In this document: piece after piece, positions 1 to 64,000 of the stretch | How the letters are laid out: every line of letters starts with the position of its first letter | How positions within the stretch are numbered: the stretch's first letter is position 1 | Origin: an uncultured Acidaminobacter sp. | Lineage (GTDB): Bacteria; Bacillota; Clostridia; Peptostreptococcales; Acidaminobacteraceae | Assembly: GCA_963665925.1 (NCBI GenBank) | Contig: OY762511.1 | Coordinates: 9,327-73,326 of the forward strand | Length of the DNA stretch: 64,000 nt | Reading direction: 5' to 3' | The notes under the pieces: generated by a model | The model's database searches: none | What the model saw: the letters and a program-made list of their open reading frames with translations, nothing else | What the model was told of the DNA's origin: nothing | Position numbers and translations under genes: made by a program

Positions 1-87
1 ATGTTAATATGTTCGACTTGATTAGCCGTGATGGTGGTATTTTCCGTCAATGAGCGGTTTCAGACATCTAAGCGAACCTGTAGAATG

Positions 88-125
88 ACAAATCCCCGCC
101 GGTGTATTCACCAACAGGGATTTGT
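88..125 (-). terminator. 17-bp hairpin just downstream of tRNA-Arg
   Basis: Minus strand ACAAATCCCTGTTGGTG-AATA-CACCGGCGGGGATTTGT (with G-U pairs), 6 nt after the tRNA CCA; no clear U-tract. Confidence 0.5.
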
Positions 126-131
126 AATAAA

Positions 132-208
132 TGGTGCGCCGTAAGGGATTCGAACCCCTGACCTTCTGATTCGTAGTCAGACACTCTATCCAGCTGAGCT
201 AACGGCGC
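132..208 (-). tRNA. tRNA-Arg(ACG)
   Basis: Reverse complement GCGCCGTTAGCTCAGCTGGATAGAG...CT-ACG-AA...GGTTCGAATCC...GGCGCACCA; 77 nt, encoded CCA. Confidence 0.97.
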
Positions 209-300
209 AGGATCTATTTTATTAAAGACTTGGACGGTCAAATGGTATAAAACTCATCTGCCATACCAAATCTACTAGACGCTTTTTGAAAAAATCAAAA

Positions 301-376
301 TGGTGCCCAGAGGCGGAATCGAACCACCGACACGGGGATTTTCAGTCCCCTGCTCTACCGACTGAGCTATCTGGGC
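301..376 (-). tRNA. tRNA-Phe(GAA)
   Basis: Reverse complement GCCCAGATAGCTCAGTCGGTAGAG...CT-GAA-AA...GGTTCGATTCC...GGGCACCA; 76 nt. Confidence 0.97.
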
Positions 377-413
377 AAATAGCGTTTAGGCCCGTATTGA
401 CCGGACAAGAACT

Positions 414-442
414 ATTATAAGCACTTAGCAAATCCAAGTCAA
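414..442 (-). promoter_or_regulatory. sigmaA promoter for the tRNA pair
   Basis: Minus strand TTGACT-17 nt-TATAAT. Confidence 0.8.
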
Positions 443-543
443 CACCTTTTTAGGAAAAAAGTAGAAGTCTGAATTTTCACGCCGAGACTTTCCCTTGCAA
501 TAAGCCGATTGTTTTCAAATCAAAACATGGCCTTTCCCCTTAT

Positions 544-1422
544 TTACAGGGTGTCGTAAATGCTTTCCAGCTCTGCCTTGTCAAAATTATAGTAGGTATT
601 GCAGAAATGACAGTGGAGCTCAGCTTGACCATCTTCCTCAATAATTGATTTGAGTTCTTCTTTGCCGATACTGATGAGGGCACCTTCGATGCGTTCTCTT
701 GAACAGTCACATTTATACTCAACGTCCGAAACATCCGTAACGATGGTTTCAAACTGATTCAGTGCCATTTCGACGATTTCTTCGCCAGTCATGCCTTCCA
801 TGATCAGCTGGGATACCGGCAGAAGCACACGTACCGAAGTTTCTATCTTATCCAGAACTTCATCAGACGCATTCGGCAGGGGCTGAATGAAGATACCGCC
901 TGCTGCTGCAACCTTGGCACCATCCTTATCGAATGAAACCCCCAGAGAAATGACTGACGGCTGCTGCTCTGAAGTCATATAGTAGTATGCCAGGTCCTCT
1001 GCGATTTCACCACTGACGAGCTCTGCCTGTCCCACAAAGGGATCTTTCAGTCCAAGGTCTCTGATGACCGTGACATGACCACTTCCAAGCGAACCACCTA
1101 CATCAATTTTCCCATCTGCTCTGGCAGGCAGTACCGCATCCGGATTGCTCGTATAAGCCTTGACGTTTCCATTGTTCCACGCAACTGCGAGGATATTCTG
1201 AACAATACCATCCCCCTTGAAGCTCAAGGTCAGCTTGTCTGTATCGTTTTTCATCATCTTGCCCATAATGGATGCCGCTGTCAGCACGCGTCCCAGACCT
1301 GCTGTCGCAAGTGGTGTCGCCTTATGTCGCAGTCTAGCGTCTTCTACCATATCTGTTGTGATTGCCACATAAATACGTGTAGAATAATCCGATGTTACAC
1401 CTGAATATATTTTGCCCTTCAT
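544..1422 (-). CDS. hslO: Hsp33 redox-regulated chaperone
   Basis: 292 aa; GEIAEDLAYYY...SEQQPS and C-terminal zinc motif CDCS...CHFC. Confidence 0.95.
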   Translation of the reverse strand: MKGKIYSGVTSDYSTRIYVAITTDMVEDARLRHKATPLATAGLGRVLTAASIMGKMMKNDTDKLTLSFKGDGIVQNILAVAWNNGNVKAYTSNPDAVLPARADGKIDVGGSLGSGHVTVIRDLGLKDPFVGQAELVSGEIAEDLAYYYMTSEQQPSVISLGVSFDKDGAKVAAAGGIFIQPLPNASDEVLDKIETSVRVLLPVSQLIMEGMTGEEIVEMALNQFETIVTDVSDVEYKCDCSRERIEGALISIGKEELKSIIEEDGQAELHCHFCNTYYNFDKAELESIYDTL

Positions 1423-2189
1423 TCATTTCCTCCTGTTGAAGCTTTCTTTTTCAATATGAACAGAACCCGTTCGGAATCTGGCTTGGCTGTCTCATATGTG
1501 TCACCGTCCACACAGCCGACCAGGCTAAACGCCTCAGGCAGTGCCCCAGTGATTTCCTCTATGCTGTGCCCCTTGAGCAGATGCGATTCAAACTGACGTT
1601 CAAAGCTTTCATCGTCTTCCTTAAAGAAGAGGGTCATATCAAACTTGAGCACATGGTCCTCTGCACTGTAATCATTTTCCCATATGTAGGCCATATCGTC
1701 ATGAGACTCCGCAAAGGTATTCTGTCCAAGCGTGTTTTCCATTTTGTACCTGGTACTCATATCAAAGACAAAGAGTCCACCCGCTTTGAGGACCTTAGCC
1801 ACACTGGCGAAAAATGCCTCGAGATCCTCCGGCGTCATCAGATAGTTCACACCGTCAAAATAACTGATGACTGCGTCAAACTTGTCCCGTATTAGAATAC
1901 TGCGCATATCCATAAGAAGATACCGGACCTTCAGCCTCTTGTCCAGCGCCGTTTCCTGGGCATGAACAAGCATGTCTTCAGAAAGGTCAATACCTGTTAC
2001 CACATAGCCCTTCTCTGCCAGCCGGTTTGACATGGCGCCTGTACCGCAAGCGCAGTCGAGCAGTCTTACAGGCTTTGAGCCTGCATCTGCGAATATTTTT
2101 TCAAGCCCTTCAACCCAAGCATCATATGGAACATGATCCATTATATGATCGTAAACATAGGCCAGACCGGAGTATTTGTCCATCTTCAA
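1419..2189 (-). CDS. class I SAM-dependent methyltransferase
   Basis: LLDCACGTG motif I, GIDLSEDML; overlaps hslO start by 4 nt. Confidence 0.85.
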   Translation of the reverse strand: MKMDKYSGLAYVYDHIMDHVPYDAWVEGLEKIFADAGSKPVRLLDCACGTGAMSNRLAEKGYVVTGIDLSEDMLVHAQETALDKRLKVRYLLMDMRSILIRDKFDAVISYFDGVNYLMTPEDLEAFFASVAKVLKAGGLFVFDMSTRYKMENTLGQNTFAESHDDMAYIWENDYSAEDHVLKFDMTLFFKEDDESFERQFESHLLKGHSIEEITGALPEAFSLVGCVDGDTYETAKPDSERVLFILKKKASTGGNE

Positions 2190-2269
2190 AGCACTTCCTT
2201 ATCAATCAGGGTCTCAAAATCCCTCTTTAATACTTGTTTTAAACAGATATAGCTGTTTGCAAATATCAT

Positions 2270-3364
2270 CTATCCAGCATATGAAAGGTGCATATGCACA
2301 TACCAGAGGTAAATTGCCGCAACACCCAGCCAAGGCAAAAGCATATGCTTTACTGAATAGGCCTTGGCACTGTCGTTCCATAGCTGTTTACTACCTACTG
2401 CATTTAATCGCCTGAGCTCCTTGATGGTGTATGTGAACGTCTCCGGCAGTTCTGCTGGCGTCATATCCGCCCGCTTTACAGCAGTCACCGAACTATTATA
2501 TTTGCTCACAACCAAATAATCAACACCCCGGAGTCTAAATTCGGAATTCTCTTCAAAGGTATTGGTATCTTTTCTAAGTATTTTGAGAAGCTTCAATATC
2601 ACAATCCACAGGACTGCCGCCATGATCAGGAGGACTGCCAGACTTCCCAGCAAAGCGCTGGAATCGTTCAGCTGAGCCGATGTCAATTCCATAGACTCCG
2701 CATTTTCTGCCGCGACAGATCCCAAATATCCAGCGAGTACGGCAATACCATTATTGGCGGTATGGGCCAAAACGCCGGCAAATATTGAGTCCGTGAGCTG
2801 GACAATATAGCCGAACATGAGCCCCAGCACAATGGGGCCCAGCAAGTTTTGCATATTAAAATGAAACACACCAAATAGAACCGCTGAAATAATGACGCCC
2901 CATTTCCTGTTAATGCCTTTTTCAAATGCATTGAGCATCATGCCTCTGAAGAAAAACTCCTCGCAAATGCCTGCCGATATGGCAATCAGGAAAAAGTAGA
3001 GGCCCAGCTCGCCCGTTGTCGATGCAGTCGGTATGGGCGGAACAATCACCTTGTTTTGCAGGCTCAGCAGATAAATGGTCAAGGTGTTGGCAAAGGCCAC
3101 CGTCGGAATCAGAGCAGCAGCAATCAGTACAATGATGGCTGCCTGCTTCATTCTGATGCCTCTCAGCCTCAAGGCTTTCTTCATATCGATTTTGCCGCGC
3201 AGGCCTACAAGCAGCACAGGCAAGAGTACAAACACGTACTCCGTTATGAATATGCCGCTTTCAAATGATCTTTCCTGAACATAGGCGCCCGCGGTCATAA
3301 GCACAATTGCCATCACGAGATATGTCATGTTTGCTTCGAGTATAGAATAACTGTCCTTTTTCAC
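2270..3364 (-). CDS. CPBP (CAAX/Abi) family intramembrane metalloprotease
   Basis: Multi-TM protein with EEFFFRG, FGVFH and HTANN motifs. Confidence 0.88.
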   Translation of the reverse strand: MKKDSYSILEANMTYLVMAIVLMTAGAYVQERSFESGIFITEYVFVLLPVLLVGLRGKIDMKKALRLRGIRMKQAAIIVLIAAALIPTVAFANTLTIYLLSLQNKVIVPPIPTASTTGELGLYFFLIAISAGICEEFFFRGMMLNAFEKGINRKWGVIISAVLFGVFHFNMQNLLGPIVLGLMFGYIVQLTDSIFAGVLAHTANNGIAVLAGYLGSVAAENAESMELTSAQLNDSSALLGSLAVLLIMAAVLWIVILKLLKILRKDTNTFEENSEFRLRGVDYLVVSKYNSSVTAVKRADMTPAELPETFTYTIKELRRLNAVGSKQLWNDSAKAYSVKHMLLPWLGVAAIYLWYVHMHLSYAG

Positions 3365-3399
3365 AAGATCCCTCCATACAAAATGAAAGCTGCAAGGTC

Positions 3400-4563
3400 C
3401 TATTGTACCAAATACCCCTTCACAGTCAGAAGATTAACATATGCCTGAACGCCATTTAAAAGCGTTTCCTCATCAAAGTTGAACCGTGTATTGTGAAGCG
3501 GGAAAACAAAGCCTTTCTCTGTACTTCGGGTACCCACAAAGAAGAAAACGCCTGGAACCGCCTTTTGGAAATAGGAGAAATCCTCCGCTATCATTTGTGG
3601 GTCGATGATATCCGTAAAGGCACCATTTGCTTTCATGAAATCCTCTGTCAGCTTGCTGTCATTTACAACCGGTGGATACATTTTTCTGAGGTCCCATTCA
3701 ACGGAGCAGTCATAGGCAAGCTCAGTTGCACGACAATGCTTCTTGATGGTTTCGAAAATCTCGTCAAACAGGGTTTCGTTAAAGGCCCTTACCGTGCCTT
3801 CAAGACGCGCTTTTCCCGCAATGATGTTTCTACGCTCGCCGCCTTCCATTCTGCCGATTGTCAGTACAGCCGGTTCAATCGGACTGATTGTTCTGCTAAC
3901 AATGGTCTGCAATCTCCCAATCAGGTCTGCTGCAATGACAATGGCATCCACGCCTTTATGCGGCAGTGCGCCGTGTCCGCTCTTCCCGGTAATGTCGATA
4001 TCAAATTCTCCAGTTTGCGCCATCATGGCCCCTGGACGAACAGCAAGTCTACCTTCTTCAACCTCTGGATACAGATGCAGGCCGTAGATTTCTTCGACAC
4101 GGTACTTTTGTAGTACGCCATCTTCCACCATGACTGCCGCTCCGCCTGGTCCTTCTTCTGCAGGCTGGAAAATAAGCAGGATATTAGCCTTCAACATGTC
4201 TTTGTTCTCAGCAAGATGTTTGGCAAAAACCAACAGAGTGGCCATATGTCCATCGTGTCCGCAGCCATGCATGAACCCCTTGTTTTCCGACTGAAACGCA
4301 AGACCGGTTTCCTCTGTCATGCTCAGGGCGTCCATATCACTTCTGAAGGCAATCACGGGCAGGTTGTCATCCACTGCAATATAGCCAAGGACACCTGTTT
4401 GGGCAACACCCGTCTGAACCTGAATATCGTAGGTTTTTAAAGTGTCTGCAATATACTCAGCTGTTTTTTTCTCCTTGAAACCCGCTTCTGGTATTTTATG
4501 AAGTGCACGTCTATGTGCAGTAATCTCCTCTTTATATATTTGTATCTTACTGTCTATTTTCAT
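3400..4563 (-). CDS. M20D amidohydrolase, probable N-acetyldiaminopimelate deacetylase
   Basis: RSDMDAL, HGCGHDGH, FQPAEEG, AEDF motifs; divergent from asd-dapABH. Confidence 0.75.
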   Translation of the reverse strand: MKIDSKIQIYKEEITAHRRALHKIPEAGFKEKKTAEYIADTLKTYDIQVQTGVAQTGVLGYIAVDDNLPVIAFRSDMDALSMTEETGLAFQSENKGFMHGCGHDGHMATLLVFAKHLAENKDMLKANILLIFQPAEEGPGGAAVMVEDGVLQKYRVEEIYGLHLYPEVEEGRLAVRPGAMMAQTGEFDIDITGKSGHGALPHKGVDAIVIAADLIGRLQTIVSRTISPIEPAVLTIGRMEGGERRNIIAGKARLEGTVRAFNETLFDEIFETIKKHCRATELAYDCSVEWDLRKMYPPVVNDSKLTEDFMKANGAFTDIIDPQMIAEDFSYFQKAVPGVFFFVGTRSTEKGFVFPLHNTRFNFDEETLLNGVQAYVNLLTVKGYLVQ

Positions 4564-4900
4564 AAATTGACTCCTCTTCTGCTGATTCAGGCAAATGGCT
4601 TATTCATCACCTATTCCACGACTCTTGTTCCCAATATTATATAGCAATACGAAGCACCTATCAAACCGTCATAATCAGAATTATGCCAAAGTTTTCAGGT
4701 TAGCGGTTGATATGTCAATTGATTGATGTTAATATATTAGATAATTTAGGCGAAAGACACACCAGTCTGCAGTCTGAATCAACTTAATATTGATATGATG
4801 TCTTGCATTTGAGGGAATGTATCTTAGTTCGGTTCTACATTATTTACCGGAAAAAGACATGTCGAGTGACAGTATACTATCGCTTTGGAGGTTCATTCTT

Positions 4901-5896
4901 ATGAAAAAAGTCAACATTGCCATTGTTGGTGCAACTGGTAAGGTTGGTCGTACATTCTTGAAAGTTCTTGAAGAACGTGACTTTCCTTACGAAAATCTCT
5001 ATTGCTTTTCCTCTGCAAAATCTGCTGGCCAAGTTGTAACATGCAAGGGCCAGGAATATGTTGTAGAGGAACTGACAGAAAACTCGTTCGACCGTGACAT
5101 CGATATCGCTTTATTCTCTGCTGGTGGTAGCGTGAGCGAAAAATTCGCGCCTATCGCAGCTGAAAAAGGTGTTGTCGTGGTGGACAACAGCAGTACTTTC
5201 CGTATGGTTCCTGATATACCACTTGTGGTACCTGAGGTGAATCCAGAGGAAATCTTTAATCACAAAGGCATTATTGCCAACCCGAACTGCTCTACTATTC
5301 AAGCAATGGTTGCGCTTAAACCGCTTCAAGACGCATTTGGTCTCAAGCGGGTAGTCTACTCTACATACCAGGCTGTTTCAGGCTCTGGTGTAAAAGGTGT
5401 GAGAGACCTTGAAGAGGGACTGAAGGGCAATCAGCTTATGGAAGCGTATCCGCATCCGATTTCAAAAAACTGTTTGCCTCATATCGACGTTTTCATGGAT
5501 AACGGTTATACAAAAGAAGAAATGAAAATGATCAATGAGACAAAGAAGATTCTGAAGGACGACTCCATCAGAATTACAGCGACATGTGTTCGAGTGCCTA
5601 TTTTCGACAGCCACAGCGAATCAATCAACGTGGAATTTGAAAAGCCATTCGAGCTCGAAGAGGTTTACAAACTGTTTGAAGAGATGCCTGGCCTTGTGGT
5701 TCAGGACGATCCTGCCAACAACGTCTACCCGCTTGCAGATAATGCGGCTGGTCTTGACGAAGTTTTTGTAGGACGTATCCGTCGTGATGAGTCTGTCGAT
5801 AACGGTCTTAACTTCTGGTGCGTTGCTGATAACATCCGTAAAGGTGCTGCTACAAACGCAGTGCAAATTGCAGAAGTCCTCGTTGAAAAAATGTAA
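4901..5896 (+). CDS. asd: aspartate-semialdehyde dehydrogenase
   Basis: IVGATGKVG, ANPNCSTIQ, DNIRKGAATNAVQIAE; start set at the ATG after GGAGG. Confidence 0.97.
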   Translation: MKKVNIAIVGATGKVGRTFLKVLEERDFPYENLYCFSSAKSAGQVVTCKGQEYVVEELTENSFDRDIDIALFSAGGSVSEKFAPIAAEKGVVVVDNSSTFRMVPDIPLVVPEVNPEEIFNHKGIIANPNCSTIQAMVALKPLQDAFGLKRVVYSTYQAVSGSGVKGVRDLEEGLKGNQLMEAYPHPISKNCLPHIDVFMDNGYTKEEMKMINETKKILKDDSIRITATCVRVPIFDSHSESINVEFEKPFELEEVYKLFEEMPGLVVQDDPANNVYPLADNAAGLDEVFVGRIRRDESVDNGLNFWCVADNIRKGAATNAVQIAEVLVEKM

Positions 5897-5968
5897 TTTT
5901 TCAATTTGGGTGTGCTAAACTGATGTTATAAGTTTTTTTGAATGCATCAATTTTATTTATAATGGAGC

Positions 5969-6014
5969 AACTTGCATACCTGCTCTTTAGAGTGAGAAGA
6001 GCAGTATGCAAGTT
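5969..6014 (+). terminator. hairpin between asd and dapA
   Basis: AACTTGCATAC(C)TGCTCTT...AAGAGCAGTATGCAAGTT followed by a short T run. Confidence 0.55.
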
Positions 6015-6062
6015 TTCAACTTTAGCGTAAACAAAAGGCTAATAGTATGAAAGGGTGGGCAT

Positions 6063-6947
6063 ATGTCTATATTATTTAAAGGTTCAGGCGTTGCAGTCGT
6101 AACTCCGTTTACTGATGATAACCAGGTCAACTATGACAAGCTGGGAGAACTCCTGGATTGGCACATTGAAAATGGAACGGATGCAATCGTCATCGTCGGC
6201 ACCACTGGTGAAGCGCCGACACTTGAAGATGAAGAGCATCAGGAAGTCGTCAGATATACAGTTGAAAAAGTTGCAGGAAGAGTTCCTGTCATTGCAGGTA
6301 CGGGTTCAAACTCGACTTCCCACGCAATTATGATGAGCCAGCATGCAGAATCCGTTGGCGCAGATGGCGTACTCCTTGTAACGCCATATTACAACAAATC
6401 AACACAGCATGGATTAATTGCACATTTTGAGGCAATTGCTGACAGTATCAGCATTCCATGCGTTCTATACAATGTCCCTGGAAGAACAGGCATCAACATT
6501 GATGCTCCAACCGTAGCTGCTCTAGCTAAGCATCCAAACATTTGCGGTATTAAAGAAGCCAGCGGCAACATTTCGCTGGTGGCTGAAATTGCACGCGTCA
6601 TTCCGGAAGACTTCGGTCTTTGGTCTGGCAATGATGACATGATTGTTCCGCTTCTGTCCCTTGGAGGACATGGCGTTATTTCTGTTGTCGCCAACATTAT
6701 GCCTAAAGAAACGCATGATATGGTCATGAACTACCTTGATGGCAATGTCAACGAGGCAAGAAGACTTCAGCTTGATATGAAACCGCTTATAGACGCTCTT
6801 TTCTGTGAGACGAATCCGGTACCGGTTAAAGAAGCAATGAACATCATAGGCAAGGAAGTCGGTGCACTGAGACTGCCACTCGTTGGCATGCTTGAGCACA
6901 ATAAGGCACGCCTTGTAAAAGAACTCAAAGCAATGAATCTTGTTTAG
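6063..6947 (+). CDS. dapA: 4-hydroxy-tetrahydrodipicolinate synthase
   Basis: GTTGE, LYNVPGRTG, GIKEASG. Confidence 0.97.
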   Translation: MSILFKGSGVAVVTPFTDDNQVNYDKLGELLDWHIENGTDAIVIVGTTGEAPTLEDEEHQEVVRYTVEKVAGRVPVIAGTGSNSTSHAIMMSQHAESVGADGVLLVTPYYNKSTQHGLIAHFEAIADSISIPCVLYNVPGRTGINIDAPTVAALAKHPNICGIKEASGNISLVAEIARVIPEDFGLWSGNDDMIVPLLSLGGHGVISVVANIMPKETHDMVMNYLDGNVNEARRLQLDMKPLIDALFCETNPVPVKEAMNIIGKEVGALRLPLVGMLEHNKARLVKELKAMNLV

Positions 6948-6956
6948 GAGGACCGC

Positions 6957-7703
6957 ATGGTTAATATTATCTTGACAGGTTCAGGCGGCGCTATGGGCAA
7001 AACACTCGTGGAGCTCATTGGTCAAGCACCGGATTTGCAAATCAGTGCCGGTGTAGATAGGACCGTTCATCCACAATACGATTTTCCTCAGTATACGTCC
7101 TTTACTGAAGAAGTTAAGGGTGATGTCATTGTTGACTTCTCCCATTATACCTTTGTTCCTCAAATTCTTGATTTTGTGGAGCAATCAAAAATTCCTGCTG
7201 TAATCTGTACAACAGGCCTGACTGAAGAAATACTTGCACGTATTGATGTCCTTTCAGAAACGGCGCCCCTGTTCAGATCTGGCAACATGTCATTGGGCAT
7301 CAACCTGCTGATCAGCCTTGTAAAAAAGGCGACAGAGGTTCTTAGCGGCAGCTTTGATATGGAAATCATCGAGAAGCATCATAACAAAAAGGTAGACGCG
7401 CCAAGCGGCACTGCCAAGATGATTGCCGAAGCCATGCAGGAAGTCATTGAAAAGGATACACACTTCGTTTACGGACGCTCTGGAAACGAAGCGAAACGCA
7501 CTCCAGGAGAAATTGGCATTCACGCTGTTCGCGGCGGTACAATTGTTGGAGAGCACGATGTCATTTTCGCTGGCATCGATGAAATCATTGAAATACGCCA
7601 TACTGCTGCATCTAAGAAGGTGTTCGCCCAAGGCGCACTGGAAGCAGCACGTTTTATGAAAGGCCGTACATCTGGTCTATTCGATATGAACAACGTACTT
7701 TAG
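6957..7703 (+). CDS. dapB: 4-hydroxy-tetrahydrodipicolinate reductase
   Basis: EKHHNKKVDAPSGTA, RGGTIVGEH. Confidence 0.97.
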   Translation: MVNIILTGSGGAMGKTLVELIGQAPDLQISAGVDRTVHPQYDFPQYTSFTEEVKGDVIVDFSHYTFVPQILDFVEQSKIPAVICTTGLTEEILARIDVLSETAPLFRSGNMSLGINLLISLVKKATEVLSGSFDMEIIEKHHNKKVDAPSGTAKMIAEAMQEVIEKDTHFVYGRSGNEAKRTPGEIGIHAVRGGTIVGEHDVIFAGIDEIIEIRHTAASKKVFAQGALEAARFMKGRTSGLFDMNNVL

Positions 7704-7712
7704 GAGGAAAAA

Positions 7713-8429
7713 ATGTCACAGCAATATGATCTGACTAACCCATATGAAATCGCAAAATTTATCAAGGACGCTACTAAGAGTACACCTGTAAAAGCATACG
7801 TTAAAGGTGACTTAGAAGGTGTTGATACAAGCACTGTTCGTCTTTTTGGTCAAGGCAGCTTCTACGTCGTATTCGGCGAAGCAACAGATGTACTTGCCTT
7901 TGTTGAAGCAAATAAAGAGAAAATCGAAGACTACGAGCTGGAAAACGACCGTCGCAACTCGGCGATTCCACTACTTGATCTTAAGTATCAAAACGCACGC
8001 ATTGAGCCAGGTGCTATGATTAGAGACCGTGTTGCAATTGGCGACAATGCCGTTATCATGATGGGTGCGGTTATCAATATCGGTTCAGAAATCGGCGCTG
8101 GTACAATGATCGATATGAATGCGGTCCTTGGTGCAAGAGCAACAATTGGCAAGAATGCACATATTGGTGCAGGCGCTGTTATTGCAGGGGTTCTTGAGCC
8201 ACCATCAGCAACTCCGGTAATTGTTGAGGATGATGTTCTTGTCGGTGCGAACGCCGTTGTTCTCGAAGGTGTACGCATTGGTAAAGGTGCTGTTGTCGCA
8301 GCAGGCTCTATTGTTACTGAAGATGTTCCTGCCGGTGCAGTCGTAGCTGGCGCACCTGCTAAAGTCATCAAAATGGCTGATGCGAAAACGGCTGAAAAAA
8401 CAGAGATTCTGGACGACCTTCGCGGTTAA
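7713..8429 (+). CDS. dapH: tetrahydrodipicolinate N-acetyltransferase
   Basis: [18 protein letters not shown], hexapeptide repeats. Confidence 0.93.
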
Positions 8430-8483
8430 TTCCTATAAAAGAGTTTGACACCAGTCCTTCTCAAAACAGACTTACAAGTCAAC

Positions 8484-8529
8484 AAAGGGTGTTGCTTATG
8501 GCATATATGTCATAAGCAACGCCTTTTTT
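8484..8529 (+). terminator. intrinsic terminator of the dap operon
   Basis: AAAGGGTGTTGCTTATGGCA-TATA-TGTCATAAGCAACGCCTTT plus T run. Confidence 0.8.
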
Positions 8530-8614
8530 ATTTTCGAAAAAAGCCCCTTTCACAAAAAGTATTCAAGATTTACGACTATATTTCCAGCCTAATTAAAAAA
8601 TATCACATTTTCGG

Positions 8615-8643
8615 TTGACATTTACCCCTTTCGTGTGTACTGT
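8615..8643 (+). promoter_or_regulatory. candidate sigmaA promoter for pflBA
   Basis: TTGACA-17 nt-TACTGT with an extended TG. Confidence 0.55.
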
Positions 8644-8815
8644 ATATTGTATACAAAATGACTTTATGCAACAAATCAGGATTTTTATACATTTATGGGC
8701 GGTATACCTTACTCCGTTACCGCATGTAATAAATGCAAGGTGATTTTACTGTGACATGACGTTGCAATGAGTTTATACTTCACTATTTCTATTGATTCAT
8801 ATCAGGAGGTAAAAC

Positions 8816-11041
8816 ATGAAAGCTTGGAGAGAATTTAAGAAGGGCGTTTGGACGAACACCATCAATGTCCGTGATTTCATACAAAAGAACTACACACCTT
8901 ATGAAGGCGACGCAGCCTTCCTAGCACCAGCTACTGACCGTACTACAAAGCTTTGGTCGATTGTTGCTGAACTTATGAAAGAAGAAAACAAAAAAGGCAT
9001 TCTTGATGCTGATACAAAAATTATTTCCGGTGTAGCATCACACGGTGCTGGTTACATCGATGCGTCTCTTGAAAAGATTGTGGGTCTTCAAACTGATAAG
9101 CCGCTGAAGCGCGCGCTTATGCCTTTTGGCGGTATCCGTGTTGCCAATGGTGCATTAGAGTCTTATGGCTATAAAATGGATCCAAATACAAAGTCTATGT
9201 TTGACCTGAAATACAGAAAAACACACAATGATGGCGTATTTGATGCTTATACTGACGACATGCGCGCTGCCCGTTCGACAGGAATTATCACAGGTCTTCC
9301 TGATGCCTACGGTCGTGGTCGTATTATTGGTGACTACCGCCGCGTTGCCCTATACGGCGTAGATAAGCTTATTGAAGAAAAACGCAGTGAGAAAAAGCTC
9401 CTGACCCTGGATGTGATGGAAAGCAAGCTCATTCGCCAGCGTGAAGAGATTACAGAGCAAATTTATGCCCTTCAAGAGCTGAAGGAAATGGCAAAAGCAT
9501 ACGGATTTGATATTTCTGTTCCTGCGACAAATGCACAGGAAGCCATTCAGTGGACATACTTCGGTTACCTGGGCGCCATTAAAGAGCAAAATGGTGCAGC
9601 AATGTCTCTCGGTCGTGTTTCTACATTCCTTGACATTTATATCGAGCGTGACCTTGAAGAAGGTATACTTACAGAAGCCAGCGCTCAAGAACTTGTTGAC
9701 GATTTTGTCATCAAGCTGCGTATGGTACGTTTCCTAAGAACACCATCTTATGACGAGCTATTCTCTGGCGACCCAACTTGGGTAACTGAATCAATCGGCG
9801 GCATGGGTCTTGATGGCCGTACACTGGTTACAAAAAACAGCTTTAGAATGCTGCACACACTTACAAATCTAGGGCCTGCTCCAGAGCCGAACCTTACAGT
9901 CCTTTGGTCTCCACGACTGCCTAAGGGCTTCAAAGATTACTCAAGTAAGGTATCGATTGAAACAAGCTCGATTCAATACGAAAATGACGACCTGATGCTG
10001 GCTGATTATGGGGATGATTACGGTATTGCATGCTGCGTATCAGCAATGCGTATTGGTAAGCAAATGCAGTTCTTCGGCGCACGTGCCAACCTGGCGAAAG
10101 CACTGCTTTACGCAATAAATGGTGGTCGTGATGAAAAGACTGGCGCTCAGATTGCACCACTATTTGCACCTGTTACCGCTGATGTTCTTGATTACAATGA
10201 TGTCCTTGCACGTTTTGACCAGATCATGGACTGGCTGGCACAGCTTTATATCAATACACTCAACATCATCCACTACATGCATGATAAATATGCTTACGAA
10301 AGACTGCAAATGGCACTGCACGACAAAGAAGTCCTTAGAACATCTGCTTGCGGTATTGCCGGCCTTTCAGTTGTTGCAGACTCACTTGCTGCAATCAAGT
10401 ACGCAAAGGTCACACCTGTTCGCAACGAAGACAATCTGATTGTTGACTATGTCATAGAAGGCGAATACCCGCAGTTCGGCAATGACGATGACCGTGTTGA
10501 TGCACTTGCAAACGAAATCGTAGAGCGCTTTATGAGCAAACTGAGAAAACATAAGACATACAGAAGCTCTGTACCGACACTCTCTATCTTGACAATTACA
10601 TCGAATGTCGTGTACGGTAAGAAAACAGGCAATACACCTGACGGTCGTAAAGCCGGCGAACCGTTCGCACCTGGTGCTAACCCAATGCATGGCCGTGACA
10701 AGAACGGGGCCTTGGCATCTATGGCCTCTGTTGCAAAGCTGCCATATGAACACGCTGAAGACGGGATTTCATATACATTCTCTATCGTCCCTGCAGCACT
10801 TGGAAAAGATATGGGTACACGTGTCAACAACCTGACAGGCCTGCTTGACGGTTACTTTGAAAGTGATGGTCACCATATCAATGTCAACGTATTTGACAGA
10901 GAAACCCTGGAAGATGCCATGGAGCATCCTGAGCTTTATCCACAGCTGACCATTCGTGTTTCCGGATACGCTGTAAACTTCATCAAGCTGACGCGTGAGC
11001 AGCAGCTGGATGTTATCAATAGAACATTCCATACGAGATAA
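8816..11041 (+). CDS. pflB: pyruvate formate-lyase
   Basis: 741 aa; IACCVS active-site Cys pair and C-terminal RVSGYAV glycyl-radical motif. Confidence 0.98.
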
Positions 11042-11071
11042 TCCTTACTGTAATTGAAAGGTGTGATGTGC

Positions 11072-11779
11072 ATGAAAGGATTTATACACTCTTTCGAGAC
11101 CTGCGGTGCTGTTGATGGTCCTGGCATACGCTGTGTGGTCTTCACACAGGGCTGCCCGCTGCGATGCAGATTCTGTCACAACCCGGACACTTGGGACCCA
11201 AAGTCCGGCATAGAAACGGACAGTGAAGCTCTCATTGAAAAAATAGCACGATATGAGCCCTTTATGCGCAGTACTGGCGGTGGTTTGACCGTATCTGGCG
11301 GTGAGCCCTTAATGCAGCCGGATTTCGTAGCAGACCTATTCAAAGCAGCCAGGAAGCGAAATATCCATACCGCGCTTGATACATCTGGCGCGGCATCACC
11401 TGAAGCCCTGCGCAAGGTGCTGGAGTATACCGACCTGGTCCTGCTGGATGTCAAATCTACTGATCTTGAAACCTATAAAGACATCACAGGCGTACAAAAG
11501 GATTTCTTCACCCAGGCCCTTTCCATTTCCAGTGAAATGGGGGTTGATGTCTGGCTCAGATTCGTCATTGTGCCCGGCTATACTGACAAACTTGAAGAGA
11601 TAGAAAAAATCAATGCACTGAAAAACCAGCATCCCTGCATCAAAAAAGTCGAACTTCTTCCCTTCCATAAGATGGGTGAGTTCAAATGGCAGGAGCTTGG
11701 CATTCCCTATACGCTTGAGGATACCAAAGAACCCGACCAGGCACTTATGGACAAGCTGAACAATGCCCTTAATGAATAA
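11072..11779 (+). CDS. pflA: PFL activating enzyme (radical SAM)
   Basis: GCPLRCRFCHNPDTW, SGGEPL; follows pflB. Confidence 0.96.
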   Translation: MKGFIHSFETCGAVDGPGIRCVVFTQGCPLRCRFCHNPDTWDPKSGIETDSEALIEKIARYEPFMRSTGGGLTVSGGEPLMQPDFVADLFKAARKRNIHTALDTSGAASPEALRKVLEYTDLVLLDVKSTDLETYKDITGVQKDFFTQALSISSEMGVDVWLRFVIVPGYTDKLEEIEKINALKNQHPCIKKVELLPFHKMGEFKWQELGIPYTLEDTKEPDQALMDKLNNALNE

Positions 11780-11794
11780 GCACATTCATTCAAC

Positions 11795-11835
11795 AAAAGA
11801 GACCCTAGCACGCTTGACGCGCTAAGGTCTCTTTT
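11795..11835. terminator. bidirectional terminator
   Basis: AAAAGAGACC...GGTCTCTTTT between convergent genes. Confidence 0.8.
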
Positions 11836-11889
11836 CTGTTTTATTCTATTTTCAACGTCCTGAAAACTGCATGACAAACGCACCGCGCA

Positions 11890-13350
11890 TCAAGATCTTT
11901 TCTGAGACATTTTATCCTCGTACATGAAGTGGTCTGCCTTTTCTATGAAGGCATTGATGTCCATGACGCCATCATACTCCAAAAATCCTTTACTGATACT
12001 CACATGATAGGGTTTGTTCTTCTCCATTTGAGACAGGGCATACTCAATCCCTGCAACCCCATTCTTGGCCTGGTCCACATTCTTTCCATTGAAGACCATG
12101 AGGAACTCATCGCCACCAATTCGGCAGGCAATGTCCTCCTTTCCCATATTTTCTCGTATGGCACGGGCTATGCTGATAATCATATCATCCCCGGCACTGT
12201 GTCCATGCGTATCATTAACGATTTTCAAATTGTTGATATCGATATAGCAGATGGTCAGTCTGTCCTCTTCCTTATTGAAGGTCTTAAGGAGGGCTTCCAG
12301 CTTCTCAAATCCGATTCTTCTGTTGTAGACGCCTGTCATCATGTCAAGAGAAGCATAGACGGAAAGCTGCTTGTTCATGCGTTCAATCTGATCCAGCATG
12401 GAGTTCACATCCGTAGCCAGCATGGATATTTCATCCCCACCTGAAGTCTCAAGGCGCTGGGACAGGTCGCCACTGGTTGTGATTTGATTGATCTCCTGAC
12501 CCACCAGACTGATACGTGTCACAAAATAACGCACAATAATGTAAAGAACCATTGAAATGATGATGAAGACTAAAAATGATGCGACAAGCACCTGATGCAT
12601 GGTATCTTCTCCAAGCGCAATGATTGACAGCGGATGGGTAAATTGCAGGGCAATCCCCAGTGGAGAATTGACATAGCCATACCTGAAGAGGGCTGTCTTG
12701 TAATTTCCATGCTCATATACCGCAATCCTGTTCTCAGGACCATCATATGCCTCATGGGAGGAAACCAGCCTAAAATCCAATTCAAGCTTATCTTCAATGT
12801 TCCGTATGTCATCGATGCCCAAATAATAGGCAAAGACCATGAGCCCTTTTCTGAGTGCCATCTCGTCTGTGGATGTCACTTGGCGCGTGGAAAAAACAAG
12901 GGGTTTTCCGTCATGCACCATAATCCCGCTCTGATTCTTATGATTGATCAGTTCATCACTAATTTCTGGAATGTCGACTTCTCCAACAAGCCCACCTGTA
13001 AGCTTGAAAAAGTCAAGCAGCTCATCTTCCGCGTCGTAAATCAAAATGTAATCAAGTCCCTGATCCATCATGACCCCACTGCTGATATTGGACTTGATAT
13101 AGGCTTCGTTGGGCGCGTGAATATAACGATAAGTGTCATCCCACTCAACCCAGTCAGACAAAATAAGCTCTGATTTGCCAATCAGATCATTCATTGCCGA
13201 ATCAAGACGTTCAATATTTGTCTCAAAGCTCTCGTCTTCAAGTATATGATATCCACGCATGGCAAGACCGTTGAATATGCCACTCATGGAAGCAAGCCAA
13301 ACAACCACGTATGCAATAAGAAACAGCAAAAGCTGCGTTCGTAATTTCAT
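11890..13350 (-). CDS. membrane diguanylate cyclase (CHASE4-HAMP-GGDEF)
   Basis: Two TM helices, DWVEWDDTY (CHASE4-like), HAMP GDEISMLA, intact RIGGDEF. Confidence 0.9.
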   Translation of the reverse strand: MKLRTQLLLFLIAYVVVWLASMSGIFNGLAMRGYHILEDESFETNIERLDSAMNDLIGKSELILSDWVEWDDTYRYIHAPNEAYIKSNISSGVMMDQGLDYILIYDAEDELLDFFKLTGGLVGEVDIPEISDELINHKNQSGIMVHDGKPLVFSTRQVTSTDEMALRKGLMVFAYYLGIDDIRNIEDKLELDFRLVSSHEAYDGPENRIAVYEHGNYKTALFRYGYVNSPLGIALQFTHPLSIIALGEDTMHQVLVASFLVFIIISMVLYIIVRYFVTRISLVGQEINQITTSGDLSQRLETSGGDEISMLATDVNSMLDQIERMNKQLSVYASLDMMTGVYNRRIGFEKLEALLKTFNKEEDRLTICYIDINNLKIVNDTHGHSAGDDMIISIARAIRENMGKEDIACRIGGDEFLMVFNGKNVDQAKNGVAGIEYALSQMEKNKPYHVSISKGFLEYDGVMDINAFIEKADHFMYEDKMSQKRS

Positions 13351-13443
13351 AAGTCAATCCCCTTCATATCACCTACTTAGATTATATCCAAATTACATGC
13401 GCTTATCCATATAAAGTGGGGATTTGCTAGACATTGGTGGACG

Positions 13444-13584
13444 CATGTCGTTGGCTTGTATCATAATTCCTATTTTTCTTTTGGACACAGAGCAACCTGC
13501 GGTTGCTCATGTCGCTGGCTTGTATGATACTTTCCTATTTTTCTTTTGAAACACAGAGCAACCTGCGGCTGCTCATGTCGCTGG
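13444..13584. repeat. tandem repeat, about 2.2 copies of a 64-66 bp unit with an internal palindrome
   Basis: CATGTCG(T/C)TGG recurs at 13444, 13508 and 13574; units contain GAGCAACC-TGC-GG(T/C)TGCTC. Confidence 0.9.
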
Positions 13585-13595
13585 GCGCGCCATAT

Positions 13596-13660
13596 AGTTC
13601 AATATATAAGAAGCCAGCTATTCATGTCTACATGATAGCTGGCTTCTTATATATTGAACT
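13596..13660. terminator. long inverted repeat, probable hpt terminator
   Basis: Perfect 25-bp arms AGTTCAATATATAAGAAGCCAGCTA / TAGCTGGCTTCTTATATATTGAACT plus an inner TCATG/CATGA stem. Confidence 0.75.
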
Positions 13661-13743
13661 GCATTTCTTTGCCCTTTACGCAAAAAAAGCACAACCGCCG
13701 TGCTCTCGCACACAGTTATGCTTTCTACTGCTTCATACAATTT

Positions 13744-14280
13744 CTACTTGTCGACGAATGCGAATACATGGTCGATATTGCGCATGTAGTCACCGTAATT
13801 CAGGCCGTAGCCTACAATGAACATGTCCGGAATTGTAAATCCAACGTAATCCGGCTCGTAGGCAACCTGACGGCGCGATGGCTTGTCAAGAAGCACACAA
13901 CACTTGATGCTTGCTGGATTCTTTGCGGAAAGATGCTTGATTACACCTGTCATTGTGATCGCTGAGTCTGTAATGTCATCAACAACCAGCACGTCATACT
14001 CATGCAGGTTCTCGACATTCAGGTCCTGTGTCACCTTCAAGCTGCCAGATGACTCTTCACCATGACCGTACGACGATGTTGTCATGAACTCGATACGTGT
14101 TGGCAGATCGATTTTTCTGACCAGGTCAGCTGTAAAAATAAAGGACCCCTTCAGCAGAGAAATTACAAGCAGATTCTTGTCTTTATACTCTTCCGTGAGC
14201 TGTGCACCCAATTCTGCTACACGTTTTTCAATATCTTCCTTCGAAACGAGGACTTCACGCTTTTTGTTCTCAATACTCAT
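13744..14280 (-). CDS. hpt: hypoxanthine phosphoribosyltransferase
   Basis: LLKGSFIF, VLVVDDITDSA PRPP motif, FIVGYGL; start at the ATG after GGAGGG. Confidence 0.93.
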   Translation of the reverse strand: MSIENKKREVLVSKEDIEKRVAELGAQLTEEYKDKNLLVISLLKGSFIFTADLVRKIDLPTRIEFMTTSSYGHGEESSGSLKVTQDLNVENLHEYDVLVVDDITDSAITMTGVIKHLSAKNPASIKCCVLLDKPSRRQVAYEPDYVGFTIPDMFIVGYGLNYGDYMRNIDHVFAFVDK

Positions 14281-14569
14281 TCTATTCCCTCCGAATACTT
14301 TGTTATTATTCATTCTACCCAAGGTTGAGGATATGTGTCAACAAAATGCACTTTTACAAAATTCTTAGAATGTTTAGAAAAACACGACATTAGCAATATT
14401 TTTAAAGCCCCATTTATTAATATGAAAAATTATTTATTCATATATAAAATATATTGTTAAATATATTACATATTTTTAATTATAATTACTCTTTTTTATA
14501 ATTGTGAATATATTTTATATATAGTAAAATGATTTTATCAAAATCACAATTATATATGTGGAGGGGAAA

Positions 14570-15772
14570 ATGGAAAAGGTTAAGGAGTCCTTTATGGTGG
14601 ATCCAAAACGTGTCAAAAATCCTATCACCAAGGAAACGTTTGCATTCCTTTTGATAGCTGGACTGTTTTTCGGATACTTGGGATCGGCAATGGGTGTGGA
14701 CAAGATGTTCAATGTCTTCATGTACACCGCACACGACCTGCTGCTCAACACAGTATTCTTCATCATGGCTATTGCAGTGCTTGCAGGTGCATTCTCTGCA
14801 CTTCTTTCTGAATTTGGCGTTGTTGCATTAATCAACAAGATCATATCACCCGTCATGGGCCCAATTTATGACTTGCCCGGTGCTGCTTCACTTGGTGCCA
14901 TTACTACATTTCTGTCCGACAATCCTGCAATCATATCTCTTGCAAAAGACAAGGGGTTCAACAAGTATTTCGAGGATTATCAGACGCCTGCACTTTGCAA
15001 CTTAGGTACCGCTTTCGGTATGGGCCTGATACTTTGCACATTCATGTTCAGTATGGGGACTGGGCTTGAATTCCTACCCGCAGTCGCTGTTGGATTTCTT
15101 GGAGCGGTTGCAGGCAGTATTGTCAGTGTAAAGCTGATGCTTACACAAACCAAGAAGTTCTACAACGTAACAAAAGATGACTTAATAAAAATTCGTGCCA
15201 ACCGCAAGAATTCTAAACTGAACCAGATGCGTGAAGTAAGAGAAGGTTCTGCCCTGGAACGCGCTATGGACGCCATGCTTGAAGGCGGAAAAAGCGGTGT
15301 TACACTTGGACTGGATATTATTCCAGGTGTAATCGTCATTACAACGGTCGTGATGATTCTCACAAAAGGACCTAGCATCGTCGATGGCGTACCTGTATAT
15401 CTTGGTGTCGCTTATGAAGGCGTTGCCCTCATTCCTAAATTTGGACAGCTTGTAGCGCCAATCTTAAAGCTGCTGTTCGGTTTTATGAGTCCGGAAGCTA
15501 TCGCATTTCCATTCACTTCGCTCGGATCGGTTGGAGCGGCCATGGGGCTTGTGGGACCCTTCCTGAATGAAGGACTTATCGGGGCAAACGAAATCGCGGT
15601 TTACACAGCCATGGGCATGTGCTGGAGTGGATACCTGTCAACCCACGTTGGCATGATGGACGCACTCGGTGTGAGACAGCTTGCATCAAAGGCAATCCTT
15701 TCTCATACGATCGGGGGTCTTGTAGCCGGTATTGTAGCACACTACGGCTTTGTACTGGTGCAGTTCCTGTAA
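14570..15772 (+). CDS. uncharacterised multi-TM membrane protein (CD0519/CD1768-like, Gate-type)
   Basis: 400 aa hydrophobic; TFLSDNPAI, CNLGTAFGMG, WSGYLSTH resemble that family as recalled. Confidence 0.65.
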   Translation: MEKVKESFMVDPKRVKNPITKETFAFLLIAGLFFGYLGSAMGVDKMFNVFMYTAHDLLLNTVFFIMAIAVLAGAFSALLSEFGVVALINKIISPVMGPIYDLPGAASLGAITTFLSDNPAIISLAKDKGFNKYFEDYQTPALCNLGTAFGMGLILCTFMFSMGTGLEFLPAVAVGFLGAVAGSIVSVKLMLTQTKKFYNVTKDDLIKIRANRKNSKLNQMREVREGSALERAMDAMLEGGKSGVTLGLDIIPGVIVITTVVMILTKGPSIVDGVPVYLGVAYEGVALIPKFGQLVAPILKLLFGFMSPEAIAFPFTSLGSVGAAMGLVGPFLNEGLIGANEIAVYTAMGMCWSGYLSTHVGMMDALGVRQLASKAILSHTIGGLVAGIVAHYGFVLVQFL

Positions 15773-15796
15773 TTTAGAATCATCTAAAAAATATCA

Positions 15797-15845
15797 AGGG
15801 CGCATTGTCCTGCAACACTTAACATGTTGCAGGACAATGCGCCCT
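15797..15845. terminator. bidirectional terminator, 21-bp stem
   Basis: AGGGCGCATTGTCCTGCAACA-7 nt-TGTTGCAGGACAATGCGCCCT between convergent genes. Confidence 0.85.
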
Positions 15846-15856
15846 CTTTTGATTTA

Positions 15857-16627
15857 TTAGATATTGCGTGCCAGCAGCGCCTCCAGCTTTTCAATGCATA
15901 CTGTGTTCGAGTCACAGATGCACGGATAGGCCACGTGAGGACGCTCAATGACCACGATTTCAAGGCCGAGCTCTCTGGCTGCGGAAATCTTATCTTCAAA
16001 TCCACCGATGGTTGAAGATGCTTTCGTCACAAGATATTTGGCATTGCAGCGCTTTAGCATAGCCAGGTTGAGTTCCTTTGAAAAGGGACCCTGCATTGCA
16101 ATCAGCTGAGCCGGTTTCATGCCAAGCTCTGTACACTGCTGAAGGACTTCAACCGTCGGAAGCACTCTGGCTGTCAGGCGGTCCAGTTCGATAGCCTCTA
16201 CAAAGGGCGCGAGACGCCTGCTTCCAATCGTGAGAAATACATGGCCACTGCGCTCAGCAAGCCATGCGGCCGCTTCAGGGTAACCACTGAAGTATACGAT
16301 GCCATCCACCCCTTCTGTATTCAGGTTTGGACGCTCATATCTCAAGTAGCCAATTCCAGCTTCTGCGGCGGCGGCAATCGCATTTTCCGAAGCTTCCGAT
16401 GCATAGGGATGTGTCGCATCAATCAGAACCAGAATGTCTCTTTCCTTAATGAGCTCAATCATATCCAGTTTTGAGAGATGACCTACGGCATGTTCAATGC
16501 CTGGGTGAACGGGAAGCATCTCACCACCGTACTGAGATACGGCTGTCATGATGAGTTTATAGCCCTTGCTGGCTATGGCGTGCCCCAGTTCCCTGCCATC
16601 CTGTGTGCCGGAAAGCATTAGAATCAT
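15857..16627 (-). CDS. cbiJ: cobalt-precorrin-6A reductase
   Basis: LSGTQDGR, IDATHPYA, AMQGPFS. Confidence 0.95.
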   Translation of the reverse strand: MILMLSGTQDGRELGHAIASKGYKLIMTAVSQYGGEMLPVHPGIEHAVGHLSKLDMIELIKERDILVLIDATHPYASEASENAIAAAAEAGIGYLRYERPNLNTEGVDGIVYFSGYPEAAAWLAERSGHVFLTIGSRRLAPFVEAIELDRLTARVLPTVEVLQQCTELGMKPAQLIAMQGPFSKELNLAMLKRCNAKYLVTKASSTIGGFEDKISAARELGLEIVVIERPHVAYPCICDSNTVCIEKLEALLARNI

Positions 16628-17355
16628 ACAGCATAACCCCTTGGTGTTACCATTTTTCCGTCCTTGATAAAGGATTTTTGATTGCCAATAATAACCATGC
16701 TGAACATGTCAATTTCATGGCTTAGCATTTCTTCAAGTGTCGTCACAACAACAGACTGGTCATCACGCTTGGCATTTCTTACAATGCCAACAGGCGTTGT
16801 AGCTGCCTTTGACTTCATCATGATTTCTCTTGCTTCAATAATCTGAGTCTGTCTGCCTTTGGATCTAGGATTGTAGAGGGCAATGACAAAATCGCCTTCA
16901 GATGCATGGTGCAGTCTCTTCTTGATAAGCTCCCAATCTGTCAGAAGGTCACTCAGGCTGATAACCGCATAGTCATGCATGAGTGGCGCACCAAGACATG
17001 CCGCTGCCGCATTTGCAGCAGTGATTCCCGGAACCACTTCAATTTCAACAGAGTCATCCGCCATTTCAAGCATAATGCCTGCCATACCGTAAACACCTGC
17101 ATCGCCACTGCTTACAAGAGATACCGTCTTGCCTGTCTTCGCTAGGTCAAGTACGTGGGCGCAACGGTCCACTTCCTTACGCATGCCCGATGAAGATACT
17201 TCCTGATTATCAATCAGATCTTCAATCAGATCAATATATGTCTTATAGCCAACAATTACATCACTTGTGCGAATCGCTTCAACCGATGCCGGTGATCTGT
17301 ACTCAGGAAGACCTGGTCCAATTCCTATTACATAAACCTTACCCTTAGTCTGCAT
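16624..17355 (-). CDS. cbiH: cobalt-factor III / precorrin-3B C17-methyltransferase
   Basis: SSGDAGVYGMAG, ISLSDLLTDW, LYNPRS. Confidence 0.95.
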   Translation of the reverse strand: MQTKGKVYVIGIGPGLPEYRSPASVEAIRTSDVIVGYKTYIDLIEDLIDNQEVSSSGMRKEVDRCAHVLDLAKTGKTVSLVSSGDAGVYGMAGIMLEMADDSVEIEVVPGITAANAAAACLGAPLMHDYAVISLSDLLTDWELIKKRLHHASEGDFVIALYNPRSKGRQTQIIEAREIMMKSKAATTPVGIVRNAKRDDQSVVVTTLEEMLSHEIDMFSMVIIGNQKSFIKDGKMVTPRGYAV

Positions 17356-18424
17356 TTTCTTCCTCCCAAATTGCGATGGTTACGCCATTGTTTGCATAGC
17401 GCATCAGGCGCATTTTTCCTTTTCCTGCCGCAAGCATTGCGCAAGGTTCAGCCACAGCGCGTACGCCGATTGTCTTTTCAACAAAATCTGAGCCCTTGAA
17501 ACAGCTCTGCACACGCTTGATCGATTCTAAATCAACAATCCTTACAGGTACATCCAGCTGTTTGCCCAGTGCTATTATTCCCGGTTCTTTTGATTTCAAC
17601 TCTATTGTAGCCAGCTGTCTGACAGCCCTTGTATCTACACTGGCTTCAGTACACGCTTCTTTAAACACAGACGCGATTACTTCATAGGGAACTTCTTTTC
17701 TGCACCCGATCCCGACAGTCAGTGATTTTGGAATCAATTGAACCGCATGATCAGGCAAGTGCAGACAGTCCGCAGAAATAAACACGGCTCCCGTTTCATT
17801 GTCGGGATTGTCATGTATAAAATCCTGGACCTGTGTCTCCATAGATGTATTGACCGCCACCCGCTTCACGTTGCCAGGCAGGGCTGTATTTTTCATATCT
17901 GTTTTTTGGGGATCGTAGTAAACATGAATCTGTCCACCACTCACTCCCACTGCAGTGACATTTTTAGCAGCCTCCATACTGGAAATACTGCACCTAATCG
18001 ACTGTGCGAGCATGTCCACCGCGAGGCTTCCCCGAACATCAGAAGCCGTTGTGATGACAGCAGTCGCCCCCACTGCATCTGCAACCCTATGCGCAAGCGC
18101 ATTTCCGCCGCCCAGATGTCCTGAAAGCAGTGATATTGCATGCTGGCCGCCTTCATCCATGACAACAATAGCCGGATCCGATGTCTTGGCTTGTATGTAT
18201 GGCGCCAGACTTCTGACAACAATCCCGGTCGCCATAATGAACACAATGCCTTCATAGGTGCTAAAAAGCTGACCGACAAAGTTTCCAAACGGTTTTTCTA
18301 CAATTTTATCCTGATTGTCAAGTTGAAAATCCGGCTTGCAGTAAAGTGTTCCGCCATATGCGTCGCGTAGCTGTCTACCCAGCGCACAGGCACCCTTTGT
18401 CAATGTCACGATTGCAATTTTCAT
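17345..18424 (-). CDS. cbiG: cobalt-precorrin-5A hydrolase
   Basis: SLLSGHLGGGN, VITTASD, GIGCRK, VAEPCA. Confidence 0.95.
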   Translation of the reverse strand: MKIAIVTLTKGACALGRQLRDAYGGTLYCKPDFQLDNQDKIVEKPFGNFVGQLFSTYEGIVFIMATGIVVRSLAPYIQAKTSDPAIVVMDEGGQHAISLLSGHLGGGNALAHRVADAVGATAVITTASDVRGSLAVDMLAQSIRCSISSMEAAKNVTAVGVSGGQIHVYYDPQKTDMKNTALPGNVKRVAVNTSMETQVQDFIHDNPDNETGAVFISADCLHLPDHAVQLIPKSLTVGIGCRKEVPYEVIASVFKEACTEASVDTRAVRQLATIELKSKEPGIIALGKQLDVPVRIVDLESIKRVQSCFKGSDFVEKTIGVRAVAEPCAMLAAGKGKMRLMRYANNGVTIAIWEEENAD

Positions 18425-19179
18425 GATTTTGCAGTCCTGTACTCGTGTGTGAATCCAGGGTCGTATAGTTTTGAAAGCTCATAGTCCGTATCCAGAAAAT
18501 CTCCAACCAGAATCTGAGCTGTTTTTGTAATACCTTCCTGCTTGACCTTTTCTGCGATTGTTTCCAGTGTTCCAGTCACAATCTTCTGGTCTGGCCAAGT
18601 TGCACGCTGAACAACGGCAATCGGTGTCGTAGGCGCATAGTGCTGAGTCAATCGCTCAACCACATTGTCAATCATTTGCACTGACAGGAAAATGGCCATT
18701 GAAGCCTGATGTGACGCAAGCTTTTCAAGCGCTTCACCTTCGGGTACAGGTGTGCGGCCCTCAAGACGGGTACAGATTACTGTCTGCGATACACTTGGCA
18801 ATGTGAACTCTTTCTTGAGCGCAGCAGCCGAAGCGACAAATGAGCTTACCCCAGGTGTGATATCCACATCAATACCATGAGATGCTAGACGGTCAATCTG
18901 CTCCTTGATAGCGCCATAAATACTTGGGTCACCCGTATGAAGACGAACAACAGTCTTGTCTTCCTTCAGGCCTTCAAGCATAACGTCAATAACTTCATCC
19001 AGTGTCATTGATGCAGAGTTGTGGATTTCTGCATCTGATTTTCTCCACTTCATAACTTCAGGATTTACCAGTGAGCCTGCGTAAATAAGCACATCGGCTT
19101 CTTCAACAAGGCGTCTTCCCTTTAGTGTCATTAGATCTGGATCTCCAGGACCCGCTCCGATAATATATACCTTTTTCAT
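18421..19179 (-). CDS. cbiF: cobalt-precorrin-4 C11-methyltransferase
   Basis: GAGPGDPDLMT, RLHTGDPSIYGA. Confidence 0.95.
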   Translation of the reverse strand: MKKVYIIGAGPGDPDLMTLKGRRLVEEADVLIYAGSLVNPEVMKWRKSDAEIHNSASMTLDEVIDVMLEGLKEDKTVVRLHTGDPSIYGAIKEQIDRLASHGIDVDITPGVSSFVASAAALKKEFTLPSVSQTVICTRLEGRTPVPEGEALEKLASHQASMAIFLSVQMIDNVVERLTQHYAPTTPIAVVQRATWPDQKIVTGTLETIAEKVKQEGITKTAQILVGDFLDTDYELSKLYDPGFTHEYRTAKS

Positions 19180-19880
19180 TAGAATCCCTTCCTTTTCACG
19201 ATCATAGTAGACAGATACGGCACATTGCCTGCTTTAAGAACATCAATATCCGTAGTGACCTGCTGAATGTCTGTAGAGCATTTGCTGATCATGACAAACT
19301 TATCGTCAAGACCCTTCTCCTCAAGAATCTCAGCCAGACGCTCACTGTCATGTGAAGGCTTCATAATAACTACATTGTCATAGTGTTCCAGTGCCAGTTC
19401 AGCTGTTTCACAGCCATGCTTTAGCGGAACGATGCCAAATGTTTCTTCCCATAGGGCAAGCGGCAGGTTCTGGTTTGCAGCAACTGCACAGAATGATGTA
19501 ATTCCAGGAATGGTCTCAACTTTTACGCCTTCTTCAAGAAGTGGAAGCAGGTACATGTATGTACTGTATACACCTGGGTCTCCCAGCGTTAGGAATGCTA
19601 CATTCTGACCTTTTGCAACACGCTCTGAAATGATTTCTGCATTTTCTTTCCATGCTTTCATCATGACATCATGATCATGTACCATCGGGAACTCCAGTGT
19701 CAGGATTTCCGTTTCCTTTGGAATATAGCTTTCAGCAATTTCAAAAGCAAAGCTGCCCTTGCCGTTACGTGCTTCAGGGCATACAAGTACATCTGCTGCC
19801 TCAATCGCCTTAATTGCCTTTACTGTTATAAGATCCGGGTCTCCTGGTCCAACACCTATTCCTACAAATTTTCCTGCCAT
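19179..19880 (-). CDS. cbiL: cobalt-precorrin-2 (factor II) C20-methyltransferase
   Basis: GVGPGDPDLIT, LTLGDPGVYSTY. Confidence 0.93.
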   Translation of the reverse strand: MAGKFVGIGVGPGDPDLITVKAIKAIEAADVLVCPEARNGKGSFAFEIAESYIPKETEILTLEFPMVHDHDVMMKAWKENAEIISERVAKGQNVAFLTLGDPGVYSTYMYLLPLLEEGVKVETIPGITSFCAVAANQNLPLALWEETFGIVPLKHGCETAELALEHYDNVVIMKPSHDSERLAEILEEKGLDDKFVMISKCSTDIQQVTTDIDVLKAGNVPYLSTMIVKRKGF

Positions 19881-19891
19881 CGTTTTGCCTC

Positions 19892-20482
19892 CTAAACTTC
19901 CTTCGTTGCCGAAATTATAAAAATTGGATTCATTGCTTCCATAAGCGTTACCGACCCAACAGGTCTTCCGCGCGAAACTTGCATCTGAATCACTTCAAAT
20001 TCACCAAATTTTCTACTTTTGATTGCTTCTGTTGCCTTAGAAAGATTTTCAATCGTTACAATATTTATGACAAGGCGCCCACCAAATTCAAGGTGCTTAT
20101 AGGCATAATCGACGATTTCATCCATTTTTCCGCCTGAACCACCAATGATAATGGCATCGAACTGTGCGTCGGGCAAGTCGTCTGGTGCAAACCCTTCAAT
20201 GGCTGTAATATTATGGGCATCAAAGCGCTTGATATTCTCTCTGAAGACCTCGAGCGCACCTTCATTGCGTTCAATGCCCCACACATGTCCTTGTGGCGCA
20301 CTCAAGGCGCATTCCAGTGTAATGGAACCTGAACCGGCACCTACATCAAGTACCTTTGAGTTCTTTGCCAAGCGCAGCTTGGATAAGGTCACAGCGCGAA
20401 CCTCCGACTTGGTCATGGGTGCCTTCCCTCTATAAAATGCACTGTCCGGAAGACCCGGTCCTTTATATAGCATTCGCGTCAC
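19892..20482 (-). CDS. cbiT: cobalt-precorrin-6B C15-methyltransferase (decarboxylating)
   Basis: PMTKSEVRA, DVGAGSGS. Confidence 0.93.
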   Translation of the reverse strand: MTRMLYKGPGLPDSAFYRGKAPMTKSEVRAVTLSKLRLAKNSKVLDVGAGSGSITLECALSAPQGHVWGIERNEGALEVFRENIKRFDAHNITAIEGFAPDDLPDAQFDAIIIGGSGGKMDEIVDYAYKHLEFGGRLVINIVTIENLSKATEAIKSRKFGEFEVIQMQVSRGRPVGSVTLMEAMNPIFIISATKEV

Positions 20483-21263
20483 CTCTTTTGACCATTTCTT
20501 CTATCTTGTCTGCAAACAAGTCCATAAAGCTTGTCATCGAGCCCAGTCCACACAAGTAGGGAACGACATCGAAGGACGCCTGCCCAAGCACATTTACCCA
20601 GGAATCCTCTTCATCTCCTGCCATATCATTTTGGGCATGGTCACCTGCCACAAGCATAAATGGGATCACGCCCCATTTGATGGATTTATCCATCAGCGGC
20701 ATGGAATGTTCCAAGTTAGGAAAGGATTCAAGTGCAGCGACACGCATGGGCTTGTCCATCATTTCGAAATGAAGCTGAAGACAACTGTATGTCGCATTTG
20801 CAGGGTGATGTGTTCCGTGACCCATCAAAAGCCAGCTTTCAATATGCTCTTCAGCTGCAAGCTTTGACAATTCTTTGTCAAGCGCATCTACAACAGCTGC
20901 GTAGTCCGATTCTTTGTAGAGCAGGGGCTCACCGAGTTCCAGCCTGCCCTTATAATGATGCTTGGCTCTTGATACAGCCCGCTGCATCTTTTCATATTCA
21001 TAGCCAGGCATGATGTGAAGCGGTTGAATCAGGATTTCATCAAAGCCCTCCTGAATCATTTTTTCAAGCGCTTCCTGCTCAGTATCTATATGGAGACTGT
21101 CTCTCTCCTTGAGTTTTTTGATAATCCTTCTTGAAGTAAACGCCTGACGCACTTCATAAGAATCAAATCGTTCAGCTATTTTGCCGTATACCGAATCGAT
21201 GCAGGCTAAACGTGCATCTTCAAAGCTTGTACCGAAGCTGACGACAAGTATTCCTTTTTTCAT
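20463..21263 (-). CDS. cbiK: sirohydrochlorin cobaltochelatase
   Basis: VVSFGTS, GHGTHH, PFMLVAGDHAQND. Confidence 0.95.
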   Translation of the reverse strand: MKKGILVVSFGTSFEDARLACIDSVYGKIAERFDSYEVRQAFTSRRIIKKLKERDSLHIDTEQEALEKMIQEGFDEILIQPLHIMPGYEYEKMQRAVSRAKHHYKGRLELGEPLLYKESDYAAVVDALDKELSKLAAEEHIESWLLMGHGTHHPANATYSCLQLHFEMMDKPMRVAALESFPNLEHSMPLMDKSIKWGVIPFMLVAGDHAQNDMAGDEEDSWVNVLGQASFDVVPYLCGLGSMTSFMDLFADKIEEMVKRGDANAI

Positions 21264-21266
21264 GAC

Positions 21267-21884
21267 TTACTCCTTTTCTATAATCACTACAACCAGATCA
21301 GAAAAAGATTGCGACTCAAGTTCTTCTGGCTTGTAGCTCGTAATTCTCTCATTATTATAGGAAAGATTTTCACCAACATATATCTTCACATTTTCAATAC
21401 CAGATGTCATCAGCGCCTTTGCAATGACCGCCGGTGTATTTATCTGATCTGTTAAAAGACCCACCGTTTCGTAGTCCAAAACAAGCTGTGAAAAATCCAG
21501 TGTCCGTCCGTGGACACTTCCAATATAACTGTTCTGATAAACCTTGCCAATTCGGCTGTACATATATTGAAGGGAGCTGATTCCAGGGATTACTTCAAAC
21601 TGGTCCATTTCAAAATTCTTCTTCAAATAGGACAGAAGACTGAAAAAGCCCGTATCTCCAGAAACCGCCACAGCAATATTTACATAGTCCATATGGCTGC
21701 GTATGATTTCCGGCAATTTTGTAAGCTGGCCTTCAACATGCACCAGGTGCTTTCCGCTATCTTTAAATGGCTCGATGTGCCGCTTGCCGCCAATAATCAT
21801 TTCCGCTTCTTCAAGCGCTGTCTTTGCAGCAGGCAAAACGAAGTCCGGATGTCCAGGTCCCATTCCTACTATTTTAAATTTCAT
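21267..21884 (-). CDS. cbiE: cobalt-precorrin-7 C5-methyltransferase
   Basis: VGMGPG, SGDTGFFS, IPGISS. Confidence 0.92.
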   Translation of the reverse strand: MKFKIVGMGPGHPDFVLPAAKTALEEAEMIIGGKRHIEPFKDSGKHLVHVEGQLTKLPEIIRSHMDYVNIAVAVSGDTGFFSLLSYLKKNFEMDQFEVIPGISSLQYMYSRIGKVYQNSYIGSVHGRTLDFSQLVLDYETVGLLTDQINTPAVIAKALMTSGIENVKIYVGENLSYNNERITSYKPEELESQSFSDLVVVIIEKE

Positions 21885-22996
21885 AATTTAAATCCTTCTT
21901 CCAGGGCAGTCGCATTTTTACAGCGGCCCAGATATCCATGCGCTTTTGTAAAAATGATGGTTCCAACTTCAATTTCTCCGTAGACCCGGTCCGTGCATCT
22001 TCTTGTGATGGCTTCAGCAATTTGGTCAAAGACCTGACTGTATCCCATTTCAAGAATATACTCGACAGCTTCATCGGTTGTACCGCTTGCCATAACTTTC
22101 TCAATGAGCTCGACAGGTGCCTGCGCAAGTGCCAGGTGGGCAGCAAGGGTTTCCATACGGCCATCGGCATATTTGCTATGTGTCTGGAAAATACCAGCCG
22201 CAACCTTCACCATTTTGCCCAGATGACCTACCCATAGGATTTTCTGAACATCTTGACGCTTGGCCTCATCCATCATGAATCCGATGAAATTGCTTGTCTT
22301 GACAAGCTGGCTGTCATCAAGGCCCATTTCACGCGCATAGTCCCTGCCATAATTGCCGGGAGAGTATATGATACTGTGAACATCTTCCTCAGTCAGCATT
22401 TTGAGTTCGATGCGCATCGTCGCCTTAAGCGCGTCCTCTGACATCGGCTCTACAATACCGCTGGTGCCTATAATTGAAAGGCCGCCGACGATTCCCAGTT
22501 TTGGATTGAATGTTTTTTTGGCACGCTCCACACCCTCCGGTGCCGAGATTGTCACCTCAACGGCTGTGTCCGCATTTAATACGGAAGATACCGCCTTGCG
22601 GATCATCTCGCGGGGCACTGGATTGATGGCAGGCTCACCAATGGCTGCTGGCAGGCCTTTTTTTGTGACCGTTCCAATGCCAACGCCGCCCTTCAGTGCA
22701 TAGGCCGTGCTCCATCTGACTTCAGCAAAGACCTTCATGCCATGTGTCACATCTGGATCGTCACCGCCGTCCTTGATAACAGAACATTTGGCATATTCAG
22801 ATGTCAGTTCGACGTCTTCAATCGGAATATCTAGAATCCAACCCTTTGGCGTGTCTATTTCAATATGGCTGAGTGTTTTCTGATATCTCAGCATCCAGGC
22901 GGCGGCTTTTGCAGTTGCTGTCGCACAAGACCCTGTCGTATATCCATACCTCAGCTTTTTTCCATCCTTTTCAATAAACCGCTCCATGCCAGTCAC
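21881..22996 (-). CDS. cbiD: cobalt-precorrin-5B C1-methyltransferase
   Basis: GYTTGSCA, KDGGDDPDVTHG, GGLSIIGTSGIV. Confidence 0.96.
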   Translation of the reverse strand: MTGMERFIEKDGKKLRYGYTTGSCATATAKAAAWMLRYQKTLSHIEIDTPKGWILDIPIEDVELTSEYAKCSVIKDGGDDPDVTHGMKVFAEVRWSTAYALKGGVGIGTVTKKGLPAAIGEPAINPVPREMIRKAVSSVLNADTAVEVTISAPEGVERAKKTFNPKLGIVGGLSIIGTSGIVEPMSEDALKATMRIELKMLTEEDVHSIIYSPGNYGRDYAREMGLDDSQLVKTSNFIGFMMDEAKRQDVQKILWVGHLGKMVKVAAGIFQTHSKYADGRMETLAAHLALAQAPVELIEKVMASGTTDEAVEYILEMGYSQVFDQIAEAITRRCTDRVYGEIEVGTIIFTKAHGYLGRCKNATALEEGFKL

Positions 22997-22999
22997 CTT

Positions 23000-23638
23000 C
23001 TACAGCTGATACAACATTGCATTTATAATTGTCGCCGCAACAGGACTTCCACCTTTTCTGCCACGTACGACAATATAAGGAATATCCATTGTTCTCAGCA
23101 GTTCTTTAGATTCTGCCGCGCCAACAAAGCCAACAGGCACGCCCACGATCAGCGCTGGCTTCACATTGCCCTTCTTAATCTCTTCAATGAGGGTAAAGAG
23201 GGCTGTCGGTGCATTGCCGATTGCGAAAATCTTTGTATTCTCATCCTTACACGCCTTTTCAATTGCAACCATAGAACGTGTAATGCCCTTTTCCTTTGCT
23301 TCAGCCACAACATCTTCATCGTGAACTCTATGGTAGACCTTGCCACCAAATTCACCAAGTTTTCTTTTATTGATGCCTGCCATAACCATATTTGTATCTG
23401 CGTAAATGTCAGCGCCTTCTTTAAGAGCCTTCATCCCCGCTTCCACTGCATCCGGGTGAAACTCCAGCAGGTCAGCGTACTCAAAATCGGCTGTCGTATG
23501 GATTACACGCTTCACAATCGGTGCAGTCCGTTCGTCAAAGTCATGAGGTCCCATTTCTTCAGTAATGATCTCAAAACTTCCTTTTTCAATATCCATCGGT
23601 TTACGCACATAGTTTTCAATCAAGTCTTTATAATCCAT
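23000..23638 (-). CDS. cbiC: cobalt-precorrin-8 methylmutase
   Basis: RVIHTTADFEY, IGNAPTAL, PVGFVGAAESK; start at the ATG after GGAGGG. Confidence 0.96.
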   Translation of the reverse strand: MDYKDLIENYVRKPMDIEKGSFEIITEEMGPHDFDERTAPIVKRVIHTTADFEYADLLEFHPDAVEAGMKALKEGADIYADTNMVMAGINKRKLGEFGGKVYHRVHDEDVVAEAKEKGITRSMVAIEKACKDENTKIFAIGNAPTALFTLIEEIKKGNVKPALIVGVPVGFVGAAESKELLRTMDIPYIVVRGRKGGSPVAATIINAMLYQL

Positions 23639-23649
23639 ATTTCCCTCCA

Positions 23650-23679
23650 AAAATAAAATCCGGCTATAAAAGCCGGATT
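23650..23679 (-). terminator. riboswitch expression-platform terminator ahead of cbiC
   Basis: Minus strand AATCCGGCT-TTTAT-AGCCGGATT then TTATTTTTT, just before the RBS. Confidence 0.75.
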
Positions 23680-23762
23680 CGCGCAATATCATATTTCAAT
23701 CGGAAACAGTAATACTGAAACGCCTCCCAACTCTCACCCTGTAGCTGTTAGAACACAAATTT

Positions 23763-23922
23763 CGTTACAGGCAGGTTTCCTGGCTCGCGTGTCCCCCAAA
23801 TAACGCCTTCCCATCCGTGAAAGCGGACAGTGGATAAATCATTTGGCAACGCTTACAGTAGCAGGGGCTGCATCGGACTCTCACCGAACTTCCCTATTAA
23901 CCCATTACGGGCACCTGTTACG
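23763..23922 (-). ncRNA. cobalamin riboswitch
   Basis: Minus strand AGGTGCCC...TTAATAGGGAAGTTCGGTGAGAGTCCGATGCAGCCCCTGCTACTGTAA...CCACTG...GGGAAGGC...GAGCCAGGAAACCTGCC. Confidence 0.96.
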
Positions 23923-24042
23923 TTTATATCGTTTTCCCGATTATTATATTACATTATTCCTACATGGACAAGGTAAAGCGTAAACCTTGACTGATAAATT
24001 TATACTTAATCCATGTAATATTTCATGCCATTACTTACACGC

Positions 24043-25284
24043 CTATTGCACAGCCTCGTCAATCGTATATTCAACAATTTCTTTTGAACCCTTGAAATCT
24101 TCTCGAATATGGTCTGCTCTACCTGCTGGAACTGTAACTGTCTCAGGATTTCCATCGCTGATAAAGCGCTTCGCTGGATTTTTTCTGTAGTCTTCCAGCC
24201 AGTGGATCATTTGGAAGTCGCCGTCACCCGATTGCACACGCATGATTGCGAGCGGATCGAAGCCCTTATCATACACGGAAACCTCCGGCTTCCACCCAAC
24301 AAGGAGTATTGCCTTGTGATTGTATGCGGTCCCATCAAACGCACCCGCTGTCACCAAATCATACAAAGCCTTGTCCTTAGGTCGCTTTCCAAATGGAAGT
24401 GCAAGGGTGTCGACTGTCCAGCCTTCAATGACCGACTCAATATCTCTGACATTCTTTCCAAGCGTTTTCTGAATACCTTGTGCGTCAAGCTCTGTAAGGT
24501 CCTCATGGCCATAGCTGTGATTTCCCACTTCAAGACCATTTTCAACCAGCCAGTTGAGCTTGTATTCCATGAGCTCCTTCTGCCCAAACGGAACACCCCC
24601 ATTGACAAAGAAGCTGCCTCTGAGTTCCCAGTCGGGATGCGCCTCACTGAAGGCTTTCATAATACCAATCGCACAGTCTGGATCTATGACCTGCGCGCCG
24701 TCCTGATCTATTATGTTGAAGTTGGACTTGTTTCCATCGTCAAAGGTCAGCACAATCGGCGTGTAGCCCGCTGGCGTATTGATGTTACCCGCCACATAGT
24801 CCGACAGGTTAATGGGTCTGAAGCCCATTTCGTAGTAAGTCTCCAAGTCTGCTCTAAAGGCATCTGGCGTTCTCACATACGCGGAGTTCTTACTTCCAAG
24901 ACCGTGATACATCACCACCATGACCTCACCCAGCTCATTGGGTTTATAAAGCTTCAGCTCTTCTTCTGTCAGCCGGCTATCAGAATCTGCTGCTGTTTCA
25001 TCGCTTATCTGATCCGGTTCAGATGCTGAAGCATCACCAGTAATCGCAGAATCACCTTCTGCCTGAGTCTCAATGGCTACATCAACTTCCCCAGTAGCAT
25101 CTGTCTGACCGACTTCTGCCTGGTTGTCCTCAGAACCCTCTTGATTAGAGCTTTCCTCAACCGCCTCAGTCTGTACTTCTTCCGTGCCCGATTCCTTATC
25201 TATAGTAGAGCCGGCCGCTGCACAGCCACTGAAAACCAGCGCTGCCAGGATTACCGACGTCATAAGTATTCTTTTCGTTTGCAT
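24043..25284 (-). CDS. polysaccharide deacetylase family lipoprotein
   Basis: Lipobox LVFSGC, acidic linker, TFDDG and NHSYGH motifs. Confidence 0.85.
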   Translation of the reverse strand: MQTKRILMTSVILAALVFSGCAAAGSTIDKESGTEEVQTEAVEESSNQEGSEDNQAEVGQTDATGEVDVAIETQAEGDSAITGDASASEPDQISDETAADSDSRLTEEELKLYKPNELGEVMVVMYHGLGSKNSAYVRTPDAFRADLETYYEMGFRPINLSDYVAGNINTPAGYTPIVLTFDDGNKSNFNIIDQDGAQVIDPDCAIGIMKAFSEAHPDWELRGSFFVNGGVPFGQKELMEYKLNWLVENGLEVGNHSYGHEDLTELDAQGIQKTLGKNVRDIESVIEGWTVDTLALPFGKRPKDKALYDLVTAGAFDGTAYNHKAILLVGWKPEVSVYDKGFDPLAIMRVQSGDGDFQMIHWLEDYRKNPAKRFISDGNPETVTVPAGRADHIREDFKGSKEIVEYTIDEAVQ

Positions 25285-25425
25285 GATGTCCTCCTATATG
25301 ACTCCATATATTGCTAATTCATTTTACATCGGCAAATGCCATTAGGGAAGAGAATTGCACTTTTGTTACCGTATTTTCACTTATCCTGTGGTATACTGTT
25401 TATGTTTCAATATTAAAAGGAGTGA

Positions 25426-25962
25426 ATGATGATGTTTACGAACAGTACTGACCGCGAAGTTCGTGACAAACTGACATTGATATACATTTTGGCGCGCTTC
25501 AACCTGCCACTTAGCTATCAGCAGCTCACCGAGTTCGTTATGAGCCTTGAGCTGATGAACTATTTCACGATGCTTCAATATATTAACGAAATGCGTGACA
25601 CAGGCCTGATTGAGGAAAATTCTGTGGAAGAAGAAGCCCTTATTATGGTCACAAAAGATGGTCACCGAACACTCAGTATGTTTTCTGAGCGCATTACAGC
25701 GTCGTCGGCTGAAACAATTGAGGCTGCAATCGAAGTTGCAAAATCTAAAATGGCCAAGGAACGACAAATCAAAGCCAATTTCAAACGTATCAGTGAAAAA
25801 GAGTATTCTGTGAAACTCGAAATGCTTGAAGGGGATAATCACCTTATGAACCTTCAGTTTCTGGTCTTCTCACAGGAACGCGCCAAGCAGATTTGCGACT
25901 CATGGAATAAGAACGCACCTAATCTGTACGGCGAACTCATACATCAGATTATCAACGCATAA
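25426..25962 (+). CDS. DUF4364 family protein (winged helix)
   Basis: KLTLIYIL...MNYF..LQ...E and YNELI-like C-terminus as recalled for this family. Confidence 0.75.
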   Translation: MMMFTNSTDREVRDKLTLIYILARFNLPLSYQQLTEFVMSLELMNYFTMLQYINEMRDTGLIEENSVEEEALIMVTKDGHRTLSMFSERITASSAETIEAAIEVAKSKMAKERQIKANFKRISEKEYSVKLEMLEGDNHLMNLQFLVFSQERAKQICDSWNKNAPNLYGELIHQIINA

Positions 25963-26007
25963 GCGGCATACAAGCTTGTCTTTAAACCCAATGCGCTTAA
26001 AACACAG

Positions 26008-26041
26008 AAAAGGCTGGAACAACTACTTGTTCCAGCCTTTT
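26008..26041. terminator. bidirectional terminator
   Basis: AAAAGGCTGGAACAA-CTAC-TTGTTCCAGCCTTTT. Confidence 0.85.
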
Positions 26042-26070
26042 AGACTGTAGAAAAACGCCGAAATTGTGCT

Positions 26071-26547
26071 CTAGCCTGCTGCAATTTCCTCGCTCTTGAC
26101 CTGACCACTTGCTTTTTTGTAAATCTTCATATCCTTGAACATAACCAGTCGGTCATGCTGTGCAATCAATATATGCTTTAAATCTTCCATAGTACAGTCC
26201 TTGATGCGCATGGTCTCATATATGTCGCACAACAGGTCTCTATAGATGATTTCAATGACATCTACGTTTTGCTGTTCCATAAAAGAAGAATCACCGTACA
26301 TGTCCATCATCAACATGCCATTCTCAACAAAAAAATCAATCAGACTTTCCCACTTGTCGCTGTCGTATTCCGCTCTTAAAAATTGGTACATCTGTTCACA
26401 GCCGCCAGAGACTAACAAGTCCTTGATGAAAGGACTTTCCCCCAGTTTGTTCAGCATAATCTCCTTATTGGTGACAAGATCCTGAGAATTATTTGAAAAG
26501 AAATGCGCTTCAAAATAACTGCAAAAGGCTTCCCGATTCATTCGCAC
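26071..26547 (-). CDS. hypothetical protein
   Basis: 158 aa ORF filling the gap, ends at a terminator; no recognised motif. Confidence 0.65.
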   Translation of the reverse strand: MRMNREAFCSYFEAHFFSNNSQDLVTNKEIMLNKLGESPFIKDLLVSGGCEQMYQFLRAEYDSDKWESLIDFFVENGMLMMDMYGDSSFMEQQNVDVIEIIYRDLLCDIYETMRIKDCTMEDLKHILIAQHDRLVMFKDMKIYKKASGQVKSEEIAAG

Positions 26548-26694
26548 CCCCCGTAGTGCTTTATTCTTGATTGAGCTCTTACATATACTACAATCTATTA
26601 TATAGTAATTTTCAGAATTTTCAATTTATAGCGCCTTTTTACACCCATAAAATTCCTAAATAATTCTAAACATCAAATTACACACTACGAAGGT

Positions 26695-27132
26695 CTATAT
26701 GTTTTTCGCATCGGTATAGACACACAGGTATTGATCAAGGCCTGAATCATCCATTTCTTTCACTTCAAAACCCTTCTTTTCAAGATATGAGGCCTCACGT
26801 GCATCCGCTTCCATATACATGGCTGGAATGCGCGTAAAATCCATGACCTTGTCAATCATCCACTTTCCAATGTCGGCACCTCTTTGCTCAGGAACAACAG
26901 CCAAATGGACAAGTTCAAGCTTCTCGTTATCAATTTGCTTAAGACCAATTATGCCCACAACCTGCTCTTCTTTCTCGCAGACGTAGAACAGACCCTGCTG
27001 CTTGGAGTAGAGACTCTGCGCTGCACTTTTCACCTTTCCGTCCGTGGCGCCGTGAATTGCCAGAAACAGGACTTCCTTAATGGTCTTGTCTTCATATATG
27101 TCCATGTGATTTTCAATTTGTATCAATTTCAT
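26695..27132 (-). CDS. GNAT family N-acetyltransferase (RibT-like)
   Basis: HLAVVPEQRGADIG acetyl-CoA motif, YLEKKGF. Confidence 0.75.
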   Translation of the reverse strand: MKLIQIENHMDIYEDKTIKEVLFLAIHGATDGKVKSAAQSLYSKQQGLFYVCEKEEQVVGIIGLKQIDNEKLELVHLAVVPEQRGADIGKWMIDKVMDFTRIPAMYMEADAREASYLEKKGFEVKEMDDSGLDQYLCVYTDAKNI

Positions 27133-27154
27133 GTGTGCCTCCCACTTGCTTTAG

Positions 27155-27658
27155 CTAAAACTTTCCTATTTTATCCTTATTGATTCTGAACGCCTTGCTG
27201 TCAACTGCACGCTGCACCGCAAGTATACCGTCAAGATGATCATACTCGTGCTGGAAGAGCTCAGCAAGATCGTTTTCAAACTCTACAGTTTGCGCCTTTA
27301 GATCTAGGTCCATATAATCGACTCTTATTTTCCTGAACCTGCTCACATAAACCTCAAGACCGGGAAAACTCATACAATCATCCCACAGCTTATATGTATC
27401 ATTTCCAAGGGGTCTAAGTTCCGGGTTTATGAAGGGGATGATTTTGTCATCGTACTTCATGAAGACAATACGATAGGGTTCATCAATTTGAGGTGCAGCA
27501 ATTGCACGGCCATACCCATAACGTTCCTTGAAGCAGTCAATGGTGTCGTGCAGGTCTGCCACTACCTGCTTGGCTTTTTCCAGACTTGTCTCTGTTATTT
27601 CCTGAGACTTTCTATACAGTTTTTCATCTCCCAAAAGGAGAATTTCTCTTACTGCCAT
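27155..27658 (-). CDS. peptide deformylase family protein (variant motifs)
   Basis: AIAAPQI, DDCMSF, FQHEYDHLDGIL. Confidence 0.85.
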   Translation of the reverse strand: MAVREILLLGDEKLYRKSQEITETSLEKAKQVVADLHDTIDCFKERYGYGRAIAAPQIDEPYRIVFMKYDDKIIPFINPELRPLGNDTYKLWDDCMSFPGLEVYVSRFRKIRVDYMDLDLKAQTVEFENDLAELFQHEYDHLDGILAVQRAVDSKAFRINKDKIGKF

Positions 27659-27794
27659 ATGCCCCTCCTTCAGTTCCTGATTTATCGTATATGTACATCT
27701 CATTATAACCTGTTCTCATACAGGACTCAATTTAATGATTTGTAGTGCACGAACACAATTTTTAGGAATAAAAATGGCATTCAGGTAATCTCAC

Positions 27795-27842
27795 AAAAAA
27801 ATCCTGTGAATCGGCTGCATGATGCAGATCTTCACAGGATTT
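27795..27842 (-). terminator. intrinsic terminator
   Basis: AATCCTGTGA...TCACAGGATT stem with an A run on the left (U-tract on the minus strand). Confidence 0.7.
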
Positions 27843-27878
27843 CAACATTTTCATTTTTTTGTTCCATGAGTATTTCGA

Positions 27879-28715
27879 CTAAACTGCAATCATTTTATTT
27901 CTGACATCAAGATGAATAATCGATTTTCTCAGACCATCCAGGGTCTTCGACTCAAGTACAATCCGTTCACAGCTATCGCTGATTCTGTCCATGACCAAAT
28001 CCATGCACAGTTCACCAGTTCCAAGTGGCATATGGTCATTTCCAAAGGCACAGTCATGCAGATGCACGTGCTTAATCGCGCTTTCGTTTTGGAAAACAAA
28101 GACTTGGTCCTGATATTTCCCCTTGATGTTATGGCCAGTATCCCATGTAAGATCGATGTAATCAGATTCAAGAAGCAGCGCAACGCCTTCCTGAATGAAA
28201 TCATGATGAAAATCGCAGGCGTTTTCAACACACAGCTTGATGTCTGTTCCTTCAAGACACTTTTCAACATGGTCTCTGAAGACTGTAACATGCTTTAAGT
28301 AATCTTCCTTATAAGCCTTTTGCAAATACACTTTCTCCGTTGGGTGCGTGAAAAAAGTCCCCGTGTGCATATGCATGTTCAGCACTTTGATCTGGTTTTC
28401 TTTTGCGAAATCTGCCGCTTCAGCGAAAATCTCAAATGCGGCGCTTCGCATACGTGCGTTAAAATCTGCGAAACAAAAATTCTCAGGCAAATGCATTGTA
28501 AGGTCTACCACATACTTTTCCTTAAGTTTTGACACGTTCAAGGTGTTTAAAGCTTCTACCTGATATTCAGGCACATTCATATTGAGTTCAAGAAAATCCA
28601 GCCCCAGCGTCCGGCATATCTTCATGTTGTTTTCAAGACCCTCAATTTCAATTAATGTTGGCATACCGTACTTCATCCAAAACACCCCATTCTTCCTATC
28701 TGTGTCAAAGCCCAT
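27879..28715 (-). CDS. sugar phosphate isomerase/epimerase (AP endonuclease 2 TIM barrel)
   Basis: MHLP, LCVEN, TWDTGH, HVHLHD, DHMPLG, VLE metal motifs. Confidence 0.8.
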   Translation of the reverse strand: MGFDTDRKNGVFWMKYGMPTLIEIEGLENNMKICRTLGLDFLELNMNVPEYQVEALNTLNVSKLKEKYVVDLTMHLPENFCFADFNARMRSAAFEIFAEAADFAKENQIKVLNMHMHTGTFFTHPTEKVYLQKAYKEDYLKHVTVFRDHVEKCLEGTDIKLCVENACDFHHDFIQEGVALLLESDYIDLTWDTGHNIKGKYQDQVFVFQNESAIKHVHLHDCAFGNDHMPLGTGELCMDLVMDRISDSCERIVLESKTLDGLRKSIIHLDVRNKMIAV

Positions 28716-28973
28716 CCGGTTAAATTAAACCTATGTTAACAGACGTATAATCATACGGATAGTAGATAATCAATACTGTAATAATACTGTAATATTTATT
28801 TTATAAGCTTAACACTTATTTTAATTAAGTTCAAAGCCTTTTTTCTTATTTTTGTTCGATTGTGCATGTATTATTATGCATCTTATTCGTACTGAATGCA
28901 TACACTTACACATTTTGGTATGAAAATACCAAGACAATTCCCCTTCCCAGACAAAGGAAAAAACCAGGTCAAA

Positions 28974-30341
28974 CTATGTCTTGTCCTGGTTTTCAGCGCT
29001 AATACACGCCTGCACGAATCCTAGCATCTGATTCTTTTCATTTTCAAGTTCACTATCCATGACCTTACCGAGAAGGACATCGAGCCACCATCCAATTTCC
29101 TTACCCTCTCTTATGCCAAGAGCCATCAGGTCATTTCCGCTAATCATGAGGTCTTTTCTTGAAAACACAGTCTCTGCCTGTTCCAATCGGTCAGTCATTT
29201 CATAAAGCCTCACAAGGGAAGAAGCCCGTTCTGGATAGGCTGTTCCTATTAAGTCTCCCTTCATCAGATCAATCAAATCTCTTAAGGCTTCGAAGCTGCC
29301 CATCTTGACTAGCAAGCGCTTCATGCCTTTTTCGCCAATTTCGACAGGATTGAACATATGAGCTTCTATAAGCTTGCAAACCTCACTGATAAGTCCACCG
29401 CTGCATTTCAGTTCCTTCAGACATACCTGTGCAAGCTCAGCGGAAGCCAGCTCGTGCCCATAATAATGGGCGACACTATCCACGGTTTGCACATCTGGCT
29501 TTCCCACATCATGAAAGAGGGCGGCAAGGCGTAGTGTCAGGCGCTCCGGTACATTTTCAAGAACCGTCAGGCTATGTTCAAGTAGGGTTTTGTTATGATA
29601 GGGATTCTGCTGGTCATAGCCCCGCATTCTCTTTAAAAGCTTATGGAATAGAAAGCTTGCGCCCAAATCATACGCAATCACATTTCGAATGCCATCGGCA
29701 GCCTTGGCGCAGACCAGAATCTTAAACAGCTCATCACGCAGCCGCTCACCACTCACGCTATCGCGACAAAGCGAGACCGCCATCATTTTTTCTGAGAGCA
29801 CTTCGTCTATAGGGGCGCCCAGCTCAGCGGAGAGCCTTACTGCACGAAGGGCCCGTATGGGGTCCTCTGCCAGCATGGCCTCTGGGTACATGGCTGCAAT
29901 GCGTTTTTTATATAAATCTTCAAATCCGCCAAAGGGGTCGACAAGACCCGTGGTTTCGGAAAATGCCATAGCATTTACCGTAAAATCTCTGCAGGCAAGA
30001 TCCGTGTAAATATCTCCACCTGTAACAAGGCCTGCCTCTGTCCTTTTTCTAAATGCGGTGATTTCCAAATCAAAATCTTCAAAAGCCTTCGCATAGGTTC
30101 CAAATCGCCCCAGCTTATAGAGACTGTACCTGGTGGCCAGTCTTTCCAGCGCTTCCTGCGAAGCCCCCACAGCCAGATCATAGTCCTTGGGTTTTCTGTC
30201 CACGATCAGGTCCCGCACAGAACCGCCCACAAGAAATACAGGGTGCCCCTGCGCTTCAACCGCTTCCATGAACAGCTTCACCTCTTCAGGTATATTGCTT
30301 AGAATTTTATCGTGGATATTGTCAGGAAGTCGCACCCTCAT
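28974..30341 (-). CDS. cca: class II tRNA nucleotidyltransferase with HD domain (probably CC-adding)
   Basis: LVGGSVRD...DYD, CRDFTVNAMA, EDPIR, ERLRDE, FHDVGKP; short flexible loop. Confidence 0.85.
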   Translation of the reverse strand: MRVRLPDNIHDKILSNIPEEVKLFMEAVEAQGHPVFLVGGSVRDLIVDRKPKDYDLAVGASQEALERLATRYSLYKLGRFGTYAKAFEDFDLEITAFRKRTEAGLVTGGDIYTDLACRDFTVNAMAFSETTGLVDPFGGFEDLYKKRIAAMYPEAMLAEDPIRALRAVRLSAELGAPIDEVLSEKMMAVSLCRDSVSGERLRDELFKILVCAKAADGIRNVIAYDLGASFLFHKLLKRMRGYDQQNPYHNKTLLEHSLTVLENVPERLTLRLAALFHDVGKPDVQTVDSVAHYYGHELASAELAQVCLKELKCSGGLISEVCKLIEAHMFNPVEIGEKGMKRLLVKMGSFEALRDLIDLMKGDLIGTAYPERASSLVRLYEMTDRLEQAETVFSRKDLMISGNDLMALGIREGKEIGWWLDVLLGKVMDSELENEKNQMLGFVQACISAENQDKT

Positions 30342-30381
30342 CCATCCTTTCACATTACAGCTGCAGACTCTTTCCAGTCTG

Positions 30382-32172
30382 TCAGGACGCACTTTCACGA
30401 AACTGAGAATAGTACATATCTGAATAGAAGCCTTTCATCTCAATCAGGTTGTCATGGGTTCCACGTTCGTGGACCCTGCCATCCTTAATGACTAAAATCT
30501 GATCTGCCTGGCGGATTGTACTCAGCCTGTGGGCAATCACAAAGGATGTTCTTCCCCGCATAAGGTTGAGCAGACCGTCCTGTATATGGCGCTCCGTACG
30601 TGTATCTACGCTGGATGTCGCCTCATCCAGTATGAGGATGTCCGGACTCGCCAAAATCGCTCTGGCAATGGCAATCAGCTGTCTCTGCCCCTGTGATATG
30701 TTGGCACCTTCACTGGAAAGCACCGTATTGTAGCCATCGGGAAGCCTGTGAATGAACTGGTGGGCATTTGCAAGCTTGGCCGCTTCGACAACTTCCTCAT
30801 CGGTCGCACTTAATCTGCCATATCGAATATTCTCAATCACACTGTCCGAAAAGAGATACGTATCCTGAAGAACGATGCCGATTTTTGACCGCAGACCCTG
30901 AACATCGTACTCAGAAATGCTTGCATTGTCTATGCGAATTTCTCCTGAGTCTATGTCATAGAACCGCGTAAGCAGATTGATGATCGTTGTCTTTCCCGCA
31001 CCGGTCGGTCCGACCAGGGCTATGGTCTCGCCAGCTCGCGCACTAAAGGAAACCTCTTTCAGCACTGGCTGACCTTGAATATAGGAAAAATTCACCTCTT
31101 CAAAGGCCACTGCACCCTTCAGCTTGTCCACTTTGATTGCATTGTCCCTGTTTACGATTTCAGGTTTCTCGTCTATGACTTCAAAGACACGTTCAGCCCC
31201 AGCTATGGCACCTTGAATTGTGTTATAAAGTGAAGCAATCTGATTGATCGGTCGGGCAAACTGTCTTGAATAGTTTATGAATGTCACCACAATGCCCACA
31301 GTCGTATAGCCTCTGATAATCATGACACCCCCTACTAGCGCTATAAGAGCGTAGGTGGTATTGTTCATCATGTTCATGAGGGGGCCCATTATAGATGAAA
31401 GCACATCAGCCTTGATTGCGGCTTCCCTGTATACCTTGTTGCGCGACTCGAAGACTTCAATCACCTTTTTCTCCTGACCGTAAGCCTTGACAACCTTCTG
31501 TCCTGAAATTGTCTCTTCTATATGTCCGTTCAAATCGCCCAAACCACGCATTTTTTCCTTGAAGGACTTGCGCGTATGCTTGGCAATAAGCTTGGTCAGC
31601 AGGCTGATCAGCGGGATCATTACAAAGGATATGAGCGAAAGCTGCCAGCTCAGAACCATCATCATCCCCACAACACCAACAATTGTCACACCGCTTGCTA
31701 TAAGCTGTGTCAGACTCTGGTTGAGTGTCGTTGAAATGTTGTCCACATCATTGGTGAGCCTGGAAGTCAGATCTCCATCCGTATTTGTATCAAAGAATTT
31801 GAGGGACAGGGTCTGCATTTTTGAAAACAGATCGGTACGAATTTTTTTGACTGCATCCTGTGCTACGTCGACAGTCAGATAGGTCATGAGCCAGGAAAAA
31901 AGTGCCCCGAGGGCGTTTACGGCAAACATGAGCACAATCATTTTCAAAAAACCATCCAGGTTCTTCACACTCAGATAGGTGTCGATTGCCTTGCCCATAA
32001 AATATGGCGCTATGACATTCATAGCCGATGCGAGAATGACCGAAATGAGTATGACCGCCATGGTGCCCATACGTCCTCGAAGATAACTGACAATACGTTT
32101 CACAGTGGCTTTTGCGTTTTTTGCCTTTGTCGCCTTTTTGGTCATGTGTCCGCGTCTTGGTCCTCCAAACAT
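30382..32172 (-). CDS. heterodimeric ABC exporter subunit B
   Basis: TMD plus NBD; GPTGAGKT, ISQGQRQ, LDEATS, AHRL. Confidence 0.93.
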   Translation of the reverse strand: MFGGPRRGHMTKKATKAKNAKATVKRIVSYLRGRMGTMAVILISVILASAMNVIAPYFMGKAIDTYLSVKNLDGFLKMIVLMFAVNALGALFSWLMTYLTVDVAQDAVKKIRTDLFSKMQTLSLKFFDTNTDGDLTSRLTNDVDNISTTLNQSLTQLIASGVTIVGVVGMMMVLSWQLSLISFVMIPLISLLTKLIAKHTRKSFKEKMRGLGDLNGHIEETISGQKVVKAYGQEKKVIEVFESRNKVYREAAIKADVLSSIMGPLMNMMNNTTYALIALVGGVMIIRGYTTVGIVVTFINYSRQFARPINQIASLYNTIQGAIAGAERVFEVIDEKPEIVNRDNAIKVDKLKGAVAFEEVNFSYIQGQPVLKEVSFSARAGETIALVGPTGAGKTTIINLLTRFYDIDSGEIRIDNASISEYDVQGLRSKIGIVLQDTYLFSDSVIENIRYGRLSATDEEVVEAAKLANAHQFIHRLPDGYNTVLSSEGANISQGQRQLIAIARAILASPDILILDEATSSVDTRTERHIQDGLLNLMRGRTSFVIAHRLSTIRQADQILVIKDGRVHERGTHDNLIEMKGFYSDMYYSQFRESAS

Positions 32173-33899
32173 TATGCGCTGACCTCCTCTCCCAGCTGAG
32201 ATCTGTATATGTCCATATATACCGGATTTTCCCTCAGCAGGTCACTGTGCTTTCCTTCACCAACGATGCGTCCGTCATCGAGAACGATTATTCTGTCTGC
32301 ATCCAGTACCGAGCTGATTCTCTGGGCAACAAGAATAACAGTCGTATTCTCATATTCCTCTTTGAGCGCATTTTGAATAAGCACCTCTGTCTGAACATCG
32401 ACTGCACTCGTAGAGTCGTCCAGTATGAGTATTTTCGGCTCATGGGCCAAAGCACGGGCTATAGAAACACGCTGCTTTTGGCCACCGGAGAGATTCACCC
32501 CGCGCTGTCCGATTTCGGTTTCAAGACCATCTGCCTTGTCGTCAATAATCATGCGCGCCTGTGCCATGTCTGCAGCTCTAAGAATCATGCTTTCTTTCAT
32601 TTCCGGTTTCCCATATGCGATATTTGACGCAATGGTTCCGGAAAATATCAGGGCACTCTGCTGAACATAGGCTATCGCGCTCCTTAAATGGTTTGTTGGA
32701 ATTTCACGGACATCCCTTCCATCGATGCAGATGCGTCCACCTGTGACATCGTAGAACCTTGGTATGAGCTGAACCAGGGTAGACTTTCCAGAACCTGTAG
32801 CGCCCAGTATGGCAAGGGTCTCTCCCGCATTGACCTTAAAGCTGATGTCTGAGAGCACGGTTTCCTTTGATGTGTCTGAATAGCTGAATGTCACATTTTC
32901 AAACTCTATTTCCCCACGGATTTGCGCTTCCAGGTCCGAATGGGTCTCTTCCAGGGTTGGCTCCATATCGAGTATTTCAATAATCCTTTCCGAGGATGCA
33001 CCCGCACGGGAAATCTGGAAAAAGATCATGCCAATCATCATCAGAGCAAACAAGAGACGTGTGATGTAATTGATGACTGCAACAATTTCACCGATTGTCG
33101 ATGTTCCCGCTACCACATCATAGCCTCCGACCCACAATACACCCACAATGCCGAGATTCAAGGTCAGATGGATTACAGGCATGATAACCGCAAACTTTCG
33201 CATGGCTTCGATCTGAAAATCGCGAAGCTCGACATTCACCTTCTCAAAACGTTTCTTTTCATACTCCTGACGTACAAATGCCTTTACAACCCGTATTCCC
33301 TTGAGGTTTTCAAGCATAACCGAATTTACCTTGTCGACGGTTTTCTGTACACTTTTAAAGAGGTGTCTGGCCCTTGATATGACAACCATGATAATGCACA
33401 TGAGGACAAGTATCATGCCAACGAGAATCAGGCCAAATCTGAAGCTCACATAAAAAGTCAGTATGACAGACCCCACCATCATGAAGGGGGCACGCACCAT
33501 CATTCTGAGCAGCATTCCAAAAAATTGCTGTATCTGTACAACGTCGTTGGTAAGACGGGTTATCAGATGTCCAGTTTCAATACGGTCCAGGTTCATAAAA
33601 CTCAGTGACTGAACCTTTCCATACAGGTCAGACCGAATGTCAGACCCTGCATTCTGAGAGGCCACCGTTGAAAAAAGCCCACTTCCAGCACCCCCTACGA
33701 ATCCAATGAAGGTCAGGCCCAACATGAAAGCCGAATACCTGAGAATCAGGTCAATGTCCTGATTTTTCACACCGATGTCGATTATCTTTTGCATGATGAG
33801 TGGCTGGAAAAGGTCCACGGCAACTTCAATAAACATAAATGCCGGTGCAAGCAGGGCATATTTCCAGTATTTGAACAAATAGTCAAACATGCGCTTCAT
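32172..33899 (-). CDS. heterodimeric ABC exporter subunit A
   Basis: GATGSGKS, LSGGQKQ, degenerate LDDSTS and AQR as in TM287/288-type pairs. Confidence 0.93.
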   Translation of the reverse strand: MKRMFDYLFKYWKYALLAPAFMFIEVAVDLFQPLIMQKIIDIGVKNQDIDLILRYSAFMLGLTFIGFVGGAGSGLFSTVASQNAGSDIRSDLYGKVQSLSFMNLDRIETGHLITRLTNDVVQIQQFFGMLLRMMVRAPFMMVGSVILTFYVSFRFGLILVGMILVLMCIIMVVISRARHLFKSVQKTVDKVNSVMLENLKGIRVVKAFVRQEYEKKRFEKVNVELRDFQIEAMRKFAVIMPVIHLTLNLGIVGVLWVGGYDVVAGTSTIGEIVAVINYITRLLFALMMIGMIFFQISRAGASSERIIEILDMEPTLEETHSDLEAQIRGEIEFENVTFSYSDTSKETVLSDISFKVNAGETLAILGATGSGKSTLVQLIPRFYDVTGGRICIDGRDVREIPTNHLRSAIAYVQQSALIFSGTIASNIAYGKPEMKESMILRAADMAQARMIIDDKADGLETEIGQRGVNLSGGQKQRVSIARALAHEPKILILDDSTSAVDVQTEVLIQNALKEEYENTTVILVAQRISSVLDADRIIVLDDGRIVGEGKHSDLLRENPVYMDIYRSQLGEEVSA

Positions 33900-33907
33900 A
33901 GCATCAC

Positions 33908-34438
33908 CTACTTCTCCTCTTTATCCTTTGCCCGGTGTCCAAAGTGCCTGCTCCTATGCTTATGGCTGTGAAAATGACCATGACCGCCTTCCCTGCTTTG
34001 ATCAAATTTTTCAAATACATCCGATGCGCGGATGTTGTCTCTGACCCGCTCAAGGTAATTGTGGAACATGTCAATTTCCGCCTCGGTCATGCCCTCAAAG
34101 TAGACCTCTGAAACACGTTCTTGAAGTGTTTTCAAGTCTCTGAGCACCTCAAGTCCCTTGTCGGCAATGTATACCCGGGTGATGCGCTTGTCTTCCTCGT
34201 CCTTCTGTGTATAGACAAAGCCGTTCTTCTCCATACGCTCAATCATCTTGGTAATGGTTGGCGCAGCAACCTCAAAACGCTCAGAAAGTTCTTTTTTGGT
34301 CAGTCCGTTCTCCTTGCTGAGCAGGAGGATAACCTTGGGTTGACCGCCGTATAGACCAAGTTCTTCCAGTTTCGTTCTCATATATATCATATTGGAGTGC
34401 ATGACTCTTCTCATGATATCTAAAGTGTCCTTATGCAT
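33908..34438 (-). CDS. MarR family regulator with a His-rich C-tail
   Basis: LTKKELS...TITKMIERMEKNGFV...DKR winged helix; tail GHGHFHSHKHRSRHFGH. Confidence 0.92.
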   Translation of the reverse strand: MHKDTLDIMRRVMHSNMIYMRTKLEELGLYGGQPKVILLLSKENGLTKKELSERFEVAAPTITKMIERMEKNGFVYTQKDEEDKRITRVYIADKGLEVLRDLKTLQERVSEVYFEGMTEAEIDMFHNYLERVRDNIRASDVFEKFDQSREGGHGHFHSHKHRSRHFGHRAKDKEEK

Positions 34439-34454
34439 ATTTTCACCTCACCAC

Positions 34455-34514
34455 ATTACTTAGTTGACTAAGTTAATCATACCCACTTTATATTACTTAG
34501 TCAACTAAGTTAAT
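34455..34514 (-). promoter_or_regulatory. sigmaA promoter overlapped by two palindromic operators
   Basis: TTGACT(34504-34499)-17 nt-TATGAT(34481-34476); ACTTAGT-NN-ACTAAGT at 34458-34473 and 34495-34510. Confidence 0.85.
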
Positions 34515-34566
34515 GAAAAATTTATATTTCCCACCTATTTTCCTAACAACATAGGTGTCCAGACAT

Positions 34567-34616
34567 AAAAACCCCCGGGCAAAAGACGGCATATGCGCCT
34601 TGTCTATCCGGGGGTT
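34567..34616 (-). terminator. terminator of the Mrp-like operon
   Basis: AACCCCCGG...CCGGGGGTT plus TTTAT on the minus strand. Confidence 0.8.
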
Positions 34617-34649
34617 GTGACCTAAATATTTGAATGTAATGACATATTC

Positions 34650-36707
34650 TTAAAGTTTTGAAAAGACCAGCACCACCAACAGACTTACCACCAGCAGGCC
34701 TGCGACTATAAATAGGGCATAGGTTGCCGAAGAAGCCCGCTTATGGGCAATTCGCACAACATCGCTCACCTTTTTATCTGCATAATCCTGAATGTCCTTC
34801 TGCAGCTTCTTTTCTCCAGTCAATTTTGTCTTAAAGGGTTCAAGGTTGAAGCTGAGTTCATCATCGGTCTTGCCAAAAGGCACTTCCATAACAAATTTTG
34901 AAAAATCATAGCTGAACAGCTTGGTGATCTCAGCATTGCCAATCCTGCGGACCGTATGATGCAGGAACATGGCAAGGGCATAGACCCACCTGTCCACAAT
35001 GTGGAAGACGAAGTAGCCTATGGCATAGGTATAGCGGAGAACCGGTATATACAGGTTTTCTTCCAGCTGGAACCAGTGCGTTGTCGGGTTGATGTATATG
35101 CGCTTTTTGCCCATCTTTCGGTAAAGCACATTACGCACGAATACCAGGTAGAGGCTACCGCCGATTGCCAGTGTCTTCAGTGTTGACAGGAACGCATCGA
35201 GTACAAATACATTCGGTATATGATGCGCTACGGTACCGAAGCTATGCATAGCCTGCCCCACCATGTGCAGAACCGGCTGCGGGAAAATGCCGACCAATAT
35301 GATACAACTTCCGATGATAGCCATGGGAAAGAGTGCTCTCGCACTGATCTGGTCCTTATACTGACCGTAGTACTCCGAATTTTCCTCCATGAAGACAGTG
35401 ACAAATATCTTAAGCATATAAGCAACAGTCATGGCAGAGGCCACGTAAAAGACAATTTCTGCAATGGTGAAAAATGCGCTGTGCTCAATATGCGCCGCTT
35501 CAACCAAGGCTTCATGCAATATGGTCTTGCTCACAAACCCGTTGGTTCCGGGAATGCCACTCAGACCGAGCATGCCGATAAAGAACACCGTCTTAAGGAC
35601 ATATTTCTTACGCCCAAAGCCGCGAATGATATTGATGGAAAGTTCATGAAGCACCATGTAGATGATTCCTGCTCCCATAAAGAGCAGCACCTTGAAAAAT
35701 GCATGGTTGAACATGTGGAACAAGGTTCCCATAAGTGCAAGTTCCTTCACTTCCGACCCCAGGCACGCGAGTCCTATACCGAACAGGATGTACCCTGCCT
35801 GACTCATGCTGGAATAGGCCAGAATACGTTTGATATTTCTCTGGAAAAGTGCAAGGAAACCACCCAGTAGCATATTGACCATGGCAAGGCTCATCAGAAC
35901 ATAGCCAATTTTGATATCCGAACCCATGATAACATGCACCGTGATCAGTATTCCAAACAAACCCGTCTTGATTAGAATGCCGGAAAGAATTGCGCTGGCT
36001 GGTGTCGGTGCTGCCGGATGGGCCTGAGGCAACCAGACGTGCAGTGGAAACATTGCAGCCTTTACGCCAAAACCGGTAATCATGAGCCCTGCAATCAGGT
36101 ACTTGATTGAGCCCATTTTTGTTAGCCATACCCCAGCAGCTGTTATGTTGAGCGTACCGGTATAGTCGTATATGAGAAAAATGCCCAGAAGCATGATCAA
36201 TCCGCCTGCAATTGCCATACTAAGATAGGATACACCTGCACGGTGAGCAAATCTGTCCTCATCGTGTATGACAAGAATGTAGGATGTCAGCGACATCATC
36301 TCAAAAAAGGTAAACAGATTCAAAAGGTTCTCTGACAGAAACAGGCCGATTGTAGCTGAAAGTGTCAGCATGTAGAACATATAATATCGGTTTCTGTTTT
36401 CATATCGAATAAGATACTGCGTGCTGTATAGGGTTGTCAGAAACCATACGGCTGCGGTAAACCATATGAATATAAATCGAAGCATGTCCAGCTTCAAATA
36501 AAGACCTGTTCCGAGGACCTCCTCAAATGCAAGGTGCATTGTCTGCTCTGACACGATTGGATACATCATTGTTATCGCAACCAGTTCAAGTCCGGTAATT
36601 GCAATATTGAATACGTCACGGTCCTTCTCGTTGTCTTTTCCGATAATCGATCCGACTACCGCGCCAAAGGCTGGAATCAATACGAGCAGCAATAGTGCTA
36701 TTTCCAT
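34650..36707 (-). CDS. Mrp/NuoL/HyfB-type proton-translocating subunit, long form
   Basis: 685 aa; FFEMMS, GVKAAMFPLHVWLP, SAILSGILIKTG, LAYSSMSQ, GFVSK; C-terminal extension. Confidence 0.85.
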   Translation of the reverse strand: MEIALLLLVLIPAFGAVVGSIIGKDNEKDRDVFNIAITGLELVAITMMYPIVSEQTMHLAFEEVLGTGLYLKLDMLRFIFIWFTAAVWFLTTLYSTQYLIRYENRNRYYMFYMLTLSATIGLFLSENLLNLFTFFEMMSLTSYILVIHDEDRFAHRAGVSYLSMAIAGGLIMLLGIFLIYDYTGTLNITAAGVWLTKMGSIKYLIAGLMITGFGVKAAMFPLHVWLPQAHPAAPTPASAILSGILIKTGLFGILITVHVIMGSDIKIGYVLMSLAMVNMLLGGFLALFQRNIKRILAYSSMSQAGYILFGIGLACLGSEVKELALMGTLFHMFNHAFFKVLLFMGAGIIYMVLHELSINIIRGFGRKKYVLKTVFFIGMLGLSGIPGTNGFVSKTILHEALVEAAHIEHSAFFTIAEIVFYVASAMTVAYMLKIFVTVFMEENSEYYGQYKDQISARALFPMAIIGSCIILVGIFPQPVLHMVGQAMHSFGTVAHHIPNVFVLDAFLSTLKTLAIGGSLYLVFVRNVLYRKMGKKRIYINPTTHWFQLEENLYIPVLRYTYAIGYFVFHIVDRWVYALAMFLHHTVRRIGNAEITKLFSYDFSKFVMEVPFGKTDDELSFNLEPFKTKLTGEKKLQKDIQDYADKKVSDVVRIAHKRASSATYALFIVAGLLVVSLLVVLVFSKL

Positions 36708-36719
36708 AGGTTCACCTCC

Positions 36720-38180
36720 TTAGATAAAAATTTCTTTAAGTGCATATCGAATGTATCCGATGACTGGGTTTGGGAATATTCCCATGAGTATGATAAATCC
36801 TGTGATGATGATGATTGGAATCATCATGCCATTTGGCGGGTCAAGATTTTCCGCATCTGCTATGTCATCTGCAGTACGTGTGAAAAATGCACCCACAACA
36901 ATGGGAAGAAGATAGCCAGCAGTGAGAAAGGCACTGAGCAGAAGGACAAGTATGTTCATGACCTGTCCGGCGCCCATGGCACCCAGTCCAAGAAACCATT
37001 TGCTTACAAAGCCGTTTGAAGGCGGTATGCCAATCAGTGAGATAGAAGCTATAGCAAAACACATCATGGTCTTTGGCATTTTTCTGCCAATGCCGCCAAT
37101 CTCATGAATATACTTTTTACCTGTCATAAATGTAATCGATCCCACACAGAAGAAGAGGACGATTTTAATGATGGCATGATTGATCAGATGGATCATAGCC
37201 CCAAGGAGTGCATCTTCATTAAGCAGTACAATTCCAAGAAGCATATATCCAAGCTGACTAATGGTTGAATAGGCCAGACGTTTTTTCAAGTGAGACTGAT
37301 GCAGTGCCATAAACGACCCGAAAACGACCGTGAGCAAAACCATGGACAGCAGCAGTGCGTCAAGCTCCATAGAGGCTACCAGTTTAGGTCCGAATATGAA
37401 AAACACCATGCGAATCAGTGAGAATATGCCCGATTTTACAACAGCAACAGCGTGAAGCAATGCACTTACGGGCGTTGGTGCTACCATTGCGGCTGGAAGC
37501 CAGCTATGCAGGGGCACCAGAGCCGCCTTGACACCAAAGCCTACGAAAAGTGCTACAAAGGCTCCGGTCAACAGACCTTGCCGCTCATAAGCCATGAGAG
37601 CCGCAATGCCCCCTGGTGTGAATTCCAATGTTTGCACTGCACTGAATAGAATCATCATACCGAAGAGGATCAGTGTTGCCCCAAACAGAGAATAGATAAT
37701 GTATTTTTTCCCGCTTCGCAGAGCTTCCTGTGTTCCAGCATGAATAACCAGCGGAAACGTCGTCAAGGTCAATATTTCATAAAAGGCATACAGGGTAAAC
37801 AGATTCCCAGACAGGGCAATCCCCATTGTAATGCCTTCAGTTATAAGAAAGAAAATGTAGAAGTACCTGACACGGCCTTCGTGCTCCATATAAACACCTG
37901 CATATGCGGAAGCCAATATCCACAGCGTGGATGCCAGTGCCGCAAACACAAAGCCTATATGACCACCCTTCAAGGTCAGATCAATGAACTCGTTGACATG
38001 GAGTATGGATAACTTCACGCCATCAAATCTTGCGATAATATAAAAGACTGACGCCGCAGTCAGCGAAGTCGCAAAGATAGAAAACCGCATTAGCGACTCT
38101 TCTCTTATTAAGTTTTTTTGAGTTGCAAAGACTGACATGACCATTGGTATGAGTATGGGTAATAAGAGAATCCAGTTCAT
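36720..38180 (-). CDS. Mrp antiporter large subunit (MrpA/NuoL-like core)
   Basis: FYEILT, GVKAALVPLHSWLP, SALLHAVAVVKSG, LAYSTISQ. Confidence 0.88.
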   Translation of the reverse strand: MNWILLLPILIPMVMSVFATQKNLIREESLMRFSIFATSLTAASVFYIIARFDGVKLSILHVNEFIDLTLKGGHIGFVFAALASTLWILASAYAGVYMEHEGRVRYFYIFFLITEGITMGIALSGNLFTLYAFYEILTLTTFPLVIHAGTQEALRSGKKYIIYSLFGATLILFGMMILFSAVQTLEFTPGGIAALMAYERQGLLTGAFVALFVGFGVKAALVPLHSWLPAAMVAPTPVSALLHAVAVVKSGIFSLIRMVFFIFGPKLVASMELDALLLSMVLLTVVFGSFMALHQSHLKKRLAYSTISQLGYMLLGIVLLNEDALLGAMIHLINHAIIKIVLFFCVGSITFMTGKKYIHEIGGIGRKMPKTMMCFAIASISLIGIPPSNGFVSKWFLGLGAMGAGQVMNILVLLLSAFLTAGYLLPIVVGAFFTRTADDIADAENLDPPNGMMIPIIIITGFIILMGIFPNPVIGYIRYALKEIFI

Positions 38181-38195
38181 TCATTCCTCCAAAAT

Positions 38196-39641
38196 CTATA
38201 GAGCGCTTTCAATAGCTGTCAAAATATAGCCCGAGCCTATCCCCAGGAACACCAGAAGAAACAGCAATATTCCAAGCGCCTTTTGATTGACTTTGTTGCT
38301 GTTGACCGCAAGCGGCTTTTCATCTGAAAAGAATCCATTGATGGTTACTGGGAAATAATAGGCTGCATTGAGCACAGAACTGATGAGGATAACTGCCAGA
38401 GGTAGAATCTGCCCTGTTTCAATAGTCGCCAGTGCCAAATTCCACTTGCTGATGAAGCCTGGCAGAATCGGAATGCCTACCATGGAGAAGCCACACACTG
38501 TGAAAACGGTCATTTCAAATGGCATCACACGGCCTATTGACTTCAGGCTGGCAAGATCCTTGCGTCCCAGCTTATCTATAAATGCTGTTGCCGTTAGAAA
38601 CAGCAGTGATTTAGTAACCCCATGCCCAAGCATGTGATATACGGAAATAGCCATTCCTGCAGGGGTGCCGAGTCCTATACCGAAGAATACATAGCCCATC
38701 TGTGCAACACTTGAGTAAGCAATCATACGCTTGAGCTTTTTCTGCGAACGTGCAATCAACGATCCGACAATCATGCCTGTCCCACTCATGATAAGCAGAA
38801 TTTTGAGAATTGCTGCCTGATTGATCATTTCGTAGCCATAGACCAGAACACAGATTTTAAGAAAATAGACTGCAGGCGCTTTGATTACCAGACCAGAAAG
38901 AAGTGCGCTGGATGCTCCAGGTGCTGACGTATGCGCATCAGGCAGCCAAATATGCATGGGAAACAAAGCACTCTTAATTCCCGTTCCAGTCATGAACAGA
39001 ACCATACTGATCAAAATCATTTTTGACTTTTCAGAAGATATTTCCACAAGACTTTCATGGATATAGGTCATATCCAGATACCCGGTCAAAGCATACAGAT
39101 AGGCAATGCCCATGAGTACGAGCCCGGAACCCAGGCTGCTGAGTATAAGATATTTTACTGCAGCCTTGATATTATCCGGCTTGTTCTTCACAACAATGAT
39201 TCCACATGCTGCAAGTGTGCTTACCTCAATAAACACAAAACCGTTGAAAAGGTCCCTTGTATAAACTATACCCAGCAGTGAAGCAACCAAAAGGTGGACA
39301 AGAATCAAAAATGTCCGCTGCTGTTTTTCGCCGACTTCTCGGACAAACTGTTCAGAACTGAACCACACTACAAGTGCCGTCACAGTGGTAAACAGCACAC
39401 CTATTGCGATTTCAACAGAGCTGACACGCATGACAATGCCAAACGGCGCCTGTGCGTGCCCCACTTGGATTGCATAGGGTTCCTTTGCAAAATATAGAAA
39501 GGCATGCAGCCAGTTAAATAGGCCTATTAATGAAAAAGCCCCAAGACTGAGTCGCATGGGTTTTTTAGAAAAAGGCAATATGAATGAGATAATCAGTAAT
39601 GCCAGTATCGTTATTAACGGTGCCGCACTCATCAGGTTCAT
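38196..39641 (-). CDS. mnhD: Mrp antiporter subunit D
   Basis: FIEVST, GIKSALFPMHIWLPDAH, SALLSGLVIK, GFISKW. Confidence 0.85.
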   Translation of the reverse strand: MNLMSAAPLITILALLIISFILPFSKKPMRLSLGAFSLIGLFNWLHAFLYFAKEPYAIQVGHAQAPFGIVMRVSSVEIAIGVLFTTVTALVVWFSSEQFVREVGEKQQRTFLILVHLLVASLLGIVYTRDLFNGFVFIEVSTLAACGIIVVKNKPDNIKAAVKYLILSSLGSGLVLMGIAYLYALTGYLDMTYIHESLVEISSEKSKMILISMVLFMTGTGIKSALFPMHIWLPDAHTSAPGASSALLSGLVIKAPAVYFLKICVLVYGYEMINQAAILKILLIMSGTGMIVGSLIARSQKKLKRMIAYSSVAQMGYVFFGIGLGTPAGMAISVYHMLGHGVTKSLLFLTATAFIDKLGRKDLASLKSIGRVMPFEMTVFTVCGFSMVGIPILPGFISKWNLALATIETGQILPLAVILISSVLNAAYYFPVTINGFFSDEKPLAVNSNKVNQKALGILLFLLVFLGIGSGYILTAIESAL

Positions 39642-39997
39642 GCTTCGCCCTCCCTCATTCTCATAATTTCGTCCAGTTGCAATGTTCCATAAATACTGTG
39701 AAGACGTATTGTCAGTGCCAGCGAAAACGCAGTCATGCTTACCGCTACAACAATGCCCGTAAGCATGAGTCCCGATGGGATGGGATTCACGTAGTTCGCA
39801 ATACCAGCAGCCTTGATTGGCGCATGAGCGCCATCAATGTATCCTATGGAGATAAAATATAGAAATATGGACGTGTCCATGATGTTCAGTCCAATAATTT
39901 TCTTGATCAGATTATTGTGTATGAGCAATGTCGTGAATCCGATAGCGAAAAGAATAATGGATCCGACTTCAATGAAATCGCTCGTAAGAATATTCAT
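39638..39997 (-). CDS. mnhC: Mrp antiporter subunit C
   Basis: NLIKKIIGL, NPIPSGLMLTGIVV. Confidence 0.9.
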   Translation of the reverse strand: MNILTSDFIEVGSIILFAIGFTTLLIHNNLIKKIIGLNIMDTSIFLYFISIGYIDGAHAPIKAAGIANYVNPIPSGLMLTGIVVAVSMTAFSLALTIRLHSIYGTLQLDEIMRMREGEA

Positions 39998-40434
39998 TGC
40001 TTCTCCTCCACATTTTCCATGACGATGGGTTCATTAAATAGGTCAAATATCAGTACGAATGAAAACATGACAATTATGCCGATTAGGATGTTGAGTACGG
40101 GAATAACACCACCACTGACAAGACTTCCCTGCGTACCCTTTGGCCAGGTCACGAGATGGGTATGTGTAGCGCCTTCAAAAAAAGCAATCCCCTTGATGAG
40201 TCCATACCCCACCAGACTGAAGGATACGCCTTTCATGCAGACTGCTTTTGTAACAATTTGCGGACGCTTGCTCTCCGAATTTAGAAACCGCTCCAGAATG
40301 AGTCCTGTAGCCAGTATGCTGCCACCTGCAAAACCACCGCCTGGAGAAAGATGCCCAAAGACGGTTACATAGGCGCCAAAGATAAGGATGAAGGGTACAA
40401 TATTGCGTATGACGGTTTGTATGATGAGTGTCAT
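39994..40434 (-). CDS. mnhB: Mrp antiporter subunit B
   Basis: GHLSPGGGFAGG. Confidence 0.9.
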   Translation of the reverse strand: MTLIIQTVIRNIVPFILIFGAYVTVFGHLSPGGGFAGGSILATGLILERFLNSESKRPQIVTKAVCMKGVSFSLVGYGLIKGIAFFEGATHTHLVTWPKGTQGSLVSGGVIPVLNILIGIIVMFSFVLIFDLFNEPIVMENVEEKQ

Positions 40435-40709
40435 GTTATTGCACCACCCTTCAATACAGCAATTACAGAAATGACTGCTGTGAAAAATACGATTGATTCT
40501 ACAAAGGTGTCAAAAGCGCGATAATCAAGAATCATTCCAGACACCATATTCACGGCGCCTGTTTCAGCTGGACCTTCTTCAACGTACTTGACCATAACCT
40601 CGTTGTGCGCGGGGTTGTCCGGTCGTCCAAACTCTGGAAAGTCCGTCAGGCCATAGAGTAAAATCAAGGCGAGGCAAGCTGCTACGCCTATTGAAATAAA
40701 CTGCTTCAT
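40431..40709 (-). CDS. MbhE-like small subunit (split MrpA C-terminal part)
   Basis: NMVSGMILDYRAFDTFVE motif. Confidence 0.82.
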   Translation of the reverse strand: MKQFISIGVAACLALILLYGLTDFPEFGRPDNPAHNEVMVKYVEEGPAETGAVNMVSGMILDYRAFDTFVESIVFFTAVISVIAVLKGGAIT

Positions 40710-40945
40710 GCGCTGAGTCCCTTAATTTTTCTCAGTGTCAGCACAAATAGAACCGATGTTAAGCCTGCACCAACTGCAGCTTCCGTGATTGCAAGATCTG
40801 GAGCATTCATTTGCTGCCATAGAAGTGCCATCATCAGACTGTATACCATGAAAATGATTACTGCGCCAAGCAGATTCCTAATTGCGCTTGCAGCGACAGC
40901 ACCAATCATCATTACTACTAAAAGTACTATGTTAAACCATGTCAT
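40706..40945 (-). CDS. DUF4040/MbhD-like small subunit
   Basis: APDLAITEAAVGAG motif. Confidence 0.85.
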   Translation of the reverse strand: MTWFNIVLLVVMMIGAVAASAIRNLLGAVIIFMVYSLMMALLWQQMNAPDLAITEAAVGAGLTSVLFVLTLRKIKGLSA

Positions 40946-41235
40946 ATGCTTTCATCTCCTTTCGAGTTTCGCCAAATTGCTCTAGCAATCGCATGGGTCG
41001 CAGTTGGATTCGTTATCCAAAGGAATACAATTACCAGCAATAGCTTCAATGAAGCAAGTGTGTAACCTGTCTGTAAAATCAATCCTGTAAGGATGAGGAT
41101 TGCACCCAGCGTATCGCATTTTGCGGCACCATGGGCACGTGTCAGGGCATCGGGGAATCTGATGAGTCCCAGTGCACCTACAAAGAAAAAGAAAACGCCG
41201 CCAAACACAAGCAATGTTGAAATGGCATTAAACAT
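40942..41235 (-). CDS. mnhG: Mrp antiporter subunit G
   Basis: GLIRFPD..TRAHGAAKCDTLG, NPTATHAIA. Confidence 0.92.
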   Translation of the reverse strand: MFNAISTLLVFGGVFFFFVGALGLIRFPDALTRAHGAAKCDTLGAILILTGLILQTGYTLASLKLLLVIVFLWITNPTATHAIARAIWRNSKGDESI

Positions 41236-41512
41236 TCCCGCTGCCCCTTTCAGCGCGGCTTCTCTGATACAGCTCCTTAGCTATGAAGAGTGATGCCGTA
41301 AAACTGATTAGAGCGTATACAAGAACCACGTCGAAAAAGAACTTTTCTTTCAAAATCAATGAGATCACAGCCATGAGAACCAGTGTCTTGGTACCTATGA
41401 CATTGATGGAAATCAGTCTGTCTCCCTTAGTTGGTCCGACAACAGCGCGGTAAAGCGCCATAATAATTGTCAGTCCTATAAATGAGCATGCGATAATTAG
41501 ATTGTGTGTCAT
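41228..41512 (-). CDS. mnhF: Mrp antiporter subunit F
   Basis: RAVVGPTKGDRL, DVVLVYALISF; start at the ATG after GGAGG. Confidence 0.9.
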   Translation of the reverse strand: MTHNLIIACSFIGLTIIMALYRAVVGPTKGDRLISINVIGTKTLVLMAVISLILKEKFFFDVVLVYALISFTASLFIAKELYQRSRAERGSGNV

Positions 41513-41513
41513 T

Positions 41514-41987
41514 TTAAACCTCCTGAATTCGTAAAAGCGTTTTTTCAAACGCATTGCCAGTTAATGAATCCGCATATGCCTTGTTAAGACAATGAATCAC
41601 CAGCATCTCGCCCTCGATATCGACCGTCATCGTGCCCGGGGTCAATGTAATCGAATTCGCCAGAACGGTTTTCAGAAAATCTGATCGTATCGCTGTCTGA
41701 TACTCGACAATCTCCGGCCGTATGGGTAGACGCTTTGACAGCACAATGGCTGCCACCTGGAAGTTGGCTACCGCTATTGCTAAAAGGAGCTGGAGCACGA
41801 AGAGTATCCAAAGCGGCAAGGCTCTGATACACTTGGCTGCCGATGCGATTTTTAGCGATCCGCTCCAATATGTAAAAACAACTCCCGATATTATAAGTCC
41901 TGCAATCAGACTTGCTGGTGTAATACGTTCTGCAAGTACTGTCCAGAATGCAAGAAAAAGCATTATATAGATAAACCTACTTTTCAA
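41514..41987 (-). CDS. mnhE: Mrp antiporter subunit E
   Basis: LANSITLTPGTMTVD; TTG start after GGAGG. Confidence 0.92.
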   Translation of the reverse strand: MKSRFIYIMLFLAFWTVLAERITPASLIAGLIISGVVFTYWSGSLKIASAAKCIRALPLWILFVLQLLLAIAVANFQVAAIVLSKRLPIRPEIVEYQTAIRSDFLKTVLANSITLTPGTMTVDIEGEMLVIHCLNKAYADSLTGNAFEKTLLRIQEV

Positions 41988-42022
41988 CTGGGTACCTCCT
42001 GTGTGTGCCATAACTATATATA

Positions 42023-42039
42023 CGCAATATGTATGCCAA
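42023..42039 (-). promoter_or_regulatory. sigma54 (-24/-12) promoter of the Mrp-like operon
   Basis: Minus strand TTGGCATACATATTGCG: GG-N10-GC spacing, about 35 nt upstream of the mnhE start. Confidence 0.85.
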
Positions 42040-42155
42040 CTCTATCCATTTTTACTCCAAATGCTTACATCCCTTGAAAACACCTATCATAAAGATTTTT
42101 AAAGCTTAGAAACCCTTCATAATTCGTTATAATTTTCACGTATTTGCAGTGTATT

Positions 42156-42236
42156 TGTTTCATTTTGGTGCACATTAGCCTTTTTTGCCCAAAGTTAATG
42201 CCCCACAATGAAACATGTGTTTCATTGTGGGGCATT
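42156..42236. promoter_or_regulatory. three candidate EBP upstream activator sites; two form the EBP gene terminator hairpin
   Basis: TGC(A/C)CCA(A/C)AATGAAACA at 42156-42172 (rc), 42199-42215 and 42218-42234 (rc); 42197-42236 is a palindrome with 19-bp arms. Confidence 0.65.
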
Positions 42237-42259
42237 TCGTTGTTCATATTACCCTTAAA

Positions 42260-44254
42260 TCAGACTGTTAATCCGAACTTTTCAATTTTCCGGTATAAAG
42301 TCGTACGACCAATTCCCAGCGCCTTTGCAGCCTTGACCAGATTGCCGTCATGCGCTGCAATCGCAGCCTGTATGGCCTCCTGTTCAACCTTGGCCAACGG
42401 TTTTACTTCATAGCCCTTTTCCGCGACAGGTATATCATCCCGAACATTATTCTTCATGTACTCAGGCAAATGGCGTGCGGTCAGCACACTGCCATCACTC
42501 ACCAGGCTTGAAATGAGCTGCATGACATTCTGAAGCTCTCGCACATTTCCCGGCCAGCTGTATGAAGTCATGGCGTTGTAAAAGCTTTGCGTTATGTCGA
42601 CACCTGCGACGTTGGCACCTTTTCTGAACTGATTGTAGAAAAAGTCAATCAATATGGGCACATCACTTTTTCGCTCCCTAAGTGCAGGCGTGTGAATCGG
42701 CATGACATTGAGCCTGAAGTAGAGGTCCTGACGGAAGTTGCCCCGTTCCACCTCTTTTGCCAGATCCTTATGGGTCGCCGCTATGACACGTACATCCACA
42801 GGAATAACATCATGCCCTCCTACGCGGACGACTTCCTTTGTTTCAAGAACACGCAGGAGATTTGCCTGGGTATCGAGAGGCATATCGCCTATTTCATCAA
42901 GAAAGAGGGTTCCCCCGTCAGCCAACTCAAATTTTCCAGGTTGGCCGCCCTTACGCGCACCAGTGAATGCACCTTCCACATATCCGAAGAGTTCACTTGC
43001 GACAAGGTCACGTGGAATTGCACCACAGTTGATGAAGACAAATGGGTTCGACCGCCGCTGAGAGGTGTTATGAATGCTCTGTGCAAAAAGCTCCTTGCCC
43101 GTACCACTCTCTCCTGTTAGAAGGATGGTTGCCTCAGTGTCTGAAACCAGCTTTGCCAGCCTTATGGCTTCCTTGATTTCTTCACTTTCACCCAGTATGT
43201 CTTCGAAATTGTAAATTGCCTTGGCCCCGGTAAATCGGTTGACCAGATTGTGAATATCCTTGGCTTCTCTAAAGGTGAGAACAAGTTCCTTGAAGGGATC
43301 GTTGGGCTCAGAGATGGGTGTGGCATTTACAATAACGGATTTTTTCCTGCTTCCAGGTGCACCGAAATTGATTTCTTCCTCTTTAAGACGAGAACCTGAT
43401 TTAGCCAGCTTCAGGATTTTCCTGGCCTGATCACTCTGTATCACATCTCTGATATTACCCCCGATTGCCGCGGAGTCTCTGACCCTAAAGTACCTTCTTG
43501 CGAAAAGATTGATGTCTCGAATGATCCCCCGTTCATCAATACAAATGATGCCTTCCGAAATCGACTCCATGATTGCATTAAAGTGCTCATTTTTCCTTTT
43601 TAAGTCCTGATTGGACTTTTCAAGTTTGATTTCATGTTCAATGGCCAGGGCAGATGCCATAACCATGCCAAGGGTATGCGGATGTACAAGCTCGTAGTCC
43701 CCCGACATACTCAGCACTGCCACTAGATTGTCTTCCTCGTCTTTTATCGGCGCAGCTGAGGTTGTCCACCCGTGATAGTCCGCCCTATAATGCTCCGCCC
43801 CCAGAACTTGGAGGGGAATCCCCTTAGCGAGCGCGATTCCAATAGCATTTGTTCCAATAATCTCTTCCTTCACGTTTGTCCCCTTATAAAGGTGAAGGAC
43901 TTTGTGGCTTTCAAATACGAGTTCGTCCCCAAAGCATTCAAGAACATAACCGTCTTTGTCTGTCAGCCTGACTATCAGGCCAGCCTCTCCAACAGTTCTG
44001 TAGAGCGTATCCATGAAGGGCTTTGCTATATCAAGAACGGGTCCAAGGTCTTCGTAGCGCTTTTTTAAGGATGGCCCGTCAATTTCAATGTTGACCTCAG
44101 AAGAATGGGCATCGACTTCATAACGCCTGCTTCTGATCCATGAATCTGCAATGATTGGCCTGAGAACCTCTCTGTCCATTTTTCCTTCTTGAACGAATTC
44201 AAGCCAGGCTTTTTCAAAAAGTTCGTTCTCTTCCAGCATTCTTTTACCTGGCAT
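42260..44254 (-). CDS. sigma54-dependent enhancer-binding protein, GAF-PAS-AAA+-HTH (AcoR/DhaR type)
   Basis: SWIRS...GTNAIG GAF, GESGTGKE, GAFTGA, DEIGDM, WPGNVREL, Fis-type HTH GIGRTTLYRK. Confidence 0.95.
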   Translation of the reverse strand: MPGKRMLEENELFEKAWLEFVQEGKMDREVLRPIIADSWIRSRRYEVDAHSSEVNIEIDGPSLKKRYEDLGPVLDIAKPFMDTLYRTVGEAGLIVRLTDKDGYVLECFGDELVFESHKVLHLYKGTNVKEEIIGTNAIGIALAKGIPLQVLGAEHYRADYHGWTTSAAPIKDEEDNLVAVLSMSGDYELVHPHTLGMVMASALAIEHEIKLEKSNQDLKRKNEHFNAIMESISEGIICIDERGIIRDINLFARRYFRVRDSAAIGGNIRDVIQSDQARKILKLAKSGSRLKEEEINFGAPGSRKKSVIVNATPISEPNDPFKELVLTFREAKDIHNLVNRFTGAKAIYNFEDILGESEEIKEAIRLAKLVSDTEATILLTGESGTGKELFAQSIHNTSQRRSNPFVFINCGAIPRDLVASELFGYVEGAFTGARKGGQPGKFELADGGTLFLDEIGDMPLDTQANLLRVLETKEVVRVGGHDVIPVDVRVIAATHKDLAKEVERGNFRQDLYFRLNVMPIHTPALRERKSDVPILIDFFYNQFRKGANVAGVDITQSFYNAMTSYSWPGNVRELQNVMQLISSLVSDGSVLTARHLPEYMKNNVRDDIPVAEKGYEVKPLAKVEQEAIQAAIAAHDGNLVKAAKALGIGRTTLYRKIEKFGLTV

Positions 44255-44879
44255 CTTCTTCCCCCGATTCCTTCTCTATCTGAATATGAAAGCTTCGGCT
44301 AGCGCTAAAATTGCCGCTGCTGGCCTTGACAATCACCGTTATTTTAAACAGTCCCCGCTTATTCCGGTCGACCCCCAGATTGATGTTTTTTGAAGTCTTT
44401 GGCGCCAGATCTCCAATCTCTATGCTTCCATAAAAATCATTGTCCTTTTCAATCATGATTTCAATGCCGCGTGCACGGCGCGTACCCCTGTTATGGATGT
44501 ACACCTTATAATAGAGTTCCCGTTCACTGTCCTTCACCTTATAGCGCTTGAGCTTTCCAATCTGCAGCTCGACATTCCCCATCCATGTAAAATCTCGCAG
44601 TGCTTCCTGATGGGGCTCTGCACCAAGTCGCACGCCCACTGAGCTGAGCTCATCGCTTATATTATTTGTAAGAAGCATCTCCACTGTCTTCGCCTCTCCC
44701 GGATCAAGCCCAGGAAGCGTGACAGGGCGCGCAATATCCCCCATGATAATTTCTGCCGGAACCTTATTCACGCTCTCATCACCCGCGTTTTCATATTTAA
44801 AGAAAAACCGAACCTCCTGCTGCGTCATGAGCGGCTGTTCCGTTTCCGTGTAAAAATCAAGTGCTCTTATATCTTTCAT
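44244..44879 (-). CDS. hypothetical protein with two CARDB/Ig-like repeats
   Basis: ENAG...LPGLDPGEAKTV and HNRG...IGDLAPKTSKNI; no signal peptide; overlaps the EBP start. Confidence 0.6.
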   Translation of the reverse strand: MKDIRALDFYTETEQPLMTQQEVRFFFKYENAGDESVNKVPAEIIMGDIARPVTLPGLDPGEAKTVEMLLTNNISDELSSVGVRLGAEPHQEALRDFTWMGNVELQIGKLKRYKVKDSERELYYKVYIHNRGTRRARGIEIMIEKDNDFYGSIEIGDLAPKTSKNINLGVDRNKRGLFKITVIVKASSGNFSASRSFHIQIEKESGEEDAR

Positions 44880-44995
44880 ATTCTCACCTCAGCTAAAAGC
44901 AGGTCCATATGTTTCATTTCAATACACTTTTTCATTATAGCATAAATATGTAAATGCGGCGCGCGCACGATTCGTCTGGAAAAGAAGACAAAACG

Positions 44996-45022
44996 AAAGC
45001 CCCTTTAATCCAAAGGGGCTTT
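44996..45022 (-). terminator. terminator after the flagellin-like gene
   Basis: AAAGCCCCTTT-AATCC-AAAGGGGCTTT. Confidence 0.75.
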
Positions 45023-45029
45023 CCATGAT

Positions 45030-45773
45030 TTATCCAAGTATGTTCAATGATGTTTTTTCCTGCTCCTGTCGCATGGCCTGTGTCTGTGTTTGAATCTGCT
45101 GTTTCAATTGAGACTGACGCAGTTCCATGATCGACTTCTCAAAATCTTCATCAAGGGCTGTCGACCGAGCACTCAGGGTATTTTCACGTGCAACTTCATT
45201 ATAGCGGATATTTGACTCCAGACTATTTGTAGTCGCACCCAAATCCGAACGCGCCTCACTGACACTGTTGATTGCATCATCTAGGGTGTCGATGTCAAAC
45301 TCCTCGGTCACATCAAAATCTGCAATTCCCAATGTCTCCAAGGATGTGTTCTGGATTTGCATTTGTCGGCCCTGATTGGCATTTGCACCCGTCTGGACAT
45401 TTCCATCGAAGCCGTCAAATAGCTTGATGGTATTGAATTCCGTATTTCTAAGGGCATCGTTTATGCTGCTTTTCAGGCCTTCAATTTCTTCTTGAATAGC
45501 ACCCTTATCTTCAGCAGTCATAATACCATTGCCTGCCTGAACAGCAAGCTCTCGCATACGTCCCAGATTATCTGAAACGCTATTAAGAGCACCTTCGGCA
45601 GTTTTTGCCATGTTTACAGCATCTTGTGCATTATTCACACCCTGCTCTAACCCACGCTCTTGTGAAGTCATTTTTTCTGATATTGGGATGGAAGCAGGTT
45701 TTGAAGAAGATGCTGCGCCTTGAAGCATTTGATTCAGATTGGCATAACTCGTATCTACCTTCAAATTAATCAC
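45030..45773 (-). CDS. short divergent flagellin-like protein
   Basis: ISEKMTSQERGL, TAEGAL, RMRELAVQA, TEFN, RSDLGA..N; terminal D0 motifs degenerate. Confidence 0.85.
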   Translation of the reverse strand: MINLKVDTSYANLNQMLQGAASSSKPASIPISEKMTSQERGLEQGVNNAQDAVNMAKTAEGALNSVSDNLGRMRELAVQAGNGIMTAEDKGAIQEEIEGLKSSINDALRNTEFNTIKLFDGFDGNVQTGANANQGRQMQIQNTSLETLGIADFDVTEEFDIDTLDDAINSVSEARSDLGATTNSLESNIRYNEVARENTLSARSTALDEDFEKSIMELRQSQLKQQIQTQTQAMRQEQEKTSLNILG

Positions 45774-45833
45774 CTCGCAACCTTTTGTTCACATGGTATT
45801 TATACCCGATATGGACAGCTCTACGCAAACGTC

Positions 45834-46535
45834 CTATTCCGCTGCCGGCTCAGGCTGATACATTCTGGTGTACTCAATATATCCCAAAAGTTGTTCTGTT
45901 TCAAGGTATCCCGGAACACTACCAACTAAAGTCCCTTCCGGTGATATGAAGACGGTTGTTGGAAATCCAGTTACATAGAAGAGTTGAGAAAACTGGCCAT
46001 CCGAGTCCATAAAAACCGGGAATGTCACACCATGCTCTTCAAGATAAGGCATGAGTTCAGCCTCTGTTTCATTGACATCGACACCAATAACTACGAGGTC
46101 ATCCATTTCTTCAAACTGCTTTTGCAGGGCAGGAATTTCTTTTTTACAGTAGCTGCACCAGGTTGTAAAAAAGGCCATTACAACAACTTTGCCTTCATAC
46201 TGGTCAAGACGTATAGTAGACCCATCTATCAGGTCCAGCTCGTAAGGCGGTATTTTCTTATCACGTACTGGGAACTGCGCAGCATCGGAACTGCCCTCTT
46301 CACCAACTGCCTGCGTTTCAGTTTCTACTTGAGCGGTTTCAGAACCGGCACTCTCCGGTGCAGGCTCAGCTTGCGCTTGTTCTGCTGGTTCTTCTTCTGT
46401 ATTCACTGGCTCCTGGGTACCCGTCGCTGTATCGGTCGCGTCCTGATCTATCGCCATTTCCTGCGTACCGCTTTGACACGCCGTCAACGTCAGTACCGCC
46501 GCTAAAACCAAGGCTAAGTATTTGAATTTTCTCAT
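45834..46535 (-). CDS. TlpA-family thiol:disulfide oxidoreductase lipoprotein
   Basis: Lipobox LTLTAC, WCSYC, GFPTT. Confidence 0.9.
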   Translation of the reverse strand: MRKFKYLALVLAAVLTLTACQSGTQEMAIDQDATDTATGTQEPVNTEEEPAEQAQAEPAPESAGSETAQVETETQAVGEEGSSDAAQFPVRDKKIPPYELDLIDGSTIRLDQYEGKVVVMAFFTTWCSYCKKEIPALQKQFEEMDDLVVIGVDVNETEAELMPYLEEHGVTFPVFMDSDGQFSQLFYVTGFPTTVFISPEGTLVGSVPGYLETEQLLGYIEYTRMYQPEPAAE

Positions 46536-46572
46536 TGTGATCCCTCTCTCCATTTCAATGCATTCCTATTCT

Positions 46573-47262
46573 CTATATCAAAAAACGTGTTATCAGACTC
46601 ACACGATCAAAGAATATGAGCAGTCCAAACAGAATCATTATAAATCCGCCCACCTTCAATACGATTGGTACAACCCGCTCCATACGCTGAAGAAACTTAG
46701 CGAAAATGCCAATAAACAGCGCCGTCAGCAGAAATGGGATACCCATCCCCAGTGAATAGACAAGGAGGAGGAGCATTCCCTTTGTCACGGTTGCAGCACC
46801 GCCAGCCATGACAAGAATGCCTGCAAGGACCGGTCCAAAGCAAGGTGTCCACCCAGCGGCAAACGCCATGCCCATTATGAAAGCTCCCAAGTTGGCACCC
46901 AGGCCCTGGGGCATTCTGATTCCACTTGATTTCAGGGGAGACTTGACCAGGCCTGCCAGTACCAGACCAAAGAAAATGATAATCAGCCCTGAAAGCTTTG
47001 AAAATACCATTCTGTTCTGGACAAAAATCCGTCCCAAGAGGGATGCGGATGTACCCATAATGACAAAGATAACTGTAAATCCTAAAATGAACAGCAGGGT
47101 TCTTCCGACTGCCAGCTTCCTGTTCGATGCCACATCCTCCTCGAGGCTCGCCCCGGTAATGAACATGATGTAGGCAGGAATCATAGGAAGAATGCAAGGT
47201 GTAAAGAAAGATAAAACACCTGCTGTCAGCGCCGCAATATAGCTGATATCAACAAACGGCAT
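46573..47262 (-). CDS. ccdA: cytochrome c biogenesis CcdA/DsbD family protein
   Basis: SFFTPCILP and WTPCFGP Cys motifs. Confidence 0.92.
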   Translation of the reverse strand: MPFVDISYIAALTAGVLSFFTPCILPMIPAYIMFITGASLEEDVASNRKLAVGRTLLFILGFTVIFVIMGTSASLLGRIFVQNRMVFSKLSGLIIIFFGLVLAGLVKSPLKSSGIRMPQGLGANLGAFIMGMAFAAGWTPCFGPVLAGILVMAGGAATVTKGMLLLLVYSLGMGIPFLLTALFIGIFAKFLQRMERVVPIVLKVGGFIMILFGLLIFFDRVSLITRFLI

Positions 47263-47372
47263 AATTCCACCTCTTTTCGGTATAGTATATGTACCCCATT
47301 TGGCCTGTTCAAATACTACATTTCTGTGAACAGTATATTATCATTATAGTGGATATGGGTTTCACTTACAAT

Positions 47373-47406
47373 AAAAAACACCCTCCCCATAGGGGTTGGT
47401 GTTTTG
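47373..47406 (-). terminator. terminator closing the valS-folC-rimK operon
   Basis: Minus strand AAAACACC...GGTGTTTTTT just after the rimK stop. Confidence 0.7.
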
Positions 47407-47417
47407 TCTGACATCTG

Positions 47418-48284
47418 CTATTTCATTTTTCCACTGATATACTTGAACAAAAGACTTGGGATATCAGTATCTGAAGTAATACACACCGTTCTGAATCCAG
47501 GAATGGCATTTACCTCGCATACCGTTACCCCCTCATGTGTTTCCAGGAGGTCCACACCAGCGAAATCCAAATTCAAGGCATTCGCAGACCGAATCGCCAC
47601 GTGCGCCATTTCCGCCGTAAGCGCAACTGGCTCCGCACTTCCACCCTGGTGGTAGTTGGACTTGAAATCTCCTTCAGATTTTCTTCTAACCGCTGCAACG
47701 ACTTCTCCGCCGATGACATGAACGCGTATGTCCGTACCCGCGCTTTCTGCGACAAACTTCTGATACATGACCCGGTGTGAGGGGAGGTGTTCATGCGCCC
47801 GCTCCAGCTGGACACTGGAATCAGCCAGAAAGACTTCTTCTCCCTTTGACCCATAGAGACCCTTTATTACAAAAGGTGCCCCGAGATGCTTGGCAATTGT
47901 ATCAAACGCGAGCTTGCCAGATGCAATAATGGACTTTGGTGAAGCGATGTCATGCTTGGCAAGGCATTGATGTGTCGCCCATTTGTCCTGGGCGCAAAGC
48001 ATGGCTTCAGGCGTGTTGAACACACGTACGCCGGACAACTCCAGATGCTTTGCCAAATCAATCCCATAGCTGCGCATCATGGCAAAGTCAGGCAGCTGAA
48101 CCCCTTGACCGTTCATAAAAAACTGCAGGCTGTCCGCGTCTGTCATAAGTGTAAAATCCTCTTCAAAAAGAATTTCAACCTCAAGACCATATTTAAGTGC
48201 CGAGTCACGCATCCAGTCAAAGGCATTATCTCCAAACTTGGAGCTCAGCGTATCCCTGGAGTAAATTACCCATCCTCTTTTCAT
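47418..48284 (-). CDS. RimK-family ATP-grasp amino acid ligase
   Basis: AQDKW, VIKGLYGSKG, DIRV, FKSNYHQGG, GVD...EVNAIPG; ATGA overlap with the upstream gene. Confidence 0.9.
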   Translation of the reverse strand: MKRGWVIYSRDTLSSKFGDNAFDWMRDSALKYGLEVEILFEEDFTLMTDADSLQFFMNGQGVQLPDFAMMRSYGIDLAKHLELSGVRVFNTPEAMLCAQDKWATHQCLAKHDIASPKSIIASGKLAFDTIAKHLGAPFVIKGLYGSKGEEVFLADSSVQLERAHEHLPSHRVMYQKFVAESAGTDIRVHVIGGEVVAAVRRKSEGDFKSNYHQGGSAEPVALTAEMAHVAIRSANALNLDFAGVDLLETHEGVTVCEVNAIPGFRTVCITSDTDIPSLLFKYISGKMK

Positions 48285-49579
48285 ATGACCCCCCGCTTGC
48301 CAAGACAAGTTTTGACCTCACCCAGATAAATCTGTGTGCCGACAATATAAAGCGCTTCGCCATCTTCCAAATCATTCAGTGCGAAATCAATGGCCTCGTC
48401 CAGTTTTTCCATGTATAAGATACATGCACCCTGGTCAGCCAGTTCTTCAGCGAACACCCGCTGCGCCGCCTCGAAGGGCAAATGACATTTTTGAGCCGGC
48501 TTGGTCAGAATGATCTGGCTGGATACAGGAAGCAGTTCATGAACAACCTCGGCATAAGCCTTGTTGTCAGGCACACCGACAATGAACCTGACCTTCTTGT
48601 TTTCATCTATGGACCCGGCAATGGCCTTTGCGCATACAGGGTGAATGCACCCATCAATACGGATTTCCGGTTCACTGCTCACGCGTTCCAAACAGCCCTC
48701 AAAAGGAAAGGCCCATATGACTTCTAGCGCCGTCTCAGGGACAAACCGCTCTCCAAGCACACCTTGGGCACTCAAATAAGCAAGCGCGGCGTTTTCACGG
48801 TTGTAAAGAACATCAATGGTCCTCTCAATTTCCTGGGGAACCGTTTCGACAAAGGCAATCGCCAAGTTATGATCCTGCGCCTCTTTACGCAGTACGTCAT
48901 CCACAAGTGCCTCCTGTTTTGCACTGAAAACACGCTTTTGGGACGCGTGCATGATTCCCGCCTTATGCCAGGCGACTTCTTCAAGATTCCTGCCAAGATA
49001 GGGAATATGCTCATCAAACACGGCACCTATGACCGCATAGGCAGAGTCCACCGCAGCTACATCATCAAATCTGGCCCCGCGCCCACATTCCAAAATATTA
49101 ATTTCCGTATTCGTGTCGGAAAAATGCTTAAGAGCCATGGCAATGCCGTTTCCCATGGGACTGATATAAGCCCCCGCTTCCAGGGTGCTTTCAATGGCCT
49201 CGCTGATCGGTTTCACCGTATTGGCAGCTGCAATCAGATCCGAGTCTGAAATCATTTCTCCACATACGCGAATGCGTTCATTGTAAACATGCAAATGAGG
49301 ACTGGTGAATAATCCAGTCCTGATGCCATGCGCTCTTATGATGCGCTCAAGAAGCCTACTTATACTGCCTTTACCCTTACTGCCCGTAACGAGTACATTT
49401 ACCGCCTCTTTATCCGGTCGTCCCATCTGCTCAAGTATTTCAAGCGTATACCACGGCTGTCTGTTGTTCCTGTCATCCAGGGGATGTGATCCCTCATGAA
49501 TCAATCCCTCTGCCTGTGTATTGCGATTAAAGAAGGACTTATAGACAAACGCCATGACGTCGTCAGTTGACGTGACCAT
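48281..49579 (-). CDS. divergent FolC-like (Mur ligase superfamily) paralog
   Basis: VTGSKGKGS, FTSPHL, ECGRGARFDD, EHIPYLG, HKAGI; start at the ATG after GGAGG. Confidence 0.8.
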   Translation of the reverse strand: MVTSTDDVMAFVYKSFFNRNTQAEGLIHEGSHPLDDRNNRQPWYTLEILEQMGRPDKEAVNVLVTGSKGKGSISRLLERIIRAHGIRTGLFTSPHLHVYNERIRVCGEMISDSDLIAAANTVKPISEAIESTLEAGAYISPMGNGIAMALKHFSDTNTEINILECGRGARFDDVAAVDSAYAVIGAVFDEHIPYLGRNLEEVAWHKAGIMHASQKRVFSAKQEALVDDVLRKEAQDHNLAIAFVETVPQEIERTIDVLYNRENAALAYLSAQGVLGERFVPETALEVIWAFPFEGCLERVSSEPEIRIDGCIHPVCAKAIAGSIDENKKVRFIVGVPDNKAYAEVVHELLPVSSQIILTKPAQKCHLPFEAAQRVFAEELADQGACILYMEKLDEAIDFALNDLEDGEALYIVGTQIYLGEVKTCLGKRGVI

Positions 49580-50864
49580 AAAGAGCCTCCTGTCTAATGT
49601 GCCCAACCAGATAGAATGAGCCGAATATGAGAACGATATCATCCGGTGCAGCAGCCGAAATCACCCTGTGATAGGCCTCAATCGGTGTCTTCTCGACCTG
49701 AACATCCTCTGAGTACACGCCTATTTTTTCAGCGAGCAGGCCGGCTTCAATCCTTCGATCACTTTGAGGCTCGGTTACAACAACATGCTTCAAATAAGGC
49801 TGCATGATTTCCAGAACCTCGTCCACATCCTTATCCGCAAGCATGCCGATAAGAACCTTGACGGACTTGTCCTTGTCTATTATTTTATCCAAAGAAGCAC
49901 ACAGGGCGTGTGCGCCGTGTGGATTGTGGGCACCATCGAGTATGGTCTTTATATTGAGATCAAGCACTTCCAGCCTGCATGGCCATTTGGTCACTTCAAG
50001 ACCCTTTTCTATGGCCTCTTCCGATATTCCAACACCATATTCCCGGCGGAGGGTTTCGACCACGGTCATGGCAACAACAGCATTTCGCGCCTGATGCGCC
50101 CCAATCATGCCCAGCTTGAAAGACCGCGCACCAAACTCAAATACCGTACCTTCAAGAGAGATGCTTTTTACATCCACCATATCGACAGGCGCAACAATCA
50201 AATCACTCCCGAGTTTGCCCGCAATTTCCTGAAGAACTTGTGCAGCATCGTACTCCTGCGGATGAATGACTACGGGAACTTCTCTCTTTATGATCCCGCC
50301 CTTTTCAAAGGCAACCTTTCCAACACTGTCCCCCAGAATATTCACATGATCAAGTGCAATAGGTGTTATGACACTGACTAGGGGTTTATCAACCACATTT
50401 GTCGCATCCAGTCTGCCCCCGAGACCGACTTCAAGAATGACAAAATCAACTGCCTTCCTTGAAAAATGCAGAAATGCCATTGCTGTAAATATTTCGAACT
50501 CCGTATTGGGATCGTGCCCCTCATCCACCAGCTCTTCACAGGCAGCCTTAACGCACCCGGCAACATTAATGAATGCATCCTGATCGATCATCTGCCCGTT
50601 TATTTGAATACGCTCTTCCAAGGCAAAAAGGCTAGGGGAGGTATATAAACCCACCCGATAGCCTTCCTGCATTAGCATGCTTTTTATAAAACTGGCAGTT
50701 GACCCTTTTCCATTTGTGCCCGCAATATGAACGACACTGAGGTCATTCTGCGGATTTCCGAGTTTTGCAAGCAGGCGCCTCGTTGCGTCAAGGCCCGGCT
50801 TTATTCCAAATTTCTCAGTACTCTCAATGAATTGCAGTACATCTGCATAGGTCACGCTTTTCAC
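49563..50864 (-). CDS. folC: folylpolyglutamate synthase / dihydrofolate synthase
   Basis: IAGTNGKGS, EVGLGGRLDATN, WPCRLE, LDGAHNP, FGSFYL. Confidence 0.95.
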   Translation of the reverse strand: MKSVTYADVLQFIESTEKFGIKPGLDATRRLLAKLGNPQNDLSVVHIAGTNGKGSTASFIKSMLMQEGYRVGLYTSPSLFALEERIQINGQMIDQDAFINVAGCVKAACEELVDEGHDPNTEFEIFTAMAFLHFSRKAVDFVILEVGLGGRLDATNVVDKPLVSVITPIALDHVNILGDSVGKVAFEKGGIIKREVPVVIHPQEYDAAQVLQEIAGKLGSDLIVAPVDMVDVKSISLEGTVFEFGARSFKLGMIGAHQARNAVVAMTVVETLRREYGVGISEEAIEKGLEVTKWPCRLEVLDLNIKTILDGAHNPHGAHALCASLDKIIDKDKSVKVLIGMLADKDVDEVLEIMQPYLKHVVVTEPQSDRRIEAGLLAEKIGVYSEDVQVEKTPIEAYHRVISAAAPDDIVLIFGSFYLVGHIRQEALYGHVN

Positions 50865-53516
50865 CTACTTCATTTTTAGTTTCATTGAATCAATACGCTC
50901 AATGACTGTCTTAAGCATTTCTTCATACTTGTCTTTTTTGTCACGCTCTTCCTGAACAAGACTTTCCGGTGCCTTAGCTAGGAAGCCTTGGTTGTTCAGC
51001 TTCTTGTTTACACGGTCAACTTCCTTTTCAAGCTTGGCTTGTTCCTTAGAAAGTCTGTCCAGCTCCTTGTCAAAGTCAATCAGCTCTTCAAGCGGCAGGA
51101 ATAGCTCTCCGCCATCTATGACTACGGAAACTGCATCCTCTGGAACTTCAGTCTTGTCTGCAAATACCGCAACCTCTGAAGCTGAAGCAAGAGACTGCAT
51201 GTAAGCTTCGTTTTCAGAAATCAGATCGGCAACCATTTTTTCACCAACGACAATCAGTTTTGCCTTTCTTGAAGGTGCAACATCCATTTCAGCCCGTACA
51301 TTTCGTATGCCGCGAATGGCATTCATAATACGTTCCATTTGCGCTTCTGCTTCTGCGTCTGCACGCGCATCGTCATATGCTGGCCAATCCATTGTAATTA
51401 CACGACCCTCAGCCCCTGGAATATGACTCCAGATTTCCTCAGTGATGAACGGCATAAATGGATGCAGCATTTTCAGAATCTGCTTAAGAACGGACACAAG
51501 CACCTTTTGCACCGTTTCCTTCTCAGCTTGATCTTCCCCGTAAAGGCGCTTCTTAGCAAGCTCAATGTACCAGTCACAGTACTCATTCCATACAAAGTCA
51601 TAAACTTTTGTTGCAGCAAGACCCAGTTCATACTTATCCATGTTCACAGTGATGTCCTTCGCCACTGTATTCATTCTTGACAGGATCCACTTGTCCGAAA
51701 GCTCAAGCTTTTCTGTACCGTCAAGTGCCGATACTTCCTTATCAAGACCCATAAGTACAAATCGTGATGCATTCCATAGCTTATTTGCAAAGTTACGGCT
51801 CGCCTCAACTCTTTCATGCTGGTAACGCATATCGTTACCTGGAGAGTTGCCTGTAATCAGCATAAATCTCAGGGCATCCGCACCGTACTCTTCAATCACC
51901 TCAAGTGGATCAACACCATTGTTCAGGGACTTAGACATTTTTCGTCCATCCTCTGCACGAACGATACCGTGAATCAGAACATCGTCAAATGGCACCTCAC
52001 CCATCTGCTCAATACCGCTGAACATCATTCTGACAACCCAGAAGAAAATGATATCGTAGCCAGTAACAAGAACATTAGTAGGGTAGAAGTAGTCAAGCTC
52101 TGGTGTCTTTTCAGGCCAGCCCAGTGTAGAGAATGGCCATAGTGCCGAGCTGAACCATGTATCGAGAACATCTTCGTCCTGATTCAGGTTTTTAGAACCG
52201 CATGTACATGCCTCAGGAGCATCACGGCCTACAAGCATTTCACCACAGTCTTCGCAGTACCACGCCGGAATTCTATGACCCCACCATAGCTGTCTCGAAA
52301 TACACCAGTCTCTAATGTTTTCAAGCCAGTGGTTGTATGTCTTTGTAAAACGCTCAGGAACAAAATTTGTCGTACCGTCAGCAACCGCTTTCAGTGCAGG
52401 CTCAGCAAGTTTTTCCATAGCTACGAACCACTGGTCCGACAGACGCGGCTCGATTACCGTGTTACATCTGTAGCATGTGCCTACTGCATGGTCATGGTCT
52501 TTTACTTTTATCAGGTGACCCATTTCGTCCAGGTCCTTAACCAGAACCTTACGGCACTCGTAACGGTCCATGCCAGCATACTTACCAGCCAGCTTGTTCA
52601 TTGTTGCGTCTTCATTCATGATTGTAATCTGCTCAAGATTATGACGCTGACCGATTTCGAAGTCATTCGGGTCATGGGCTGGTGTTACTTTCAGCGCGCC
52701 CGTTCCCTTTTCCATATCAACATATGCATCGCCTACAATTGGAATTTCCTTATCCAGGATAGGAAGAATCGCCGTTTTTCCAATCAGATGCTTGTATCTG
52801 TCATCATCCGGATGTACAGCTACAGCCGTATCTCCCAGCATCGTCTCAGGTCTTGTTGTCGCGATTTCAAGGTACTCATCAGAATCTTTCACATTGTAAC
52901 GGATATGCCAGAAATGACCCGCTTGATCCTCATGTTCAACCTCGGCATCTGAAAGTGTCGTTTTACAGTCAGGGCACCAGTTGATGAGTCTGTAACCTTT
53001 ATAGATCAGATTCTTTTCATAGAGTCTTACAAAAACTTCTGTTACAGCCTTGTTGCAGCCCTCGTCCATTGTGAAGCGTTCACGCTCCCAGTCACACGAG
53101 TTTCCGAGCTTTTGCATCTGCTTGGTAATGCGACGTCCGTATTCTTCACGCCATTCCCATGCACGCTCCAGGAACGCATCGCGGCCAAGTTCTTCTTTTG
53201 TAATGCCTTCTTCGGCACGAATCTTATCAACAACCTTCACTTCAGTTGCAATAGAAGCATGGTCTGTACCCGGCAGCCATAGTGCTTCATAACCCTGCAT
53301 ACGCTTCCAGCGAATCAGAACATCCTGCAGCGTATGATCAAGGGCATGCCCCATATGCAGCTGACCCGTAATATTTGGCGGAGGAAGTACAATTGTATAA
53401 GGTTCCTTTTCAGAATTGACTTCTGCCTTGAACTTACCTTCCTTCATCCAGTTTTCATAAATGCGATCTTCAAAATCATGGGGGTTATAATTCTTTCCCA
53501 TTTCAAAATTTGACAT
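50865..53516 (-). CDS. valS: valine--tRNA ligase
   Basis: [30 protein letters not shown]-terminal coiled coil. Confidence 0.99.
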
Positions 53517-53597
53517 GCCTTGCCTCCTCTTTCACTTAACCCAAATCCGAGCTGTCTTTTACATATAGACTGTACACCAGATTCGGGACTATTCACT

Positions 53598-54113
53598 CTA
53601 TTCGCTGCCCTTAAACTGGTCCGGAATACGGATTCGACCCATCATGATCTCATCCACATATCTGCCATCCCGTACAACAGCCATTTTCTTAACGCCTTCT
53701 TCTACAAAGCCAAACTTTTCATAGAGCCTTTTTGCCCCGTCGTTTCCTTCGAGCACGCCTAGCTCAATGCGTGTCAGAAGCATCCAGTTGTCTGCCAAAT
53801 CAATCAGGGTTTCCATCAGCTTGGTTCCAACACCTACACCATGATAATCTGCATGGACAGAGATGCCGATTGAAGCTGAATGACTCAGTCTTGGACGGGC
53901 ATTATGCATCAGGCTTGCAATACCGACGACGTTTCCATCTACCTCAGCCACAAAGGCATGATCATTTCTGGAAAGATTCTTGATAAACTGCTCCGTTCTT
54001 TCGACGGTATCAGAAGCCACTGCAAGGGTATTCTCCTTAACGCCATCCATTCTCCGGATTACGTTGACGGCACTTGCATCCGCGAATGCCAATGGCCTAA
54101 TTTTAATTTCCAT
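53598..54113 (-). CDS. GNAT N-acetyltransferase, YhhY/AaaT-like
   Basis: HSASIGISV...YHGVGVG, LADNW..LTRIELGV...N..A..LYEKFGF; start at the ATG downstream of the T-box terminator. Confidence 0.82.
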   Translation of the reverse strand: MEIKIRPLAFADASAVNVIRRMDGVKENTLAVASDTVERTEQFIKNLSRNDHAFVAEVDGNVVGIASLMHNARPRLSHSASIGISVHADYHGVGVGTKLMETLIDLADNWMLLTRIELGVLEGNDGAKRLYEKFGFVEEGVKKMAVVRDGRYVDEIMMGRIRIPDQFKGSE

Positions 54114-54176
54114 AATGCCAACCTCCTTGTCAATCCCCGCTTTTTTATTATTAGGAAATACAACTTCCCAGATAAT

Positions 54177-54452
54177 AAAAAAAGCCCTTCGTTCTTGCTT
54201 GAATAACTTCAAACAAGGACGAAAGGCTATTTCGCGGTACCACCCTGATTCCAGCACAGTGTGCTGACACTTGACATTTATAACGCAATGACCCGTTTCA
54301 AGCTACCCATTCCCCCGACACACGGTCTGACGGACTTCACTTGAAAGTCTCCGAAGCTACCTTCTGCAATATTCTGTCACAGGAAATCTTTCAGCCGGTG
54401 AATTTCCCTCTCTAGCTGTGAGTATTGCATACTCCTCTTCATCATAGACTGC
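54177..54452 (-). ncRNA. T-box riboswitch, valine specifier
   Basis: AGAGAGGG...GGCTGAAAG stem I, GAAG-GTA-GC specifier (54360-54358), AGGGTGGTACCGCG T-box, terminator plus U-tract. Confidence 0.93.
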
Positions 54453-54466
54453 TTATGAATGTCTTC

Positions 54467-54496
54467 ATTATATAAGTGCTTCCCAGCACTTGTCAA
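54467..54496 (-). promoter_or_regulatory. sigmaA promoter of the T-box leader
   Basis: TTGACA-18 nt-TATAAT; the spacer contains the inverted repeat AAGTGCT-N4-AGCACTT. Confidence 0.75.
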
Positions 54497-54498
54497 GA

Positions 54499-54849
54499 TT
54501 ATCTGAGTATGTGCATAGAATAGCGTCTTTCGAGGTAGGTCACCAGTTCTGACACCATGTCTCTGTACTTGTGATTCAGGATGCTCCACTCATGCTGATA
54601 ATTGGCATAAATCATTCTTTTTATGCTAAGGGACGGCAAATAAGGATTGCCTTCCACGTCATAATTATCCTTGTACAGACACAGTCTGGTAACCTTTCCG
54701 ACACCCTTCAAAAGGGTGTGTGGATCGATTCCGAACTCCACAGGCGCTTCCTGTACAATGGCAAACCAGCTGAAATCATCAATAGAGCCTTCCACAAACC
54801 CCTGGTTTTTTGTTGTGTTCAGTATTTCAATCTTGTATTTGTATGTCAT
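54499..54849 (-). CDS. hypothetical protein
   Basis: About 116 aa ORF; GSI..FSW...EFGI...GKVTRL...ANY..EW pattern loosely recalls DUF7678. Confidence 0.6.
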   Translation of the reverse strand: MTYKYKIEILNTTKNQGFVEGSIDDFSWFAIVQEAPVEFGIDPHTLLKGVGKVTRLCLYKDNYDVEGNPYLPSLSIKRMIYANYQHEWSILNHKYRDMVSELVTYLERRYSMHILR

Positions 54850-54935
54850 GGAATCCACCACCAACTCATTTTTTCGTACATCCGGCTGTCTATACTATGT
54901 ATTCCCGTTCTTGACACATATTAACTCATAAAATA

Positions 54936-54958
54936 AAAAAAACGCCGAAGCGTTTTTT
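54936..54958. terminator. terminator of the PspC operon
   Basis: AAAAAAACGC-CGAA-GCGTTTTTT. Confidence 0.8.
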
Positions 54959-55898
54959 AATAAGCATTCAAGGTCACGTCTCCAATACCTGTGTCGATTT
55001 CCACAAATATCTTGATATCTTCTTTTTCAAAGCCTGGCGACCTATAGATACTGTCCGTGATTCTTTCAAGACCGAAGGCTGAAAAGTTCTCTTCGTCGAC
55101 CAGCCCGTCAAAGTTCACTTCGATGCCCGCCTCGTGCGGTACATTTAACGTAATCTCTGTTGCGCCGCAGTCTATTTCCGTATAAACGAGCGCCGCTTTT
55201 TTTCCAAAAGTGATGTCAATGTCGCCTGCGCCACAATCAATATCCAAGTTTCGTACATCAAGGTCTTCAAGATCGATATTCGCATCTATGGCACCGGTGT
55301 TTATATCTATATCCCATTCGACATTCTCAGGAAGATGAAACTTGTAGTCAGAGTTTTCCTTATCTACCCAATCGAAAAAGTTCTTGCTTTCCTGGTCGAA
55401 CTCGATACTGGCACTTTTTCCACCCAGTCTGCTGTATATGTCTGTATAGTCATCCGGCACCGTGTAGGTCACACTGGAGGAATCCGACGCGTCAACATAT
55501 ACATTTCCAAATCCCAGATCAATGCTGAGACTGCCCTCTTCTGCCTCTTTCAGATCAATCTCTCCAGCAGTTTCCTGATACACCTCCCAGTTGGTATCGT
55601 GCACCTCTGTCTGATCACCTGTAATATGTGCCACAAAGTCAGAGCGCCCGCCTCCGCCAAATTGGCCATACCAGATCAAAACACCGAGGAAGAGAATCCA
55701 CATCACAAAGGATACGGTTCTATGGTTGTAAAAAATCATGTTGACGCCTGCAACAACAAGAAGCAGGGGCCATAGGTCCGAAATCGCCCCAAACAGCGAA
55801 AATGACAGTATATTGAACTTGAATAGAAGCCACACAATACCTATGAGAATCAAGGTCATTCCAAATCCGACTTTGTCATTCTCTACACCACGTCTCAT
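54957..55898 (-). CDS. LiaI/LiaF-like TM domain plus adhesin-type beta-helix (LiaG/DUF2807-like)
   Basis: N-terminal LWPLLLV TM block then repeated (L/I)x(I/V)DxGxGxI(D/T)L strands. Confidence 0.75.
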   Translation of the reverse strand: MRRGVENDKVGFGMTLILIGIVWLLFKFNILSFSLFGAISDLWPLLLVVAGVNMIFYNHRTVSFVMWILFLGVLIWYGQFGGGGRSDFVAHITGDQTEVHDTNWEVYQETAGEIDLKEAEEGSLSIDLGFGNVYVDASDSSSVTYTVPDDYTDIYSRLGGKSASIEFDQESKNFFDWVDKENSDYKFHLPENVEWDIDINTGAIDANIDLEDLDVRNLDIDCGAGDIDITFGKKAALVYTEIDCGATEITLNVPHEAGIEVNFDGLVDEENFSAFGLERITDSIYRSPGFEKEDIKIFVEIDTGIGDVTLNAY

Positions 55899-56314
55899 TA
55901 TGCCTCATCCTTTCTTCGGACAAGCAGGTAGACACCGCCCAAAATCAGAATAGCCGGCCAGAAATACTCACCAATATTCCATGGAATGAAACGTTCAATT
56001 GCCAAATAACCACCTAGGCAAATCAGGCCAACACCAAAGACCATCTGGGAATTGCCCCTGCGTTCAGCGTCATCTTCATAGAACTCTTTTTCCGAGTAGG
56101 CCTGTCTGCCTTCTCCCTCTTGCCTGTATCTAGGTTCTTCAGGAATGATAATCCACATAATGATATATGCCATCAGGCCACCGCCACCAAAAAGAACTGC
56201 AAATACAGCAAGGAGACGAATCAGTACTGAATCAACACCAAAGTATTCGGCTATACCGCCACAAACGCCACCAACAACCTCATCCTTACGGGATCTATAT
56301 AATCTCTTTTGCAT
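55898..56314 (-). CDS. PspC domain protein with C-terminal LiaF-like TM helices
   Basis: KRLYRSRKDEVVGGVCGGIAEYFG...YIIMWIIIPEEP; FWPAILI. Confidence 0.9.
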   Translation of the reverse strand: MQKRLYRSRKDEVVGGVCGGIAEYFGVDSVLIRLLAVFAVLFGGGGLMAYIIMWIIIPEEPRYRQEGEGRQAYSEKEFYEDDAERRGNSQMVFGVGLICLGGYLAIERFIPWNIGEYFWPAILILGGVYLLVRRKDEA

Positions 56315-56643
56315 TATAAGTCACCTGACCTTCCGTTTTCATCGCTCATATCCTGTGCCTTTTCATTAGAGCTTTCATATGCAGTCTCCTGTGCATCTGC
56401 ATCTCTTTCAGTTCCATAACCGGTCTCTTCAGCACGTCTTCTCTTGTACGCGTCATACTGCTCAGGCTCTTCTGGAACAATGAGTCCGGCAATGATATAG
56501 GCCAAGATTCCTGTTCCACCGCAAACAACCAGCAGCACCAGTCCAATTCTTACAAGGCTTGAGTCTATATCAAAATAGTCTGCAATGCCACCGCATACGC
56601 CAGCAATCATTCTATCATTTCTTGATCTGTATAGTTTTTTCAT
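56314..56643 (-). CDS. PspC domain protein
   Basis: KKLYRSRNDRMIAGVCGGIADYF...YIIAGLIVPEEP; start after GGAGG. Confidence 0.92.
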   Translation of the reverse strand: MKKLYRSRNDRMIAGVCGGIADYFDIDSSLVRIGLVLLVVCGGTGILAYIIAGLIVPEEPEQYDAYKRRRAEETGYGTERDADAQETAYESSNEKAQDMSDENGRSGDL

Positions 56644-56876
56644 AACAACCTCCTGTTTTCTTTCCTGAGTCAATCATAACATTCAGACCATGATAGTCCG
56701 CTGAGTTTTATATTAGAATTTAATTAGAAAGAACCTACGTCCATTATTTGAAACACACATAATTTTAACGTTATTTCTCAGAGAAATCTAATACGATTGC
56801 TTTATACTATGAATATGAACCACCAATATGAAGACCTTACGCTTTAAAACATAGATTCAAGAAAGGACTGACTTCT

Positions 56877-57443
56877 ATGAAAAACAACAACATGTTTCCA
56901 GGCATCATCCTCATCGGACTAGGTGCTACAATGCTCGCCAACCGCTTCGGACTCATCAGCCTTGGAATAGAACTCTTTTGGCCCCTCTTTCTATTAATTC
57001 CGGGCCTCATGTTTGAAATATCTTATTTTACCACTGGACGAAACGCTGGGACACTGGTTCCCGGAGGTATTCTCACCGTATATGGATTGCTCTTTTTCTT
57101 TAACATTCTGACCAAATGGTCCTTTATGGATTCGCTCTGGCCCATTTTCATTTTAGGGCCTGCAGTTGGACTCTTCCAGCTTTATCTGTTTGGTGACAGA
57201 TCTCGCGGCGTCCTCATCGCTTCAGCGATCCTGGGCACACTCAGCCTCGTCTTTCTGTCGTTCTCCCTGTTCGGTTTTGCACTGGACTACTTGGCACCGG
57301 TTCTGCTCATACTTCTCGGCAGTCTTATCCTCATACGGGGAAAGCACCCCCACCATGGGTGCTGCAACAAGCGCAAGGGCCAATCCGGCACAGATGACGA
57401 CCTGAACAAATACTATGATATGGATGATCCATTTGAAAAATAA
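56877..57443 (+). CDS. LiaF/DUF5668-like membrane protein
   Basis: Repeated (F/L)WP(L/I)F(L/I)L TM units; HPHHGCC tail. Confidence 0.7.
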   Translation: MKNNNMFPGIILIGLGATMLANRFGLISLGIELFWPLFLLIPGLMFEISYFTTGRNAGTLVPGGILTVYGLLFFFNILTKWSFMDSLWPIFILGPAVGLFQLYLFGDRSRGVLIASAILGTLSLVFLSFSLFGFALDYLAPVLLILLGSLILIRGKHPHHGCCNKRKGQSGTDDDLNKYYDMDDPFEK

Positions 57444-57470
57444 TCCCGCTTAAGAAATCCAAAAAAAACG

Positions 57471-57510
57471 AAAGCCGCCTGAAGTGATGCATATCACTCA
57501 GGCGGTTTTT
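57471..57510. terminator. bidirectional terminator
   Basis: AAAGCCGCCTGA...TCAGGCGGTTTT between convergent genes. Confidence 0.8.
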
Positions 57511-58028
57511 TATATTTCATAAGCATGTCTTACATGGGGTTCAAGATAAGGTATAAGGGCTTTGGAAACATAGCCTACAAAGATACCTGCACCAATTGAT
57601 GTCAGCAGTAAAACCGGCAAATAGGACAGTATTCTTACGTTCTGCAGCATGAGCGCCGCGACAATCACCTGTCCGAAGCTGTGAAAAAAAGCCCCAGTAA
57701 CGCTGATTCCAATCATGGTAACTCTATCTCCCGCAACTTTTATGAGTAATGCCATCATGACAAGACTCAGCATGCCGCCCGAGAAGCTGTAAAGAAAGCC
57801 AGAAACGCCGCCTCCAAAGATTGACCCAATGATTATCCGCGTAATAAGTATGCCCAGCGCCTCCCTGTAGCCTAAAAGAACAACAGCAAGCATGGTAATG
57901 ACATTTGCAAGTCCCATTTTAGCGCCCGGTGTCAGCATCGGCATGGGAATCATATTCTCCGCGATGTGCAGAACAAGTGCAATGGACACAAACAGCGACC
58001 TCAGGGCAAGTCTTTTCGTACGATTCAT
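57510..58028 (-). CDS. Gx transporter family (heptaprenyl diphosphate synthase component I-like, ECF S-component fold)
   Basis: AENMIP..PGAKMGLAN, SVTGAFFHSFGQ. Confidence 0.85.
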   Translation of the reverse strand: MNRTKRLALRSLFVSIALVLHIAENMIPMPMLTPGAKMGLANVITMLAVVLLGYREALGILITRIIIGSIFGGGVSGFLYSFSGGMLSLVMMALLIKVAGDRVTMIGISVTGAFFHSFGQVIVAALMLQNVRILSYLPVLLLTSIGAGIFVGYVSKALIPYLEPHVRHAYEI

Positions 58029-58921
58029 TATTTCACCTTTTCATTTCCAAAAATTCGTGCTTCCAGTTCTCTTGCCGTTGGCGCATCGGCCAAACCACCC
58101 AGTGCCGTTTCCTTGAGCGATGGACTCATAATTCGCCCGACTGAACGCATGGCACTGACTACTTCATCAAATGGTACAATTGTCAGAATGCCGGCAAGTG
58201 CCATATCTGCCGAAATCACGGCGTTGGCAGTTCCTATTGCATTTCTTTTCTCACAAGGACATTCTACCAGACCTGCAATAGGATCACAAACCAGACCCAG
58301 AATATTTTTAATGGTGAACGCTGCCGCTGACAGCGCAGCCGCCGGTGAACCTCCGAACATTTCAACGAGACCCGCCGCAGCCATTGCAGCAGCAGTGCCC
58401 GTTTCAGCCTGACAGCCACCTTCAGCACCAGAAACCGTCGCATTTCTCGCAATGAGCATGCCCACTGCCGAGGCCCCCATGAGCCCCTTGACGATGGTAT
58501 CCTTATCAAGGCCTCTGTCCATGCCGACTTTCACAAGAGCACCAGGAAGTATGCCGCAGGACCCAGCTGTTGGCGCTGCAACAATACGCCCCATGGACGC
58601 ATTGACTTCCGAAACAGCCATTGCAGCCGCTATGGCATCTGTCATCGCCGCCCCAGCAAGGGGGTCATTTTCCTTTGAATAGACGCTGAGTTTGTAGGCA
58701 CCGCCGCCAATCAGTCCGCCCACTGACTTAATATGCTCATCAAGACCACTTTCAATAGCCTCTTTCATAACTTCAAAGGCCTCGTTCATTGCCGTCACTA
58801 CTTCATCAGCGGATTTTTCCTTCATTTCACATTCTCTGTTTATCATAACCTCGGAAATGCTCAAGCTATGTGCCTGACACAATTCCAGCAGTTCCGCACC
58901 TGTATTGAATTTGAATTGCAT
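58028..58921 (-). CDS. sdaAA: Fe-S L-serine dehydratase alpha subunit
   Basis: APTAGSCG, GAEGGCQAE, GLVCDPIAGLVECPC, SLKETALGGLA. Confidence 0.96.
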   Translation of the reverse strand: MQFKFNTGAELLELCQAHSLSISEVMINRECEMKEKSADEVVTAMNEAFEVMKEAIESGLDEHIKSVGGLIGGGAYKLSVYSKENDPLAGAAMTDAIAAAMAVSEVNASMGRIVAAPTAGSCGILPGALVKVGMDRGLDKDTIVKGLMGASAVGMLIARNATVSGAEGGCQAETGTAAAMAAAGLVEMFGGSPAAALSAAAFTIKNILGLVCDPIAGLVECPCEKRNAIGTANAVISADMALAGILTIVPFDEVVSAMRSVGRIMSPSLKETALGGLADAPTARELEARIFGNEKVK

Positions 58922-58931
58922 ATTTGGCTCC

Positions 58932-59603
58932 TTATATCTGATCGATGACCCTGATTGCTTCTACGCCGACAACTCGCTCACGAATGACTTCAAGAACGCG
59001 ACCGTCGAGCATCTCATCGAGCTCAACGACCATAGAGGCTTCCCCGCGCTTTTCCTTCCTGGAACAGTTGAGGGAAACAATATTGATGCCCAGAGTTGCC
59101 AAAATACGCGTCACGCCGCTTATGACACCCTCTCTGTCACGATGCCGTGTCAGAAGCACCGGCTTTTCACCCGTCATATCAACAGCAAAGCCGTTAACAT
59201 CCCAAATGCGAATACTGCCACCACCTATTGAAGACCCGGAAAGGGTTGTCACCTCTCCATCCTTGAGGGTCATTTCTATGCACACGGAGTTGGGGTGAAC
59301 GTCGCCCATGTCCGTTGGAAGAAAAACATATTCGATGCCACGTGCATCCGCGATTTCCATTGCGTCCCGGAGCCTTTCATCCCGTTCGGAAAAACCGAGA
59401 ACACCCGCCAGCAGCGCCCGGTCTGTTCCATGTCCCTTATAGGTGTTTGCAAAAGAACCATGCAGCAAGAACCGGACAGAAGCAATTTCCGAACCGGCAA
59501 CCCGATTGGCAGCAAGGCCCAGTCGTGCTGCACCAGCTGTGTGTGAACTCGACGGACCGATCATTACAGGTCCAATAATATCAAAAGCACTGTATTCAGC
59601 CAT
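58932..59603 (-). CDS. sdaAB: Fe-S L-serine dehydratase beta subunit (ACT)
   Basis: IGPVMIGPSSSHTAGA, GHGTDRAL, SIGGG. Confidence 0.96.
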   Translation of the reverse strand: MAEYSAFDIIGPVMIGPSSSHTAGAARLGLAANRVAGSEIASVRFLLHGSFANTYKGHGTDRALLAGVLGFSERDERLRDAMEIADARGIEYVFLPTDMGDVHPNSVCIEMTLKDGEVTTLSGSSIGGGSIRIWDVNGFAVDMTGEKPVLLTRHRDREGVISGVTRILATLGINIVSLNCSRKEKRGEASMVVELDEMLDGRVLEVIRERVVGVEAIRVIDQI

Positions 59604-59647
59604 TTACGCCTCCAATTACTCATATTGTACTTCTCTCTAAATATAAA

Positions 59648-59675
59648 AACTCAGAGTACTTGAGTACTCTGAGTT
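59648..59675 (-). terminator. terminator after the chemoreceptor gene
   Basis: AACTCAGAGTAC-TTGA-GTACTCTGAGTT. Confidence 0.8.
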
Positions 59676-59750
59676 CATTAAAATACAGGTTTGATTATTT
59701 GTCAATCCATGTCTCGGCTCAGCATAATAAGAGACAATAACACGATAAAA

Positions 59751-60548
59751 TCATGACAGATTTGTCTTCTCGATGAGCGATGTCAGTGCTGATTGCACGT
59801 TGTCCGATACCGATCGCTGATTATGCGAAAGCGCATCCAGCTTTGCGACCTCAGAGTTGATTTTTCCATTCTCATTGGAGATGGACTTCAACAAGTCCGA
59901 AATCTCCTTTGCAAAACGCGCTGTGTCATCAGAAAGCTTCTGCACTTCACTTGCAACGACCGCAAAGCCCCTGCCATGCTCTCCAGCACGTGCAGCTTCA
60001 ATATTCGCATTGAGTCCCAGTATTTTAATCTGATTGGTAATTTTGTTCACCGCATTGATCATCTGGTCACTTTTTTGAATAAACACGCCAGATGCTTCTG
60101 TAGATTCGTTAAGCTGTCCACTCACAGTTCCAAGAACGCCTACGGTTTCAGAAATCCGTTCAAGCTCACGTTCGAACTGAGAAGTTGTCTGAGCCACTGC
60201 ATCCATTTGCAGATTCAACTTCTCGGAAAGTACAATTTGCTGATCAACGATTGTCATCATGACTTGCGCCACATCTGACTCAATGATTTTATGAGTTTTC
60301 CCAAATTCTTCGTAAAGTGCTTCAATCACAACAGGCACGCCTGTCGCTTCTACAATTGCATCTACCCTGTTTCTTCTAATTTCAGACATCTCGTCTGTAT
60401 ACGCTATACCTGATTTGCGAGCAAGTTCAATACCTGGTGCATCCATATTCCGATCGACCACCACTGCGATTTCAATCCCGTCAAGGTCCTTCATCGCTTT
60501 GATTAAATTTGTGCCGCCAAGGCCAGCGCCAACGATTGCAAGTCTCAT
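59751..60548 (-). CDS. soluble methyl-accepting chemotaxis protein with an N-terminal Rossmann fold
   Basis: MRLAIVGAGLGG...VVD; LNANIEAARAGEHGRGFAVVASEVQKLS; no TM helix. Confidence 0.88.
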   Translation of the reverse strand: MRLAIVGAGLGGTNLIKAMKDLDGIEIAVVVDRNMDAPGIELARKSGIAYTDEMSEIRRNRVDAIVEATGVPVVIEALYEEFGKTHKIIESDVAQVMMTIVDQQIVLSEKLNLQMDAVAQTTSQFERELERISETVGVLGTVSGQLNESTEASGVFIQKSDQMINAVNKITNQIKILGLNANIEAARAGEHGRGFAVVASEVQKLSDDTARFAKEISDLLKSISNENGKINSEVAKLDALSHNQRSVSDNVQSALTSLIEKTNLS

Positions 60549-60694
60549 TATGCTTCCCCCCGTTTTGTTAAATTGCATATGTATTATATCTAATCTCTCT
60601 ACTCGGAACAACCTACATTAGAAATTGCATACCAGCATCACATTAATCGATGTTCCCATACCATTTACATCATATTCCAACGCATCAAAAAATC

Positions 60695-60719
60695 AACCCC
60701 TGATTTATAATCAGGGGTT
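60695..60719 (-). terminator. intrinsic terminator
   Basis: AACCCCTGATT-TAT-AATCAGGGGTT with an A run on the left. Confidence 0.8.
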
Positions 60720-60731
60720 AAAATTTCTTAA

Positions 60732-62063
60732 TTATTCCAAACCAGCTGCAATGCGAACATTTTTCTGATGTTTTTCATCGATTTTTCGATTTGCATGAAG
60801 CTTTGAGTCCTTGAAATGCAGGCACAGATGACCATCGAAGTCATTGCCCTTTACAGAGTCAAAATTATAGCCGTAGCCATAGCCGCCGCTTCTTACATTT
60901 ATATACTGACCTTCAGGCATATTGTCCATGCCTGCATGGGGCATTCCATTTAAGGATGCGGCAATGACCCTTCCATTAAAGTGTACGAGTACAGGGCGTC
61001 TGATCCAGCTGTATTCACCACCCCATAAGGACTTGATGATATGGGCATCTTCTGCGGTCAGCGGTTCGACATCAGAATGAACGCCGCCATAAGCCGCAAG
61101 CATTTTAAAGGTTGTGCCCGTATAGAAATCCTCAATGACAAAGACCGTCTTGCCCTTATCAATCATTTCCATAACCGTTGACCAAGGCAGGTATTCTCCA
61201 AATCGCCTTTCAGACGACTGACGTGATACAACCTGCACTTGGTTTACATAACCAAGCTGTATCATTTTTGCAATGGTTTCCATACCAGCGACGCCATCTG
61301 CTTTGAGATTGTATTTTTCCTGAAATGCCTTTACGGCCGCTTCAGTTTCTTCACCGTAAAAATCGCTAAACGTATCTGTTTCAAGACAGCCTTCCTTGTA
61401 AAGCACCTGCTGAATGAGCGCGACTTCCTGGTGGTGAACACCTGGAATCAGCATGTCCTTGGTTATGGTACCAAGGCTTTCAAGGGTTTCGGTTTCACCC
61501 TCTGAGTAAGTCTCAGCAAGAAAGAGACAGCCCGCCTCTTGAATGGCATGAAGCGTTAGCGTTCCCGCAATGCCATCCGCAGTAAGACCCATGTCGGACT
61601 GGAACGCCCGAACAGCTTCTGTCGTCTGCTTTCCATAATATTCAATGGATTCATCAATATCCAAGTATCCCAGCGCCATGAGCGCTTCCTGCAATTCTTT
61701 TACAGAAAGGTTCTCATTGCCGGGCTTTAACATGAGTGTATCAATTTCACCCATCAGATTCAGTTCAAACATTTTTTCAATGGTATTGCGACCGGCAATA
61801 CCATCTGCCGTAAGACCATTGTCCTTCTGAAATGCTGTAATTGCTGCCTTGACCTGGTCGTCATAGACATCGCCTAGGGTATCCACATCCAGATACCCAG
61901 CACGTTTCAAGCCGTTTTGGATATGTAAGACATCGCTGTGCTCCACATCGAGCTCATATTTTTTCAATTCGAAATATGTATCCATTTTTTCAGTGGCAAA
62001 GGCTGCGCCCATACCTGAAAATAAAAGCAATCCCACAAGAACTGCGGTTATCCTCTTAATCAT
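60732..62063 (-). CDS. secreted protein with three PG_binding_1 domains and a putative L,D-transpeptidase-like domain
   Basis: Signal peptide; 3x A(I/V).AFQ...L.ADG(I/V)AG..T; C-terminal NGMPH...GHLCLHF. Confidence 0.75.
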   Translation of the reverse strand: MIKRITAVLVGLLLFSGMGAAFATEKMDTYFELKKYELDVEHSDVLHIQNGLKRAGYLDVDTLGDVYDDQVKAAITAFQKDNGLTADGIAGRNTIEKMFELNLMGEIDTLMLKPGNENLSVKELQEALMALGYLDIDESIEYYGKQTTEAVRAFQSDMGLTADGIAGTLTLHAIQEAGCLFLAETYSEGETETLESLGTITKDMLIPGVHHQEVALIQQVLYKEGCLETDTFSDFYGEETEAAVKAFQEKYNLKADGVAGMETIAKMIQLGYVNQVQVVSRQSSERRFGEYLPWSTVMEMIDKGKTVFVIEDFYTGTTFKMLAAYGGVHSDVEPLTAEDAHIIKSLWGGEYSWIRRPVLVHFNGRVIAASLNGMPHAGMDNMPEGQYINVRSGGYGYGYNFDSVKGNDFDGHLCLHFKDSKLHANRKIDEKHQKNVRIAAGLE

Positions 62064-62185
62064 TTATAGCCTCCTGCACAATGACGCTTAAACTCGCTTA
62101 TCAACAAATCTACCTAAACTAATCTTAGCACTCCTGGTTGACATAAACAAGATAACCGATTATTACATTTCAAAAACACACATTT

Positions 62186-62911
62186 TTAGATTGATTGCCA
62201 TTCTATCAGATCGCGTACAACCTTGGATGCACAAATCATCCCTGCTACCGATGGAACAAAGGCGACCGAACCAGGCGTCTGTTTTCGGGGCACGTCAGGA
62301 TTCACATCAAGGGCCTGGGGCTTGACGGGTGTTTCATCAGAAAAGCATACATTCAGCTTCTTGACGCCACGGGCCTTCAGTTCCTTGCGCATGACCTTGG
62401 CAAGGGGACACGTATGGGTTTTTGATATGTCCACAATTTCAAAGCGTGTCGGGTCCATCTTGTTGCCGGTCCCCATGCTCGAAATGACAGGTACACCATG
62501 CTTCCAGCAGCGCTCAATCAGGTCGAGCTTTGACGATACCATATCAATGGCATCGACGACATAATCCCAGCTGGCACTGAATATTTCACCTGCATTTTCT
62601 GCAGTATATTTCGTATCGTATACCGTCACTTCAATCTCGGGATAGATGCGCTTGACGCGTTCTTCCATAAGGTGGACCTTTGACATGCCCACTGTGTCAG
62701 GAAAGGCATGGAGCTGTCTGTTCACATTTGTAATATCCACCGTGTCAAAGTCCACAAGGACCAGGTGTCCTACACCAACTCTGGCAAGTGCCTCTGCTGC
62801 AAAGGAGCCCACACCGCCAACACCGAATACGGCTACTGTTGACGCATGCAGCCTTTCAAGGCCTTCTGCGCCAAATACCATTTCTGATCTGGTAAACTGA
62901 TTTCTGTTCAT
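62186..62911 (-). CDS. tcdA: tRNA threonylcarbamoyladenosine dehydratase (ThiF/E1-like)
   Basis: GVGGVGS, DFD.V..TNVNRQ, DAID, CPLAKVMR. Confidence 0.9.
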   Translation of the reverse strand: MNRNQFTRSEMVFGAEGLERLHASTVAVFGVGGVGSFAAEALARVGVGHLVLVDFDTVDITNVNRQLHAFPDTVGMSKVHLMEERVKRIYPEIEVTVYDTKYTAENAGEIFSASWDYVVDAIDMVSSKLDLIERCWKHGVPVISSMGTGNKMDPTRFEIVDISKTHTCPLAKVMRKELKARGVKKLNVCFSDETPVKPQALDVNPDVPRKQTPGSVAFVPSVAGMICASKVVRDLIEWQSI

Positions 62912-62969
62912 TACAACCTCCGTTCAATCTGCGCATATGGCTTTACTGATTTTATGCACAGACATTAGT

Positions 62970-64000
62970 CTATCCTTTTTGAGCATCTTTTACAAAGGCT
63001 GTTTTTGACAATTTGACGAAGGTATCGTAGTATGCCGCCTGATCGCCAAAAGCGCACGTAAGTGGCTCAGTCAATGTGTTCACTGCACCGACGCGGCGCC
63101 AAGTCCCTTCAATTATTTTCACTGTGCCCTGCAGAACTGCAGAGTCAATCACAGCCTCACAGCTAAGGCGGCCAGTCCGCGATATGACCTCTACAACGTC
63201 TCCCGACTCAAGGGTGTGCGCTTGAGCCTCCTCTGGTGAGACGTGGACCTTGGGAATCCCTTCATGATTTCTGTAATGCTGCGAATGCATGGAGGATGCA
63301 TCATGCGGTGTAATCAGGCGCAGGGGATATCCGGCTTCATTCAGCTTCCCTGGGTCATAACAGGTTGTTTTTTCTAGACCCAGCGCTGCTGCGGACTCTG
63401 ACACAAACTCAAACTTCCCGCTCGGTGTGTCAAAGACACGATTTGCCCAGGGAACCGCTTCCACGTCAATTGCGAAAGGCGCGGTTTTCAGGGTCTCATA
63501 TTCCAGGCCAAAGGCTTGTGTCAGCGGCTTAAATGCCTTTTCAAAGAAAACATCGCGTTCAACATTCGGATAGGCTTCAAGCGCCATTCGCTCTGCCAGC
63601 ATACGGAAGAGCTCGTACTCCCCAATCATTCCATCTGGCGCCTCAACACACTTGTTTGCGTAGACCAGATAGGGAGAATACATCGATGAATATACGAAAT
63701 CAGACTCTTCAAATATGCTCGTCGCAGGCAAGACCAGATCAGCCTCCCTAGCCGTGTCGGTCATGAACATATCGACAACCACGCAAAAGTCTGTCTTGTT
63801 CAGTGCCTCAATCATTTGGTCCGTATTCGGTACTTGAACAACTGGATTGGCTTTTGCAATCCAAAGGAATTCCACTTCCGGGTCACAAGCATTCAAAATG
63901 AAGGAAGCCGCCTGTGCTGGCTTATAGTTTCTGGACTGAAGAGCGAAACTTTCGGACTCAGGTCCGTAGCCTTCAACATACATGGCTATGCTCTTATTCG
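62970..64000 (-). CDS. molybdopterin-dependent oxidoreductase, C-terminal part (5' end outside the window)
   Basis: ANPVVQVP, VVVDMFMTDTAREADLVLPA, TPSGKFEF, molydop-binding domain; the frame stays open to the window end. Confidence 0.85.
   Translation of the reverse strand, partial: NKSIAMYVEGYGPESESFALQSRNYKPAQAASFILNACDPEVEFLWIAKANPVVQVPNTDQMIEALNKTDFCVVVDMFMTDTAREADLVLPATSIFEESDFVYSSMYSPYLVYANKCVEAPDGMIGEYELFRMLAERMALEAYPNVERDVFFEKAFKPLTQAFGLEYETLKTAPFAIDVEAVPWANRVFDTPSGKFEFVSESAAALGLEKTTCYDPGKLNEAGYPLRLITPHDASSMHSQHYRNHEGIPKVHVSPEEAQAHTLESGDVVEVISRTGRLSCEAVIDSAVLQGTVKIIEGTWRRVGAVNTLTEPLTCAFGDQAAYYDTFVKLSKTAFVKDAQKG

Follow-up and report, generated by a model that had tools for sequence, protein, structure and literature searches.

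Predicted sigma-54 control of an Mrp-type cation/proton antiporter operon, recurring in Clostridia

The comparative analysis presented here supports a dedicated sigma-54 switch in which an activator, three dyad sites and a -24/-12 promoter drive the operon of a putative Mrp-type cation/proton antiporter in an uncultured Acidaminobacter; we put the probability of this reading, drawn from sequence, at about 0.85. The switch is probably real because dozens of related Clostridia share this arrangement. Coordinates refer to the window, the whole stretch of 64,000 nucleotides that was analysed, and the features described lie on its minus strand. An earlier note on this DNA had read it as control of Mrp genes by sigma-54 and an activator of the AcoR/DhaR type, and this core reading is now strongly supported by comparison, in 35 to 38 of 39 loci. 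The comparison set comprised 39 loci with an orthologue of the activator (46-86% identity), taken from several families and at least two orders of Clostridia.

We infer the following course of binding, hexamer assembly, transcript start, termination and autorepression. The activator would bind as dimers to three 17-bp dyads whose centres lie about 214, 195 and 152 bp ahead of the transcript start, and the three dimers would supply the six subunits of the active AAA+ ring. On a signal at the sensor, the ring would reach the promoter-held sigma-54 holoenzyme by DNA looping and spend ATP to open the promoter at 42039-24, so that transcription of the ten-gene operon would begin near 42012. The activator gene and a small CARDB-like gene would be transcribed from their own extended -10 promoter of the sigma-A type. 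A fourth dyad lies over the predicted start of that transcript, where the activator most likely represses itself, and a hairpin formed by sites 1 and 2 would probably end the transcript and so insulate mrp from read-through.

Promoter, enhancer sites and antiporter operon

The predicted sigma-54 promoter, TTGGCAT-N5-TTGC (42024..42039), is identified by its pattern, by a matrix built from the genome and by conservation. In the window sequence its GG (42037-36) and GC (42025-24) form GG-N10-GC; against the reference TGGCAC-N5-TTGCW, with GG and GC 10 nt apart and at a fitting distance from the gene, the element reads TTGGCAT-N5-TTGCG. A sigma-54 transcript is expected to begin about 12 nt downstream of the GC, which here predicts a start near 42012. 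The earlier note had placed a correctly spaced -24/-12 promoter directly ahead of mnhE (mrpE here), as is found. Within the window, the bare 15-nt pattern by itself does not reach significance, with 3 matches against 1.2 expected. Genome-wide, TGGCAY-N5-TTGC occurs 89 times against about 15 expected, the majority of matches lying immediately 5’ of ORFs. The promoter class of this genome is mostly extended as TTGGCAY-N5-TTGCGTTATATA, and the mrp promoter has the same extension; at 26.3 bits it ranks 38th of 9.7 million positions by a leave-one-out matrix of the genome's own sigma-54 class. The same genome holds rpoN (Sigma54_DBD, 9.2e-62, in a 476-aa frame) and about 45 genes for sigma-54 activators. 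The promoter is identical in Acidaminobacter and Fusibacter relatives, in which the flanking sequence has diverged, and is kept in 38 of the 39 loci, 180-290 bp past the activator stop codon, with a TGGCT variant at locus L107. On the sense strand, the region between activator and mrp showed no sigma-70-like promoter.

Three 17-bp dyads, predicted to be enhancer sites, span 118-196 bp upstream of the -24 element, in agreement with the three related sites about 117-195 bp upstream that had been noted before. Site 1, TGCCCCACAATGAAACA (42218..42234; 16.8 bits in the site matrix), is centred near -214; site 2, TGTTTCATTGTGGGGCA (42199..42215), near -195; and site 3, TGCACCAAAATGAAACA (42156..42172; 19.6 bits), near -152. 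Three dyads occur in 32 of the 39 loci and two in 6; the consensus from the loci with three sites is TGTWTCAAAATGAWACA, and the dyads have the form TGTWTC-N5-GAWACA. The 19 bp between sites 1 and 2 are the same in 27 of 29 loci measured, and the 43 bp between sites 2 and 3 are mostly 42-45 bp elsewhere. Of the hits of the site matrix, 67 fall within the 5.7 kb of intergenic sequence downstream of the activator genes, versus 11 in the other 325 kb. Only 17 sites of at least 16 bits exist in the whole genome, and the one high-scoring triple cluster is that at the mrp locus. At genome position 2389802 there is a weaker triple with GGAAC half-sites, which belongs to a paralogue.

Sites 1 and 2 are also the two arms of a hairpin (42197..42236) with a 17-18 bp stem and a 4-nt loop (-33.4 kcal/mol, z = -7.2). 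Stem changes are compensating in Fusibacter and compatible with G-U pairing in L033. Across loci, a strong hairpin and a separate terminator exclude each other. In the family of the source organism, the hairpin probably terminates the activator transcript in addition to its proposed role as enhancer. On the sense strand of the source genome it lacks a good U-tract, and some read-through from the activator gene could therefore give mrp expression independent of sigma-54.

These observations bear on the reading that there is no working sigma-54 switch, mrp being expressed by read-through from the activator gene or from an overlooked promoter of the sigma-A type, with the palindrome acting as a terminator only. 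The pattern's lack of significance within one window would allow this, and the terminator-like fold of sites 1 and 2, with stem changes that preserve pairing, fits an RNA role. Nevertheless, families that have no hairpin, and in which a separate canonical terminator follows site 3, still keep the 17-bp sites with their spacing, and the promoter is retained across several families and stands high in the genome-wide ranking, with no sigma-70-like site on the sense strand. We consider this explanation very improbable.

The operon behind the promoter (34650..41987) has ten genes in Mbh order by Pfam and NCBIfam matches: MnhE, MrpF, MnhG, MbhD, MbhE, MnhB, a 4L-like MnhC, and three large antiporter-like subunits of 481, 486 and 685 aa. 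The Pfam models matched are MNHE, MrpF_PhaF, PhaG_MnhG_YufB, MbhD, MbhE, MnhB, Oxidored_q2 and Proton_antipo_M; the last matches one of the three large subunits, and NCBIfam D/A models match all three. The operon thus unites E, F, G, B-type, C and D/A subunits, as expected of a putative Mrp-type cation/proton antiporter, and Pfam and NCBIfam annotation found no redox module in it. Translation of mrpE most likely starts at the TTG at 41987-41985, behind the ribosome-binding site AGGAGG (42000-41995), rather than at the ATG at 42011, because relatives retain the TTG with its ribosome-binding site but not the ATG: GGAGG and TTGAAAA are kept in L033 and L034, and the ATG is lost. The spacing from the promoter GC to this TTG is 36 nt. 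The genome has a second Mrp-like cluster (2610003-2614232), with neither an activator gene nor a nearby match to the sigma-54 promoter pattern; a redox module considered for it was rejected, the upstream genes being unrelated.

Conservation of the module across Clostridia

An Mbh-ordered Mrp operon follows the activator gene in 35 of the 39 loci. With the persistence of the promoter, this answers the earlier note's call for a check of synteny and promoter conservation across genomes, and does so in favor of the pairing. In a sample of 301 genomes of the order, about 59 have orthologues of both the activator and Mrp D2; the exceptions are 3-4 genomes with Mrp alone and 4 with the activator alone, about half of them incomplete or fragmented assemblies. 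The Mrp-linked activators form one clade of 40 with support of 100/99. More distant relatives of the activator (L035-L040, at most 43% identity) were also considered, and none adjoins an Mrp operon.

The genes around the module do not point to a metabolic pathway. When the flanking ORFs of 23 loci were clustered, no partner enzyme was found to be conserved beside the module, only the activator and the Mrp genes. In the window, a MarR-like regulator and ABC transporters are encoded on the flanks; across the loci, the neighbors that recur are DUF1256, a diacylglycerol-kinase-like protein and an aminotransferase. In three loci the target has been replaced by other membrane proteins, not by enzymes. 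The earlier note had proposed a link to a specific fermentation or to solvent or aldehyde stress, for which the context offers no support because no partner enzyme is conserved. It had also suggested that a scan for other sites might reveal such an enzyme; scans of the genome with the exact palindrome and the site matrix found no other triple cluster of this type, and hence no second target.

The activator, its own control and its possible trigger

The activator gene (42260..44254) encodes an intact protein of 664 aa which, by profiles, motifs and its place in the tree, is a one-component enhancer-binding protein with a DhaR-like, GAF-like sensor, a PAS domain (1.4e-11), an AAA+ domain and HTH_8. 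The AAA+ domain (Sigma54_activat, PF00158, 1.3e-70, residues 353-521) carries Walker A GESGTGKE at 381, GAFTGA at 428 and Walker B LFLDEI at 450, and HTH_8 (6.9e-15) spans residues 620-660. At the N-terminus, where the GAF-like domain precedes PAS, residues 29-301 align to the DhaR sensor 4lrx with E 9e-16. The earlier note's adjacent, intact activator with GAFTGA and a GAF-PAS input is therefore present, with the proviso that the GAF label comes from homology to DhaR alone, because no Pfam GAF model matched the sensor. A structure prediction of the sensor from five sequences was of low confidence (pLDDT 58.6) and is weak corroboration only; a fold search with that model placed 4lrx first (3e-20). 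The protein falls below the cut-offs of two equivalog models, DhaR (NF008485, 398 bits versus 551) and PrdR (NF041552, 420 bits versus 795), and the annotation of the window has no dha or prd genes adjoining it.

Upstream of the activator gene lies a gene for a 211-aa CARDB-like protein (44244..44879; Pfam CARDB, 2.2e-8), the last 11 nt of which overlap the start of the activator gene, an arrangement of translational coupling. A predicted extended -10 promoter of this CARDB-activator operon, TGcTATAAT (44934..44942), was recognised from sequence and is without a -35 hexamer; a TGnTATAAT or TAAAAT element also precedes the operator in L033, L034 and L075. The fourth activator dyad, TGTATTGAAATGAAACA (44910..44926; 17.5 bits), follows the -10 by 7 nt and therefore overlies the predicted transcript start. 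It recurs at this position in L033 and L034, and in L075 stands directly 5’ of the activator gene. We regard it as a probable operator for autorepression.

What the activator senses is a matter for graded conjecture. We lean, tentatively, to an ionic, pH or energy state cue over an organic metabolite, because only membrane proteins, almost always antiporter subunits, are conserved as targets and no pathway enzyme accompanies the module. A narrower proposal, which we think rather unlikely, is that in these amino-acid-fermenting anaerobes the activator itself directly senses sodium, pH or some other ionic or energetic cue in the cytoplasm. The sensor conserves E130, GTNA 134-137, E154/H155, H161, H191 and H193. 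These residues were rejected as a clue to the ligand; they are not specific, because paralogues at alcohol dehydrogenase genes and at other genes share them, histidines and glutamates included, and the sequence thus gives no pointer to an ionic ligand.

The same switch could instead answer to an alcohol, aldehyde, ketone or acid, Mrp being induced with fermentation state or solvent stress, and we hold this to be a credible reading at less than even odds. The nearest paralogous activators (40-42% identity) stand before zinc alcohol dehydrogenase genes, which have comparable dyads and sigma-54 promoters ahead of them; these paralogues share the conserved sensor residues, and clostridial relatives of the same architecture (AcoR, AdhR, SadR, BldR) control alcohol and acetoin genes (PMC6615313). 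The 39 loci argue the other way, with no enzyme or pathway gene conserved beside the module and swapped targets that are membrane proteins, as does the lack of a second enhancer cluster of this type in the genome. It is improbable, in our estimate, that the activator answers to a protein partner, which in the genus would be the coupled CARDB-like protein, comparable to E. coli DhaR with DhaK/DhaL. The N-terminal domain of DhaR, which was crystallised with DhaK and DhaL (4lrx/4lry/4lrz), is a homologue of the sensor, and the CARDB-like gene, with its overlap of the activator start, is conserved in the genus. However, the CARDB-like gene is limited to the window, the near-identical L032, L033 and L034, that is, to 3 of the 39 loci plus L032, and the clade has no other conserved partner gene.

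If the activator does sense an ionic or energetic cue directly, the system would be a one-component sigma-54 switch for ion homeostasis that tunes a complex-I-like antiporter, and the three-dimer enhancer, autorepression and the enhancer/terminator hairpin may jointly set a sharp threshold.

Relation to known systems

To our knowledge, little is known of the regulation and purpose of Mrp in anaerobic fermenters. The sensor-activator travels with mrp in about a fifth of the sampled Peptostreptococcales, and in other Clostridia as well, and its ligand would reveal which condition calls for the complex-I-like ion exchanger. The compact and well-defined three-site enhancer also offers a system for studying the assembly of activator hexamers. 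Moreover, the proposed switch would add an ion-transport target to clostridial sigma-54 regulons, hitherto mainly concerned with fermentation and amino-acid catabolism (PMC6615313). The pairing of a sigma-54 activator with Mrp, which the earlier note did not recognise as described, was likewise not found in PMC6615313 and its supplement, PMC12316311 and its supplements, PMC12069270 or keyword searches. New here are the fourth site over the activator promoter, the hairpin that would serve as enhancer and terminator, and the target swaps in three loci.

Canonical Bacillus Mrp has the gene order A-G. The stand-alone Mrp of Pyrococcus furiosus and the membrane arms of Mbh and Mbs (PMC8415708) share the gene order of the present operon, with E-F-G first, then MbhD, MbhE, MnhB and C and lastly the antiporter-like subunits, and are likewise without a redox module; the abstract of that paper makes no mention of control by sigma-54 or an activator. 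The system described here differs in that its operon is bacterial and encodes three large antiporter-like subunits.

The wiring resembles the SigL regulons of clostridia and Bacillus (AcoR-acoABCL, AdhR-adhA, SadR, BldR; Nie et al. 2019, PMC6615313), in which sensor, PAS, AAA+ (GAFTGA) and Fis-type HTH domains are combined likewise, and the activator gene lies beside a single target operon with a -24/-12 promoter and palindromic upstream sites. Those systems serve catabolic or fermentative enzymes, whereas the operon controlled here would encode an ion antiporter from ten genes; Mrp is not a target of any of the 39 activator groups in that study. The Mrp-linked activators also differ from AcoR/AdhR-type activators in forming a clade of their own.

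For the activator itself, E. coli DhaR, which activates the dihydroxyacetone kinase operon, gives the best full-length profile match (NF008485, over residues 23-663), and its sensor is the only solved homologue and the best fold match. DhaR works on a sigma-70 promoter, with DhaK and DhaL as the proteins that switch it. The present system differs in having no dhaKLM near the activator and in having a sigma-54 promoter and GAFTGA. E. coli NorR, a one-component activator with a GAF sensor, senses nitric oxide through iron and serves a detoxifying reductase (norVW), and needs three upstream dyad sites for its active oligomer. NorR resembles our activator in the AAA+ and HTH parts only (313 bits, residues 347-663), and the conserved three-site layout ahead of mrp fits the NorR logic.

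The locus and its sigma-54 promoter

The window (G000:C1:9327-73326) comes from a complete 4.85-Mb genome. Its activator is 99% and 86% identical to those of Acidaminobacter MAGs and 80% identical to that of Fusibacter sp. JL216-2, the closest public relatives; NCBI taxonomy places Acidaminobacter in the Peptostreptococcales, Clostridia. All genes of the locus lie on the minus strand. The first encodes a 211-aa CARDB-like protein (44879-44244) and overlaps by 11 nt the gene for the 664-aa activator (44254-42260), which is followed, after a gap of 248 nt, by ten Mrp genes ending at 34650. The Mrp products are MnhE, MrpF, MnhG, MbhD, MbhE, MnhB, an Oxidored_q2 (C) subunit and three antiporter-like subunits, with no redox module among the profile matches of these genes. 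The CARDB-like protein is cytoplasmic-looking and genus-restricted, its gene is translationally coupled to that of the activator, and it could be an accessory regulator.

The promoter reported in the earlier note ahead of mnhE is correctly spaced: TTGGCAT-N5-TTGC at 42039-42024 (minus strand) has the canonical GG-N10-GC arrangement and is conserved in relatives. The bare pattern is not significant within the 64-kb window (3 observed vs 1.2 expected). Genome-wide, TGGCAY-N5-TTGC occurs 89 times where about 15 would be expected. Most of these matches precede an ORF by 0-200 nt, and the extension common to this class, TTGGCAY-N5-TTGCGTTATATA, is also present in the window site. Against a matrix built without it from the 57 remaining genome sites, the window site reaches 26.3 bits and ranks 38th among 9.7 million positions. 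The genome's sigma-54 system is unusually large: rpoN is accompanied by about 45 activator genes, and the extended consensus occurs at some 60 promoters.

When the region is aligned with its counterparts in the 86% and 80% relatives, the promoter, a TTG start and its GGAGG ribosome-binding site stand out as conserved islands amid diverged DNA. Because the TTG and GGAGG are conserved, we reassigned the start of mrpE to 41987; transcription is predicted to begin at about 42012, which coincides with the ATG start of the ORF list (42011). The same two relatives keep a box, AAATACGTGAAAA, at 42145-42133 (minus strand) between site 3 and the promoter, which is not conserved in the loci of other families. 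The orthologous Mrp operon of Fusibacter sp. JL216-2 carries, between mnhB and mnhC, a 533-aa IS66-family transposase gene on the opposite strand (L034:10262-11863), an insertion that may split or polarise the operon.

Conservation of the pairing and its proposed enhancer

In a sensor-domain search of 301 genomes of the order, the activator's orthologues (40-68% identity) stood apart at E below about 1e-50, with paralogues falling at about 1e-30 to 1e-45; a 399-genome sample of the class added orthologues in three further families outside the order. Flanks were compared for 39 orthologous loci, those of the 86% and 80% relatives included. A full Mbh-ordered Mrp operon lies directly downstream of the activator in 35, and a sigma-54 promoter stands 180-290 bp beyond its stop codon in 38 (L107 has a TGGCT variant), so that the synteny and promoter conservation proposed as a check are borne out. 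One further locus (L073) is rearranged. At L116:3239-6644 the target of the switch is reduced to two antiporter-like subunits (516 and 608 aa); the D2 subunit orthologue on another contig of that genome presumably belongs to an Mrp operon. In two genomes of one genus, the activator orthologue, promoter and three dyads are retained ahead of a 207-aa membrane protein with PsiE(-like) and CorC_HlyC domains that replaces Mrp (L118:9116-9739, L119:4057-4680), and the D2 search found no orthologue in either genome.

In the order sample, activator and Mrp D2 co-occur almost perfectly: both are present in about 59 genomes, Mrp alone in 3-4 and the activator alone in 4, these exceptions including two incomplete and two fragmented assemblies. 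Wherever both share a contig, they are 6-7 kb apart. The Mrp-linked activators group together in a single clade (support 100/99); the loci with a swapped target fall within it, and the alcohol dehydrogenase-linked paralogues outside it. A second, smaller Mrp-like cluster in the same genome (G000:C1:2610003-2614232) encodes E, G, MbhD-like, B, C and one 532-aa antiporter-like subunit; it has no adjoining activator gene (the nearest is 16 kb off), no nearby sigma-54 promoter pattern and no redox genes.

The three related 17-bp upstream sites are real and kept across orthologous loci. An iterated matrix defines the dyad TGTWTCAAAATGAWACA (TGT-N11-ACA, half-sites TGTTTC and GAAACA) and places candidate enhancer sites 1-3 at 42234-42218, 42215-42199 and 42172-42156 (minus strand). 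Its hits number 67 in 5.7 kb of orthologous intergenic regions and 11 in the other 325 kb. Three dyads occur in 32 of the 39 loci and two in 6, at fixed spacing: 19 bp from site 1 to site 2, mostly 42-45 bp from site 2 to site 3, and 110-180 bp from site 3 to the promoter. The proposed scan for further sites revealed no partner enzyme: exact-palindrome and matrix scans found no other high-scoring triple cluster in the genome, and the regulon is therefore local.

The sensor, probable autorepression and the inducing signal

Domain matches in the activator are the sigma-54 interaction domain (1.3e-70), AAA lid, HTH_8 and PAS, and its Walker A, GAFTGA and Walker B are all intact. Of the GAF-PAS input proposed for it, PAS is confirmed; since Pfam GAF models do not match the sensor, the GAF label derives from DhaR homology. 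The DhaR profile aligns end to end (398 bits, below the 551-bit cut-off), and over its first 300 residues the activator resembles the solved DhaR sensor 4lrx (E 9e-16), which a fold search with a low-confidence sensor model also ranks first. The PrdR profile covers residues 212-660.

Sites 1 and 2 fold into a 17-18-bp stem (-33.4 kcal/mol, z -7.2). Two kinds of change speak for an RNA role: in Fusibacter the outer stem varies in a compensating manner, and in the 86% relative two changes yield G-U pairings in the sense strand. A strong site 1/2 hairpin (-25 to -44 kcal/mol), with no other terminator, is found in the window's family and L090, a locus of family f10; in most other loci this hairpin is weak, and a canonical stem with a T-run lies between site 3 and the promoter. 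As the 17-bp sites are retained under both layouts, the simplest reading is that in the window's family the enhancer would also serve as terminator for the activator gene. A fourth dyad (44926-44910, minus strand, 17.5 bits) begins 7 nt after an extended -10 element (TGcTATAAT, 44942-44934, minus strand) that lies upstream of the CARDB-like gene. The arrangement recurs in the 86% and 80% relatives and, in L075, directly ahead of the activator gene. The dyad's position over the predicted transcript start suggests that the activator may repress its own gene.

The suggested tie to a specific fermentation or to solvent or aldehyde stress gained no support, as clustered flanking ORFs of 23 orthologous loci include no conserved enzyme or pathway gene. 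An organic ligand is possible, because the closest paralogues are linked to alcohol dehydrogenase genes; the conserved sensor residues are family-wide rather than particular to the Mrp clade. The conserved targets, swapped loci included, are membrane proteins only, nearly all antiporter subunits, and we therefore lean slightly toward an ionic, pH or energetic cue, the weakest part of our account.

Relation to known systems

Mrp is not among the targets given, in text or supplement, by a 39-group clostridial activator reconstruction (PMC6615313), and antiporters are unmentioned in a 2025 cross-phylum regulon survey and a C. difficile rpoN study. The earlier note did not recognise the regulatory pairing as described. 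No paper joining rpoN to an Mrp antiporter was found in the literature searched, whose scope excludes most subscription journals, and we found no earlier description of this target class. For paralogous activators, the sigma-54 promoters are likewise preceded by related dyads (TGTATCA-N3-TGATACA or GGAAC-type half-sites): two in L109 and L110, where the targets are zinc alcohol dehydrogenase genes, and three in the window's own genome (G000:C1:2389802-2389934). Three activator dimers on three dyads would make one hexamer. NorR needs three sites, a requirement that the three-dyad layout matches. Judged from sequence and its conservation, the sigma-54 switch ahead of the Mrp operon is real and of familiar design.

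Follow-up and report, generated by a model that had tools for sequence, protein, structure and literature searches.

Among the described systems closest to the locus studied here, CofF adds an alpha-linked glutamate to F420 after the action of CofE, and MptN does the same on H4MPT; to our knowledge, neither F420 nor H4MPT is expected in these Firmicutes. Protein tails provide further precedents, i.e., RimK on ribosomal protein S6, LysX on LysW and the TTLL enzymes, with their CCP erasers, on tubulin, and we know of no Mur- or FolC-type ligase acting on a protein. Action on protein C-termini is on record for RimK-family enzymes (PMC10375531), while E. coli RimK is described as making poly-alpha-glutamate from free glutamate (Kino 2011, as cited in PMC8141765). 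Likewise, alpha-linked folylpolyglutamates, made by an unassigned activity, are reported in E. coli (Ferone et al. 1986, as cited in PMC1971073). The methylofuran enzymes MyfA and MyfB (PMC8141765) were considered as well; both are ATP-grasp proteins devoid of a FolC-like partner, which makes them a loose analogue only. The literature searched yielded neither biochemistry connecting a RimK with folate nor a description of the family presented below.

The window analysed here is a stretch of 64,000 nucleotides from an uncultured Acidaminobacter sp. (GCA_963665925.1 OY762511.1:9327-73326), in which a canonical folC is followed by a divergent paralog, hereafter FolC2, and by a RimK-like gene. In the literature, the name FolC2 is given to a chlamydial CofE homologue and to a gene of the L. 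reuteri folate cluster, and was coined in neither case for the present clade. Our analysis leads us to give a probability of about 0.85 to a functional partnership of FolC2 and the RimK-like enzyme in a pathway not described so far, in which FolC2 is no redundant FPGS and the RimK-like enzyme does not modify S6. The features of the operon are the following:

54212..54454, minus strand: T-box leader (Val), operon head (Rfam RF00230, 107.9 bits for a gathering score of 93)
53598..54257, minus strand: ORF of a GNAT N-acetyltransferase, first gene past the leader (NCBIfam NF007527, 95.9 bits)
50865..53516, minus strand: valS, valine--tRNA ligase (NF004349, 1284.7 bits)
49563..50864, minus strand: canonical folC, FPGS/DHFS (TIGR01499, 376 bits)
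48281..49579, minus strand: FolC2, divergent FolC paralog of 432 aa (TIGR01499, 164.2 bits)
47418..48284, minus strand: RimK-family ATP-grasp ligase of 288 aa, 'W' subtype (TIGR00768, 206.7 bits)
47366..47405, minus strand: intrinsic terminator, operon end (hairpin of -17.1 kcal/mol, z = -2.5)

The operon thus starts farther upstream than folC, with the T-box, then the GNAT gene, then valS. The GNAT match is below the cut-off of its model (236 bits) and spans residues 50-209, and the true start of this gene probably lies downstream of the T-box, at about 54110. From valS onwards, the order on the minus strand is valS-folC-FolC2-RimK-like, and the junctions, which were read directly, are all tight: the GTG start of folC abuts the valS stop (gap of 0 nt), the folC stop overlaps with the FolC2 ATG over 17 nt, a GGAGG Shine-Dalgarno sequence lying 8 nt upstream, and an ATGA common to the FolC2 stop and the RimK ATG makes a 4-nt overlap. 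The terminator, the only one of the set, begins 12 nt past the RimK stop, its hairpin being followed by U6AUU (UUUUUUAUU). The original prediction of three coupled ligases ending at one terminator is therefore borne out by the junctions and the hairpin. All three ligase genes (folC, FolC2 and the RimK-like gene) are under purifying selection, with a dN/dS of 0.13 for FolC2, relative to its closest relative, and of 0.15 for the RimK-like gene.

The canonical FolC of the window has the motifs GTNGKGS, TEFE, EVGLGGRLDATN, DGAHNP and GSFY, and its position in the tree is within the ValS-linked canonical clade. FolC2, for its part, is a borderline family match (164.2 bits for a TIGR01499 cut-off of 162.65, other members reaching 218-258 bits) and belongs to a distinct clade (SH-aLRT support of 99) that is widespread, species-representative genomes containing no fewer than 396 of its loci. 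Its AF2 model (pLDDT 91.3) has FPGS/FolC structures as best PDB matches (2vor, 1o5z and 1w78; TM 0.73-0.82). The FolC2 motifs quoted in the original prediction (GSKGKGS, TSPHL and ECGRGARFDD) are all present, along with DGCIHP instead of DGAHNP, and so is the N-terminal insert, be it an extension or a true insert. In none of the nine genomes examined is FolC2 the sole FolC (0/9), one or more canonical FolCs being always present. As for P0266, P0283 and P0308, three long proteins with a doubled FolC, both of their units proved to be of the canonical type; they are not FolC2 fusions and have thus no bearing on the FolC2 question.

At the level of residues, FolC2 keeps the ADP-forming machinery, i.e., the P-loop, the Mg-binding Glu164, the His191 of the DH and the carbamylated Lys206, the last three equivalent to E143, H170 and K185 of L. 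casei (numbering checked on the 1fgs alignment). Across 79 FolC2 sequences, E164, H191 (as EH) and K206 are kept in 100% and the P-loop residues in 97-99%, while the FolC2 of the window also keeps Asn263 and Asp309. In contrast, the substrate sites are remodelled. DGAHN (D313/H316 in L. casei) and GS.Y (S412/Y414) are what we take to be the glutamate and folate site: in FolC2, the Asp of DGAHN is kept and the His is Ile in 90% of the sequences (Ile312 in the window), whereas the Ser of GS.Y is Thr in 90% and the Tyr is not conserved (Thr415-Gln416 in the window vs. Ser-Leu). A conserved canonical Arg (R370) is gone too. Moreover, the (T/S)xFE motif, whose Phe and Glu occur without exception in the 12 canonical FolCs used for comparison, is replaced by Y-x-(G/S)-P-x-G; it aligns with S150/F152/E153 of Mtb FolC, which lie within the substrate-binding pocket (PMC6664864). 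The replacement residues, both at the pocket and at the amino-acid site, are themselves conserved. Since the substrate sites differ systematically from those of FolC, the label 'bifunctional FPGS/DHFS' given to clade members in public databases is probably wrong.

The RimK-like protein is a clear member of its subfamily (TIGR00768, cut-off of 143.4 bits; ATP-grasp PF08443, 153 bits), with the RimKs of E. coli and Pseudomonas as best solved-structure relatives, but it stays below every equivalog cut-off considered: 130.3 vs. 331 bits for the S6 ligase (NF007764), 85.7 vs. 300 for CofF, 136.5 vs. 350 for MptN and 140.7 vs. 275.6 for LysX. The last three models are not reached either by 31 FolC2-linked RimK relatives. 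In the tree, the protein is placed among tandem RimKs and other RimKs linked to FolC2, away from that of E. coli. The family scan detected no Rimk_N domain (PF18030) in it, and the second RimK of the genome has a PF18030 match. Finally, the S6 of the host genome ends in ...VTRKDA, without an acidic/Glu tail.

The neighbourhood analysis for which the original prediction had called shows that FolC2 and RimK are conserved together, which supports a functional module. A RimK-family gene adjoins FolC2 in 34 of 79 genes, including the window copy (34/60 in Bacillota), and once the ORFs of 80 FolC2 loci are clustered, RimK is the sole strongly recurrent neighbour. These FolC2-linked RimKs represent at least four subtypes, in both gene orders, while RimK-FolC2 fusion proteins, with the ATP-grasp domain preceding the Mur ligase, form five sequence clusters. 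The gene order and overlaps of the window recur in three genus relatives, one sister genus and one Peptostreptococcaceae MAG, and the pair is kept in the genus, the sister genus, Caminicella (where the overlapping pair stands alone), Lachnospiraceae, Peptoniphilus and several Bacilli. Its distribution is patchy, with 2 of the 71 Lachnospiraceae sampled and 1 of the 21 other genera of the window's family having the module. FolC2 without RimK is common (19/19 Chloroflexota, many Clostridia), and related RimK subtypes form pairs or triplets in loci without FolC2; in the MAG bearing one such locus (L108, one genome searched), the only FolC match is of canonical level. Canonical folC/valS are found less than 8 kb from FolC2 in 11 of the 80 loci, where they are arranged in no fewer than five ways. 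Unfavourable to a folate reading is the possibility that FolC2 lies near valS-folC as a mere leftover of its origin by tandem duplication.

Beyond folC, no folate gene recurs near FolC2 in the 80 genome loci, nor does any recur near the RimK subtype of the window in 80 metagenome loci; over these 160 loci, in which the recurrent clusters were annotated, only folC and valS recur in this respect. Other recurrent neighbours include PGI, Pho regulon genes, MntP, MscS, SpoVA, M23 peptidase, LysM, HtrA, GT4, FtsK, SmpB, an SDF transporter and similar genes, the SDF transporter next to some RimKs being of the glutamate/aspartate type. In other lineages, the module lies beside a membrane-anchored FGase/PghP-like hydrolase, an MscS channel and envelope genes. 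The host genome has folP, hence de novo folate synthesis.

Altogether, a pair that is conserved and even fused, a FolC2 that is never the sole FolC and an S6 devoid of a Glu tail lead us to consider the two proteins as partner ligases. The original prediction had itself named three findings that would speak against its glutamylation module. What we observe is a pair shared across lineages and fused in five clusters, a FolC2 with remodelled substrate sites instead of a redundant FPGS, and, instead of a mere S6 modifier, a RimK in a genome whose S6 lacks the Glu tail to be extended. The functional partnership is thus supported, whereas any choice among the products listed in the original prediction (folate, other pterin, peptide, polymer) stays a proposal.

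Under our preferred reading, FolC2 and the RimK-like enzyme would be ATP-dependent amide ligases acting successively on one acceptor, as an accessory glutamylation module, and FolC, FolC2 and RimK would be made from one T-box-controlled transcript with translational coupling. Whereas the genes, their coupling, the conservation and fusion of the pair, the kept catalytic residues and the changed pocket residues are observed, the following steps are inferred, as regards the acceptor, the linkages and the amino acid as well as the order: FolC would first make pteroyl-(gamma-Glu)n; FolC2, with its Mur-ligase chemistry intact and its amino-acid site altered, would then turn a carboxylate into an acyl phosphate and add a further residue; and the RimK-type ligase would finally cap or extend the tail with alpha-linked L-Glu. 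That the tail being remodelled is the glutamyl tail of folate is a tentative proposal, which falls short of an even chance and to which we nonetheless lean slightly over a folate-independent product. The link to folate follows from the paralogy, the repeated residence of FolC2 at the valS-folC locus and its translational coupling to folC, and is weakened by the loss of (T/S)xFE and by the lack of other folate genes in the 160 related loci; the loss of the DGAHN His, of the GS.Y Ser and Tyr and of R370, the patchy distribution and the Cys at the GRxE Arg of the window FolC2 count against this reading too. Moreover, FolC2 occurs without RimK and sets of RimKs occur without FolC2, which implies that the acceptor must exist independently of either; the ever-present canonical FolC would supply such an acceptor.

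The alternative that survives best, possible though not the one we would bet on, is a folate-independent product, in which a split or fused synthetase following the logic of cyanophycin synthetase would make either a free amide oligomer or polymer of mixed linkage, or a tail on another metabolite. The RimK-type domain could then build or lengthen a backbone or dipeptide of alpha-linked Glu (or Asp), FolC2 could join an amino acid or an amine to a carboxylate of the RimK product, and the final compound might act as a counter-ion or osmolyte, or else as a store or a constituent of the envelope, turned over in other lineages by the hydrolase. The swap of the FolC2 pocket motif and amino-acid-site residues for other conserved residues agrees with this scenario, as do the fusion order (the same as in CphA1), the RimK pairs and triplets of loci without FolC2, the SDF transporter, the neighbourhoods devoid of folate genes and the activity of E. 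coli RimK on free glutamate reported by Kino 2011. Likewise, FolC2 recurs with the hydrolase, for whose domain model the best matches are N-formylglutamate amidohydrolase and a poly-gamma-glutamate hydrolase from phage (2odf, 2q7s, 3a9l and 21dc; probability 1.0, TM about 0.5-0.58), an identity given by the fold search only, the same domain yielding nothing but noise by sequence against PDB and Pfam (FGase E = 0.09). Because this hydrolase, the MscS channel and envelope genes lie beside the module, a polymer or a peptide fits these loci better than a cofactor. However, FolC2 resembles FolC far more than it does PgsB or the M domain of CphA, with negligible scores for the corresponding models (62.7 bits for RimK-like against TIGR02068, cut-off 850; 14.4 for FolC2 against the related NF010623, cut-off 877; 21.5 for the PgsB model TIGR04012, cut-off 222.7) and a TM of 0.57 to CphA1 vs. 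about 0.8 to FPGS. In addition, the N-domain of CphA, a cyanophycinase and an exporter are absent, the operon annotations include no PgsC/PgsA-like gene, and a search of the host genome found no hydrolase partner of the c3/c12 type. The repeated presence of FolC2 at the folC locus, in translational coupling with folC, also argues for folate, while the genomes with FolC2 alone are so common that FolC2 cannot depend on a RimK product.

Much less probable is a protein target, on which FolC2 would start a gamma-linked branch or RimK would extend the C-terminus. The recorded action of RimK-family enzymes on C-termini (PMC10375531) is in its favour, as is the fold of the hydrolase partner, which is shared with metallocarboxypeptidases, but the S6 of the host has no tail to show for it and no small carrier-protein gene adjoins the pair in the window. 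We give similarly little credit to a catalytically weakened FolC2, limited to the window's subgroup, whose main role would be to serve the RimK ligase as a scaffold or specificity subunit. This subgroup indeed branches long in the tree, has lost about 25 residues in the middle domain, lacks the Arg equivalent to Mtb R49 and has a Cys at the Arg of GRxE, a position that is Arg in 97% of FolC2s and in every canonical FolC of the comparison; yet it retains the P-loop, Glu164, His191, Lys206, Asn263 and Asp309 under a low dN/dS, and its substitutions are shared by members that are 46-60% identical, a pattern suggestive of adaptation more than of decay. Finally, a redundant FPGS accidentally adjacent to an S6-modifying RimK, as the database label and the bare passing of the TIGR01499 cut-off might suggest, is very unlikely in view of a conserved, coupled and fused pair, systematic changes at the substrate sites of a FolC2 that never stands alone, a tail-less S6, and a RimK-like protein with a sub-cut-off S6-ligase score and no detected Rimk_N.

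In functional terms, FolC2-RimK offers a small and clean biochemical target, with two soluble enzymes and natural fusions, and the mis-annotation of FolC2 would probably touch hundreds of species, including gut Lachnospiraceae. If the acceptor is folate, the enzymes for non-standard folate tails would be identified, a question standing since 1986, with a bearing on folate retention, enzyme specificity and the measurement of microbial folates. If it is not, the module would point to a new glutamate-based metabolite or polymer with its dedicated hydrolase. Somewhat unlikely, but worth stating, is that FolC2 and RimK (plus the hydrolase elsewhere) form a complete system that writes and erases a glutamyl chain with both gamma and alpha links: either the genes long missing for alpha-linked folylpolyglutamates in bacteria, or the makers of a new bacterial polyamide, as a split and FolC-derived equivalent of cyanophycin synthetase.

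Compared with known systems, the module resembles the RimK/S6 system by its ATP-grasp subfamily, but differs from it by a sub-cut-off equivalog score, no detectable Rimk_N, no RimA/RimB-type neighbours and a tail-less S6. Like CphA1 (N-G-M), it combines an ATP-grasp and a Mur-type ligase, fused in the same order in five clusters, which in the module would form different amide bonds on one product; unlike CphA1, it has no N-domain, its Mur-type part is FolC-like rather than MurE-like (TM 0.57 vs. about 0.8), each half also occurs alone, and the window genes are split. With FolC, FolC2 shares the fold and the ATP/Mg/carbamate machinery, as well as its place beside a co-translated folC, but not (T/S)xFE, the His of DGAHN or GS.Y, and it is accessory and patchy. 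In the case of CofE and CofF (F420) and of MptN (tetrahydrosarcinapterin), CofE is not a Mur-/FolC-type ligase and the RimK of the window scores far below the CofF and MptN models (85.7 vs. 300 and 136.5 vs. 350), yet it matches the same TIGR00768 subfamily, and the scheme would be alike: a tail made by a gamma-ligase, followed by an alpha-L-Glu added by a lineage-restricted RimK-family enzyme. For the folylpoly-alpha-glutamate synthetase activity of E. coli, as far as Ferone et al. 1986 is cited, an alpha-ligase partner of this kind would explain such tails.

The divergent folC paralog of the window (FolC2) and the RimK-family gene beside it belong to one compact minus-strand operon made of six elements, a T-box leader and the genes for a GNAT acetyltransferase, ValS, FolC, FolC2 and RimK:

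54212-54454, minus strand: T-box leader (Rfam RF00230, 107.9 bits)
53598-54454, minus strand: stretch including the T-box and, between it and valS, the GNAT acetyltransferase ORF
50865-53516, minus strand: valS
49563-50864, minus strand: folC, the normal FolC (TIGR01499, 376 bits)
48281-49579, minus strand: FolC2, the FolC paralog, 432 aa (TIGR01499, 164.2 bits vs. a cut-off of 162.65)
47418-48284, minus strand: RimK-family ATP-grasp ligase, 288 aa (TIGR00768, 206.7 bits)
starting 12 nt past the RimK end: terminator hairpin (-17.1 kcal/mol), then U6AUU

The valS stop directly abuts the folC start, the end of folC overlaps the FolC2 ATG by 17 nt (with GGAGG 8 nt 5' of this ATG), and the FolC2 stop and RimK ATG overlap in ATGA; the last two junctions are exactly those of the original prediction. 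All three ligase genes are under purifying selection (dN/dS against the closest relative: folC 0.08, FolC2 0.13, RimK 0.15). Since the T-box heads the GNAT ORF first and valS only second (53598-54454), the whole GNAT-valS-folC-FolC2-RimK set may respond to uncharged tRNA-Val. The same valS-folC-FolC2-RimK order is found in two metagenome contigs (L112 and L113), in which folC and FolC2, respectively, are broken into two ORFs, either through assembly frameshifts or because these are decaying copies in close relatives.

FolC2 scores just above the TIGR01499 cut-off, and searching with it recovered homologues that outscore the window's own FolC in many Clostridia, Bacilli and Chloroflexota, mostly called “bifunctional FPGS/DHFS” where the source gives a name. 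FolC2 is a separate, widespread clade (at least 396 loci when one genome per species was scanned for a pattern). A phylogeny of 98 FolC-family proteins encoded at FolC2 loci recovers it as monophyletic with 99% SH-aLRT, apart from both the ValS-linked canonical FolCs and a third group, “FolC3”. Its distribution is patchy: FolC2 occurs in 4/4 genomes of the window's genus, in just one of the 21 other genera of the family and in 2 of 71 sampled Lachnospiraceae. It was never the sole FolC-family gene, a canonical one accompanying it in all nine genomes examined. Literature searches returned no description of the clade or of the FolC2-RimK pair. As for FolC3, it lies in tandem upstream of FolC2 in several Bacilli (L039, L045, L046, L047, L050, L051, L070; about 6600-8000 in each), at loci devoid of RimK; its P-loop reads GSCGKGS and GHMH stands where TxFE is expected, while DGAHN and GS.Y are retained. 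Even where FolC2 is lacking, Peptoniphilus and many Lachnospiraceae (e.g., G041, G043, G111) have two FolC genes of canonical type, perhaps one for a DHFS and one for an FPGS.

When all ORFs of 80 fetched FolC2 loci were clustered, the commonest neighbour of FolC2 was by far a RimK-family gene, adjoining 34 of 79 FolC2 genes, the window's own included (Clostridia subclade 26/44, Bacilli 8/16, Chloroflexota 0/19). The two genes come in either order; FolC2 is accompanied by two RimK paralogs in some Bacilli and by a convergent RimK-like gene in others, while in Caminicella sporogenes an overlapping pair stands alone, remote from folC. Moreover, one Lachnospiraceae locus encodes a single RimK-FolC2 protein of 768 aa, and four further fusion clusters (P0195, P0197, P0198, P0315) turned up when 1.8 billion representative proteins were searched. 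In the RimK tree, FolC2-linked RimKs all cluster with related tandem RimKs, apart from E. coli RimK and from the second RimK of the window's genome, and at least four subtypes, differing by lineage, are paired with FolC2. The conservation of the pair, named as a check in the original prediction, is borne out: it is a real module, and we give a probability of about 0.85 to FolC2 and the RimK-like enzyme working as partners in a glutamylation pathway not described before.

Within the same broad RimK clade, translationally coupled pairs or triplets, one gene per subtype, occur without FolC2 in varied housekeeping contexts (L108:5001-7500, L109:5001-6769, L116, L117, L126 and about 35 other metagenome loci). 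Elsewhere, five metagenome contigs (L140:664-2859, L150, L155, L160, L176) encode a fused SDF (sodium:dicarboxylate symporter) and SBP_bac_3 protein of about 720-740 aa, which in four of them is directly followed by one longer RimK-like gene (274-341 aa); in the fifth, L140, no RimK ORF is labelled, yet the RimK match comes closely after the transporter. This adjacency hints at glutamate/aspartate uptake coupled to ligation.

Judging from group-specific conservation between FolC2 and canonical FolC, the ATP, Mg and carbamate machinery is kept in FolC2 (P-loop as GSKGKGS, Glu164, His191, Lys206, Asn263, Asp309). Other conserved residues have taken the place of several motifs: (T/S)xFE is replaced by Y-x-(G/S)-P-x-G, D(A/S)TN by DDVN, DH by EH, the His of DGAHN by Ile, GS.Y by GTQ and a conserved Arg (R370) by His. 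In a printed alignment, (T/S)xFE corresponds to S150-K-F152-E153 of M. tuberculosis FolC, of which S150 and E153 are described in PMC6664864 as part of the substrate-binding pocket. Changes in the N-terminal loop are smaller, its acidic residue being retained, and the equivalent of Mtb R49 persists in most FolC2s.

As acceptor or product of the pair, the original prediction listed folate, another modified pterin, a peptide or a polymer as candidates. FolC2 is frequently found without RimK, and RimK pairs or triplets frequently without FolC2 (in one such genome, a genome search found no FolC2), which implies that neither enzyme needs the product of the other and that the acceptor pre-exists. 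A glutamyl tail built by canonical FolC, which was present throughout, matches that requirement and would be the acceptor if the pair remodels folate tails, a reading that we hold tentatively. In its favour are the FolC ancestry of FolC2, the translational coupling of FolC2 to folC in the window, and the presence of canonical folC/valS within 8 kb of FolC2 in 11/80 loci, in at least five arrangements (e.g., valS-folC-FolC2-RimK in the window, the module between valS and folC in opposite orientation in Sutcliffiella, valS-folC-c3-RimK-FolC2 in Peptoniphilus, FolC2 upstream of nadABC-valS-folC in some Clostridia). The window's genome has folP and therefore makes folate. Against it count the lost pocket motif, the lack of any other recurrent folate gene in 160 related loci, and a second conserved partner beside the module in other lineages.

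This partner comes in two forms: c12 is the domain by itself (about 220 aa, 5 loci), whereas c3 is a protein of about 670 aa (9 loci) that carries the c12-type domain at its N-terminus and, in addition, a CDC48_N-like domain and membrane helices at its C-terminus. The family adjoins FolC2/RimK (L029:9322-11376, L101:5109-7127, L063:3602-6146, L066:861-1547), shares the motifs SAPH(S/A)VNH, DxH and ExN, has no significant Pfam match and was absent from the window's genome in a genome search. The best matches of the AF2 model of its domain (pLDDT 88.7) are N-formylglutamate amidohydrolases (2odf, 2q7s) and phage poly-gamma-glutamate hydrolase (3a9l, 21dc); the predicted hydrolase would fit the trimming of a glutamyl chain. 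Its membrane-anchored form favours a peptide or polymer over a cofactor. A folate-independent, mixed-linkage peptide or polymer is almost as probable as folate-tail remodelling. The two readings are poorly separable, but the folate tail is slightly preferred, since FolC2 is repeatedly linked to folC, both physically and in translation, and since the known “cofactor tail” enzymes come from these two families.

Protein glutamylation is improbable; the genome's own S6 ends in ...VTRKDA, with no Glu tail for RimK to extend. The window's RimK fits the general subfamily TIGR00768 but falls far under every equivalog model, those for S6 ligase (130 vs. 331), LysX (141 vs. 276), MptN (137 vs. 350) and CofF (86 vs. 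300). A further RimK, the genome's second (L005:936-2439; G000:C1, about 411.9-413.4 kb, outside the window) has 322 aa, a Rimk_N domain and 238 bits against TIGR00768; the GNAT acetyltransferase gene that follows (183 aa) shares 17 nt with it, and the two may form an N-acetyl-dipeptide or similar ligase-acetylase pair. Equally improbable is a scaffold role for the window's FolC2, whose subgroup is the most derived (additional N-terminal insert, deletion of about 25 residues, GRxE Arg to Cys, R49 equivalent missing); the catalytic residues listed for FolC2 count against that role. Plain redundancy is very unlikely; linkage, fusions, the RimK tree and the tail-less S6 together exclude an unconserved pair made of a redundant FPGS and an S6-only RimK.

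No gene is known for the alpha-linked folate-tail activity of E. coli. Structurally, the AF2 model of FolC2 (pLDDT 91.3) is nearest to FPGS/FolC (TM 0.73-0.82), followed by pMurE/MurE (about 0.6) and, less similar than FPGS/FolC, the M domain of cyanophycin synthetase (about 0.57). Alpha-linked folate tails were reported from E. coli in 1986 (PMC1971073). For folate-tail remodelling by FolC2 and RimK, CofE/CofF and MptN, with their optional RimK-type alpha-Glu cap, offer a precedent.
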